A stretch of 63,050 nt of DNA, filler included, from Parasitella parasitica NRRL 2501 (lineage: Eukaryota > Fungi > Mucoromycota), in the NCBI GenBank assembly GCA_025201805.1. It is 11 parts of 11 records of this genome, joined end to end, with 100 filler letters (N's around TTAATTAATTAA, not from the genome) between each part and the next. Parts side by side here need not be neighbours in the genome. Positions count along the whole stretch, not along the records: positions 41,602 to 51,060 come from MU619398.1; 10 more parts are not named here. The stretch is one strand, 5' to 3'. The translations under genes and the position numbers were made by a program. Below, in pieces: positions 1-63,050 of this stretch; position 1 is the stretch's first letter; each line of letters begins with the position of its first letter. Below the pieces are notes generated by a model. It did not search any database, had not been told where the DNA came from, and saw nothing but the letters and a program-made list of their open reading frames with translations.

Positions 1-325
1 TAAAAAAGGAAAAGCTCTTGCAGAGCGAAACTCTTAATATGAGAATCGCTGAAGCTTGTCATAATGTTCTCTTTAGCGACTTGGAAGGATTCTGTCGCTA
101 TTCTGCTTCAAAATTTGAGACCTGCTTCAATAAAGAACCTCTATAATTTAATTTGCACACAGTGTGCAAAAAGCCAAATTCGTGAGTGTGCAAAAACTAC
201 TCTTACAAGTGTGCAAATATTATTTTTAAAAGTGTGCAAAAAATAAAATAAAAAGCGTGCAGAAAGTAAAATAAAATATGAGCAATTTTTTCCTCACCTT
301 GTGCGAATAATTTCTGAAAATAGTG
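1..325. mobile_element. Right end of a TIR DNA element (terminus reads CACTATTTT on the minus strand) with a subterminal GTGTGCAAA array; left boundary not determined
   Basis: Reverse complement of 301-325 (CACTATTTTCAGAAATTATTCGCAC) resembles the terminus at 40200 (CACTATTTCCGAAAATTATTGGTGCAC). Followed by TA at 326-327. Repeated gtgtgcaaa units at about 160-310. Confidence 0.5.
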
Positions 326-753
326 TATCGAACATAGCCTTATATCGTGCATGTGACTATTACTCTTAAAACAGTCACAGGCATAGTTGATACGGTACTA
401 CAGCTATTAGATTAATTTGACACATGTCCAGTCAAATCCATTTACTTCTTTATTCTTAAAAAAGCATATTTTGACAAACAATTATACTATGAGCATTAAT
501 CAACAATCAAGAGAGCGTCTCACTATCGAGCAAAAGTACGAAATCTGTAGCATAATGCTCAGTTTCCAACACAACACAAATTTAAATACCGTCAATTTAC
601 TGTAAAATAAGGCTAAAATTTCGAAATTTTTCAGCCTTATATCGAATAAGGCTAATAAGGCTAACTCCCTGCTTAAAAAAAAAATTCACAAAAATTTTAG
701 CCTTATATCGTGAATAGCCTTATATCGAACAGCCTTAAATCGAGCGGCTACTG
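326..753 (+). mobile_element. pogo/Tigger-like non-autonomous element (MITE), copy 1, left end interrupted
   Basis: Ends ...CGAGCGGCTACTG|TA (terminus CAGTAG plus TA). Several AGCCTTATATCG subterminal repeats. Contains MSINQQSRERLTIEQKYEIC, resembling a CENP-B/pogo N-terminal HTH. Near-identical inverted copy at 56025-56418. Confidence 0.7.
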
Positions 754-2115
754 TATAAGTCTTGTTGAGGCTTGCAAGTAGTTCGTGGGTAGAGTAATCT
801 ACATTTGTACTGACGTGAATTACTGGCAGTCTTTCACACATCATATTGATGTAGTGAAGCAGATATTTGCTAAAAATAATAAAATCCTGAAAGCATCAAT
901 ATTGCGACAGAACAACCAAGTTTCCGACTCGATATAACGAGCTTTATAAGAAGGAGGACATTAATCTGTGAGTATCATAGTTATTTAGTCTAAACTCTTC
1001 ACTAAATAATAAAGTCTGCGTACGTTATCTAGTTGATTTACCTTTTTTTCATATTTTTTTTCAGTGAATATCCTTTTATTAAGCATACTCTACAGATATA
1101 ATATAGCAGCAGTAGACCAAAGCTGCGCGGTATACATCCTTTATTTCTTAAGAAAAGCATTCCGCCATCCCTTAGACAAACATCACTTTCTCTTATTCTT
1201 AATAATATCTTAATGAAGCATGATGAGATAGGCTTTATTCGTTCTTTATCAAAGTCTATCAGCGATTATATGCTATTTTGATATGAATATTTGTGTTAAC
1301 ATCTGATAAACTTGATAGATATCATTAAAAACGTGGATGCAAACGTTGTTTTCAGATAGTGGCGAATTAACGCCAAGTTTTCCAAGTTAGATCGTGGTCC
1401 TACGATCATTTTAGCAAAAGCTATGATCAAATATCTGTTATTTGTGATAAATTATGAAAAATAAAACTGTTCTTGTACACAACTCTTGGCAGACACATTG
1501 CCCAGTGGACAGCAAGTTATGCTCAGATAACGGCGATCATGCCTCTTCTGATGGAGGGTTTATTCGGCTCTCAATTGAAGCCTATCGGCGTTTTTTATAT
1601 GCAATTCTCATTTAAAAATTTGTGTTTTCTGCTGACATGTAGACTTTGGTTCTTGCTACTTTTTAGTAAAGTCGCTTCCAAAATCCATCGGTGATCTTTC
1701 CTTCTTTGCAGAACAATTCGATATCAGGGTTGTTAAGCCTTATCAATAATTTTACCTCACCATCCTTTCATCGCTTTCAAATTGATGATACACTCGAATT
1801 TCATCAATCGTCTGTGATTGTATGCTTTTTTTGTATTCAATAAAAGTTACATTTCTAAAAATGCAGAGTAGATAAAGGCATTTCTTAATGCACGGATGGC
1901 CAAACAAACAAAGTCCCGATTGTATCTAACCAGGAGTTTGTTGAGCGCTATAGTAGAGATCTAGATTGCAGTTTCAATATAAGCTGTAATAGAATACCCA
2001 TTGGCTGATGTGTGATTTAAATCACAGGCATTTCATTTACTCTTCTATTTTTTTTTTTTTTTTTTTTTTTNNNNNNNNNNNNNNNNNNNNTTTTTTCATA
2101 TACAAAACTTGTTCC

Positions 2116-4995
2116 ATGAGCATAGATGATGAGGACTTGGAGAGGGCTGGTACCCGATCAAGGAGACAGTTGACCAACTCGAAAAAATATCCAGTTTATC
2201 CACCCGAAGAAGAAGAGCAGGGCGAGAATCAGATTCGTCAGTCTAGCCTACATTTATCAAGGCTCGTAAAGAGCAAGCCGAGGACATTTTTCATTATACT
2301 GATCCTGTGTACACTACTACTGACCACATTATATCGGTCCCCATCGATACGTCTACCGCCAAGAAAAGCTGCAACCACCTTCTTCCAAGAAGCCACAGAG
2401 TTTAACGACTCTTCACAATACACAGACTATGCGCTTCTCGATAGATTATTGGTAGACCAGAAAGGTTTGTTTCAACACGACTAATTGACGTGGGCACTAA
2501 GCAACCGTATAGTAGAATCACCTCCAACACCTCTTTCCCGTCTTGACAGCTATTTCAATGTGAATTCGCCTGATCGTAATTCATTCGCCAACTTACTGTC
2601 GAAAAGCGCGGTCGCTGGACACACGTTCGATGAGCTTCGTCGGCTGACCAACAGCGTATCCTTACCAGTTGTATCTTTGGGCAAAACCCGTCGCGTGCCT
2701 GTTACAGCCATCATTCACACTACAACAGTGACGCAGCTCTATATACAAGTGCAAGCGATACTCACTCAGACCGCTTTGCCGGAGCACATTTGGATTGTTT
2801 GTGACACAGCGTCAAAGCAAGAAGTGGAGGCACGTATCATGACACTGGATCGTAGAAGGGTCAAAGTCATGGCAAGGGATAGTGAAGCGAATATGTGGCT
2901 CCAGACGATAGCCCATGTGCCCACCGAGTTTGTCTGGGTTATAGATCAGGATATCGCACCGGGAAAGCGTTACTTGGAAAACTTGCTGAAATTATCGCAG
3001 ACGTCGCAGTATAAATCAGCTTTACTGGGGACAGAGGGTGTGGTGTTGAATATGGCGTCCAAGGGCAAGATTGAATGCATCCCAGATACCATGCATTCAG
3101 GTAGCAGACAGATGAGAAGTCAGGCGGTAGATATGATCAACGACAGTTGGTTATTGCATCGATCATGGATACCGTATCTGGTTGGAGCAATCGAAAAGGA
3201 AGAAATGGCAGCGGCGGCAGAGCCTTTGATTGGGTTATTCATCAGCCGCACTTTGTACATGACAGCTGGCATTCCGTCTGTTGCTTTGCCTTCTGATCCA
3301 ATTGAGCGAGCCTATTGGGGAGATGTAAGATTACAAAGAACACAGAAATCAGAGACCTGTAAAGCGTTGGAAGCCATGGTCAAGGATAAAGAGATGCAGG
3401 CTAAGCTCTATCAAGGCATGCTCTACAGAGGACATCCTTCGCCGACTGCTGTTGCGGAACCGATTTTATTTTACGTGGATTCTCAGCAAGACTTTGAGCA
3501 ACTGGCGCCTTTGATATGCAGATTTGAAGCTAGAGAGGATATAGATTTGCATGTTGTGACCAGCGGCGAGCTACGGGGATTATCAGATCAGCGGGTTCGA
3601 AGCGCCCTGCCATCTTCATGCGGCTACGATGATTTCCCTGCTCGAGTAGTGGTGCATGATCTTGGCATATTGCAGGAATCCACAGAGGGGAGCGTGGTGA
3701 ATGACGTTTTGCACCGTCTCACTCGAACCCTGACTGCAATTCGACCTGTTGTGATGATTCATACGCTTGAAAACGACCTATCTATTAGCATCAATGCAGT
3801 CAGCAAAATCGTGCATATCCCAAGCATTTATTTGCCAGCACAAGATATACCTTATGCTCTGTGGATGGCGGAGTTCTCGTTGGATATACTATCAAGTATT
3901 GTGTAAAACCTCTTTCGCATGTTGGTATGCAAACTAACCCTGTGGTTATCTGTAGAATGGCATTCGTTTGACATCAAGATGATGATTACAACTGACAAAA
4001 AGCCACATGCAGTAGCACGTTTGTTGAATTCAGCTACAAATGCACATTATCTAGGAGACAAGGTTGATTTGACGATACTCATGGACCACACAACTGACCA
4101 GATAACGCAAACATTAGCAAACAACTACAGTTGGAAGAGAGGAGAAAAAATCATCCGTCATCGCATTGCAGCAACGCCCAACTCGTCTGTCTTTGTTGAA
4201 TCATGGTATCCAGCAGGCAACAATGAGTACGCCATCATACTAAACAACGATATTGAACTCTCGCCCATGTTTTATGCTTGGTCAAAATACGCCATCTTAA
4301 AATATCGATACGAGTCCTTTTCTGCACAGCTTTGCGGTATTAGCCTTTATTCACCGCAAGTAATTGAAACTGATCCATCCGGCCGACAATTATTCAATGC
4401 GAGCAGTATAGTGCGAGGAGATGCCTTTATGATGCAACTACCTAGCTACTCAGGTGCTGTTTACTTTCCGGAGCATTGGAGGGAGTTCCATGATTATGTC
4501 ACAGCAAGAATGGTAGACGCCAATGGATTTGAAATGCAAGAGGTCACTGTCCCTAACCTCAGGTCAAGTGGATGGAGCAGATCATGGAAAAAGTACTTTG
4601 AAGAGCTGGTCTATCTGAGATCCTATGTCATGTTATACCCAACCCGCAGTTTATCGACTGTGCATTTGGAGCTGAGAAAGAAGGCGTTGAGAGAACAATT
4701 TGAAGATGCGATATCGTTGTACAATGTGCCACTAAACAAACACAATGTTGCGGCTCTGCCATCCTTGAACAAACTGCCGATCCTGGATTTGTGGGGATCT
4801 CCAACGAGCATGAATGAGCTCGAGGAGAGGGGACTCACATTGCGGGCAGAAATCTCGGCATGCACTTTAATGGAGCAGCAGTACGATCCAACTGATCTAT
4901 TATGTCCGTTTGCTAGACTGGTCACTGTGCCCCTTGAGGATGAAAATGATCCATTACCTGAACTTCCAACTAAGGAAATCACTGTCTATTTTTGA
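2116..4995 (+). CDS. Type II membrane glycosyltransferase-like protein with two GT-A-like regions (GT2-like); 3 exons
   Basis: ATG at 2116; frame-consistent introns about 2465-2512 and 3896-3955. N-terminal TM (FFIILILCTLLL). Motifs FVWVIDQDIAPGKRYLE and VESWYP...EYAIILNNDIELSP, YFPEHWREFHDY, SWKKY. Confidence 0.75.
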
Positions 4996-5168
4996 AGAAC
5001 AGTCTTGACCTTAATTAATACCGTAATTGTCAATAAATTGCACAACAATTTAAACTGACCAACCTCTCTCTCTTTTTTTAATTTTTTTTTTTTTTACTTT
5101 TTTTCTTTCTTTCTTTTACTACTTTCCTTTTCGTTTTTTCCTTTTAATCTGTATTCTTTACAATCAAC

Positions 5169-7320
5169 ATGTCAGCTGAAGTACCTAAATCTCACCATGC
5201 TCACCATCCAGACTTGGATGAAAAACAAAAGAGGGTTAAAAAGTACGACAAATTCAATACGAATTCCCTTCGCCGTGACCTTTTACTGTCCAAGTTTGAT
5301 CGAACGCTAGTAGTGGAAAAGGCCAAATTCGAGCCTAGTAGCAACATCAGTAGCGACGAGAACACATCCACTGTGATTCAAGCAGCCCCATCTATACAAG
5401 CCCAACATGACGAAAAGCAATTCCCAAAGATAGATGTCGCCCCATATGCTGAACATACCCCGGATATCGAACATCCTAACCTTAGCAACAAGGCAGTATC
5501 ACCACCGTCTGCTACCATGACAACGCATACACTGACCACATCTCCCTCAGCACCTACACTGAGCACCGCAGCTACCAATAACAATAATGCTGCTTCTACT
5601 TCCACTTCTAATACTACTTCTACTACTACTACTACTACTACTATTACTAATATTACCAACAATTCATCGGCCTCACATTTGCCATCAGCAACTTCACATT
5701 CCGTCAGTGACCCTAAAAGAAGGTTGACACCTGGTAAAAGTGAGGTAATTTGATCATCATCATGTGCTTAATGCGCTAAATTGACTTGTGTGTCTCTCTC
5801 CCTCTTTCAAGAATAACGGCTCAATACCCATTCGTTCACCATCGACCCTGCAGAGCAATAGAAAAGTCATGAAGAAGCAATCCAAGTCGACGATGAGCGG
5901 CACAGCGAGTCCGGCCGAAGTATTTCATAGAAACTTGGTGGATGCAGTGTCCAATGTAGACGGTACTGTATAATGTGCAGAGTATGGATCTTATACTAAT
6001 AGGGCCAAAACATTCAGACTCTGATGAAAACGAGCATTATGTGTATCCGTATAGTGGAAATGAGTCGAATACATCCGGCATGCATCGACCATTGTCTGTC
6101 CGGTCTACATCCGCAAGCCTCCTTGATTGGAAAAAGAGATCAGGGAAAGGCTTTGGAGACTGGCTGAGACGAACGCTTTATGACAAATCTGCACAGCCTG
6201 TAGTAGATGAGGAAGAAGAGGATTTGCTTTGGTCTGGCGGCGAGCAGCAGCAATCGCAGCAGCGAAGACCAAAGCTAAGGAACCATGTCAAAGATCACCA
6301 GCAGCAAGCGAACAAGTCAAGTTTGCTGGATTTGTGGCATGACAGCTTCAACAAGAAATACCCATCTCCCTCTGCATCAAAAAAATCGTTTGCTAAAAAG
6401 TATTATTCAACGCAGAAGCACTCGCCATCTTACATAGGACAGGCAAATAGAAATGGCGGCTACACTAGCGATGATGAAGCAGCGCCTTTAATACTAAGAA
6501 GACAGAAACGATCGCCTGCCAAGCCGAAAAAGACATGGTAAAATCAAGCCCTGCGATTGTGTAATGCGGCGACTAACCTCAATTATAGCACCCATACGCT
6601 GCAAAACTTGCTGCTGTCGATTGTGCTACTAGTGCTGTTGGTGATGCTGATAATAGTGTACAAGGCGCAGCCATTAATGGAATTAACGGTCGATATGGGC
6701 CGAGTACTGGCCACTGACAAGGAGCTCATTTTTGATTTAAGAGTCAAGGCAAACAATTGGAACTGGTGGTCCATTCATGTTGCTGAGGCAGACATTAGTG
6801 TCTTTGCATTTAGCCAGATTGTGCCCAGCAGCAACGTCGTTGTCAGCGACATAGGTGCGGGCACCATCCGAGGCGTTGATCCAGCAGAGTATTTGGGCGG
6901 TTTAACGCACTTTGATGAGCCTCTGTCGATACCATCGAACCTGCTCAACCGTGATAGTCCATTGGCAGCCATCAGTCAAATTAGAATCAAATCGCCTGGA
7001 GCAGATGCTAGCGGGAATGAGCGATGGTTTGTGCTTTTAATAAGGTTTCCATAGGACATTTTAGACTCATGTTGTCATTGTTTAGGTCTCGGATGATTCG
7101 GTATCCTTATGGACTTGTAGTTAGAGGCGTGCTTAAATACAAGCCCGTCCCCTTTCTGTTGGGCACGTATCCGCAATCCGTAGCCATCTGCAATGTCACG
7201 CGAGTCGACCCTACTACGGGTGCGGTATCCTCAGATCCAGATAGAACTGTTTGCTCCAGCCAGGACACTGTAAGCATATTTTCTCACGGTCGTCATACGA
7301 GGACTGTTGTTCAGCTATAA
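5169..7320 (+). CDS. VAC7: Vacuolar segregation protein Vac7-like (Fab1 regulator); 6 exons
   Basis: Introns 5745-5811, 5963-6017, 6538-6588, 7027-7085, 7270-7314. Motif AEVFHRNLVDAVSNVDDSDENEHYVY, a single TM, and a lumenal domain (VLATDKELIFDLRVKANNWN...ERWSRMIRYPYGLVVRGVLKY). Confidence 0.75.
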
Positions 7321-7396
7321 TAAAAAGGGCTCTCTGAGCATTGTAAATATCGTATACACATATACATATCTTATTTTCAGTCCACTAGCAAATAAC

Positions 7397-8401
7397 ATGA
7401 GCAAACTCGTAGTTTATGGAGGTGCCGGTGCTCTTGGCCGCTGCCTTGTTAATCATTTCAAGTCAAAAGACTATGTAGGTTGGTGTATACATTCGCTTGC
7501 GCACATCATTTACTGTTTTGTCGATAGTTTGTGATTAACGTTGATCTTGTCGAGAATCAAGACGCGAGCTACAACATACTGGCCACCAACACTGGCTCTC
7601 TTGCTGAGCAAGGTGAATCTATTGATACATCTATCGCCACTGTTTTGGAGTCAGAAAAGTTATGCGCTGTCTTTTGTGTTGCTGGAGGTTGGGCTGGAGG
7701 GAATGCTGCAAACAAAGGTATATTGTATAGCACATGGCAACAGAGCTGTCTTGTCTGATGTGCATGCTATATAGAGTTCTTGAATTCGTCTGAATTAATG
7801 CTGAACCAAAGCGTCCACTCTTCTTTGATTGCTGCTCGAATCGCTTCCAAACATCTTCAACCGTAAAGTATATCTACAGACTTTTGCATGAATTAGGCCG
7901 CTAACCTAATACGCACAAAGAGGTGGACTCTTGACCTTGACAGGCGCATTGGCCGCTTTGGAAGCTACTCCTGGCATGATTGGTTATGGTATGGCAAAGG
8001 CTGCTGTACACCATCTCGTGAAAGACCTAGCTGCTCCCAACGGCGGACTTCCTGAAGGTTGCAAGGTTACTGCTGTATTACCGTACGTCGTATCTTTGAA
8101 TTATTGATATATATATATATGCACTATACAGAACATAACTAAAATGCCCTATAGAATCACAATTGATACTCCCATGAACAGAAAGTATATGCCCCGTTCT
8201 GATTTCTCTACCTGGACATCTCCACAAGATATTGCAAAGTAAGTTTGGGATTTTTTGTGTTGTTTAGTGTTGGACAGGTGACGAATGTGGTATTTGTATA
8301 GACAATTGGAAGGCTACCTTACAGGCGCCTTGCCTCTTGCTAGCGGCAAGCTTGTTCGGGCTGTTACAGAAAACAGTCAAACTACGTTTGATCAAATTTA
8401 A
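7397..8401 (+). CDS. QDPR: Dihydropteridine reductase (SDR family), multi-exon
   Basis: [10 protein letters not shown] Rossmann motif, [40 protein letters not shown], ending [19 protein letters not shown]-stop. Several short GT-AG introns. Confidence 0.9.
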
Positions 8402-9738
8402 GAAATAAATCACAACAACACTTGTAAGGCTGTCGACGTTCAAGGTGTACCTGTTTGTCTTGTGGCATTGTGAAAGGTATCACAATTTAAATGCATACTA
8501 TTATACCGTAATTATCGCTGTGGGAAGCTTGAACTGGAGAGATGTAACCTTTTTGAATGAAATGTATTAATCTATATTGCATGCGAGTTGATTTTGAAAT
8601 CGATTCCACAAATCAGCAAGTAAAGTACGCGCATCATGATAAGATTCAAGGCACATTGTTGGCATAACAAAGGGAATGCCAAATTTGTCTAGAAGACGAC
8701 TTTGCGTAGCATACCATGTATTGCACTGCATAGATCGATGAGATTAAGCTTTTTTGTTTTATTTTGTTTTTTTTTGATCCAGGAACATGCGATATTATTT
8801 CAAAAGGACGACCTGCTCTAGAAAAAATTCTTGTATCATAAACGTATTTTCAGACAACCATTGCTCATTAAAATAAGTAGCAGCTCTTTCAAAGGAATTG
8901 CATCATTTCGGATGCCTCTACTGATATCCACTGTAAAATTTTTAGCTTGAAAATAAACTCAAGATGTGCGTTATACTTGTTTAAACTCTTTGATCTGTCA
9001 TAATTAAGAAGACTTTACTGTTAAGGGATTATTTGTTCTATTTGGCATTGCGACCACAAAAACGAATAAACTTTACCACGACACAAAACATCACTGTGGC
9101 ACTCTGGATTCTTTTGTACAAAGGTCTTTTGTAGGTATGTAAAACCGAGCAGGCAACAAGAATAGTTCGATTTGGGGTTTGGTATCATTTTACAATGGCT
9201 GTTAATCAAGGCCTGCGTTATAGCAAACCATTATAATGCTTTTAAGCTCTACGGTTCACTCCAAGGCCGCAAATCAGACACAAGTAGTACTACTATATAG
9301 ATCAAAAGGGAAAGTCTACATCGTGCTTTTACGGCTCTGTGTGTGAGAAGGATAGTATCAGATGATTAGTACACTTGTATCTTGTAACCTTTTTCTGCGT
9401 TATTGCTGATCTTATTGGAGCTTGCCCAATAACTTTCTTAATTTTTTACCCTTCTGTTCATTGCTTGTGAGCATTTCACATGAATTGAACAATAGGGAGG
9501 GGAGAGAGATCAATTTTCGTAATAGGGCCCTGTCAGACGACAGAAACTCTAGGATAATACAGATGCTCTACTGTGCAACTGAGAGAAATCTCGTTTTGCC
9601 CATGTCCTTGTGTACAAAAGAAAATGTTGTATAAATACCACATATCCTCTGGGATCAAGTGGGGTTTTCAATACTACGATTATCCTCTCTTTGTCACCTC
9701 TATACAGATCTTTTATTCCTCTTTCTAGTTTTTCTTAA

Positions 9739-12700
9739 ATGGCTGGTAGCATACACCAAACGTATGAGCATCAGGTAGTTGTGTCTGATGGCGGCAACTA
9801 TTATCCCACAGCAGACAATGAAATAAACTCTAGCAATCAGGATAATGACGTTCTGGAAGAATACTCTGAAAAAGCGGCTCCACCTCCAAAGCAAAAGTTT
9901 TACAAGAAAAAGAGATACTGGATCATTTGCTCCATTATTACTGTCATTGTAGTGGTAGTGGTTGTTGTTTTGGCCCTGTACGTCATTTTCCCCAAGATTG
10001 CTCAATCCTTGATGAACAAATCCAAAATTGACGTTACTGCTGCTGACATTACATTCACAAAACCTGATGCCCTCGCCAACCAGGTCTATGCTAAACGCGA
10101 TGGCGATGACATGAATTCTACCTTCTACATGAACATGCAAAGTGCTCTATCTGACACTGGTCCATTTTCTGCAAAGATCAGGTTCCACAATCCTATTCAG
10201 GTGTATTATAACGAATCGTACCTTGGTGATATATTTCTCTACAACGAAACCAGCATTGGTGGTGGCCACGGTACCTTGAATGCCGTTACGCCCTTCTTGA
10301 TCAGAGACCAGCCCACTTTTGCTAGCTTTGCAAAAACCATGTTGGCTGTGGAATCCTTCAAATGGACCCTTAAAGGCAAACTTGACATTACCGCTCTTAC
10401 CAGGTTTGTTATAGCTTGTAAAATATTCTAGCAGACATATTACTAACATTTCCGTGTGTAGAACTGCAACAGTTGACTTGAATAAAGAAATTGTTCTCAA
10501 TGGTAAGTCTTGACATAGAATGCTCTTAAAACACACCCCCCCCGCTAACGCTGTCTCTAGGCATGAATGGCTTCCCAAATGTGAAAATCAACTCTTTCCA
10601 GCTTCCTGGAGATGATCCCAATGGCGGTATTCTCGTTGAACTGGGCACTGTTTTAGAGAGCCCATCTCCTATTGGCGTCCAATTGGGCACTATCAAGCTC
10701 GCAATCGGCTACGATGGCGTTCCACTTGGTTCTGTTACTGGCCAAAACGTAAACCTTGTTAAGGGCGAAAACAACATTCTTCTCAAGGGCACTCTCGCCC
10801 CTCAAAACGACACTGTGTCTCTTGAAAAGATCGGTGTGCTTTTCTCAAACTATGTCGCTGGCCAGCTCTCTAATACCACTGCAGTTGGTTTATCTTGTGC
10901 TCCTGACGGTGTCAATGCTATCGGCTGGCTTTCGGAGGGTTTCTCAACAGTCAAATTAAACGTTGGCCTGACTGCTGGCTCGCCGTTGAAGATCATCAAT
11001 GGCGTTAGTCTGGGCTACCTTGACTTGAAATTCGATCCTGCGTCTCCATACTCACCTGTTGCCAATGCACCTGCTGTCATTGCCAACTTTCAGATGCCAT
11101 TTGGTTTTACGCTGAACATCACTGAGGTCTCTCAAAATATTACGCTTGCCATCAATACCACCGGTGAGAAGACTGAGAACTTTGCCGTAATGCAAACGCC
11201 ATACACTCCTGCTGTCAGCAGCCAACAAAACGGTACCATCATCTTCCCTTTGACAAACACTGCTTTAGCTGGTATTGCTGGCAAGGAGAGCATCTACAAT
11301 CAATACACCTATGCCTTGACTGCCAATAGCAACTACACCTTTATGGTCTCTGGTATTGCTACCACTAAAGCCACCACTCCTCTCGGCCCTATCGTACTGA
11401 GCGGTATTAATTTTACTGTGCCTACTACTCTCAATGGCTTGCAGTTCTTGAATAGCTCTGCCACTGTCATCAACTCTCTTGATGTCACTGGCGGCACTGA
11501 AGCAGGCCTGGCTCTTGCTATCAATGTCACTATGGACAATCCCTCTGATTTTGGAATTTCTACTGGTGATGTGAGCTTCAACATGGGCGCCAGTGGCACT
11601 ACTCTTGGCCTTGTCACTTTGAACAACCTTACTCTGAACCGTGGCCAGAACACCGTCGCTGCTGCTGCTTCTTTTGACCCCAAATCTTCTGATGTTGGAC
11701 AAAACCTACTCAGCACTTTTGTCATGGGCTCTAACAATGCCGTCGATATCTCTGGCTATGGCAATTCCACCAACATTGCTTCCCTTGCTGAGGCTTTGAG
11801 TGTTGTCAGCCTCAGTTCTACTCTCCCTGGTCTTACAACTGCTTTGATCCAAGGCTCATCCATGGCTGTTTTGAATGATACTTTGCAAACAAGTATGGTC
11901 GGCGTCAAGGTGACTATCGCCAATCCTTTCTCTGCTGGTTTGAGCATCTCCAAGGTCGTTGCTGCTGCTACTTTTGTAGGCATGCCCGTCGGCAATATTG
12001 ACCAAGATATCAGTAGTAATCCCTTTGTTATTGGCGGCAAGAGCACTGCTACATCGCAAGATTTGAGCATGAGCATGAACCTCGAGCCTGCCGCTGTTGC
12101 CCTGCTGCTCCGTACTCTTGCACTCCAAGCTGGTATAAACACCAACGCGCTTGATGGTTTGCTTGCTCTGGGTGGCTTCAACATTGAAGGTCAAGAAGAC
12201 GTCGGTACCGACGCTAGTCTTTTCCAGGGCTTTGACGTGTCTCAATTCGTTTTAGATGCCATGAAGGCCTTAAAGGTAGACCTTTCTCTTTCGTCTACCA
12301 TTACAATTGGCCAGTATATCAATGATCTAGCCTTTTCTCAAGCCGATGTTGTTGTTGCAGCTGATAGCTCTGTTACCAAGCTGATTCCTATTGTTGGCCA
12401 GCCTATTGTACAGCAAATAGTTGATGGTTCCATTCTTGGGTTTGATAGCATTGTCATGTCTAACGTCGGCGAGTCCTCTTTTACTGTTCAAATGAAGGGC
12501 AGTATTTCCAACTCTGGGCCAATGGACGCTATCATCAGTTTTCCTACTCCTCTTACCATCTACTGGCAAGGAAGAACCCTTGGTACTGTAACCATGGCCA
12601 ATATCAATGCCAAAGCTGACGTTGGTGCTTCATTTGATGTCCAGGGTAGCTTTTCTATTGCTAGTGGAAGCGATATGGCAGACTTCTCTGCTTATTTAAT

Positions 12701-14915
12701 CAGCAATGAGTCCTTTGAATGGGAGATTGTCGGCAAGGATGTCAGTGTCACTGCTCTTGGCTTTACCTTTACAGGCGTATCACTTGACAAGTTTGTCACC
12801 TTGAAGGGCTCCAATGGGTTCAAGAACGCCGTTACTGTGCAAAATTTTTACCTGCCTGCTAATGACCCTGCTGGTGGCATTACTCTTACTGCTGATACTA
12901 TCATCCATAATCCCAGTCAAGTTGGCTTCAATCTTGGCGGTGCTGCATTTGAGACGTACTTTGACGGTGTTGATCTCGGCCCGCTTGCTTCTGATGGCGC
13001 TGCCTTCTTTGCTCCTCTTACTGATTCCAGCATGAAGATGAAGGGCCGTTTAGTTTCCCAGGAAGGGTCTCAGCAAGGTATTATGGCAATCACCACTGTA
13101 TTTGGTCATTATCTTGCTGGTCTGTCGTCCAACCTTACTATCAAAGGTGTCTCTGGTTCTGGTAGCAGTGGCACTGTTAGCTGGCTCACCACTGCATTCA
13201 AGACAATCAACATCGAAAACGTTGTGTTGCCAGGTCCTGAAGCTATACCTGAACTCATTCCATCCATTGAAATGAAGGACTTGACGTTAGATTTCACCAA
13301 AGACCAATGGGCTCCTCCTACTAGCTCTTCCAGAGTAGAAGCTCAGCTTAAGAATCCTTTTGGATTCCCTCTTACTGTCAACCAACTTGACATGGCTGTC
13401 CAGGCTACTTATGGCGGAGGCACCGTCGCTACTCTTGACATTCCCACATCGTCTGCTTCAACCTCCTCCTCAGGCCTGATTACTACTGGTTTCAACGGCA
13501 TTCCATTCAAAGTTGCTAATCAAGAGCTTTTCACTGGTTTCAACAGTCTTTTGACATTGACACCAAGCGTTACCTTTGGGCTGAAGGGATCTTCCAATGC
13601 CATTGCAAGCACTGCTATTGGCACCCTCAAGCTTCCCGGCGTTCCCTTTGACGTGGGCACTACTTTGGCCGGTAAATATACATCATGCTACGCATCATAT
13701 ATAGCTTTTCTCTGAAATTATCTTTTTTTATTTACAGGTTTCAATAGCTTTGGAAATATTGCAGTGATCAAGTCGCTCAAAGTGTCTGGCGCAACGGCAC
13801 AATACATTCTTGTCGACCTCGTCGTTACATTGACAAATCCATCCAACATTACTATTACGGTTGGTGATCTCAACTTTGATGTCTACATGAACGAATACAA
13901 TGCTGTTGTTGGTAAAGCTTACATGCTTGACACGACTATTAGGCCTGGAGCCCAAGATTACAACTGTGCCATGCATTTGGCTGAAGGTGCTACAAGTGCT
14001 GAGGCTGTTGGCAAGATGCTCTACTATTACTTGACTGGGGCTACTGTACCTTTGACTATCCAAGGTACTACTTCATCTACTGCAATTGCACCTCTCAAGG
14101 ACGGCATGTCACAACTCAAACTTGGTACTTCTATCAATGGTGTCACTCAAGGTCTAATTCAAAAGCTCGACATTTCTGTTGATATTAATGTGCTCGGAGG
14201 TAACGGCGGATATGGTGAGGTCAAGATCACATTATTTAATCCTTTGGACACCAAATTTGCACTGAAACACATCACAGCTTCCTGTACCAGTTATTTGACT
14301 TGTAATTATGCTGGCCCTTTGCAATATACTACCCTAGAAATTGGCACTGTAGACTATGAGTTCGATGCTCCTTTCGAAATTGGTCCTGGTGATTCTATAG
14401 AGACTGGCTCGATACCAGTGAAGATCAATATTGCAGCTCTCGATGGTATCATGGCAGACATAGCCTCATTGAGAGCAGTCTACAATGTTACTCAAAAAGC
14501 AAGCGTTATCGTTGGAGATCATTTCCAAACCGACCAAATGGTCTATGCTCAACAGAACGTTCCTTACACAATTGCAATGCCCCCCTTCCCTGATACTTCA
14601 GATCCTGTCTGGCCGTTGATTTGTGAATCGTATCCAGCTACAGCTCTTTCAGCAAACATTACCGATGTTATTTCAAACATTACTACCACGGCTAACACTA
14701 CTACTACTACTAGTACTACTGCTGTCTCTACATCAAGCTCATTACAAATTTCTTTTACGACTATAGCAACAGAAACAACGACGGTTGCGACTATTACTAG
14801 CACTTCTGCTACCACCACTGATGAAGCTGAGCCCACTACAACTGAGGCTGCAACTACTACTGATACCGTGGTTCAAACTACAACAGACGCACCTGTAGCA
14901 CCCACCGACGCCTAA
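9739..14915 (+). CDS. Large single-pass membrane protein with repeated DUF3712/LEA_2-like domains (Tag1-like), about 1664 aa, Thr-rich C-terminal tail
   Basis: Exons 9739-10403, 10462-10502, 10561-13671, 13738-14915 join in frame (4995 nt). Basic KKKRY followed by a long TM. Recurring NPS/NPF beta-rich modules (e.g. FQLPGDDPNGGI, FYLPANDPAGGI) and many N-x-S/T sites. Confidence 0.8.
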
Positions 14916-15689
14916 GCTGGTTCTTTTATTTTATGTGTGGAAATCTTGTCATCTCTTAATATTTCTTTTAAACATACTCCACAAATGCCTTTCATTAATC
15001 AGCTACTACCATATTCATCCTGTCTTGAATCATTCGCGCACACACTATACAATATCCCAAACAATCTATCTTATGGCTACTAAATATCAATATATTATAT
15101 TTCTATCTCATTTGAATTATCATGTACATGTACTACTTTCCTTCTTGTGATAATTGCCAATAATTATATTCTTATTATTATAAAACTCTGTACTTTTATC
15201 AACCAATAAAATATACGTGTCAAACATTATATATTCCAGAGGCTTGAATAGCTTTGTAGTCTTCACGATTCATTACGCATATGCGATATGTTTAAGGTAT
15301 ATATATCATGTTCTTATCATATTCAATAACCATCAATATTTCAGAATGGATCGAATGGAAAAGATCTGCCGGGCTTCAATTCACTGTCTAAACACAATTA
15401 ACCAATATACATACTCACAAATTTCCAACTTGGGAGCAAGACATCAACCTCATAGATAATTTGGGTATGTTTTGATACAAAACACGGTCTTGAACCTATT
15501 TTCATGTACCTTTTATTTTTGAAATTCCCATAATACATCTCGTTCAATCTAGGCCATTACTTTTTCCTCTTCTAAAAAGTTTACAATAATTCGCAATATC
15601 TACAGTAATAGCTTTGTAAAACACCAAGTGATTGGGGCACCATTCCCAGCCAGAACTTACCTCTTTTGCATTGCTCTACTAGCAAAGTT

Positions 15690-17390
15690 TTCATGCAGCT
15701 CTGATAAATATTTGACTGTTGCTCTGTTTGGACCCCAAACCTCAGATTTCGATTTTCGATTTTCAGCTTTGGGTCGATCTTCAGGGTCATTTTTAGGTAT
15801 GGATTTGAGGTCCACACTAAGATACAGGCTGATACTAGTATAATAATTGTACCCCACCATGTCTTTCGATTCTCGATATCTATCTCTGCTGTCGAGATAT
15901 TGCCAAACTAGATTTTGCAGATTTTCCAAATTTTACAGCATATGTTCCTATATCAAGTATCATATTTTGCAATTAAACCCTGTTTAGATTCCTAAGTAAA
16001 GTAATAAAGCACGTTTTGGTACACCTACTAGTATTATATATGTTGTAGCAAGGCTCGAATTCGACAAGCATGAGCCAATTTAATGATTTTACATTAAACT
16101 TTGTCTCCCTGTTTCTCAACAAACTACTATAACAACTTGATCTGAGTACTTACTAAAATATCGTTAAAATTTGGTTTTCTGTTTGTTGTATTAGTGTGAG
16201 ATAGATATGTCGAAAAAAATATTTTTTCATATGTTTTTAGCAGAGGCTTGATTTATTTTCATAACTTTCAGAGCAATAACTGACATATAAAGATACATGA
16301 TATAGCAATACAAAAATAGAGCTACAAAATAGCTGCCGAAAGGTTTTTGTTTGCTCAAAAAATACCGAAAAAAGGAATCAATTTTTACCCTTTTGAATGG
16401 CTTCATTTTGGCCCTCTAAGTATAGGACCGGAAAATTGTATATTCATTTTAGTCGAGACAAGATTTTGATTTTTGACAGAAATAATAAAGCCACAGTTAT
16501 AAACAAGATATTGATGTGTAGGTATTGACATGCTGGTTTATTTGGTTAACTTTATAGAGCTGAATATGCTCAAAATATGCTTGATTTTACTCAAAAACTA
16601 TCAAAAAGGGCGCTTTTTGAATATTTGAGAATTGGTAATAAGAAAAAGTGTTTCTATATCCCTGTAATCTATATGGTTAGATGCAGAATTTATTAAATGT
16701 CATAAAACACTTAGAAAGAATATTCGATATACTTATTATTTTTTTGAGATATATAGCAATGAACTATGCGAAAAAAGCTCGAAACTTGTTTGGGTCAAAT
16801 GGAAACACAGTGCTGAGATTCAATCTACAGCCTCTTTTTTTTGCTGCAAATGAGTGCAACACCTATTTTCAATTGAAGAGCAAGGCATGATTCTAATAGG
16901 TAACTTGTGTATGTCTCAATATGTATCGATAGTCGGGATACTGCATAATAATAAGAACTCAAAAACCATTTATGTAAACCTTCATTTTTGGATAAAGAGG
17001 TACATACCACTAATTCAAAGATATAGCCCTTTCTCACGCTTAAACACATAATTTGCAATTACTACTATCTTTACAAATCATTAAGCGATGAAGATACAAC
17101 TTTCAGCCAAAATATTTTCCATTTGATCTCGTCTATAACAACATATCAAATTCTCAAATATCTCTGACTATTATTTAGATTTTGCTCCGTTTGGACCCCA
17201 CACCTCCTATTCAATTTTCAGTTTTCAAATTTGGGGTAATCTTCAGAATCATTTTGAGGTATGGATTTGGGGTGCAAGAAAAGTATGCATCCTAATACTA
17301 GTACAACAACTGTATCTCATCACGCTTTTCGAATCCCAATATCTATCTTGATTGTCGAGATACTGCCAAAACAAGATTTTGCTGATTTTA
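15690..17390 (+). repeat. Long AT-rich non-coding repeat family A, copy 1 (about 1.46 kb unit plus start of the next unit)
   Basis: GTTTGGACCCCA.ACCT recurs at 15726 and 17189. Colinear similarity to 32567-34049, 38640-39357 and (inverted) 56906-57680. Confidence 0.8.
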
Positions 17391-18027
17391 TAGCAGCTTA
17401 TGTAGATAATGATTGATCAAGATTTAGTTTTTTAGTATAAACAATAGAGATGTCTTGTCTTATGGCTATGAAAGTTTCCAGTTGTTTATTCGGAGCTTTA
17501 TTCATCAGAAAGTCTTTATCACGTTAAAATAACACATTTGCACAACATTTTGCTGTGCGTTTTATACTTGGAGAACGGAGAGGACCTTCCATATTTATAA
17601 AGAACCTATTTCAAATTATACGGAAAAGATATTCACTTAAAAAAAATTATATACTGTATAAGTACAACGGTTGCTTTGTCAAACTCAAATTCAGCAACAA
17701 CTCGGGCTATGTCAATGGGGACAGAAAGCGTTTGGTACGTAGTTTACCCGACCTAAAAAAAGTATTTTTGTGATTACAGACATATTTTGTTGTTTTTGCT
17801 CTACTCGATCAATGAAGTGAACAAATATTCGTTCAACGTGTAAATACACTGCTAAAAATCTAGAGCTTACTCCATGTTATCCATTAGCTGTAGAAGTATG
17901 TCATCCATAATTTTTTTTTCATACTGTACATTAAATTATGAAGAATCGGACATTTTGGCCTAAAAATCAAAAATTTCGGTTTTTCTGCTTGATTAATCAG
18001 ACTGAGAAATTATTCAACTGAAACGGT

Positions 18028-18385
18028 TGTGAAATAATCAGGTAAAGATCTCGTTAATTACATGAAAAAAATGATGGTTTATATACTAGTGAATATAAGT
18101 GGACTGATGGGAGGATAAGGTACAAGTATGAGACATGGTGTGATTTAGAGAATGGAACGATAGATTGTATATGAACATGTCATGTTGAGTTATAAATGAG
18201 GAACATGATCCATTGAGATATGTTCCTGAATTGTGTTCAGGATTGAGTTTACTTGAGTTTGACTTCCGGTTGGGAAATTGACACGTCAGTCCTGATGCTC
18301 AGGTCTGAGTGTTCCTTCAGGAATAACCTTCTTGATTTGAAACAGAGTCTTTATTCTCCAGTCTAGACAGGCGTACTACATTACA
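18028..18385 (-). mobile_element. Possible LTR remnant related to the Gypsy LTR at 63014
   Basis: Minus strand from 18385 reads TGTAATGTAGTACGCCTGTC versus TGTCATGAACTACGCCTGTC at 63014. The other boundary and a TSD were not found. Confidence 0.4.
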
Positions 18386-19179
18386 TAATTGGACATTCTT
18401 CAATCCTCATTTGAAGCATTGCCATGATCTCCTGCCTATAATTAAGGCAGATCAAATGGAATGGAAACAAATAGCTGAGATTGAATCTACTGCCTATACT
18501 GCCAGTGTGTGCCTGTTATGAAATGAAGAGCAAGATATGAAGCCCATAGGTAACTTGAAACCATTTGATATAAGACAATAGCCAAGAAGCTGTGAAATAT
18601 GATGGCTAAAGCTATTTTGATGTAGCTTTATGATTTGGCTAGAGGAAATGTCATTTATCTATCATTAAATGCGTGATCTGCAATCACTATTAAGAAATCT
18701 ATAAAAATACTATATTGAATTGAGTATACAGCTTATAATTAACTTTATTACATGCCTTTGCTACCTTGCATCTATTTAGAATGAGGAGCGAGACGTGAAC
18801 CAAATAGGTAAATTGGTGATTTGCTGATACTCCTCGACAGTTCATTATGCGCTCTCAAAATTAAACAGGCAATGATTGCATTCACTCTTAATTTGGAATA
18901 GATGAAGAAGCTGAAATAATTGATCGTCAACATAATCATATCGGATTACATTTCTCGAGTGTATTAGATTGCTTAGCAATAACGCTACTGCATTTACAGT
19001 TGCCCATTCAGTCATGCACCACACTGAAATCGCATATCAACGTGACGCGACAATATATAAATATATATATTTTTTTTTTGATTGAAACGAGGATGCTCCA
19101 CACATCTTGACATTGCTTTTTCTATTATTTTTACTTGTACAACTCGTATATCAGCAGTTTTCGAAACAATAATTAAAAA

Positions 19180-22100
19180 ATGAGCGATTCTTTTGAAATA
19201 GATGAAATGATCGACCCTGTAGATATCGAGGTAACATCAACACACATAGGAAAATGAAGCTTTTTTTGACATCTAAACCATCTTTGCAGTTTTTCAAGTT
19301 TTCAGGACTTGTTCCCGATGTCAAAGTGTCGATACAAGAAGAGTCGTTTGATATTTCAAAGTATCCAGCATCAGTGTCTTTATTAGCTTGTTCCAATAAG
19401 TCTGGCCAATTTGTTGCAGCTACAACCAAAGGTCATTTTATTTTCACTGCCTCAACATTGGCACATTACTCACGCCATCTTAATTAGGTTTTATCTTTGG
19501 ATCGACAAAGACACTTCGTACAATTATTCTCAGTGCTAAAAAAGGCGAGACACAACCGTTGTCTGGCGAAGCCGCATCAGTGGCTCTTACAAAAGCTATA
19601 AGACAAGTCAGATTTTCGGCAGACGAGAAACACATCTTGGTTGCCCTCGAGGGTGGTAGCGTATCTGTGTACAACACTGACGACATCCAGAACCAGGTAC
19701 TTTCAGGAAATATTTTGGTTGAAATTTTTCTAACTATCCAAAAGAAAGGCAATGTCAAACCCATCAATAGCTTCGAATTGGGCCACGAAATTACAGATTT
19801 AAGACCCAATCCCAACGCTCATGGTAACATGGCAGCAGTTTTATACACGAACCAGCAATGCGCCTTGATTGATTTCACAACTGGAACGACGGAACGCATC
19901 TTCTCCATTGACAATATCACAGCTATCTGTTGGTCATTTAAAGGAAAGCAAATTGTGTGTGGTAAGAATGATGGTGGGCTGGAGCTATTTGATGTCAATG
20001 GCGCAGTAAAGGACAGTTTGAGTATCCCAGAGGCTATGAGTGCTGGTCATGGAACTGAAACAGAAAATAGATATGGTAATGTCCACATTGTAGATCTTGA
20101 CAACATTCGCTTTTATTGATATCTGGCTATAGTTTGTGATGTGTTGTGGATAGACAATCACATCTTTCTTGCAATGTTCGCCCGTAAACGAAATACCGAT
20201 GACGACGACTATATCAATGATGGTTACATTATCAACAGAAAGCCTGCCACAGGCAGTGGACCGGTTTACACTCACCTTGCTGAGATCACACCCATTTTCA
20301 CTACAGAAGGACGTGGCAACCGCTTTTACATGGAAATCATTCGTGGCCTTGGAAAGGAAATCAAGCATCTCGTCATTATTGCAAATGCAGCTACAAACGA
20401 ACTCTCGGTAGTTGGACACAATGAAAACGATGAATGGGCGACATGGCAGCTGCCTGAAAATGGCTTGGCCAATTTACATTTATCTGAAAAGACATTGACG
20501 GATACTTACCCTGTTGGCTTGGCTTTAGATATCACTGCTGATGAAAAACTACCTCCTTTTGACTCTAGCGAAAAGGATGTTCCTGTAGAACCAATGCCTG
20601 TTTTCTATTATCTCAACGACGAGGGTGACATTGCTGCTTATCATTGTTACAATATTGAATTAGCACGAAGAGGTGGGTCTTTCAAAGATGAAAACGCTAC
20701 CACTACTACCACTGCCGCCGCACCAACTGCTAATACAGTTGTGTCGCCTCCGCCTTCTGGTTTATCTGCATTTGGTGCTGCTACTGCTGCTGCTACCGGA
20801 GGCAGCTCATTTACAGATATATTATCTGGTAAAAGTATATCTTCTGCCGTACCCTTGCCTGGTTCTACCAGCGGATTTGGGAGCTTTGGAAGCTTTGGAT
20901 CTACGGCTGCCGTCCCATCCTTTTCTAGCTTGGGATCTGCGCCAAATATTTCTGGAGGATTTGGCAGCACTGCTATCATCCCTACCGCAACACTTTCATT
21001 TGGTGCTTCTACCGGCTTTGGCTCTGCTACTAATAGCAATAGCTCTTCACTGTTTGGCTCGACCACTAGCTTTGGTGCCACCCCTTCTGCTAACCAAAGT
21101 AGTACAGCAACACATCGGTCAAAGGAAATTGCCTCTGAGAAACCTATTACCACAAGCATCCCATCAGAACCCAGTGTACCATCGCTTAATTTGGGCTCTT
21201 TAAGCACAAATAGTGACAAAAAGCCAGAGACCTCTAATGCGGAAATCAAGCCAACTGCTTTTGGATTCACAAGTGCATTAGGATCAGGAAGCTTTGGTTC
21301 ACCTGCAACGAATACTGTTCCAGGAGCAAAATTTCCAGTAGCTGCCACAATACCTACTATATCAGCTACATCACCTTCTGCTAATGCGAGCCTTCCAGGC
21401 TCTACATCTTTATTTGGCTCAGTATCTACAATGAAAGCCCCCACTACTACTATCACACCCACCACTACCGCTGCAAACACATTCGGAGCAACATCTTCAC
21501 TTAAAGCAGGCGGCTTTGGATTATTATCTAAAAACACTGTTCCTGGTGCTAAATCACCAGCGACGACAACCGCATTTGGCTCATTTTCGTCATTCGGAAC
21601 ACCTGCTCCAGTAAAGACTACTACTGCGACTACACCTACACCTAATACTGCTGCCACTGCATCTGTTGCCACAACAACTACCTCAGCGTCAACGTCTGAA
21701 GAGCAAATATCAGCCACAAAGCCTATAAAACCTGTTGTGTCATTGGCACCCACAGTTTCTCCAGTTTCTACAAAGGATAAAGCCGCTGAATCAACTGGAG
21801 AGAAATTGAAGCCAACAGCAGAAGACGGAATGGCCAAGGAATACGAAGAACTCTACATCATTGTCACAGATGAAATTGATCAGGTAAAAGTTTATTGCAT
21901 CCTCCATTAACTCATCATTCACGTAGCTCTTTACTAGTTGAAAGCATTTCACAATAAGCTTATGCTCACCATGAAAGCTAATACAATGCTACTTGAAGTC
22001 AAGTGTACAAAAGATCTGAAAGACAAAGACATCTCCTGGAATCTGAACGAAACCGCCACGCTTGGGAATATTGCGGACGAGCTTGTTTCTGATATCAAGA

Positions 22101-22807
22101 GTGACGAAGCTTATGTCCAGCAAACCAAAGAGCAAGTGAATGCCTTGGCACAAAGCTGCAAAAAATGTTAGTATTTGTTGATTTGTATGCGCCAGCTTTA
22201 CTTATTCATGCAAAACGTAGCTATGGACAAAAAAGAAGACATCAACTATCTGTTGAGCAAGAATATTGACTCAAAAGTGGTCGACATTTTGGACAACAGA
22301 GAGCTTGATGCAGAAACAAAAAAGTCTTTACTCGAGCTATCCAATAGATCAGAAGCATGCGAAAATGTCATTGAAGATTTAGAATTCAAATTGCAAGAGA
22401 ACAAAAAAATAAACAAGATCAGAGATGCTCACAATGTCGGGTAAGCACCCACTCCAATGCACGTAGCGTAAACCTAACGCTCCTTTCGTAGCTCACTTTC
22501 TATGTACACACTTCACCGTGCCATCCGCGATATTGAAAGAGAAATCATGCATAAGGAAAGTGGTCTGACAGAACTCGGGCAGAAGATTGCGTCCATCAAA
22601 TTGAACAATAGCAGGATCAAAGCTAGACGAGAAGCGTCTGGTATTACCTGGGATGATTTATCTGACTCTGAGCAAGAGGACGATGAGCGCAGATTGGCAC
22701 CCGCAGTAATTGAACAAACAACTAGATATCTTCGTAGATACCAGTTTTTGGACACTGTTTCTAATGAAATTAGTAAATCAGGACCCATTTATACGTCAAT
22801 TGAATAA
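19180..22807 (+). CDS. NUP159: Nucleoporin Nup159/Nup146/Nup214-like, multi-exon
   Basis: ATG at 19180. N-terminal beta-propeller (ITAICWSFKGKQIVCG, PVGLALD), central S/T-rich region with many FG/SFG repeats, C-terminal coiled coil. Short GT-AG introns. Confidence 0.85.
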
Positions 22808-22868
22808 AACCACAGAAATTTCAGCTTGATATTATTATACATTATTTTTATTAAGTAATAGGGGAGGT

Positions 22869-23526
22869 TTATTGAACCATTGTGTCTTGTTCCATGGCTG
22901 AAGGTTGCTGTTCAAGCTGCTGAGGAATGGTGTTTTCAGGATTAGTCCAATCAATCATATATCTTGTCACTTTGGGCTTGTCTGCTAAAATGTTTCTTTG
23001 TAACTTCTCAATAACAACTTGTTCAGGAGGGTTTTCACGCAATTGCTCGTCAGTGTATTCATTGTTGACGTAGTAGCCGACTCGAACGAACTCCTTGTCA
23101 TTATAAAGGCAGCTCAGCAAAACCACCGTAACTTCCAGTAAATCTGCTTTAGGCAAAAGCTCAATTTTGGGTGCGTCGGCCTGATTGAAATGTCAGTCTT
23201 TCCATTGTGTGTGTGCATCAATTATCATATCCTTACAGCAAAAACGAACTTATTGACGCCAACAGGAACAGGTCCAACCATGATGGAATCAAGCACTTGA
23301 TCGTATTCCGAGCTTTCAGCAGAACCCACATATATCATTCTCCACTCAATGTCTTGTCGATTGTGTCTTGAAAGTTAATAAAGCAAATCAAAAAACCAAA
23401 TTCAAGTATCGACTTACCGTCCTTTAGAGGGGCATTGCACTCAAAGGTAATTTCAAATTGCAGAGGGTTTTTAAAGTTTGTAGGGTTATCTAAAACCTGA
23501 ATATTCAAGATATTAACAAGAGACAT
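22869..23526 (-). CDS. ASF1: Histone H3/H4 chaperone Asf1; 3 exons
   Basis: [15 protein letters not shown]...FEITFEC; [32 protein letters not shown]; [13 protein letters not shown]. Confidence 0.95.
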
Positions 23527-23743
23527 GATATATTGCTTCCAATTTAATGAAAAGAGAAGGGAAAGAGAGGCATCGACGCGCATTCATCATTACGCGCCAG
23601 CAAGACTAACAGTTTGTTGATCCCGGCCCGGCGCAATCTGCAAGAATCTTCTGCTAGAATATGCAGTTGGCAGGCTGAGAGTGATGCCAGAAAGGAGCCA
23701 TCCATAACGCAACAACCCTTCTTTTAGTACACTCATTTCAATC

Positions 23744-24348
23744 ATGAAGTTCAGTGCTGGTAATTTTTCTAGACAATGATGATCAAATAGATGGGCAGAT
23801 GGATGGATTAACCTATTATCGCATACAATAGACGTCAGTTCTTCTCGCCGTAAGAGCAGAAAGGCTCATTTCTCCGCCACATCTGATGTTCGTCGCAAGA
23901 TCATGAGTGCCCCTTTGTCCAAGGAGCTCCGTGAAAAGCACACCGTAAATAGTTTTTTTTTTTTTTTTTTTTTTTNNNNNNNNNNTTGGTTCAGGGCTAT
24001 AGCGAGAGAATTTACATGTATCAATGATTTAGTGTCGTTCCATTCCTGTCCGCAAAGATGATGAGGTTATGGTTGTTCGTGGTACTTACAAAGGCCGTGA
24101 AGGTAAAATCGTGCAAGTTTACCGTAAAAAGTGGGTTATCCACATTGACCGCGTCTCTCGTGAGAAGGTTAATGGTGCCACCGCTCCTATCGGCATCTCT
24201 CCCTCCAAAGTTGTCGTTACCAAGCTCAAGTTGGACAAGAGCCGTGTTGCCATCCTCGAGCGTAAGGGTAAGAAAGATGCTATGAAGCAGGTAAGATTTA
24301 TAGGTTTCGTTGGGACATGGCTTTAGTTAACGTTGATATTTCTAGTAA
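23744..24348 (+). CDS. RPL26: 60S ribosomal protein L26 (uL24); 4 exons, the last coding only the stop codon
   Basis: [19 protein letters not shown]...[39 protein letters not shown]. Final intron 24291-24345 followed by TAA. Confidence 0.95.
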
Positions 24349-25024
24349 CTACCCAATATATCTGTTCAAGGAAAGCACAATTATCGATTAAAAATAAAAA
24401 TATCAATACACCAAATGTACATATTGACACAAAGAAGAAATTGCATAAAATCTGTTTATATTTTGACATATTGTTTGTTTGAAAGAATTTGTATTTTGCT
24501 TTGCACATTGACCAATTTACAAAGTACTTTTTTGGACTTCTTGCCTGCATGATCTTTCTGTTTCTTGACTCTGACATCTCGTAACCAGAGATATGAAAGA
24601 CTAGACCCAAGTATATGTTTATAAGCATTGAATATCGGGTCCAATATCAACAATGCCACGATACTTTAGTCAGCTAGAATATATGAAATGTTAAATTTCA
24701 ACACGTTGGTCAACACTTTACAACAATTGAAAGGTTTATTGGAGCAATGCGGAAGCCTCACAAGAATTTTGCTGTAGGAGACTGAGTAACTACGCATTTT
24801 ACATTAAGGAAATGTACAAAACCTGAGAAGCCTAGCACGCATGAATTTAACGACGCGCCTAGCAACTTTTGAAAAAACGGATACAAATGATAGTCGGTTT
24901 TAATGGTTTAAAATATGTGTACTGCGACTAAATGTTTGATTTCTAGTAATTAATTCAAAGATATAGATACAATTGAAATAGGGTGTAAAAAAAAATAATT
25001 ACATGAAGGGTAAAGTATAATAGA

Positions 25025-26231
25025 TTAATTATAAGCCTTGGTCAAAGCTTGTTCAAGATCAGCAACCAAATCCTCCTTGTTCTCAATACCAATAGAAATA
25101 CGCACCAAAGTATCGGTGATACCTAAAATCTTACGGTCCTCAGGGCTGACAGCACCGTGAGTCATGATAGCAGGGACCTCGACAAGAGATTCAACACCAC
25201 CCAAAGACTCAGCCAACGTAATGTGTTGAAGATTGCTCAACAACTTGTTGACATTATCCAAATTACCTTTAACACGGAAGGAAATCATACCGCCAAAGCC
25301 ACGTTGCTGCTTCTTGGCCAATTCATGGTTAGGATGAGACGGAAGACCAGGATAGATAACTTCTTCAATATGTTCGTTGGTTTCCAAATACTCTGCAACA
25401 GCCTGGGCATTTTCAGCGTGTCTTTGCATACGAACCTCAAGAGTCATGAGACCACGACGAGCCATGAAACAGTCGAACGCAGAGGGCACAGCACCAAGTG
25501 AGTTTTGCATAAAAGCAAGCTTCTTGTACCATTCCTCATCGGAAGTTACAGCGACGCCCATCACAACATCAGAGTGGCCATTGATGTACTTTGTGACAGA
25601 GTGGATGACAATATCAGCACCTAAAGCAATGGGGTTTTGGAAATAAGGAGACATGAAAGTATTGTCGACAACCAACTTGGCGCCATGAGCATGAGCACGG
25701 TCAGCGATAGCCTTAATATCAATAACACGGAGAGTAGGGTTAGTGGGTGTTTCGAGCCAGACCAACTTGGTATTGGGCTTGAAGTGCTCCTCAATATTGG
25801 CGGGATCACTCAAATTGACAAAAGAAGTTTCAATGTTGAGGTTAGCGGCAACCTTGGTAAAATAGCGGTAAGTACCGCCATAAACATCGTTGACAGAGAT
25901 CAAATGAGAACCAGATTCAAGAGAGTTGACGATAGTAGCTGTGGTCGCAGAACCGGAAGCAAATGCAAGACCAAACTTGGCGCCTTCAAGCTTAGCAATA
26001 GCTTCCTCAAAGTTGTTGCGGTTAGGGTTGCCAGATCTGGAGTATTCAAAACCCTGCGAAATGTTTAATTCGACTGCTGTCGCCCCTTTATTTCAGAATA
26101 CTTACAGTGTGTTCGCCAGCGGCAGTTTGCTTATATGTGGTTGAGAGAGAAAGAGGAGGAATGACGGCACCGGTGGTAGGGTCAGGGCGTTGAGCGGCGT
26201 GGACAGCAAGAGTACCGAATCCAAAAGACAT
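25025..26231 (-). CDS. CYS3: Cystathionine gamma-lyase; 2 exons
   Basis: MSFGFGTLAVHA...EYSRSGNPNR...DVYGGT, WLETPTNP, VVDNTF, PLP lysine motif HSVTKYINGHSD, LAESLGGVESL. One intron at about 26054-26105. Confidence 0.93.
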
Positions 26232-29200
26232 GTTTAGTTGATTGTTTGTTAGAGAAAGAAGGTGTTTGTGGATTCAGAAACTTTTTCCTGGAGCTTTTAT
26301 ATGTCTTGATTTGTGACAGGGAGAACAACCCGTCATTTTGCTTTATAATACTCTGGAAGCACGCAATTTCTGTTCTCTCGTTTGGGATTGGCAAATGATG
26401 GCAACATTGAAAAAACCTACGGAGAACGGAGAAAAAACAAGTAGGGCCCTGCTCTATTGCGTGTATGTTTTCATGTCCAAGCATTTTGAAACGTTTGTTT
26501 TCGCTCGTTCAACAAGCTGAGAGCTAGCATTAGAACATGTTAAAATGACCCTGGGAAAAACAATAATTTCTTGTCCTACGTGCTACATCTTGTAGCTTTT
26601 GTTCGCTTTTTAGCTATGAAAACGGCAATATTGAAACAGCGTCTCATCGTGTTTGTCTTTGCGTAATATCCATAGAACTGTGCTTCCGCCCAAAAATAAG
26701 TTACCCACTTCTTACAAAAAAGATAACCAGCTCTTTGAGCTTTTATTTAAAATGAATTCCTTTCAGGAAGATGGTACAGGTGGAATCATAGATGCATCTG
26801 GAGAATACAGTTCTTCCAAAAAACAGGGCCTTACAAAAACACGAGATAAAAATGATCAAACTTGCCAAATAAATACAATTTCAGTAATAAGTGGATGGCA
26901 AATTTCAATATAGAGCAGTTTTAAATAAGCTTGATTTTCTGGAAAAGTATGAGTGAGATTACAGGTTTAGCTTAATGAAGGATGCTAATGCAATGCTAGT
27001 GACATGTACTAAAGTAACAGTTGAGTTTACAGTTTCTACACAAGCAAAAGGAATGTAATTCCAAACTTGTCGCCAAAAAGTCAGAGACAAGCATTTTGAT
27101 AATGTTTGGCTTCAATATAAATCGATTTCTCGATGTACAAAATAACATTGTTAACATGATTATAATGCATTATATGTTAATTCATTAATACTTTTTAAGT
27201 TTATTATCTACCAAACCTGTACTTCAACAACAACAAAGTTAAAATCAACGCTCAACAATTAAAATCAAGTTTTTGAAAATGGCGTTCAATTGGGATTTGG
27301 ACGCAAGATCTCTCATCAACTTGTCCTTATAATACTTGCTGTTAATTTTGAACGATGCAAATTCACCTGTGCCTTCATCAATTATCTGTTTGGCCTCCGC
27401 TAAGTTTACTAATAATTAAACGCAAATCCATACGTAGATTCCATATTGCCTTGTTTAGCTTGTGGGTTTTTCGTCTCTCCCTAATGAGCAATTACAATAA
27501 GACGAAAAATGCTGACCAAAAGACCCTAAAAACGGCCTCTAATAGAGGCGACCAGACTTTCGCAAGGTAGTCAGCTTCCGATATTCAGGCATATAATGGC
27601 TCGAATATACCGGCGACATGTGGAGCTTCAAGGGGAAGCTGCAGCAATCCTCGAGGACACAAAGCTCGTCATTTGTCTCTAACTTTTTTTTTGCCAAGCC
27701 AAGTATATGGTTCAAGTAATCATCATAGCCGTCTCGCACTTCTCCAATTCATCTGGTGCTAAGAGAACAACATTTACCAGATATTTAGCCTTGATGTTTA
27801 TTTTGGCATCATTATTCAATTCATCCATTTGTGAATCAACAAAGAAAAGTCTACGACAATATTCATTCCACATGTTGCAAAATTCCTGGACTTAAGATCA
27901 ATAACAGGTTTGCTTCGTGCCAATGATTCAATAAACGATGCTAATGGGGTATACATGATCGACCTCATCAAGTCCAAACGCAATTTTGCTGGGCAGGATG
28001 TAGGATGACCTCTTTTATTGCTGGTATCGAAATTACATTGTGGGAAAATCTGGCCGTAATTCATTGTTGATCCAGGGTCTGAGCTTCCTTTATGTGGGAG
28101 TAGCCGTTGCTGGCCTATTAGCGAGTATGTTTTAGTTAAAATGGTCTATTTGTCAAATAAATTCGCGCAACTACCTTTGTTTCGTGAATAATAGTTCCGT
28201 TTTTTTTAACTGCTTTGTCAACGCTCGGATTACCGAGTATTACCTTGAGTTCAGCAAAGAGTTTATTACGAATGGCATTAAATTTAGTTTTTGGATTTTT
28301 GTTTCATTGCCATTCTTTTTACAGGTCGATGCGTCATGCCAATAGTGGTGTTTCATAAAAGAAGTCTGAAACACCCACATTTTCAAAAGTATCATTGATT
28401 GCTAATATGTTGCTTTTATCACAGACTGCACCAAAGTATCGCAGAGAGTCAATCATCGTACACACCCAAGACCAACACATAGGGTTAATACCAGGATTTA
28501 TAGATTAAGAATATGAAATGAAGGGACATTATTGCATGCTTCAGTTATTCTATGTGCGAGTATTTTAGATTTCCATACGTTGTTTTTATCTACCTGGTTT
28601 CAGACTTCTTGCTTTCATCTATGGCAGGAGAAATTAGTCTATAGAAATTTATTGTGGACCTCTTCCACTTACCTCTTTTCTTAATTTGAGTAGCTTCTAC
28701 TGACGATACTCATTGGTTTGTCTACATTTTTGTGTTGAAGAAAACTTTTCACTTATAATTTAATCTTATATCCTTCAAATTTAGTTAGCTTTTTCCTTTT
28801 TCTTTATTTTAGACACATGGTAAGCAGTGGACTAGATAAAACGGGGTCCTTCCGATAAAAGATAAAAGGTTAAATGCAATCACAAATAAAGATCAGACTG
28901 TTCTTAACCAAATAATTAGCACTATGAATCTTTCAATTTATGCTATTCACTTCCCTGAATGCTTAATAGAGAATATAGACAAACACTACTGGTAACCCAA
29001 TGGAATGTTTCAATCTCAAAGTGATGAAAGAATGCCTGGTATCTGGACGTTCAACCTCAAAGTGGCTTACTAATTACACAGAAGCCCAGAAACATAGAAA
29101 AGGCCATGGGGAGGATCGTTCATTTCCAATCAAAAGATCTTCAACTACTAAATTCTACTCACCCAAACGACCGGGAATGTTCGTCTCTAACCTTAAAAGA

Positions 29201-30389
29201 TCATAGACTACCAATTTTCACCGCTTTTCTACTATGCCTCGCCATCTTTTAGATTTATCAATTCCATCTTTAAAAGACAAACTGTTTCTTTTTCTATTCG
29301 GATTCTATATGTATACGTATTAATCTTCTTTTTTTATGGAGAAATATAGCGAACGAATGTACCTTTACTAATTTGTTAGCTTATATCAGGTTTTTCAAAA
29401 TAATATTTTGTTTTTAAAACAATGAAGAATTAGTTTAACTTGAACAAAACGTCGCTAATATTAAAAATATAATACAAACCGACGGCAATACGTCCCCTAC
29501 TGTTTACTTCAAAAAATGGTTGCACCATTAAAGCAATCTGAATTTTCGCAAGTTTGTTGAAAAATTTAACCCGATTGACCAAGCTATAGCCGAACAGCGG
29601 TATGATAATCTTGTGCGTGCATCGTTTGGCAAGTCTGATCAAGAATGCTTGCTGACCGCATTTAAGCAGTGGAAGTCTTCTACCGAATACTTTTTATTTT
29701 GGTCTAACAGAAAGGTAGCCATGACGCAGGAACGAACAAAGCGGTTGTGTCAAGAATATGTTGCAATTCGAACATGATTTTTTTTTTTGGATGCAAAATG
29801 ACGGATTTTTTCGATTTTTTCCTTGTCACCATACATTCAAAATCATTAATTATGCATTATCCTCGACTTTGATCTCAAAAATGCAACTTTTATTATATTA
29901 TTTATTAGAAGAAAATAATCGTAAAAGATCATTCTTTGATCTGAAAGACTGGAAATGCGCTCTGATTAAGCAAAATATTGACTTTTCCGCTTGATCTGTT
30001 TTTGGAGTTTTCACAACAAAACTAATTCCATAACCATACGGAAATTATGAAATGATACCATCGTGTAGAGCGCCCAAAAATACAGCTATTATCATAGACT
30101 GGCAGCCGTGGTATGCATAGTACAAGAGGATGATATCTTGCCTCAAAGGAGTAATTTTTTTTTTAAATTGTCCAAATGGAGTTTCTGAAAGAATTTTTTC
30201 NNNNNNNNNNNNNNNNNNNNNNNNNNNNNNNNNNNNNNNNNNNNTTAATTAATTAANNNNNNNNNNNNNNNNNNNNNNNNNNNNNNNNNNNNNNNNNNNN
30301 GATTCTCACATTTTTCATTGAAGTTTGGACCAAATAGTCCAAAAAAGGAGATAAATTTAGCAGGGACTTCCCTTACATTTAATAATATG

Positions 30390-30945
30390 TTAAAGCCAGA
30401 GAAATACAATTATAGTCTTTCCACCTTTATTTTCGATTAAAAGAAAACTGAAGAAAAGATACATGATCTTTAAGAGAGCTTGTATTTATACTACTTGTAA
30501 AATTGCCTCGCTACAGTGAGAATGCTTATTTTACAGCTTATTTGAAGAATGACTTTTGTTGACATTCTCTCACTTGTATTGTAGTTGAGATTTCGATATG
30601 TTGGTATTGAAATTGATACTATGGTTTTGGGCAGGATTGTCATATTTGAGGATCCTGATTATATCTAATGCGACTGAGCTTTCCTTATTGTGTAATAAAC
30701 AAGCCATTTCTGGCAACTAGAATTATTGCAATTGTTTTGACAATTGCATTGTTTATACATGTTTAGAATTTGTTTATTTGTAATTATGAGTAGCGTTGTT
30801 CAACATTAGCATGTGCCAGGGTTGTAGGAGATTGTACTTTGATCAGGAGTGCAAGCCTCTACCAACACTTGTTAATGTTTACTTGTGCTTTTCATGTATT
30901 TCTTTCTTGGATGGATCAGCCATGATCCATCTGGATTTTATTTTA
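30390..30945 (+). repeat. Interspersed repeat family B (other pieces at 55786-56023, 57760-57885, 58730-58896)
   Basis: TATAGTCTTTCCACCTTTATTTTCG... shared with 55815 and 57782. TTAGCATGTGCCAGGGTTGTAGGAG... shared with 58760. Confidence 0.75.
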
Positions 30946-30949
30946 ATGT

Positions 30950-32120
30950 AATTGTGGTGCTATATAATAGGTGCCATTTCATTACAATATGTTACTAAAC
31001 CAGAAGACGAGTTTTGTACTCAAGGGCAGCATCAAGATATTGAAATTGGAGATTGTCATATCGTAAGTGATGGAGTTCCCTTAGAATCTTATGCATTCTT
31101 CCAGGACCAACAGAGTTTTGCATCAATGAACGTATTAAATTGACTAAAGAGGAAGATAGACGAGCCTTCAATGTAAGCAGAGCCGGAAAATCATTTTGCA
31201 CTCGAAGAGGCAACTGGCGAATGAGATTATTGTCATAACCAGTAAAGTTATGCTGGGCAGATTTGGAGCAAACGAAACGAGATGTCAGCATGTAAAAAGA
31301 GCTAGAAAATACAGTGTAAATACAATTAATGCGTTAATATTATAGCTAGCATAGCATAAATATAATTACTCTTTAATGTCAATCACTCGAAGAGCTTTAG
31401 GTATGAAGCCTTTGACATTGAGATGCCCGTTGCATTATTTAGGTACACTACAAAGTAGCTTTTTTCCGTTGCCTGTCAAATATTGTGGAAACCACAAAAA
31501 AATTCTACGTGTATATAGATCCTTATGTTTTGTTGCTCGATTCCCTTGCAGAGCAAAAATTGGACATGCACTGGACACCCAAAAGGTCCTGCCAACTGTA
31601 TATTCTGATGGAGGGTCGCCACGGTTGGCAGATCTTCCAAGTCTTTCAAGAATTGTTTTAGTCAATTCATCAACAGGACTACCTTCAACAATCGCAATAA
31701 ATTCTTCTCCTTCTCTTTCAATAGAGGCACAATCAATGTAAAGATCATCATTGTCCTCTTGGTTATCATCACTTTCCTCGTAGTCCAGAGGTTCAAAGGC
31801 GCCATTTTCGTCTTGCTTCTGGAGGGCAAGAAATCTGCATTACTTGCAGTTGAATTTTTCTTTATTGGAATGTATGAGAGGTTTGACACTTTTTAATTGT
31901 CTACGCTATGTTCACCTACCTCTGGAGAAAACGTAGACATACAGTTGAAGATTCATTAATACTTGAAAATTTGGTAGAATTGGAGTTTCCAGAGTAAATT
32001 TCATCTTCAGTTGATTTTTTTTTGAATGAATGCATCCATTCTTTTTTGCGATGCACCTTTTTTAGGTTTATTTTTAGAGCCTGCAAGACGGCCACGATCT
32101 TTGCCTGTAAATTTTGTCAT
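30950..32120 (-). pseudogene. Decayed, truncated transposon-associated ORF (DUF6729-like region)
   Basis: Fragments PPSEYTVGRTFWV...IFLWFP...LLC..C.GHLNVKGF...RVID and RFVC...FTGYD..LIRQLP..VQNDFPALLT...GP....LRELH. Contains stops and frameshifts. Family name is from recollection of the motif. Confidence 0.45.
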
Positions 32121-32566
32121 TGTAAAGAAATTTTAAAGATGTTGTCCAAAGTGGAGCTTTCGTAAATTTAAAGATTTAAGCGTTTTATATATATTTTGAA
32201 TCTTTTCAAGTGAGACAGTAATAAACCAAACCAACGCTTATTTAATACACTTTGTGTGCCCCTCGTTTTATGGGTTTTGGGACAGCGCATCACAATTGAC
32301 GATTGATGTTGTATTTCGTGATCCAAGAGATATGATGTTGATTAAACTATTTGAAACCCAATAACCTCGTTTTGAGCATTTTCATTGATCGTTTAGAATT
32401 AATTGCTCAATTTTATTGCTTAAAACCATTTCACATCATATGCAACAAATTGGCCTCTTTTTTTTATATAGCATTTGAACGCCCAAACATACATTTAAAC
32501 CCAATAACCTGTAATTTAGAGGATTAGAGGACCCCACTTACTGTATGAGCAGTGAGCCCAAGTTGA

Positions 32567-34330
32567 AATCTCTGATATCTTTACAAACTATTAAGCGATA
32601 GAGACACAATCTTCAGCCAAAATCTTGTTTTTATGCACCATTCTTCGTCATATCCGAGTTTTATGCACCTCTGACCATCTTTCAGATTTTGCTATGTTTG
32701 GGCCCAAACCTCATATTCGATTTTCAATTTTCAACTTTGGGTCAACCTTCAGGGTCATTTTTAGGTACGAATTTGGGGTCTAAACCAGGTATACAACCTA
32801 GTACTAGTACAATAACTGTATCTCATTACGCCTTTGGATTCTCTTTATCTATCTTTGCTGTCGAGATATTCCCAAAGAACCAGATTTTGTAGATTTTGCA
32901 GATTTTACAGCATATGGTCTTATAACAAGTACCAAATTTTGCAACTAAACCAAGTTCAAGTTTTTAAATAAAGTAATAAAGCACGTTCTTTTACACCTAT
33001 TAGTTTTAAAAATGTTGTATTTAAGCTCGAATTTGAAAAGCTTGAGCCAATTTTGTCTTTTTACGTTAAACTTTGTTCTCCAGATTCTCAACAAACCACT
33101 AAGACACTTTGGCTTGAGGCATTATTAAAATCTTTTTGAAACTTGATTCTCTAATAGATGTATTAGTTTTTAGATAAATATGTACAAAAAAATTTTTTTT
33201 TATATTTTTAGCAGTTGCTTGATTTATTTTCATAACTTTCAGAGCAGCGAATGGTATATAGAGATACATGATATAGCAATAAAAACATAGATATATGAAA
33301 TAGCTGCGGAATGGTTTTTGTTTGGTCAAAAAATGTCAATTTGTGAGCGAGATAATGGCGAAAAACGTAATTGAGTTCTACCCTTTTGGTAGGCTTCATT
33401 TTGGCCCTCTAAGCATAGGGACGGAAAATCGTAGATTCAACTTTCTCGAGACAAAATTTTGATTTTTGGCAGATATAATAAAGCTACAGTTGTGAATAAG
33501 ATATTGATGTATGTGCATTGAAATGATGGTTTGTTTAATCAAATTTATAGAGCTAGAAGTGCTCAAAATATGTTTCCTTTTACTCAAAAACTATCAAAAA
33601 TAGTGTTTTTTGAATATTTGAAAATTGCTAATAAGAAAAAATATTCCTATACCGTCGTAATCTATATGGTTGGATGCAGAAATTATTTTTTGTTATAAAA
33701 GACTTAGTACGCATATCCGATATACTTATTGCGTTTATGAGATATTTAGCAATGAACTATGCAAAAAAAGCTTGAAACTGGTTTGGGTCAGATGGAAACA
33801 CAGTGCTGAGATTCAATCTACAGGTCTTTTTTTCGCTTTGAATGAGTGCAACACATGTGTTCAATTGAAGAACAAAACCTGATTCTGATAGGTACCTTGC
33901 ACATATCTTAAAATGAATCGATAGCTGAGATACTGCACAATACGGGCTCGAAACCCATTTTTGCATACCTTTTTTTTTGGGTGAAATAAATACCACCAAA
34001 TCTGAAATATTACCTGTTTTCCCGCTTACAGGGTTAATTTACAATCTCTAAATAGCAAAATTTGAACAATAAACATGCGTGCATAAAACTCGGATATGTT
34101 GAAGGTTGTTTCTCTATCGCTTAATGATTTGTGAAGATATCACAGATTCTAGATTATGCTTTTAAGCGGGGAAAAAGATGAAGATCATGATTAGATGGCA
34201 TCTATTTTAACCAGACCATAAAGCTACATAAAAATAGCTTTTGAAGTCATACTTTACAGCAGCATCTTGGATTCATATTATTTATACATAACAAGATTGC
34301 TTATGGAGTTTGTGTTTTGCTCCTCAATTT
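32567..34330 (+). repeat. Repeat family A copy 2: one full about 1.48 kb unit followed by an inverted piece
   Basis: AATCTCT unit boundary at 32567 and 34043. 34050-34330 matches 57365-57680 directly, and its first part is inverted relative to the unit start. Confidence 0.8.
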
Positions 34331-34455
34331 AAATATACTGTAGTTGCTTCTATATATTAGCAGCGGTTAATTCTAGATCAGAAATATGTTGCCATTGAAG
34401 CCTGCGTTAATATCTCCAAAAATAATGAGTATAATATTACATCACTGTTTGCTAA

Positions 34456-37398
34456 TTTTTTTTTGTACAGTAGGTATGAAGATTTATTAAAATAAACTCA
34501 TAAAATTAAAAATTAATAAGGGAGCAGGTGTATTAAGAAAAGTGGCCTGTCTCGAGAAGGGGCAAAAATATTTTATTACAAAATTTTGAGAGCTGATAAG
34601 TGTCGCAAATTGACCATGGCACGATGCACGATGGATTGGTTGTCAGGGGCAACTGCCTCAAAATGATGTTGCCATTTGGCATGCCAGACAGAAGTCGGTA
34701 GACATGTAACCGCTTCGAAAACAGAAACTTTCGATTCGGAGTCCAGAAGACGGTATCCCTGTAGGTTTAACGACACTACATCTTGAGATACCTGATCCAT
34801 GTTCAGTGGACCAGAAAGTAAAAAGACCAAGGCAAAGTAGTTTTGCCAAGCATCTGCGTGAGATGGGCAAGTGAACAACATGTGGGCAGTAGTCTCACGA
34901 CCGCCACAGAAAACACACATTTTCATCCGGCAGCTTGATGATAAGCGGCAAATTCACCTTGGGTGAGACTTTGTTATGTAGTAAACGAAACCAAAGATTA
35001 CGCGCTGAGCTGGCCATCCGCGTATGGAGGAAGGAGGATATAGCAGTGAAGCGATGAACATTCAGCGCTGGGCGGTTGATCGGTGGGTAATCTCGCATAT
35101 ATATTGTTTGCAGCTGAGAATTAGTCATGAACAAGACCAATATTCCTTGGTAGATAAGCTTAGAACGAAGATACGGCGAGAAGTCAACACCACTGCCCGC
35201 GGCACTCAGAAAAGGGCCAGAGGGAGAAGACAAGTATACGTTGATAGACGAGATGAAGGACAGAGCACCCGAATTTACCGCTCGAAGAATCTGTGTCAAG
35301 AGGCCAGGGTTGGGACAGCTGCTTCGAGCTTTAAAGACTAGAGCCTCGGATAAGCGACTTGGTTCTAAGAAAGTGCTGGCTGGTTTTCGTCGTATCTGTC
35401 TGTGTTGAACAATGCTATGGGCAGCGTCATCCTCCTGTTGACATAGGGCAACGAGAGGGAAGTGCAGCAGCGCGTCAAAAGACAATTGGCTTTGATCCCA
35501 GGAATCATCAATATAAAAGGCATCGACAGAGCGCAAAATTGGGAGGAGGCAATGTAGGCCAGTCAAAGGCGAGCCCCAGCGAAAGTTCTTAAACAAAAAT
35601 GGTAACCGCACGTAGGGAGCCCCATATGTTACCTTTATGAACGTTGAGTGGAGCTTCAGGAAGAAACTAGGCAGCTGCTGCTCACCTGGGGTGTCTATCA
35701 GGAGAGCCCGGACATAACGCTGCTGTAGTATGTGTTGTTGTACAGTGCCAGACCACCATCTTCTTTGGGTAAGTAAATGACAGATTTCCTCATAGTCGGA
35801 AAGATCCTGTAGCATATAAATTGGTAAATCATGGAATATATCTTCCTGATAAAGGCCAAAGGGAACGCAGTAATCCTCAATACGTGCCAGAATCTAGCCA
35901 GGAACAAAGTATTGGCCATTTTTGCCGGCCGTACACAGAGATGTTACGCGTTAAATGGCGGTCGAGGGACGCTTGTAACTTGAGGATACTTTCTTTGCAA
36001 AATTTCGTCCTTTGGTGGACACCAAACCAGATGGGGTACCCAAGGTATTTAATATAGGACGCACTATTTGAATCGTGCCATTGGAATTGAAGGCGCTGTG
36101 AGAGGCAGAACAAATCTGGACGTACTATGAACCTGTCTCCTGAGAGGGGGAATGCGGCCGACTTATGATAATTAACCCTAGCATTGGATGCACGGCCATA
36201 GCATGAAATGTGATCCTGGATGGCCTGCATCTCTGCATACTGTTGACAATGACTAGTAAATCATCAGCATAAGCTAACAGCTTAATAGGAGCAGGAGACG
36301 GCACTTGAAGATCCGATGATTTGACGGTCTTGGTGTTTAAGGAGTACTCTTTGATACTGGGATCGTTTAAGATGGCTAGCAGTAGAGATTCAAAAGCAAA
36401 GTTGAAGAGCATTGGAGAAATGTAATCCCCCTGGCGTAGTCCCCGTTTCTGCTGTACAGAATCTGTCAAAACCCCGTTAACGTTAATCACTATTTGGTTC
36501 TTAAAGAACAAATTGCGAATGCTTGTGATGAATGTTGAGAGAAAACCAAACTTCTGCAGTGCTTTGCAAATGTAGTTCTCGTTGACATAATCATATGCTT
36601 TAGCGCTATCAATGGCTACCCCAAGAGCTCGATTGGAATATAGTTGAGCGTCTTCCATCCGAATTCGCAGAGCGAGGCCGTGATTGCCAATAAAGCGGTC
36701 AGGCATAAAACCCGCTTGTTGTTGCGTAATCACCTGATTGGCAGCATCAAGCACCCGAAAATTTAAAATTCTAGTGAATACTTTGCAATCAGTATTTATT
36801 AGGGAAATGGGCCTCCAATTGGCAAGATCCTTAAGGTCTCCTTGTTTTGGAAGGAGGATTATGCAAGTTTTCTGCCAAGAGGGAAGGAAGATACCAAGAT
36901 TTAAAGCGTCATTATATATTTGAAGAGCCAAATTCTGACACTCAGGGTGAGCCAAAAGCAAACATCGAAGGATAGGATATGGAAGTCCATCCCGCCCAGG
37001 GCTGCTGATCTTTGGACAACGAGTGGCAGATTGGAGGATATTATCGATATTTGTACGCGAGGTAATGAAATCCGCGTCCTCGACAGAAATTGCCTTCTGA
37101 ATTCCTCTAAGCAACTTATCCCTTGAGTACCTATGAATTGGCTCTGGGGAGTATAATGCATGATAGAAGGAATGTAACGCACCCAACTTGTCCGTTCTAG
37201 AGAAGCAAAGGGCGTTCGAGGTGGGGTGAATGAGAATGTCCATTTTTCGCTAAGCAAGGCGACCTTCCCCAGTCGCTTTCAGAAAACCTGCTGAATTCTC
37301 GTTGTAGTCAAGCCAAGGTCTAACCGCTTTTATGCTTGCATTTGGAGCTAGTTCATGTTCCAGATACGCTATATTATGGTCAAGCTTTGGAAGGTGTT
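34456..37398 (-). mobile_element. Decayed L1-clade non-LTR retrotransposon (RT plus C-terminal zinc finger), intact 3' end, 5' part lost
   Basis: WRPISLINTDCK, DSAKAYD, GLRQGD, LAYADD, IKYLGYP, CVFCGGRETTAHMLFTC. Many frameshifts. AATAAA at about 34483-34488 and A9 tail at 34456-34464 (minus strand). Confidence 0.92.
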
Positions 37399-38539
37399 CC
37401 ACTATGGCCTCGCCAATGTTCTCATAAGAATATAGATGTGCATGAACGGAAACATTTTTTAGAACCAAAAAAAGTGCTTATCGAGCTAGGTTAAGGCGAT
37501 AAATGTGCTCATGCGAGAACAAAAATTGAAACATCTTATGATCACATTTTTATGCTCAAATGAGCACATAAATTACTAGTTTCATAGGCTTAAAAATACG
37601 CTCAAAAGGCTTGAAAAAATGTGCTCATGAAGCGAAAATGTGCCCGTACACTCAAAAAAATGTGCTCAAAAAAGTAAAATTTGCGTATAAAAATGTAGCT
37701 TTAGCTTTTGTTTATTTCTCAATTTTTGTAGTATGAACCAGTAATTTATTATTGCTTTAATTTCATATCGTCACATACAGTATTGTCTTATTATGTAGCC
37801 TTTGGTTGACACAAGCAATGATGGAGAATAGTGCAATATTAGCTATTACCCTATTTGAAATTGAAGCAGCTACTGAGGTATCTGCTATATAAAAGAAAAG
37901 CGCGGCAGTAAAATAAATTTTGTTGACGACAATAACAAATAACCACCTACATTGATTGTGAAAAGAGATGATACACTAGATTATATATACAGTAATACTC
38001 GAAAAAAGAAGCAAGGAGGCAGCATCTTAAAAAAAAGTAGCAAGGTTTAGCTTCATAACTTCAAGAATCCAGGGCAAAAATGAGCAACAAACCTCTCATA
38101 TTATCGTATATGATCAGATACTGGGCACAAAATTATACCTGTAGCATTCCTAAATAATGGAAGAGATTTAGTTTTAGTGTATATTAATAAAGCAAAAAAA
38201 GCAAGCCAAAAAGTATTCAATGCTACCTTGACATTGACACCCAAACGAAGTAGTGCAAAAAAGTGATTCATACATAGTATTATCTTTAGCTATTGCCTAT
38301 ATTCAGTAGTAAAAGAAGTCAGTCATTTAGTTGCTACAAACAATTTAATGCACATAGCAATACCATGCTCTCATATGAAAGATTAAACTAAGCAGCGCCT
38401 CTATATATTATAGACAAAAGGATTAGTAGTTTGTTAGAATAAACTCGAATACATACCATGATAATAGCAAAGCACAACACAAAGCTATACTGCAAGCTGT
38501 TCCTTAATGAAAGAGAAGCTACAATTTCTTATGATGAAA
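37399..38539 (+). mobile_element. Non-autonomous TIR element starting CCACTATGGCC, copy 1 (interrupts the LINE)
   Basis: First about 700 bp nearly identical to 39531-40199. ATGTGCTCA subterminal repeats. An inverted terminus GGCCATAGTGG lies at 55775-55785. Confidence 0.65.
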
Positions 38540-38639
38540 NNNNNNNNNNNNNNNNNNNNNNNNNNNNNNNNNNNNNNNNNNNNTTAATTAATTAANNNNN
38601 NNNNNNNNNNNNNNNNNNNNNNNNNNNNNNNNNNNNNNN

Positions 38640-39357
38640 AATAAAGCTACAGTTGTAAACAAAGTATTGATTTGTAGGAATTGACATGATCGTTTGTTTA
38701 GTCAACTTTATAGAGTTGAATGTGCTCAGAATATGCTTGATTTTACTCAAAAACTATCAAAAATGGCGTCTTTTGAATATTTGAAAATTGGTAATAAAAA
38801 AAGGTGTTTCTGTAGCCTTGTAATATATATGGTTGGATGTAGAATTTAACTTTTGTCATAAAACACTTATAGTTCGCATATCCGATATACTTATTGCGTT
38901 TATGAGATATTTAGCAATGAACGATGCGAAAAAAAGTTCGAAACTTGTTTGAGTCAAATGGAAACACAGTGCTGAGATTCAATCTACAGTCTTTTTTTTT
39001 TTGCTATAAAGGAGTGCAACACCTATTCTCAATTTAATAAAAAAAAAGCACGACTCTAATGGATAACTTGGGTATGATGTTTCAATACGAATCAATAGCC
39101 GGAATACTGCATAATACTACGAACTCAAAAACCATTTTTATATACCTTCATTTTTGGGTAAAGTTCATACCACCAAATCAAAGACATAACCTTTTTTTTC
39201 GACGCTCAAAAGCATAATTTCCAATTGCTGCTATCCTTACAAACTATTATGCGATGAAAGTACAACTTTCAGCCAAAAGAATTTCTATTTGAACTATTCT
39301 ATATAACATCATATCCAATTTTCAAATATTTCTGATCATTTTTCAGATTTTGCTATG
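38640..39357 (+). repeat. Repeat family A copy 3 (partial)
   Basis: Colinear with 16484-17185 and 33478-34045. Confidence 0.8.
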
Positions 39358-39530
39358 AGTGTTATGTCAAAATAAGTCAGTAAAATGAATCTGCCAAAGA
39401 CTTAAACTTTTATTAAAAATACATCCTCTGAATATATTTATATAAACTAACATTATGTGCTAACGTCATTATACACAACTGTAACCAACATTTATATATA
39501 GAGCATGCGGTGTAAATCCCTTATTTACCA

Positions 39531-40199
39531 CCACTATGGCCTCGCCAATGTTCTCATAAGAATATAGATGTGCATGAACGGGAACATTTTTTAGAGCCAA
39601 AAAAAGTGCTTATCGAGCTAGGTTAAGGCGATAAATGTGCTCATGCGAGAACAAAAATTGAAACATCTTAAATGATCACATTTTTATGCTTAAATGAGCA
39701 CATAAATTACTAGTTTCATAGGCTTAAAATTACGCTCAAAAGGCTTGAAAAAATGTGCTCAAAAAAGTAAAATTTGCGTATAAAAATGTAGCTGTAGCTT
39801 TTGTTTATTTCTCAATTTTTGTAGTATGGACCAGTAATTTATTATTGCTTTCATTTCATATCGTTACATACAATATTGCCTTGATTATGTAGCCTTTGGT
39901 TCACACAGGCAATGATGGAAAACAGTGCAAGATTAGCTATTACCCGATTTGAAATTGAAGCAGCCGCTGAGGTATTTGCTATATACAAGAAAAGTGCATG
40001 AGTATAATAAATTTTGTTGACGACAATAACAAATAACCACTTACATTCATTGTGAAAAGAGATGATACACTAGATCATATATAATACTCGAAAAAAGAAG
40101 CAAAGAGGCAGCATCTTGAAAAAAAGTAGCAAGGTTTAGCTTCATAACTTCTAGAATCCAGAGCAAAAATGAGCAACAAACCTCTCATATTATCGTATA
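39531..40199 (+). mobile_element. CCACTATGGCC element, copy 2, interrupted at a TA by the CACTATTT element
   Basis: Direct repeat of 37399-38110. Similarity stops at ...TATCGTATA|CACTATTTCC (40200). Confidence 0.65.
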
Positions 40200-40291
40200 C
40201 ACTATTTCCGAAAATTATTGGTGCACTAACAAAAAGCAGTTTGGTGCACCAAAAAAAATCATTTTGAAGCAGCGACGAAAATCAGTTTGGT
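40200..40291 (+). mobile_element. Left end of the CACTATTT TIR element (runs into a gap)
   Basis: TA|CACTATTTCCGAAAATTATTGGTGCAC with TTGGTGCAC repeats; mirrors the end at 301-325. Confidence 0.5.
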
Positions 40292-40390
40292 NNNNNNNNN
40301 NNNNNNNNNNNNNNNNNNNNNNNNNNNNNNNNNNNTTAATTAATTAANNNNNNNNNNNNNNNNNNNNNNNNNNNNNNNNNNNNNNNNNNN

Positions 40391-41501
40391 NATAGAGCGC
40401 AGTACTTGGTTTGCCATCAAGATGAACTTGAGTTGGCATGGAAGGAGATGATAAGTCTCGCTTGATGGTATGTATGGCCGAATGAAGCTAGTAATTTTGA
40501 TGATTGTTGCAGATTCTTGTGTGGTGATGTGTTCATCCTGATCTTGAAGGTAAGCGTCTGTGATATCTTGCGTGGCAAACAATGCTGATCTTGCAATGTT
40601 GACTAACTGACTGATTCTTTTTCTAGATACATTAGTATTGTTCCCTTTCTCGTAATCCTCTCTATCATCAGTATCGCTTTCTTGACGCTTTCCTTGCTTC
40701 TGCTGCTGCTGCTGCTGCTACTGTTGCTGTCTTGGATTTCTGTCCCTTTCCGCTTGCTACATACATTCCGAGTTACGGCATTATGACTTCCTTTGAAAAT
40801 CAGACGACCCCTACCTCTCTTTTAAGTAATTGCTCATATGTATCGATTTTCACTTGGCACATATCTGCTGCCTCATGCTTCCCTTTCTCTTCATACTTGG
40901 CTTTTAGCTTCTTTTCATCAGAAAACAGCTTTCGTCTTCGATTTCTTGTCTTGTTCAGCACTGAAATTTCTGCCATTGGGATACTGCAATTTGTCACTCT
41001 CTGTTTGCCTTTATGGTTTTTTCGAAGCTTGGTCGATTCTCTTTCAGTCTTCTTCGCCTTGATAGCATGGTCTTGATTGGGAGATAAATGGATCAACAGC
41101 AAGAAGTTCAAGAGCTTTCTAAGTAGCTTGTTGACAATAGTATTTTCGGACCACATAATACGAAGATTCGTGTAATACTGTTGGCGAGCCATCTTCATAA
41201 CGTGCGAGGACAGATTTTGATGTGGGTTGGCTTCATCACGGCCCAAAACGTTTACAATTGCCTTGTGGAGAGGCGAATTTTCAAGGGTAGACTCTTCAAT
41301 ACCCACTTGACCATAGTATGTTGAGTGCATTTGTTCCAAGTGGGGTTCTAGAAACAGCGATTGATAGTAAGCATTGAACTCGTCATTCTGGAGAGAGCTG
41401 GGATCTAATGGCTTTGGTACAGTGATGTCTTTCTCTAAATACCCTTCTGGCAGTATTGACGCAATGCTGTTTCCACCATCGTAGACAAGTTCAATGTTGC
41501 C
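40391..41501 (-). pseudogene. Fragment of a repeat-associated ORF, possibly a divergent Fanzor/TnpB-like N-terminal half
   Basis: Contig-length coding-like sequence with stops: SIASILPEGY...LFLEPHLEQMHS...NLRIMWSENTIVNKLLRKLLNFLLLIHLSP...FIRPYIP...QLKFILMANQVLRS. No RuvC motif visible. Confidence 0.3.
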
Positions 41502-41601
41502 NNNNNNNNNNNNNNNNNNNNNNNNNNNNNNNNNNNNNNNNNNNNTTAATTAATTAANNNNNNNNNNNNNNNNNNNNNNNNNNNNNNNNNNNNNNNNNNN
41601 N

Positions 41602-41633
<32 letters not shown>

Positions 41634-42555
41634 CAACAGGTCTATTGAAATTTGATATTGGTTGATATTGGTTAAAGGGATAAGCAAGAAAGCAATAAGG
41701 GAGAATCCCCGAGAGCTAAGGAAGACGATGAGCAACAAGGTAATCTTAACAATAACTAGATCAACCTTCGGATTTTAGGACTATCAATTTTCCTCGGCAG
41801 CACGAACAACATGCAACCTGAACTGAACCAGCAAGAAACATTCCTGTAAATCAGCGCTTTACTGATTCACAATTAAAAAGTTATGAAATTCAGACCATAT
41901 TAGTAGTTCTGTATCTTCTCTTGCTTTACCATTGAGTAACAGCAAGATCGACAATTTAATAAGATAACGGTAGTCTACCCAGGACCTCACTATCTCTGAG
42001 CTGAAAATATTGCATGCACCTATGTGTTTGAGGGTAATAGGCTGGTGGGAGTAAAAGCGTCTGTTGAAACGTGCAACGTACTACACAGGCATGCTAAATT
42101 ATCCACCTTTTACTTTTGCTTGTCTACCGCATTAAACAATGCTGCTCAGAATAATATGTTGAGGCCATATTTGGAATCAACACCTCTGGCGGATAAACCC
42201 AAATCATGGAACATGCAAGATACCATCATTTTAAGGATGAAAGGCAAGATCTTGAGCAAGCCTATCGAGTCACGCAATGTATGTCCTACAAGAGGAGGTA
42301 GAAACCATGATACTTTATTGTGAAATTTGTCTTTCTCATTTACTGCTTTTTTCCCTTTTTATCATCTGTACGAATAAATATTAGCAATACTCTTCATCTG
42401 ATTCAATAATACAACGTACCTAAGGTAATTCTATATCTTTTGAAAAACAAGTGTTTGTGCTATTCACTTCTAACATCTCCTTCCTTGTGTGTGCTTCAAT
42501 ACTAAACCCCCTCTTTTTTTTTTTCATCTTCTTTTTATGCAATGGCAATAAAGGA

Positions 42556-45500
42556 ATGAACAGCTCATCATATAGCTCATTTGAGTCAGGAATGAGAAAC
42601 CTGAATCTTGGTAATGACAACAATCTATACCATCACCACCCACAACAGCAACAGCAACAGCAACAACTACAGCAGCAACAGCAATATAATCAACCTCCTA
42701 ACCACAGCGGAGGGGGCCAGTGGAGCCAGGGACAGCATATTCATCAACAACAAAATAGCCAAGATTCTGACGACGAAGAAGACGACCAACCGCTCTCTTA
42801 TCAACAACAACCTTTATCAGGCAACAACTTTCCCAGACCTATTTCCATTCGCAACATGGCAACTTGTCTGAGCTCAGTAAAGCCTTCAAACTTTATAAAA
42901 CCGGCAGCACCACAGCCCAACAGTTTAATCGTGCCTCAAGATATGCGCGCTATTCAATCATTGTATGAAAGTTACTCGCAAAAGGCTTATTTCGAAGGAT
43001 ATCTCTATAAAAAGAATGAGTTGACAGTAGACGGTAAACCATTTGGCGACCCTCAATGGTCTCAGTGGTATGTAGAGCTTTGTGGACCTGTATTAACTCT
43101 TTGGGACACTCAAGCTGATCAAAACGAAAATGTAATGCCTCAATATATCAACATTACTGATTCTAATGTTGATATTATCGGTCATTCTGGTGATCCTGGT
43201 CGAGAATACGTTTTTTCTCTTAATTCGGCCGGTGCTAATCGATATTTATTTGACGTTCCAGACTTCAGTACACTCATTAATTGGGTCTGCGCTATCCGGT
43301 TGTCCTGTTTTGAATGTTCCAAGCTTCAGGAAATCTTTACACTTGGATTTTTATTACGTTCCACGTATTCTGACATGCTTGCCAAGCCAATGAATAAGAT
43401 GGAAGGGTTCGTTCAAGTAAGATTCTCAGGAACCACCGAGTGGCAAAAATATTGGGTTGTGGTATCAGACAAAAAGGAAGAGAAGAAACTTTTCGGAAAA
43501 AAATCAGTACAAGCAAGAGGCCAATTGATGTTTTATGAATCAAAAAAGGCAAAGCATCCTGTTTTGACCATGGTTAATGTGGTGCAAACTTATATCCTTT
43601 ATCCAGAATCGCCTCAAGCGATTGATCTTGTAAGCATGTTCAAAGTAGAAGGAAGCACATTTACTGTAAAACCTGGTGATGAGCAGCAAATTGCAACTTC
43701 TTGCAATAGTGCACTTATCATGGCATCAAACCCCAAAGAACTTATCCAATGGATAATTGGTACATTTGATGCATTCAAATTGTACGGTAGACCCACTCGT
43801 CTAAATGACGATCCATCCAATATCAATTCGCTCAATTTTGGGGAGCCTAAAAGTGACATACCTCGTTTGTTTTTGGAAGTACCTGAGGTCTTGCACTTAA
43901 ATTTTATGGACGAGAATCTATTGGACAACAAGGCGCAATTTGCAGGAATATTGCTTAGCAAAATACAGCAGCAAAATCGACAACATGCCCCTCCTCCACT
44001 GCATCATCAATCCCAAAATTCAGTAGGACTTATTCACCAAATATCAGCAGGAGCGCCAGCGTATAACAAGCAATTATCTCAGGGAATGTCTGCAAATCCT
44101 AGTCAGTCTTCTTCTATTAGAACTCCAGGACCACAACCTATCCAACAGCAACAAAAACAACAACGCAATACGTCTGCAACAGTCCGAAGAGTCTACGCCA
44201 GTGATGAAGGAAGCGACGATGATGAAGATGACGAAGATGGCGAGGAAGATGATAGTGATTATGATTCTACATTCAATGATAGAAACCCCAAATTGCAAAC
44301 AAAAAATAGCTTGTCTTTGCCAGCTATGACGGCTTCAGAAGATGATGGATTTGCTAGTTGTATTTTGGGAAATATCGAAAAGAAGAGAACGCCGCCTTCT
44401 CCTCCTCAACTATCCACTCAAACTTTGCTAGCAGGTCATGCACCAAGCACAAACTTACCGATAATAGAAAAAGATGCCAAGAGCGAAGATGAATTTGGGC
44501 TATCTGATAGCGAAAATGAAGAACCTAGCCGAGTTCCTGTTGCTACTACCAAGAGGCCTAAGCCAAGGATGGCAAGAACACAAGTCAGTCTTAGTGGGTC
44601 TGATACAGAAGAGGAAAAAGAAGTGGCTGATGATGCTAGTTACTCTGGTAGCGATAATGATGACAATGTCCCAATTCATCAACAATACCAACAGCAACAG
44701 CAACAAAGACTCCAACAACTGCAATATATGGACTACAGCGACCCGCGTCTTCAGTATCAACAAGGGCAACCTCACTGGGGCAGTGCCAGCATGTATGGTG
44801 GTGCAAATATGATGGAGCAACAACATCACTATTTTGACGAACATGGCTATCCTATAATAGATGAGGATGGCCCGATCATCCCTCAATTAGGTGATAGATT
44901 CGCAACACAAAATAGTCTATTAGACACTTACAGACCAGATCGTGCTTCCGCCCATGATCAAGAAGGATATGCCAGAGCTACAGGACAACCACTTATACAG
45001 GTCCCTAATAAACCGCCAGAGCCTCGTGCTGGTTTGGTTGGTATGATCTCTCAAATTGAGAGCGAAAAGAAACAGAAAGAATCTAGCAAAATTCGTTTTG
45101 GAGAAGTGGAACGCGATCGCATGGTGGAGCGTGAAAGAGAAAGATATATGATGGAACAGCGTTCACAAATGATGCAACAGGTAGATTTGTAATTATATTG
45201 AAATGTATGTCTACATACTCACTTTTCCTTATTATTAGCCCATGATGGGACAAAGCATGAATATGATGGGACAGCCTATGAACTATCCAGCAATGAATCC
45301 TGCTATGATGCAGATGATGGGTGGTCAAATGCCAATGATGAACATGATGGGTCAACCAATGATGTATCCCGGAATGATGAATATGCAAATGATGACTCCA
45401 ATGATTGATCCTCGCACAATGATGATGATGCAACAGCAATATGGGCAATACCCCGCGTGGCAGCAGCAGCAGCAACAGCAACCACAGCAGGAAATGTATG

Positions 45501-45586
45501 GTAACGGTAGATTCAATGGCATTCAAGAAGAAGATGAGGATGACGATGTCCCACTTGGTGCAAAAGACCCACATACCCAAAAATAA
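42556..45586 (+). CDS. Skg3/Caf120-like tandem PH-domain protein with Q-rich and acidic low-complexity regions; 2 exons
   Basis: YFEGYLYKKN...WYVELCGPVLTLWD...PQYINITD...LNSAGANRYLF...AIRLSCFE; EGFVQVRFSGTTEWQKYWVV; YPESP; DAFKLYGRP. Intron 45181-45238. Probable ATG at 42556. Confidence 0.8.
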
Positions 45587-45915
45587 ATAACTTTAATAAA
45601 TATAGATCATCTCACCCCTATATTGCTAATACATTTGAGAATTCATGTTTATTCAAATACAAATCAATGGATATTCTGCTTTTCGAACCTGTTTTACAAG
45701 GAGGATAAAAATTTCTAGTATTTGTAATTGATGGTATCGCCACCGTGATCGTAGTAATACACAGACCAATGTGCCTGGCTGAACATCTGGAGCTTTTTGT
45801 ATTCGTATCTTCATCATGGCTTTCTAGTTGATGTGACTGTAGAAACAAACTAAGGATCTTGATTATAGCAAATTCGATTCATTTCTTTTTTTTTAATCAA
45901 CTTTTAAGATACTAC

Positions 45916-47046
45916 ATGGAAACAAAACCAAAGAGACAAGTCTCCCGGCCCTATATTCCTGTGCATAGACGTAATCAACCTGAAAGAATAGCAACGCTAC
46001 CATCGCCAACACCGGCTAAAACACTACTAAAGGAGGAGGCCGAAGTTAAACGGCGTGGGAGAGGCCAATTTAGAGCACCTAGAGAAGAGGAAGTTGACAC
46101 AACATCAAATATCGAAGACTCAATATTGAAGTCTAAAATTTCGAAAAATGATGTAGATACTGAAGCTTTGGGGTGCGAAATATTGTAATTGCTTACAGAT
46201 TTAAATAGATCCTTATAGAAAAATTGACCGAAAAAGTTGAAAATTTTGCGATCGACACCGATAACGATAAAGAAGACTGGGAGGAAGAATTCGAATCAGA
46301 CACTGATGATATCAAAACAAAAGTAGAACCAATGAAAGCAATTTTTGCAAAAGAGCCAGCACCACTGATTTGTGGTAATTTATCATAAAATTGATGAAAC
46401 GAGAATCTAACAAGCTGAGTTTTTCATTTAGATGACGAATTAACAACGACACTTGATTGTTATGATTTTCCGAGTTCATTCAAAACATACCATTTGCAAG
46501 ACATGTTTCGAGAATATGAATCAATGAAAGGTGGCTACAGTATAAAATGGATGGATGATACCAGAGCATTGATTGTTTTTGAACATCCGAATACAGGTAA
46601 TCTCGGTTTGGCTATTAAAGTGAATATAAATTGAATGTACCCAATTTGGTAGCCAAGAAGGCATACATAGATCACATTAATAGCCCAATTGTGAAGATCC
46701 GGCCTTATAAAGGACATGTAGATAATAAATGTAAGTAATGCTTCTTGCTATGGATATGGACGTTCATTCTTCTTCATTTATAGTATCGGGTCCTGTTCCT
46801 CGTCGACCCGTAACTACAGATATGGTTGCTAGAAGATTAGTCCATAGTGCTTTGGGTGTCAGATCAATGAAAACTGCTGAGCAGCGTCAGGCTGAAAAAG
46901 AGTTATTGAAAGCAGTAAAAGGTATTATGCAGAAGTAACAAGAGCATATCGTTATTAAACTGTACATGTTAATAGAACAACGCCGCGCTGAGAAAGCAAA
47001 TAACGCGGCAAGAGAAAAGCAGATTGCAAGTGCATTTGACGAGTAG
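45916..47046 (+). CDS. R3HCC1/R3HCC1L-like RRM-domain protein, multi-exon
   Basis: YIPVHRR, RRGRGQF, LDCYDFPSSFKTYHL...IKWMDDTRALIVFEHP..AKKAY, RPVTTDMVARRLVHSALG. Several short introns. Confidence 0.75.
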
Positions 47047-48016
47047 TGATTATATAAAAAAAAATTTGCTAGAATACATAGTAGATACAGCAATTATCCT
47101 ATTTTTTGTTGTTCGTGGTTATATTGAGCACACCCCTGAATGTTGCTTATTATTTCCATTTTTTCTTATGTTGATCAAGAAATCATTGTTCACGAATCAA
47201 AAATGCTAGTAAACTAAACAGAGATTTGGGGTAATTATGAATGTAACAAGATAAAATAGTTTACGTACATTACAAGAAGGAAGCTCGTTACCAAATTAAT
47301 GAACTTTTTGCGTAACCCTTTACTTGTTTTATCTCTTGCACAAATCTTTTGTCTACGGTATTGCTTTGATAGAGAGCGCACGAATAGTAAAACGAGAAAA
47401 TTATGGATTAATGTACCAAAGCAGATCAAGCAATATTGTAGTAAGCACCAGGTTATATTTGCCCAGCTTATGAAATAGAAAAGTAAGGCGAACAGAAAAC
47501 CAGGATATACAGGCACGAAAATAAGTTTATAATGAACCAAAAATATACAATATAGCAGTGGTATATATTAATTACGACGGGTCATGCAGTAAAAAAGATA
47601 TAAGACAAGAAAAGAAATCAAAGTGAAAAGTAGCTAGTTACTAAATGGACACTGGAAGTATATACAATATCAGTGTAGATCTAGAATATGTGCGGTACAA
47701 GGTGATCTTGTTCGATGATTTTGGTATTAGATTGAAATTAATGATGTTCTTAAAGTCCATAGGTATTTGAAGCCATCTGGCATAGACTAGGATGAATAAC
47801 CTAATAAACTGTATGACCCAAAGTACTATTCGGGTTCACACAAGGAATAAAGCTCGAAGATAACTATACTTGATACCACATTCTTGTAGGATGACTTGGG
47901 TGTTGTAATAATATAATGTATTTGATTTTGGAGCAGGTGTTGAAATAAAGGTGAAACAATCATTTCATCTAATCCAACATTATTGTGAAATATATGTTAC
48001 GGGGCTACTGATACTA

Positions 48017-49990
48017 CAGTGTAGCAAGTCTCTTCTTCCTGGATCCATGAGCACCCATTTTTCATTAGTTTCTTTCAATTTTTCTTATGTTAAATCTTCG
48101 ATATATCTCGTTTCATCACCGGCTACATTCTTATTACTCTTGAATGGCGGCCCTTTTCGGGAGTTATCGCAGTTCTGTTCAATGGTACTGGCGCCAACTC
48201 CATCAGTTTCAAGAGTACCTTTGAAGCTTAAGGATCCTTGATTTTTAAAAGCCTTGGTTTTAAGATTGACTATATCCTCAGTTCTCGAGTTAACTTCTTG
48301 GCATCAAAGGTTTCTTGCTTTGAATAATATGGTAGTGGATAATCTTGCTGTCTAACGTCATGTAGCAAGGAATAAACGTCGTTCTTAATGGGAAACAGAA
48401 AAATTGCTTTAGCTGCACCGATTCAAACAATTTAGCAAGTTTAGCAAAGGCTTTGAAGTGGTTTTCTGGATTAGCCTTTACATCGTAGAGGATTGAGTCC
48501 ATTTTAAACTTGTAATTTTCTGGATATGCCGACAAGAAAGTTTGTATTTTTGGTTTTGATGATTTATTCAAAATATCAATGTTGGGCATGCCTTTTTTGG
48601 CTACAGCTTCTATAACTTGGTTACAGGGATTGTAAGCCTTTTGTCGTATCGCTTCTTTAATAGCTTCTTCACTAAACGCATTGGACGCCATTTCTTTACG
48701 GATGGTATCCGCTCTTTCTTTTTTTTCACAGAGCTTATTTAGTAGAGTTCGCAATCTATTTCCAAAATGGGTCTTTATGTTGTTAAGATAGGCAGTTTGG
48801 ATCTTGGTGCACTCATATAGTGCTATTTGTTGAGCATTCACCAGTTTGATTGGAGTATAATTCGCGTCTTCCAAGTAAGATTGTTGATATTTTGCTATGA
48901 ACTTCCTTTACTCTGCAGTCGTGTCTTTAAGCTTAACAGACCTGCGGGTAGTATTTTGGATCAGAGACAAGAACACTTCCACAAAGAATTCTTTTCGNNN
49001 NNNNNNNTAGCTTCTTCACTAAACGCATTGGACGCCATTTCTTTACGGATGGTATCCGCTCTTTCTTTTTTTTCACAGAGCTTATTTAGTAGAGTTCGCA
49101 ATATATTTCCAAAATGGGTCTTTATGCTGTTAAGATAAGCAGTTTGGATCTTGGTGCGCTCATATAGTGCGATTTGTTGAGCATTCACCAGTTTGATTGA
49201 AAGTATAATTTGCGTCTTCCAAGCAAGATTGTTGATATTCTGCTATGAAGTTCCTCTACTCTGCAATAGTGTCTTTAAGCTTAACAGACCTGCGGGTAGT
49301 ATTTTGGACAATCAGAGACAAGAACACTTCCACAAAGAATTCTTTTCGTACAAATTCATTCAAGTTGAAATTGCTGTTTGTGGCCAGTTCTTTCAAGAAC
49401 ATGTATTTTGAAAAAGCAGATGTGTGAGTGAGGACTGTATGAGTAGTATTCACTAGATTATACAATGGCTGCAGAAATTCTGGTTTCCATATATTGTTGA
49501 TCGCCGTTTTCACTGTCATCACCTTTTTTCTTATTTTACCATCAAAGCTTTTCGTTTTAGAACCAGGCTCGGTAGTAGTAGAGTCAGACTTGGAAGCAGT
49601 AACATTGGGTACATTCATCAGATTGTGTAGTCTTGCCTGATTCACCTGTCATTGGACCTTGAGCATTGGTGTTACGAAAGCCGATCTTGCTTGTGCTACC
49701 AATTTCGTCTTTGACCCTCTTTCTTGCCTGTTTAATGGGTGTTTAAAATGCTTTGACTCTTCTGCATTTATGAATATAATGTGCTAATACATACTTCTTT
49801 TTCTAAAGGTTACTGATGGCTGAAAATCATCGTCTGAATTGTCGGTAATAATTTTTTCATATCTGTCTATCATCATAGCTTAAATTAGTAACGTTTTGAT
49901 CAGAAATTAGTATGTATCTTTACCGTTTCTGTTCTTAAAAGACTCCCCTTCAGAGCAAGAAGTAGAAGTATCCTTCCTACTTGTCGTCAT
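48017..49990 (-). pseudogene. Fanzor1 (eukaryotic TnpB/Cas12-like nuclease) pseudogene, truncated just after RuvC-I
   Basis: TVKTAINNIW...HTSAFSKYMFL...FFVEVFLSL; NAQQIALYE...YLNNIKTHFG; YDVKANPENHF; FPLRTTFIPCYMTLD; FKGTLETDGVG; YIEDL; VLMDPGRRDLLHC. In-frame stops and frameshifts. Two short 5' introns upstream of about 49760. Confidence 0.8.
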
Positions 49991-50224
49991 CTGTACTTTC
50001 CTGAAGGGAACTAGTTTAAAAAAGAAACAAATGTGTAGAAAAAGAAACAAGACAAAAAATATCTATGGAGGATATGCAATGTAGGTTCTAGGAACGATAA
50101 TACGTGCTTTTGAATACAACATTTAATTTTGAGGAAACACCATTTATTTTTTTCCAATGAATGTTTATATTCCAATAAATGCCATTTGTGTTTTCAAAAT
50201 GGACAAAATTTACAGGTTGCACTG
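48017..50224 (-). mobile_element. Tc1/mariner-type non-autonomous element carrying the Fanzor gene
   Basis: TA|CAGTG at 48015-48021 and CACTG|TA at 50220-50226. AAATAAATGG-like subterminal repeats. 50197-50215 is the exact inverse of 59128-59146. Confidence 0.55.
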
Positions 50225-50512
50225 TATATACAAATACAAAGTAAGGGATAGATGATGATGTTTATTCTTTTGTGTTTCAATTGATATTTATAAAACTTAA
50301 AGGTTTTACATAAAGTCTGTGTGTTGTCGTGATAATTGTTAATTCAATAAGGCAAATATATGTATCAGTTAAAAGATGAGGTTTATTCAATTTGACATAT
50401 GATCTACTACTTATATTGTTTTCAAAACTAACGTACGAGAGTGTGTCAGGTACACTCAGACTTTGTGTGTACCTGACACTACTACATTCACTACTGACGA
50501 TAGCCGTAGTGT

Positions 50513-50519
50513 AAAAAAA
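50513..50519 (-). terminator. RNA polymerase III terminator (T7) of tRNA-Phe
   Basis: Run of seven T on the minus strand 2 nt after the discriminator base. Confidence 0.85.
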
Positions 50520-50521
50520 TT

Positions 50522-50594
50522 TGCGGGTAAAGCGGATCGAACGCTTGGCCTTTAGATCTTCAGTCTAACGCTCTCCCAGCTGAGCTATACCCGC
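50522..50594 (-). tRNA. tRNA-Phe (GAA), intronless
   Basis: GCGGGTA/TACCCGC acceptor stem, GCTC/GAGC D arm, TTAGA-CTGAAGA-TCTAA anticodon arm, AAGCG-TTCGATC-CGCTT T arm. Confidence 0.97.
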
Positions 50595-50629
50595 ACCTTT
50601 CTTTCTCCTAACCAATTTTTTACCTAATT

Positions 50630-51060
50630 TGGAACATTCACTTTTTGTAAGAAATTGTATAACACTTCATCCATCCATCTCGATAAAAGCTTCATCATTG
50701 CATCCTTCGAGAAAATTAGCTCACCTACTTCGTTGCCTTCAGATTCTCTTTTTTCTGGCTTGAAACGGCCTATTTCGTCTCGATCTCCACCTTTATTTGC
50801 GTTTGATCTCGTACAACAAATAAAGTCCAAAAGATACTCAACAACATTTGGAGATCCCAAGCCCGCTCCTCCTGCCCAAATGAATCTATCAACACCAGAT
50901 ATGATTGATTTCGGTGTTACTGCCCTCCCGTCTGCCTCTTCTGAGGGCGACTTGAACATGGCGTCCTTCGTTCTTGAAGTTCGCAATCGTTTGAGTCGTC
51001 TAGAGTCTGCTCATGCTGAGATCTCTCGGCTAAGAGCAGCTCTAGCAGAATCAGAGTCTG
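50630..51060 (+). mobile_element. Probable LINE 5' UTR and start of ORF1 (coiled-coil), runs into a gap
   Basis: Pyrimidine-rich leader, then MNLSTPDM...MASFVLEVRNRLSRLESAHAEISRLRAALAESES (heptad pattern). Adjacent contig carries the ORF1 C-terminus and ORF2. Confidence 0.45.
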
Positions 51061-51160
51061 NNNNNNNNNNNNNNNNNNNNNNNNNNNNNNNNNNNNNNNN
51101 NNNNTTAATTAATTAANNNNNNNNNNNNNNNNNNNNNNNNNNNNNNNNNNNNNNNNNNNN

Positions 51161-53562
51161 TATGATGGGCTATCCGAATCGTACCATTGGAACTGTAGAC
51201 GGCGAGCAAGGCGAAACAAGTCAACGCGTACACGCGACCGGTCACCAGCCAGAGGAAAAGCAATCGATTTGTGGTAGTTCACTCTAGCATTGGACGCTCG
51301 TCCATAACATGAAATGTGATCCTGAATGGCCTGCATTTCATCGCTGTCATTGACCAAAACTAACAAGTCATCGGCATACGCCAGCAATTTGACGGGAGGA
51401 GAGGCCACCAAGTGCAGTGAAGAGGCTTTGACCGCCTTGGTATTGACAGAATATCCCTTGATCTTCTCGTCGTTCAAAATAGCCAGCAGGAGAGGCTCCA
51501 AAGCGAAGTTGAACAGTACCGGAGAAATCGAATCCCCCTGGCGAAGCCCGCGCTTTTGAGCCACTGGTTCAGTCATAAACCCATTGACATTGATCACAAT
51601 CTTGGTCTTGAAGAACAGATTACGGATACTTGTAATGAATGTAGATGGGAAGCCAAACCTCTGCAGAACTCTACTGATGTAGTGTTCATTCACGTAATCA
51701 TATGCCTTAGCACTGTCGATGGCCACTCCAACAGCACGATTGGAATGCATCTGAGCATCTTGCATAAGAATCCGCAAAGCCAGGCCATGATCACCTATGA
51801 ACCTTGTCGGCATGAAACCAGCTTGGTAACGAGTGATGACCTTGTATGCCGCGTCTATGACTCTCGAATTCAAGATGCGGGTGAACACCTTGCAGTCAGT
51901 GTTGATCAAGGAAATAGGGCGCCAGTTGGCTAGATTCCACAAATCGCCTTTCTTCGGGAGAAGAACAATACAGGTCTCCTGCCAAGATGGTGGGAACACG
52001 CCTCGTTGCAGAGCATCATTATAAACTTTCATAGCTAGGTCCTTGCATGCCGGGTGCGCTAAAATCAGGCGAAGGATAGGATAAGGGAGCCCGTCCTTAC
52101 CCGGACTACTGACCTTGGGGCAGCGGTTGGCAGATTGTAGAATATCCTCCATGTCAATTGCGGCGATGATGTATTCAGCATCATCAACGGATATCGTGGT
52201 CTGGATGCCTTTCAGCAACTTATCCATTGAGTATCGATGGGTCGGTTCTGGTGAATACAACACATTGTAATAGTCGTGCACTGCTTCCAGCTTATCCGCA
52301 GTGGACGAACAAGGTACACTGGTGGTCGGGTGTGTGATTGTGTCCATCGTGCGTTGTGCCAAACGACGCTCAGCTGTCTTCTGAAGGAAGCCTACCGAGT
52401 TCTCGTTGTGGTCTAGCCACCTGCGACCAGCCTTCAGCGTGGCATTGAGGGCCATCTCATGCTCCAAATGTGCAATGGGCTGCTCAATTGCGGGAAGTTG
52501 CTGCTGTAATGCCTCCTGGTCGCCTTTCAGTCTCCTTATCAGCTGGTTTCGCGAGCTCTGAAGTTGCTTCAGGCGCTCTCTCCTCCAGGTAGTACGGTTG
52601 CTGCAATAGGCCTTGGTCAGTTTGCGTACATATCCCTTCAAGCGATCCCACTTGATCTGGCTACTATCAGTGGAGTCGGCTAATATGTGCTGCATAAAGT
52701 GACTGATACCAGCGTTGATCTTCTTCACGTATGACTTGTAATGGACCAGGTTGGGGTTTGCACGCCAGAGCCCTTTACCGGTGTTGGTGAGATGGAGGCG
52801 CATTTTGATGGTCAGTAGTGCGTGATCGGTCCATGTCGACGCAAGGTATTCGATATCATTGTCAAAATATGAATCCTTCAACTGACGGCCTACCATGATG
52901 TAGTCGAGTGTCTTGATAGCCTTGCCCCTTCGAAAAGTGGGAAGTGTCTCAAAGAGCAAATCACTGTAGTTGTTGTTGCAATCATGGAGGAAGGTCTCGG
53001 TAAAGGCAACGAATGCGGACGGTCGTTTACGGGGTTCATTGTCGGGAAGACGAAGATCGTACTGGAAGTTGAAATCACCAGCCAAGATCAAACGTTCCAA
53101 AATGTCCCCATAAGAATCGAGAGACTTGATATAGTCCATAAGTTTGTTGTAAAAGCCTGTTCTACTCTGTGGTGAGTCTGCAGGCGCATAGAGATTGAGC
53201 ACATAGAGTGGCAACAAGTTTGGTTCTTCAGGTAATGTAAACTTTGCAAATATAATTCTATCATCATCAGATATGTGGATCTTCTCCATATGAAGGTTTC
53301 GATTGAAGTTGAGGAGACCACACCTTGATGTCCAAATACTTTGAAAGGATTGAAATTTCAGGTCGAGCATTGCAATCCGATCGTTAAAATTGAGAGAGGG
53401 TATAGAGGTTTCTTGGCAAGCAAAAACATCTAAATCTTGCCCCTTTAAATGTCGAATAAAGGAATCAGCTAATTGGGGATTGTTGACTTTGAGTAAATGT
53501 CGACAATTAAGTGATCCAAATTTGATATTTAAAGATTTACTATAATTATTATGATTACTCAT
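51161..53562 (-). CDS. L1-clade LINE ORF2 (APE endonuclease plus reverse transcriptase), open until the gap
   Basis: APE motifs SLNCR, CQET, NLYAP, GDFN, LDYI, TDH. RT motifs WRPISLINTDCK, DSAKAYD, GLRQGDSISP, LAYADD. Confidence 0.95.
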
Positions 53563-53567
53563 AATAA

Positions 53568-53929
53568 TTATTGACGTGAGGAGGTTTTGGTAGCAACCTT
53601 CTTCTTTGAAGGGGTACCACCGGGACGAGAACGAATAGTAGTCTTGTCCTTGTCATTCAGCATTTGCTTGGCCTTGGCCTTTCGACGCCTGAGCCTCTCT
53701 TGACGCTTCATTGCCTGGACCACATCCGCCAGAGGCTTCGAGCTGGCGGCTGCCTCCTTCTCAGCTTCAACCATATCCAAATCAATGTCTTCATCCTCGA
53801 AGTCATCTCCTTCCTCGTCCGAACCAAACATATCCTCATCCGAGATAACCAGAGACTCGGACTGACCTGAATCTTGAGTTTGCTGCTGCATTGGAGTGCC
53901 CTCAGGTGCAGACTCAATTGGTTGTTCGA
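53568..53929 (-). CDS. LINE ORF1 C-terminal fragment
   Basis: Acidic then basic tail ending with TAA 5 nt before the ORF2 ATG; typical bicistronic L1 layout. Confidence 0.75.
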
Positions 53930-54030
53930 NNNNNNNNNNNNNNNNNNNNNNNNNNNNNNNNNNNNNNNNNNNNTTAATTAATTAANNNNNNNNNNNNNNN
54001 NNNNNNNNNNNNNNNNNNNNNNNNNNNNNA

Positions 54031-55034
54031 TCGGTTTCTATTTTTCGTCCTGTAATGCATTACCTTTCGCACATATTCTGGATCATTCGGCGCCAAGAAC
54101 CACTTGTTGTATACTCTACAAGATCACAGGAAAGGTAAGACAATAGCAGCTTTTTATAAAGTAAATTACCTTCAACTGATGTGTGTAATTGAGGATACAT
54201 AGATCCATTGGTAGATTCAGCGATTTGATTACTGGCAAAGTTCAAACCCACAAGCAGGCTTCAAATTTGATTGAAACTGCGGCAATCCGAAACTTTGTCA
54301 AAAGGACTTTTGACACGAATAGTCATTTGCAAGGTATTTGCCCTCCACCATACTCCTCCGCCAGTTTCTTAGATCATCCCAATCCATCTAATCATTTGTG
54401 GGAACCATTCGAAAACCACGATTTCCAAAATGCTGCTCTGGATGAAGCCTTTGAAAACGTTACGATTCGAAAGATCAAAAAAGCGCTGGACAAATTTTAT
54501 CGTCGTTTGTTTTCTGATGCTGATTTGGCAGCTCCAGGTGCTCTGGTCTTTGTTATTGCGTTGCGAGCTTGGGTGGATACGATCGAAATTCCTTGTGAAC
54601 GCTACAGAAAAAAAATTGAAGAGTTTAGAAGAGGAAATCATCAGGTCATGTTCAGAAGCTACCATAGACACAGCATAAATGGCCGATCCATTCCTCACTG
54701 GTTTGTTGGTACAATACTTTTTTTTTTCGAGCATACCTTTCAAGGCGAGAGATACTTTTCGGCGTTTGTCGAAGTGATGAAAAGGCATACAGTTGCAAGC
54801 CACGACAAATCCATTCTAATGGTCTACATGAACCAAAGTCGATTGCAACAGTTAGCCATAGGGAACGAACGAGTGATCGACTCCAAATATGCTGTTACCA
54901 AAATTGATGATATTTTGCTGCAAGTTGGACTTGCTCAATCTCTGGATGACGAGCTGAAATTTAGTGTGATAGGAAACTATCATGTTTTTGAACAAGATAT
55001 GTTTGTAAATGCTGGCAATATCGTAAATCTTTAG
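54031..55034 (+). mobile_element. CACTA/EnSpm (Tnp2-like) transposase C-terminal fragment
   Basis: HYLSHIFWII...PLVVYSTRSQERSIG (compare the H.L.H...GP...ER..G motif) joined over intron 54135-54202. Downstream WFVGTILFFFEH...AFVEVM beta domain. Confidence 0.6.
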
Positions 55035-55583
55035 TGTAGAACGAGGAATAAAACTGCTTTTCCTCTTTTTTTACGATAATAAAACTGTTGGTGTTGTTCT
55101 ACTTGTGATTTTTGTGAACGTCCCAATTCCAAATCTCTTTTGATATAAATTGCAAGTGCTATCAAGACACCTTAAAATAAGAAACTAGTGGAACTTTATA
55201 AAGGTAGTAGCATTACATATGTGTAGAAAAAATTTAGCGTAGAGAAAAAAGGAAACAGAGATCAATCTCACGCGAACATGATGTTTTGTATATAGTGATG
55301 CTTGATGTATTGCCTGAAACCCAGCTAGACTAACAGGTACAATAAGAGTGTAAATGAGAATGATAGTTCACTGTATAAAAATTAGGCCGTGCTAACACAG
55401 GTAAGCAAATTAAAATGGGCACTATAGCTACCGTGTAAATTGTCCACTTTAGTCCAGGTTAAACTATATTCGCACAAAAAAAANNNNNNNNNNNNNNNNN
55501 NNNNNNNNNNNNNNNNNNNNNNNNNNNTTAATTAATTAANNNNNNNNNNNNNNNNNNNNNNNNNNNNNNNNNNNNNNNNNNNN

Positions 55584-55785
55584 GATGCTCTCATGAGCAA
55601 CACGAAAGGTTCATAAGAGCGCAGCGTTGGATGTTCTCATGGCACCCTCGACACTCTCATATGAGCGGATGTTCTCATGAGAGCATCGATGCTCTGAATT
55701 ACCGTTTCATTGAGCGCATCTTAAAAACAGGCTCATATGAGACCATCGGATGCTCTCACCTAGAACATCCATAGGGCCATAGTGG
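55584..55785 (+). mobile_element. Right end of a CCACTATGGCC-family element with GATGYTCTCA subterminal array
   Basis: Repeated GATGCTCTCA/GATGTTCTCA units; terminus GGCCATAGTGG at 55775-55785. Confidence 0.6.
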
Positions 55786-56024
55786 TATGTAGCCTTTATA
55801 TGGATACAACAACACTATAGTCTTTCCACCTTTATTTTCGATTCAAAGAAAAACTGAAGAAAACATACATGATCTTTAAGAGAGCTTGTATTTATACTAC
55901 TTGTAAAATCGCCTCACTACAATGAGAATGCTTATTTTACAGCTTATTTGAAGAATGACTTTTGCTGACATTCTCTCACTTGTATTGTAGTTGAGATTTC
56001 GATATGTTGGTATTGAAATTGATA

Positions 56025-56418
56025 CAGTAGCCGCTCAATTTAAGGCTGTTCGATATAAGGCTACAATTTTTTTGAATTTTTTTTTAAGCAGGGAGTTAGC
56101 CTTATTAGCCTTATTCGATATAAGGCTGAAAATTTTCGAAATTTTAGCCTTATTTTACAGTAAATTGACGGTATTTAAATTTGTGTTGTGTTGGAAAATG
56201 AGCATTATGCTACAGATTTCGTACTTTTGCTCGATAGTGAGACGCTCTCTTGATTGTTGATTAATGCTCATAGTATAATTGTTTGTCAAAATATGCTTTT
56301 TTAAGAATAAAGAAGTAAATGGATTTGATTGGACATGTGTCAAATTAATCTAATAGCTGTAGTACCGTATCAACTATGCATGTGACTGTTTTAAGAGTAA
56401 TAGTCACATGCACGATAC
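56025..56418 (-). mobile_element. pogo/Tigger-like MITE copy 2, inserted at a TA in repeat family B
   Basis: TA|CAGTAGCCGCTC at 56023; near-identical inverse of 343-753. Confidence 0.7.
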
Positions 56419-56634
56419 AGGATTTCGCATTCAAAAAGATGAAAATCAGAAGTTTTTGGTGAAAGTCAACTTTGAAAAAGAAGAAAGTCTAAACTAAAAA
56501 TGATGATGGTGATGTAAAACGTTGCTAATTGATTAGTAAAGTACAGCATAAATAAAGAGTTTGTTGCCAAGTACCGGTAATAGTCGCCTGCATTTTTTCT
56601 TTCCTCATTTACGATACGTACTACCGCTATTCAA

Positions 56635-56805
56635 ATGTCTTCTAATAATGATAACTCTGCTACTTCTTCCTCAAAAAAGAAAAGAACAAGAAGAAACAAT
56701 CGTATTAGCGACCATGTAAAGAAGCTTATCATCGAAAAGCATCTTAATGAAGACTTTTCGATTGCTAAAATTGCAAAACTCTTCAATTTGTCTTGGTCTA
56801 CAGTT
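56635..56805 (+). mobile_element. Tc1/IS630-type transposase N-terminal HTH fragment (runs into a gap)
   Basis: ISDHVKKLIIEKHLNEDFSIAKIAKLFNLSWSTV helix-turn-helix pattern. Confidence 0.55.
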
Positions 56806-56905
56806 NNNNNNNNNNNNNNNNNNNNNNNNNNNNNNNNNNNNNNNNNNNNTTAATTAATTAANNNNNNNNNNNNNNNNNNNNNNNNNNNNNNNNNNNNNNN
56901 NNNNN

Positions 56906-57680
56906 ACAGAGAACAAAGTTTCAAAAAGATTTTAATAATCACTCAAGCCAAAGTGTCATAATAGCTTTTGGAGAAACAAGCAGACAAATTTTAACGTAAA
57001 AAGACAAAATTGGCCCAAGCTTGTCAAATTTGAGCTTGAATACAACATGTTTATTACCAGTAGGTGTACCAAAGCGTGCTTTATTCCTTTACTTAGGAAC
57101 TTGAACACGAGTTAATTGCAAAATTTTGTACTTGTTATAGGACCATATGCTGTAAAATTTGGAAAATCTGCAAAATTTGGTTTTTGGCGATATCTTGACA
57201 GCAAAGATAGATATCGAGAATCGGAAGTCGTAGTGAGGTACAGTTATCATACCAGTATTTGGATGTATACTTGGCTTGGACGCCAAATCCGTACCTAAAA
57301 ATGATCCTGAAGGTTGGCCCAAAGTTGAAAACTGAAAATCGAATATGAGGTTTGGGCTCCAAACATAGCAAAATCTGAAAAATGGCCATACGTACATAAA
57401 ACTCGGATATGTTGTAAAATGCTGCAAAAAAAGAAGATTTTGGCTGAAGTATGTGTCTCTGTCGCTTAATAGTTTGTAAAGATTTCAGAGATTGTAGATT
57501 ATGCTTTTAAGCGGGGGAAAAAGGTGATGGTCATGATGAGGCGGCAATTATTTTAACCAAAACATAAAGCTACATAAAAATAGCTTTTCAAGTCATATTT
57601 TACAGCATCTTGGCTACTGATGTGTATTATAAGACATAACTATATTGTTTATGAAGTTCATGCTGTGCTCCTCAATTGAA
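56906..57680 (-). repeat. Repeat family A copy 4 (inverted)
   Basis: Reverse complement of 32567-33150, plus a flank shared with 34150-34330 and (inverted) about 18520-18650. Confidence 0.8.
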
Positions 57681-57913
57681 ATAGGTGCTTCACTGCTAGC
57701 AAAGGCTTACTGTAATAAAATTGGAATCAATTTTATGTCAAAATAAAAAAATGTAAAAAAATAAAGTCAGGGAAATACAATTATAGTCTTTCCGTCTTTA
57801 TATTTGATTAAAAGAAAACTGAAGAAAAGATACATGCTCTTTAAGAGAGCTTGTATTTATAGTACTTGTAAAATTGCCTCACTGTTGTGCCAGTGTCAAA
57901 GGGCGCAGCGTAA

Positions 57914-58414
57914 TGTTATGTAAATATGCTTTGTATAAAGTAATTGTTTAGGATGTAAAGGCTGAGCAAGGTGGGTTGTTGAGTTGATGTTGTGCCTGAG
58001 ATCCAACTTGGGTATTCTCACTCAATTATGCAAAAGTATTATACCATGGATACACTCATTAGAGATCCTTTATACCACAAGGCGATTATACTCTTTCTCA
58101 AGACCACTATCCTTCCTGTCTCCTTCTGGTAATAACTGGTTTACGATTACTTGTACTAGCAGCACATGGCTAGTAATTGGTTCTATCTGGTGCAAGTTTA
58201 TTAAGCCTCGATTCCACAAGCATGCAACCGATGTCAGCACTCGAAAAGTATAAATAGTCTAGGCAAATGTTGTGTAGAGAAGAATCATCTTATTTTTATA
58301 TACGAATAAATATATTCAGTTTAAATTGTATATCTCTTTCGTATATTAAATCAGTAATAAAGACTTTTCTGAATAAAACCAGATACAAAACTGAAGACTT
58401 TTATTGACATAAGA
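57914..58414 (+). mobile_element. Possible solo LTR
   Basis: TGTTATG...CATAAGA imperfect inverted ends, TATAAATA at about 58249, AATAAA downstream. No TSD found. Confidence 0.3.
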
Positions 58415-59120
58415 TATGATCTCTATTTATACTAAAATATATCCCAATCAATGTTTATCCACATAACATCTGATGTTTAACAAGAAGTGTCAAACCTTAT
58501 TAAATCACAGCATTATTTCCAGGACAGACCTATCTCTCTAATTTACATTAAAGAGAAGATTGGGTAGAATGTCTTCCCGACATCCCGCGATCTGATCTAG
58601 ATGTATTCTTTGAATAAGCCTGGAACCTTGCAAGAGGTCCAATTACAACTTGTAGCTTATTTCTTATTTGTAAAAGAATTACCAACAGTTAAATATCATG
58701 ATCCGTGCATTATGACTAAGTTAGATATGACATATGTAGCTTTTATATGGATACAACAATTAGCATGTGCCAGGGTTGTAGGAGATTGTACTTTGATCAG
58801 GAGTCCAAGCTTCTACCAACACTTGTTACTGTTTACTCGTTGTGCTTTTCATGTATTTCTTTCTTGGATGGAGTAGCCATGATCCATCTGGATTTTNNNN
58901 NNNNNNNNNNNNNNNNNNNNNNNNNNNNNNNNNNNNNNNNTTAATTAATTAANNNNNNNNNNNNNNNNNNNNNNNNNNNNNNNNNNNNNNNNNNNNTGCA
59001 GTTTGACTTTTTTATTAGCGCAGTTTGAGAAATCACAAGTGCGCAATTTGACCAAATAAATATGCGCTGTTTGAAAATTAAAGATGCGCAAGGAATTTTT
59101 TTTGGACGCAATTTGAAGCC

Positions 59121-59535
59121 GAGAGCACTGTAAATTTTGTCCATTTCGAAAAAATAAATGGCGATTTCAGAAAAATAAATGTCAGTTATCAAAAAATAAA
59201 TGGCGCCAGCTGAAAAATAATTGGCTGTTTGTCATGAAATGGTTGTCGCTTTCGAAAAATTTACTTTGTCTTTTAGAAAAATTCAATTTTTCGGTTTCTT
59301 TATCAGATTGTCATTTACGTACAATTGAATGTTTATTGAAGAAAGGGGCTACTTGGAATTTTTTTTTATCATAGCAACCGACGATTCAACGTTTAAAGTG
59401 CCTAAAAAGGCCATAAAGATCACTAAGGCGACAATTCTTTGCGGCAGATTCTCTTGTACAAGAGCCCAAAACTGCACAATCGGGTTCAACTCTGGCGAAT
59501 AAGGGGGAAAATACGTCCCTCTGTACCCTCTGTTA
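59121..59535 (-). mobile_element. Tc1/IS630 transposase 3' remnant with terminal repeat region
   Basis: Minus strand NRGYRGTYFPPYSPELNPIVQFWALV (PPYSP.LNPIE motif). AAAAATAAATGG subterminal repeats at 59150-59225. Confidence 0.7.
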
Positions 59536-61892
59536 TAATCTCACAATAATAAAATGCAAGGTAGCTGCTATTAAAACTCTGTCAAGTTTATTTAAAAAAA
59601 ATTAGAGGTAAACCGTGTGCTTTTGAATAATGAGCCACCAGCAGAATATTAAAAATCTTTAGTACACTCTTAAGTTCTTGTGTCTTCTCTTCACTACTCT
59701 CTCTCTCGTCATAACTTTTATATGAATAAGCCAATAATTTATTTTAAAGTAAAAGCAGCTGTGGTTCAGTATTCTGAAGAATCAAAGTACATTAAATTTG
59801 ATCCGAATATTAAATAGCAATTAAGAAAGTTATACAAGGACCACTTTAGAAAGAGTTTATTCAAAGCAGTGCCTTAGTTCAGTCATTTGTAGCAATACAG
59901 GCTATGAACGTTTTACTTTGGATAGGAAAATAGCAAGCACAAGTGAGCTTATTGAAAAGCAATAGTGTGGTGCATCTAATAAAGTGATGAATAACAAATC
60001 TTACTCTGTAATAGTTCAATTTGAATTCATCAACAAAAACTCTTGTCATATGAATCACAGAGGAAAACATACATATCGAATTTATAAAAAGAAACAATAG
60101 GAAAGAGCGAAAAGTAATTCTTGTCTAATTTTGGCTGAAAGTGGTGTGAAAGTAATCATAGCCTGAAAGCTATAGTGATTGGCACCTCATGTGTGTATAT
60201 TTTTGAGGAAATAAATTACTTCATTTACAGAAACAGCTACTAATCAGTATCAAATATATGAATTATCTTTTATGAATTATGCCCTTTTGTTGTTTCTGTG
60301 TTAATTGAGGAAAGTCTTTAAAATATAAAACTTAAGTAATGTAAAAGAAAACGGAGGAGCTGAAAATAAAGACATTCGTGTTTTTTATAAACAGTAACTT
60401 GTTTTGATCTTCAAAGCAGCACAAAGGGACAAAAATGATGCACGCTTTGATTAGATTTTTTAGTTCTTTTTGAAGATGATTCACATTTTATTTAATGATG
60501 CCTTTTCTTTTATGATTTTTCTGGTTCGGTTGTAATACAATAGATGGAATGGTTATATATTTATATATTTTTCTAGTAAATCGCGCGTTTTTATACAACG
60601 TTTTACTTGATTTTATTTTATTCAAATATATTTTGGATTTATAGATAATCCCAAGTAGCCGGAGCTAATCACATGATATTTGGAAGTGGTTATGTATCAG
60701 CCTTCTTCAAGAAGAACGTTGTTCATAATAATATTTTTGAGTAGTACTTTGATAAAAAAAAGGAAGACCGGGACTCAGTGCACATATGAAAGTGGCTATA
60801 GTACTTAGTGTTCTCGCATATGGCTGTCCTGCCGACTCTTTTGACGAGTATTTCAGGAAAGGGAAATCATAACTAAAGATACGGAAATGCTCTTTGAGAG
60901 AGACAAAACAAATATTTCTGAAATACGCTTGGATCAATTGACTGCATGCATTGGAAGCAAAAAACTATCCTAAATTTCGTTTTGTGTCATTAATTTGTGG
61001 AGTGTGTTATTTTATTGAAAAAGAGTGTAATTCATAACGACTTGGCCTATCCGTCATCGATCAGAGTTCAATCTATTAAAGTTTTTCGTTCGCGTAGTAG
61101 CTAAACCAACAAGTACAACGAGATTTAACAGGGAATACTTTTCAGGAAACTATTTTTTTTTATTTCAAAGTCGAAGGGTATATGGAGATGGAGTGTATAT
61201 TTTTTTTCTCCAAAAAATATTATTAAGATTAGCTTCAAAGAGTCAAGCTGTCAAAAAAGCACATAACAGTAACTTAAAATAGGCTCAATTCGTGTTAAAA
61301 TAGCTGTGTTTAGCCAACCAGTTTTGTAAGAGCAATTAGGGTGTAGGTCCAACAGTCAACCTGTCAAAAGAGACAGCGATCAATGTCTAGCGATGTTTGG
61401 CAGCACGGTACATCAACCCAATAACTGCTACTGACTGCAGGGCACACCGGNNNNNNNNNNNNNNNNNNNNNNNNNNNNNNNNNNNNNNNNNNNNTTAATT
61501 AATTAANNNNNNNNNNNNNNNNNNNNNNNNNNNNNNNNNNNNNNNNNNNNTGCATTTTTGTTTCTGGCGATAATTTTGAATAATATGTGATAAATCAATC
61601 ACTTTTTTTAGTTTCTGTGATTATTTTGAATGTTTGGTGATAAATCCATCACTTTTTTTTTTTTCAGTGATGATTTTCAATTTTCAGTGATAAATCAATG
61701 TCTGATGGCAATTTTTCAAATAAAAAGTTGCGAGAAAAAAACTAAAAGGGAGTTTCAATTAATGGTTACGATACTTGAGTGATTAACTTTCACATTTTGT
61801 GTGTAAAATCTAATCACTGGTGCTTATTTTGGACACCTAGTCGCTAAAGCATCACCAGTAGTTAGGATTTTATCACACAAGTTGGCCATGGT

Positions 61893-63001
61893 GAATACCA
61901 GATTCTCCTTGGACATCTATCTCAGTAGATTTCATCACGCACCTACCTCCGTCAAACACATATACAGCAATATGTGTCTTTGTTGACCGCTTTTCAAAAA
62001 TGGCCCTCTTTGTACCTACTTTCGATGAAGTCGATGCAGAAGGCACTGTGAAACTCTTCGTCACTCATGTATTTAGTCAATTCGGTTTGCCAAATGATAT
62101 AGTCTCTGATAGAGGCGCCGTATTCACTTCCAAGTTTACTCAAGCCATACTCAAGAAACTCAATGTCAAACAAAAGTTATCCACAGCTTTTCATCCACAG
62201 ACTGACGGACAGACCGAACGCGTCAACTCAATCCTAGAACAGTATTTACGATGTTTTATAAACTACCAACAATCAGATTGGGACGAATACTTGCCCATTG
62301 CACAGTTCGCTTACAACAACTCAAAGCATTCATCCACAGAATTCACGCCATTTTATGCAGTTTATGGTTATCATCCACGTTTATCAGTATCCTTGCCTCT
62401 AACCACGAAAAACCAAAGTTTGGCCGACAAAAGGATCGAAAACATCCACCGGCTTCATGAAGAATTACGTTTTAACATAGCTACTGCTCAGGAAAAACAT
62501 GCAGAGTTTTACAATAGAAATGTTTCCTCAGGACCCACGTTTAGAATAGGAGATTATGTCTGGCTCTCTTCAAGAAATATCAAAACCCAAAGACCAACCA
62601 AGAAACTAGATCACAAACGATTAGGTCCTTTCAAGATTATTGCAGGAATTGGATCGAGATCCTTCAAGTTAGAACTCCCACATACCATGCGTATTCACCC
62701 CGTATTTCATGTTAATTTGTTAGAACCATTCAAACAAGATCAGATCACAGAACGTCAAGTCAAGCAACCACCACCAGTCATTGTTGATAACCAAGAAGAA
62801 TACGAAGTAGAAAAAATCATAGACTCTCGAATGCATTGCAACCAGATACAATATTTAGTTCATTGGAAAGATTACAACATCATGGATCGTAGTTGGGAAC
62901 CTGTCAAGAACCTTACCCATTGTCAAGACCTTATCAAGAAATTTCATGCTAAACATCCACAACGTCCACGTCCTACTGGTCTTCACAGAGCTCGACCTTA
63001 A
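61893..63001 (+). mobile_element. Ty3/Gypsy chromovirus pol 3' part: integrase plus chromodomain (5' truncated)
   Basis: PWTSISVDFI, VDRFSKM, IVSDRG, FHPQTDGQTERVN, GPF motif, IHPVFHV, EYEVEKIID...YLVHWKDY...WEP. Confidence 0.95.
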
Positions 63002-63050
63002 AAAGGGAGGTCATGTCATGAACTACGCCTGTCAAAATATATCAAGAATT
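63001..63050 (+). mobile_element. Polypurine tract and start of the 3' LTR
   Basis: AAAAGGGAGG at 63001-63010, then TGTCATG from 63014. Confidence 0.85.

What the first reader, a model, noticed from the sequence alone, without database searches (positions are those of the whole stretch)
48017..49990. Fanzor1 (eukaryotic OMEGA/TnpB-like RNA-guided nuclease) gene hidden across several broken ORFs
Seen: stitching minus-strand frames gives, in order, TVKT..IW, FFVEVFLSL, YLNNIKTHFG, FPLRTTFIPCYMTLD, FKGTLETDGVG, YIEDL and VLMDPGRRDLL. The last three lie outside the supplied ORF track. Known: a TDGV motif followed by a DPG RuvC-I motif is the Fanzor1 signature, and Fanzor1 occurs in Mucorales transposons. 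Seen: the gene has two short spliceosomal-type introns at its 5' end. Inference: this copy is dead (stops, no RuvC-II/III, no 3' omegaRNA region), but it marks a Fanzor family that may have intact members elsewhere in this genome.
Basis: partly seen in the sequence, partly recalled or inferred. Interest (0 to 1): 0.85.

Follow-up and report, generated by a model that had tools for sequence, protein, structure and literature searches.

The report
Truncated dead Fanzor1 gene relic
This is the broken front 58% of a Fanzor1 RNA-guided nuclease gene, left by a Tc1/mariner-type transposon in the fungus Parasitella parasitica, a species whose active Fanzor1 is already characterised, so it is a correct call but ordinary.

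Summary
Four ORF pieces, searched separately, align colinearly to Parasitella parasitica Fanzor1 (PpFz1, PDB 9CF0) at residues about 95-495 of 849, with E-values 2e-26, 8e-73, 3e-11 and 1e-3. Homology stops at 48017, 24 nt after the RuvC-I DPG motif. The rest of RuvC, the zinc-finger/TNB domain and the omegaRNA region are absent from the piece.

The flanking gene is 100% identical to a P. parasitica JGI protein, so the window is P. parasitica.

The copy carries six in-frame stops and at least two frameshifts.

The N gap lies between two 96%-identical copies of the same ~340 nt of the gene, so the two sides are not continuous.

Three other copies in the same assembly are also degenerate. They define the carrier: a TA-flanked element whose ends resemble the inverted repeats of a co-resident Tc1/mariner transposon.

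The first intron has no counterpart in PpFz1.

Verdict: a real Fanzor1 pseudogene of a known kind, with no function. Interest is low.

The parts
50175..50226 (-). Left end of the carrier transposon: a TA dinucleotide (50226-50225), then CAGTGCAACCTGTAAATTTTGTCC..., an imperfect terminal inverted repeat of Tc1/mariner type.
   Evidence: Homology among four copies (window, L001, L002, L006) starts here. Contigs of other copies diverge at 50228/50230. It is 37/50 identical to the reverse complement of the right end of a DDE_3-transposase element nested in L001 (z 13.5). It also resembles the family's own right end (z about 7).
49924..49990 (-). Putative first exon (MTTSRKDTSTSCSEGESFKNRN). It is conserved in L001 and L002 but has no counterpart in the PpFz1 gene model.
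49867..49923 (-). Candidate intron 1: GTAAAG donor, TACTAAT branch-like sites, and an acceptor AG at 49880-49879 (45 nt) or 49868-49867 (57 nt).
   Evidence: In-frame stops are shared by three copies. L002 has a 7-nt indel here. The donor is mutated to AT in L001. There is no RNA proof.
49728..49794 (-). Candidate intron 2. The GTATGT donor at 49794 follows ...FRKRS. A 67-nt version ends at CAG 49730-49728.
   Evidence: It has the same position and phase as the 70-nt first intron of the PpFz1 gene after RRKRS. The donor is conserved in three copies, but the 33-nt acceptor is not. No version gives an open frame into the body.
49259..49645 (-). Piece A: the N-terminal part of the structured body, matching PpFz1 residues about 95-190.
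   Evidence: E 2e-26 to PDB 9cf0 chain positions 505-600, which are residue number plus 410.
49008..49348 (-). Upper copy of the duplicated segment. It carries its own stop (TAG, 49258-49256) and a 1-nt insertion.
   Evidence: No contig at 95% identity or better covers 49017-49319 in three DNA runs.
48998..49007 (.). Assembly gap (10 N) at the junction of the two duplicate copies.
   Evidence: The same gap is in L003 at 10984-10993.
48293..48907 (-). Piece B: the largest open piece, matching PpFz1 residues 194-394. It includes the lower duplicate copy (48661-48997).
   Evidence: E 8e-73 to 9cf0 chain positions 604-804. There are 411 relatives in the 1.84-billion-protein library.
48088..48303 (-). 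Piece C, containing FKGTLETDGVG, matching PpFz1 residues 406-469.
   Evidence: E 2.6e-11.
48017..48084 (-). Piece D, containing VLMDPGRRDLL, matching PpFz1 residues 473-495. The RuvC-I aspartate codon is at 48045-48043. Homology ends at 48017.
   Evidence: Other copies read on as C-MKETSKTSD from this exact base.
48015..48021 (-). Truncation junction ...CACTG|TA. The last five element bases are the reverse complement of the left-end CAGTG, followed by TA.
   Evidence: True right ends of L001 and L006 read ...CAACTG|TA.
48085..49651 (-). Lesions within this span. Stops: TGA 49651-49649, TAG 49258-49256, TAA 48910-48908, TAA 48292-48290, TGA 48280-48278, TAA 48087-48085. Frameshifts: an 8-nt deletion between 49619 and 49618, and a 2-nt deletion at 48273-48275.
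   Evidence: Other copies read Tyr, Gln, Trp and Lys at four of these codons and have the 2 extra bases.

Best explanation
Window 50226-48015 (minus strand) is a non-functional relic of a Fanzor1-carrying transposon in Parasitella parasitica.

Intact relatives encode an omegaRNA-guided RuvC nuclease of about 700-850 aa, followed by an omegaRNA scaffold just after the stop codon. The whole unit sits between TA-flanked, imperfect Tc1/mariner-type inverted repeats. It is presumably moved in trans by a Tc1/mariner DDE transposase.

This copy keeps the left end, the 5' leader, and the coding sequence for PpFz1 residues about 1-495. That covers the disordered N-terminus, the part of the body upstream of RuvC (REC/WED in the usual Fanzor1 layout, not mapped here), and the first RuvC motif with its aspartate. 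It then stops.

It lacks the remaining 354 residues (the rest of RuvC, the FRI insertion, the zinc-finger/TNB domain), the omegaRNA and the right end. It also carries six stop codons and at least two frameshifts. It therefore cannot make a nuclease or a guide RNA.

Shown: identity, colinearity, truncation point, lesions, duplication at the gap, species, other copies, element ends.

Inferred: mobilisation by a Tc1/mariner transposase, and how the 3' half was lost.
For: - Colinear matches of four separately searched pieces to PDB 9cf0. P0288 is PpFz1, with an offset of 410 from chain numbering.
- tblastn with P0288, P0289, P0001, P0005, P0006, P0009, P0011 and P0015 finds no Fanzor segment elsewhere in the piece, and homology ends at 48016/48017.
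- In three independent DNA runs, a 6444-nt single-copy contig runs from the flank into the element and stops at 48051. Other copies continue past 48017 with the Fanzor reading MKETSKTSD. L001 shows the same continuation.
- Summed contig depth over the element is 5-9 times that of the unique flank.
- The flanking PH-domain gene is 100% identical to P. parasitica BD408DRAFT_448152, and L003 is this same locus.
- LE/RE and the Tc1/mariner similarity.
- There is no omegaRNA block and no right end in the piece. Rfam finds only the tRNA.
- The orthologous tRNA-Phe to RRM interval in the other P. parasitica assembly is about 770 nt with no Fanzor.
Against: - The window's own versions of several lesions (48278, 48292, and the 2-nt deletion) are not seen in any contig of the four runs. 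Only the majority paralog is seen. Contigs drop rare variants, so this does not contradict the lesions, but they rest on one assembly.
- The gap leaves open whether the upper part (50226-49008) and the lower part (48997-48017) belong to one insertion.
- One run guessed to be RNA (X7) has contigs over family sequence. They carry 3-6 differences per ~150 nt, so they come from other copies. Expression of this copy is untested.
Confidence: 0.9

Rival explanations
1. Origin of the truncation, version A: the copy was inserted already truncated. A Tc1/mariner transposase paired the true left end (TA|CAGTG...) with a cryptic internal end (...CACTG) inside the Fanzor coding sequence. It then pasted this 2.2-kb unit into a TA site, producing TA|CAGTG...CACTG|TA.
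For: The breakpoint falls exactly after CACTG and is followed by TA. True right ends in L001 and L006 are ...CAACTG|TA, and the left end is TA|CAGTG. In other copies the same internal site reads (C/T)ACTG|CA, so the TA is not donor sequence. My rough chance estimate is about 1/1024 for the pentamer times about 1/10 for TA. Deletion derivatives of this family have demonstrably transposed: L002 and L006 share one deletion.
Against: Beyond the terminal 5 nt, the cryptic end does not resemble the inverted repeat (z 0.7 over 50 nt). The transposase binding sites would therefore be missing. The pattern was noticed post hoc. The gap makes it uncertain that both ends belong to one insertion. No empty site could be aligned, because the intergenic DNA is about 50% identical to the other assembly, i.e. 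random.
Confidence: 0.35
2. Origin of the truncation, version B: a full element inserted here and later lost its 3' half, possibly with some flanking DNA, by deletion or rearrangement. The CACTG|TA at the junction is coincidence.
For: This is the default fate of old transposon copies. The copy is heavily decayed otherwise. All other sampled copies have large lesions or nested insertions.
Against: It does not explain why the junction mimics a right end plus TA.
Confidence: 0.5
3. The broken state is an assembly artefact, and the real locus holds an intact or much longer Fanzor1 gene.
For: The locus contains a gap flanked by redundant sequence. All Fanzor copies in this assembly sit at or near N gaps. 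The upper duplicate is not seen in three other runs.
Against: The truncation junction is crossed by an identical 6444-nt contig in three runs from three studies. The stop at 48910-48908 lies under contigs with no difference reported at that codon.
Confidence: 0.05
4. The fragment is a domesticated or expressed gene for an N-terminal-only protein, as the GenBank model KAI8636784.1 (178 aa) implies.
For: An annotated model exists on the locus.
Against: The model starts with MTT, skips about 500 nt, splices across the assembly gap from one duplicate into the other, and ends in a different frame (one search compared). That is typical of an ab initio artefact on a pseudogene. The stops are not avoided by any conserved intron, and there is no specific RNA support.
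Confidence: 0.03

Closest known systems
PpFz1, Parasitella parasitica Fanzor1 (PDB 9CF0-9CF3; Xu et al., Cell 2024, PMC11423790)
   Same: Same species and same protein family. It is colinear over PpFz1 residues about 95-495 at 56-57% identity. An intron sits at the same place and phase after RRKRS. Longer copies of this subfamily carry a block similar to the 5' half of the published omegaRNA.
   Different: This is a different subfamily, only 56-57% identical in protein. This copy is 3'-truncated after RuvC-I, full of stops and frameshifts, and has no omegaRNA. PpFz1 is an active nuclease with a 5'-ATN TAM and a 75-nt omegaRNA.
Fanzor1 genes captured by Tc/mariner transposons (Bao and Jurka, Mobile DNA 2013, PMC3627910; e.g. 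PUl-4)
   Same: The element encodes Fanzor1 only. Its inverted repeats resemble those of a transposase-encoding Mariner-type element in the same genome, and it has TA flanks.
   Different: That paper assigned the Mucorales examples it typed (ROr-4, PBl-3, MCi-4) to MuDr, with 9-bp duplications. Here the ends are Tc1/mariner-like. In this window only the left end survives.
SpuFz1, Spizellomyces punctatus Fanzor1 (PDB 8GKH)
   Same: Weak but colinear matches over the FPLR...IPxY..D and TDG segments (E 3.5e-5 and 0.15).
   Different: A distant relative. No other part is alignable.
Bacterial TnpB (IS200/IS605, IS607) OMEGA nucleases
   Same: They are the ancestral kind: RuvC-I D...E...D with a zinc finger, plus a 3' guide RNA (general knowledge).
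   Different: No direct sequence match from this fragment. Pfam TnpB models cover only the missing C-terminal half.

Membership tests
Fanzor1 (eukaryotic TnpB-like, omegaRNA-guided nuclease) | Significant sequence homology to established Fanzor1 proteins | tested here: met
   E 8e-73, 2e-26, 2.6e-11 and 1.2e-3 to PpFz1 for four colinear pieces. 193 relatives at E<=1e-10.
Fanzor1 (eukaryotic TnpB-like, omegaRNA-guided nuclease) | RuvC-I aspartate in its conserved context | tested here: met
   VLMDPGRRDLL at 48054-48022 aligns to VLMDPGRRDLL of PpFz1.
Fanzor1 (eukaryotic TnpB-like, omegaRNA-guided nuclease) | Remaining catalytic residues of RuvC (RuvC-II, and RuvC-III with the RD motif) | tested here: not met
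   No homology to PpFz1 residues 496-849 anywhere in 41602-51060. These residues are present in relatives, e.g. NRDLAAVLNF.
Fanzor1 (eukaryotic TnpB-like, omegaRNA-guided nuclease) | C4 zinc finger / TNB domain | tested here: not met
   Absent here. The relative P0006 gives a weak PF07282 hit at E 8.7e-4, and the relatives show CPxC...C motifs.
Fanzor1 (eukaryotic TnpB-like, omegaRNA-guided nuclease) | omegaRNA scaffold encoded at the 3' end of the gene | tested here: not met
   The conserved block shared by the published PpFz1 omegaRNA, L001 and L006 is absent from the piece. Rfam finds only a tRNA.
Fanzor1 (eukaryotic TnpB-like, omegaRNA-guided nuclease) | Intact open reading frame | tested here: not met
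   Six stops, an 8-nt deletion and a 2-nt deletion, and a duplicated segment at a gap.
Tc1/mariner-type (non-autonomous) carrier transposon | TA target-site duplication | tested here: inconclusive
   L006 has TA on both sides. L001 has TA at the right and TAA at the left. The window has TA at both junctions, but its right junction is not a true end.
Tc1/mariner-type (non-autonomous) carrier transposon | Terminal inverted repeats related to those of a DDE transposase-encoding element | tested here: met
   LE against the reverse complement of the RE scores z 6.7-7.1. LE against the right end of the nested DDE_3 element is 37/50 identical, z 13.5, with 0 of 2000 shuffles reaching it. DDE_3 E 3.5e-24. 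An exact-pattern search with up to 3 mismatches missed the similarity because of indels.
Tc1/mariner-type (non-autonomous) carrier transposon | Transposase encoded in the element | tested here: not met
   There is no transposase homology in the piece. The one in L001 is a nested insertion that interrupts the Fanzor ORF.

The most novel reading that the evidence does not exclude
This relic marks a second Fanzor1 lineage in P. parasitica, about 57% identical to PpFz1, that rides in Tc1/mariner-type shells. The lineage may still have at least one intact, active copy, hidden in the repeat-induced gaps of the assembly, with its own omegaRNA and TAM. In addition, the window copy may have arisen by transposition from a cryptic internal ...CACTG end. 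That would be a direct trace of how a DDE transposase moves and trims Fanzor cargo.
Probability: 0.25. Interest if true: 0.4.

Novelty: new member of a known kind. Interest (0 to 1): 0.15.

Why it matters
It matters little in itself. Fanzor1 in Mucorales has been known since 2013, and the P. parasitica enzyme has been solved and assayed.

Useful by-products:
- Two GenBank 'hypothetical proteins' on this locus are artefacts on a pseudogene.
- The gap at 48998-49007 hides a redundancy, not missing gene sequence.
- This Fanzor1 subfamily has Tc1/mariner-type ends and has spread as deletion derivatives. Anyone mining P. parasitica for further active Fanzors or their carrier transposons can use this.

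Tried and rejected
- Pfam on the four pieces gave only sub-threshold noise (Arm_4, Bac_DnaA_C). The Pfam TnpB/TNB models cover the missing half. The family's own model (PF26935/DUF8286, seen precomputed) is apparently not in the local library.
- Inverted-repeat scans of the window, L001 and L004 found no clean TIR. A 16-mer search for the reverse complement of the left end, with up to 3 mismatches, found nothing. The repeats are imperfect and contain indels, and they only emerged from copy-to-copy boundary alignment.
- tRNA targeting was rejected. Only this copy lies near a tRNA.
- Horizontal transfer from Parasitella into a host fungus was considered when the nearest DNA copies turned out to be P. 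parasitica. It was rejected because the window itself is P. parasitica.
- An empty-site test against the other P. parasitica assembly failed at base level, because the intergenic DNA is too diverged.
- The search of earlier findings was not open.
- No frameshift-corrected, spliced or joined protein was built or searched. All pieces were searched separately by reference. Structure prediction was not run, because the sequence match to a solved structure is already decisive.

Full report
**1. The gap first**

The 10 N at 48998-49007 sit exactly between two direct copies of the same sequence, 48661-48997 and 49008-49348. Aligned, the copies are 96.1% identical (324/337), with 13 substitutions and 4 indel columns.

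On the minus strand the upper copy ends with ...SNAFSEEA and the lower copy starts again with RKEFFVEVFLSL. Crossing the gap therefore sends the protein back from about PpFz1 residue 313 to about 183. The letters on the two sides are neither continuous nor in frame, whatever the true gap length.

- The lower copy is closer to a paralog elsewhere in the genome (98.5% to L001) than the upper copy is (95.0%).
- In X1, a contig covering 48898-48997 runs on with TACAAATTC, which is identical to 49349-49357. A form without the duplicate therefore exists in at least one copy of the family.
- In three DNA runs, no contig at 95% identity or better lies on 49017-49319.
- Every Fanzor copy I fetched from this assembly sits at or next to an N gap.

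I read the duplication as redundant contig ends inside a repeat family (about 60%). The alternative, about 40%, is a true partial duplication or two adjacent fragments. Contigs cannot settle it.

**2. The observation**

All seven quoted peptides are present on the minus strand, in the stated order. FFVEVFLSL occurs twice because of the duplicate.

I searched the open pieces separately by reference. I built no joined, spliced or frameshift-corrected protein. Each piece hits one PDB sequence, the MBP fusion of Parasitella parasitica Fanzor1 (9cf0):

| Window piece | PDB chain positions | E-value |
|---|---|---|
| 49259-49645 | 505-600 | 2e-26 |
| 48293-48907 | 604-804 | 8e-73 |
| 48088-48303 | 816-879 | 2.6e-11 |
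| 47983-48084 | 883-905 | 1.2e-3 |

P0288 (849 aa) is PpFz1 itself, and chain position equals residue number plus 410. The window therefore keeps residues about 95-495 in recognisable form, at 56-57% identity. A weaker match runs back to residue 5, the SDDDFQP motif.

An exhaustive search of 1.84 billion representative proteins with the 205-aa piece gave 411 relatives, 40 of them at E<=1e-30. The named ones are from Rhizopus, Mucor and Parasitella.

**3. Where it ends and how it is broken**

tblastn with eight full-length relatives finds nothing else in 41602-51060, and every alignment stops at 48016.

Independent runs agree:

- A 6444-nt single-copy contig, identical in X1, X2 and X6, comes from the flank and stops at 48051.
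- Contigs of other copies diverge below 48017. Their reverse complement reads C-MKETSKTSD, the normal Fanzor continuation.
- L001 shows the same continuation, VLMDPGRRDLLYCMKETSKTSDKQ....

About 354 residues are missing. By PpFz1's published layout that is the rest of RuvC, the FRI insertion and the TNB zinc finger.

Lesions in what remains:

| Lesion | Position | What other copies have |
|---|---|---|
| TGA stop | 49651-49649 | - |
| 8-nt deletion | between 49619 and 49618 | L001 and L002 have the 8 nt |
| TAG stop (upper duplicate) | 49258-49256 | TAC (Tyr) in L001 and L002 |
| TAA stop (lower duplicate) | 48910-48908 | TAC (Tyr) in L001 and L002 |
| TAA stop | 48292-48290 | Gln |
| TGA stop | 48280-48278 | Trp |
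| 2-nt deletion | 48273-48275 | Two extra bases |
| TAA stop | 48087-48085 | AAA (Lys) in L001 |

No omegaRNA-like block and no right end are present. Rfam finds only the tRNA.

**4. The introns**

The PpFz1 gene (L004 3001-5680) has two introns that reproduce the deposited protein exactly. One is 70 nt, phase 1, right after RRKRS. The other is 60 nt, after residue 795.

An intron at this place is therefore credible. However, the 33-nt version ends at an AG that only this copy has, and 33 nt seems short to me for a fungal spliceosomal intron. A 67-nt version ending at 49728 is closer in length to PpFz1's 70-nt intron. Neither version opens the frame into the body, because of further indels.

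The first candidate (49923-49867 or 49923-49879) has good signals. All three copies carry stops within it, and L002 has a 7-nt indel there. But PpFz1's start codon lies downstream of the equivalent point, so this candidate has no reference. No raw RNA reads were available.

**5. Organism and annotation**

The neighbouring PH-domain gene is 100% identical over its full length to P. parasitica BD408DRAFT_448152. L003 (GCA_025201805.1, MU619398.1) is this very locus.

The GenBank model KAI8636784.1 (P0151) on it begins with MTT, skips ahead, splices from the upper duplicate across the gap into the lower one, and ends out of frame. It is a prediction artefact. The same applies to a 74-aa model on the opposite strand at 48017-48241.

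**6. The family and its carrier**

Three other copies in the same assembly were fetched:

- L001 is 95-98% identical to 48017-48997 and extends to the C-terminus. It contains a 605-N gap, a nested Tc1/mariner element with an intact 421-aa DDE_3 transposase ORF, and a deletion in the segment just before the zinc finger.
- L002 and L006 share one internal deletion (L001 6454 to 9219). A deletion derivative has therefore moved at least twice.

Copy-to-copy boundaries define the ends:

- The left end is TA|CAGTGCAACCTGTAAATTTTGTCC (window 50224 downward).
- The right end is ...AATCAGTTCAACTG|TA, about 150 nt after the stop codon.

The two ends are imperfect inverted repeats (z about 7). The left end is 37/50 identical to the reverse complement of the nested transposon's right end...GCCGCACTG|TA (z 13.5).

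This is the arrangement Bao and Jurka described for Fanzor1-only elements with Mariner TIRs and TA duplications.

Summed contig depth over the element is 5-9 times that of the flank.

The orthologous interval in the other P. parasitica assembly is about 770 nt with no Fanzor.

**7. How the 3' half was lost**

The junction reads ...GCTACACTG|TAGTATC. CACTG is the reverse complement of the left-end CAGTG, and the next two bases are TA. This mimics a true right end plus a target duplication. Other copies read (C/T)ACTG|CA at that internal site.

This suggests transposition from a cryptic internal end (about 35%). Beyond the 5 nt there is no resemblance to the repeat, so an ordinary later deletion remains at least as likely (about 50%).

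**8. Verdict**

It is not surprising. The species is the source of the structurally and biochemically characterised PpFz1, and Fanzor1 in Mucorales transposons has been known since 2013. No intact member of this particular subfamily was found among annotated proteins or the fetched loci.

Interest 0.15. Novelty: new (dead) member of a known kind.

Noticed in passing
window 50521-50595 (-): tRNA-Phe (GAA), 290 nt upstream of the element's left end. Other copies of the family have no tRNA nearby, so this is not a targeting preference.
   Followed up: yes
window 47556-47878 (+): A contig from run X7 (guessed to be RNA) shows a 54-nt GT..AG joint from 47698 to 47753. This looks like an unannotated spliced transcript between the relic and the RRM_Thc1 gene.
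   Followed up: no
window 49990-48270 (-) and 48017-48241 (+): GenBank gene models KAI8636784.1 (178 aa) and a 74-aa model are ab initio artefacts laid over the pseudogene. The first splices across the assembly gap.
   Followed up: yes
L001 7403-8902: A Tc1/mariner element with an intact 421-aa DDE_3 transposase ORF is nested inside a Fanzor1 copy. Its right end is ...GCCGCACTG|TA. It is a candidate mobiliser of the Fanzor elements.
   Followed up: partly
L002 ~6181/10092 and L006 ~5007-5012: Two copies at different loci share the same internal deletion (L001 6454 to 9219). A non-autonomous deletion derivative has therefore been propagated.
   Followed up: partly
L004 5706-5776; L001 ~9581-9735; L006 ~5372-5531: The published PpFz1 omegaRNA maps 26 nt after the stop codon. 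A similar CCACCAAG...ATGCAGGTA block exists in L001 and L006. However, copy-to-copy homology continues about 85-110 nt further, to the TA-flanked end. The usual guide position would then lie inside the element. This is unexplained.
   Followed up: partly
L007 compared with L003: The two assemblies labelled P. parasitica are only 75-81% identical in DNA across shared genes here (82% in the PH protein). The tRNA-RRM-PH block is in the opposite orientation relative to the WHD_GDS1 block, with an N gap between the blocks in both assemblies.
   Followed up: no
L005 4306-5120: In Rhizopus delemar RA 99-880, a Tc1-like transposase fragment lies about 1 kb upstream of a Fanzor1 homolog (gene at 6001-7525).
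   Followed up: no
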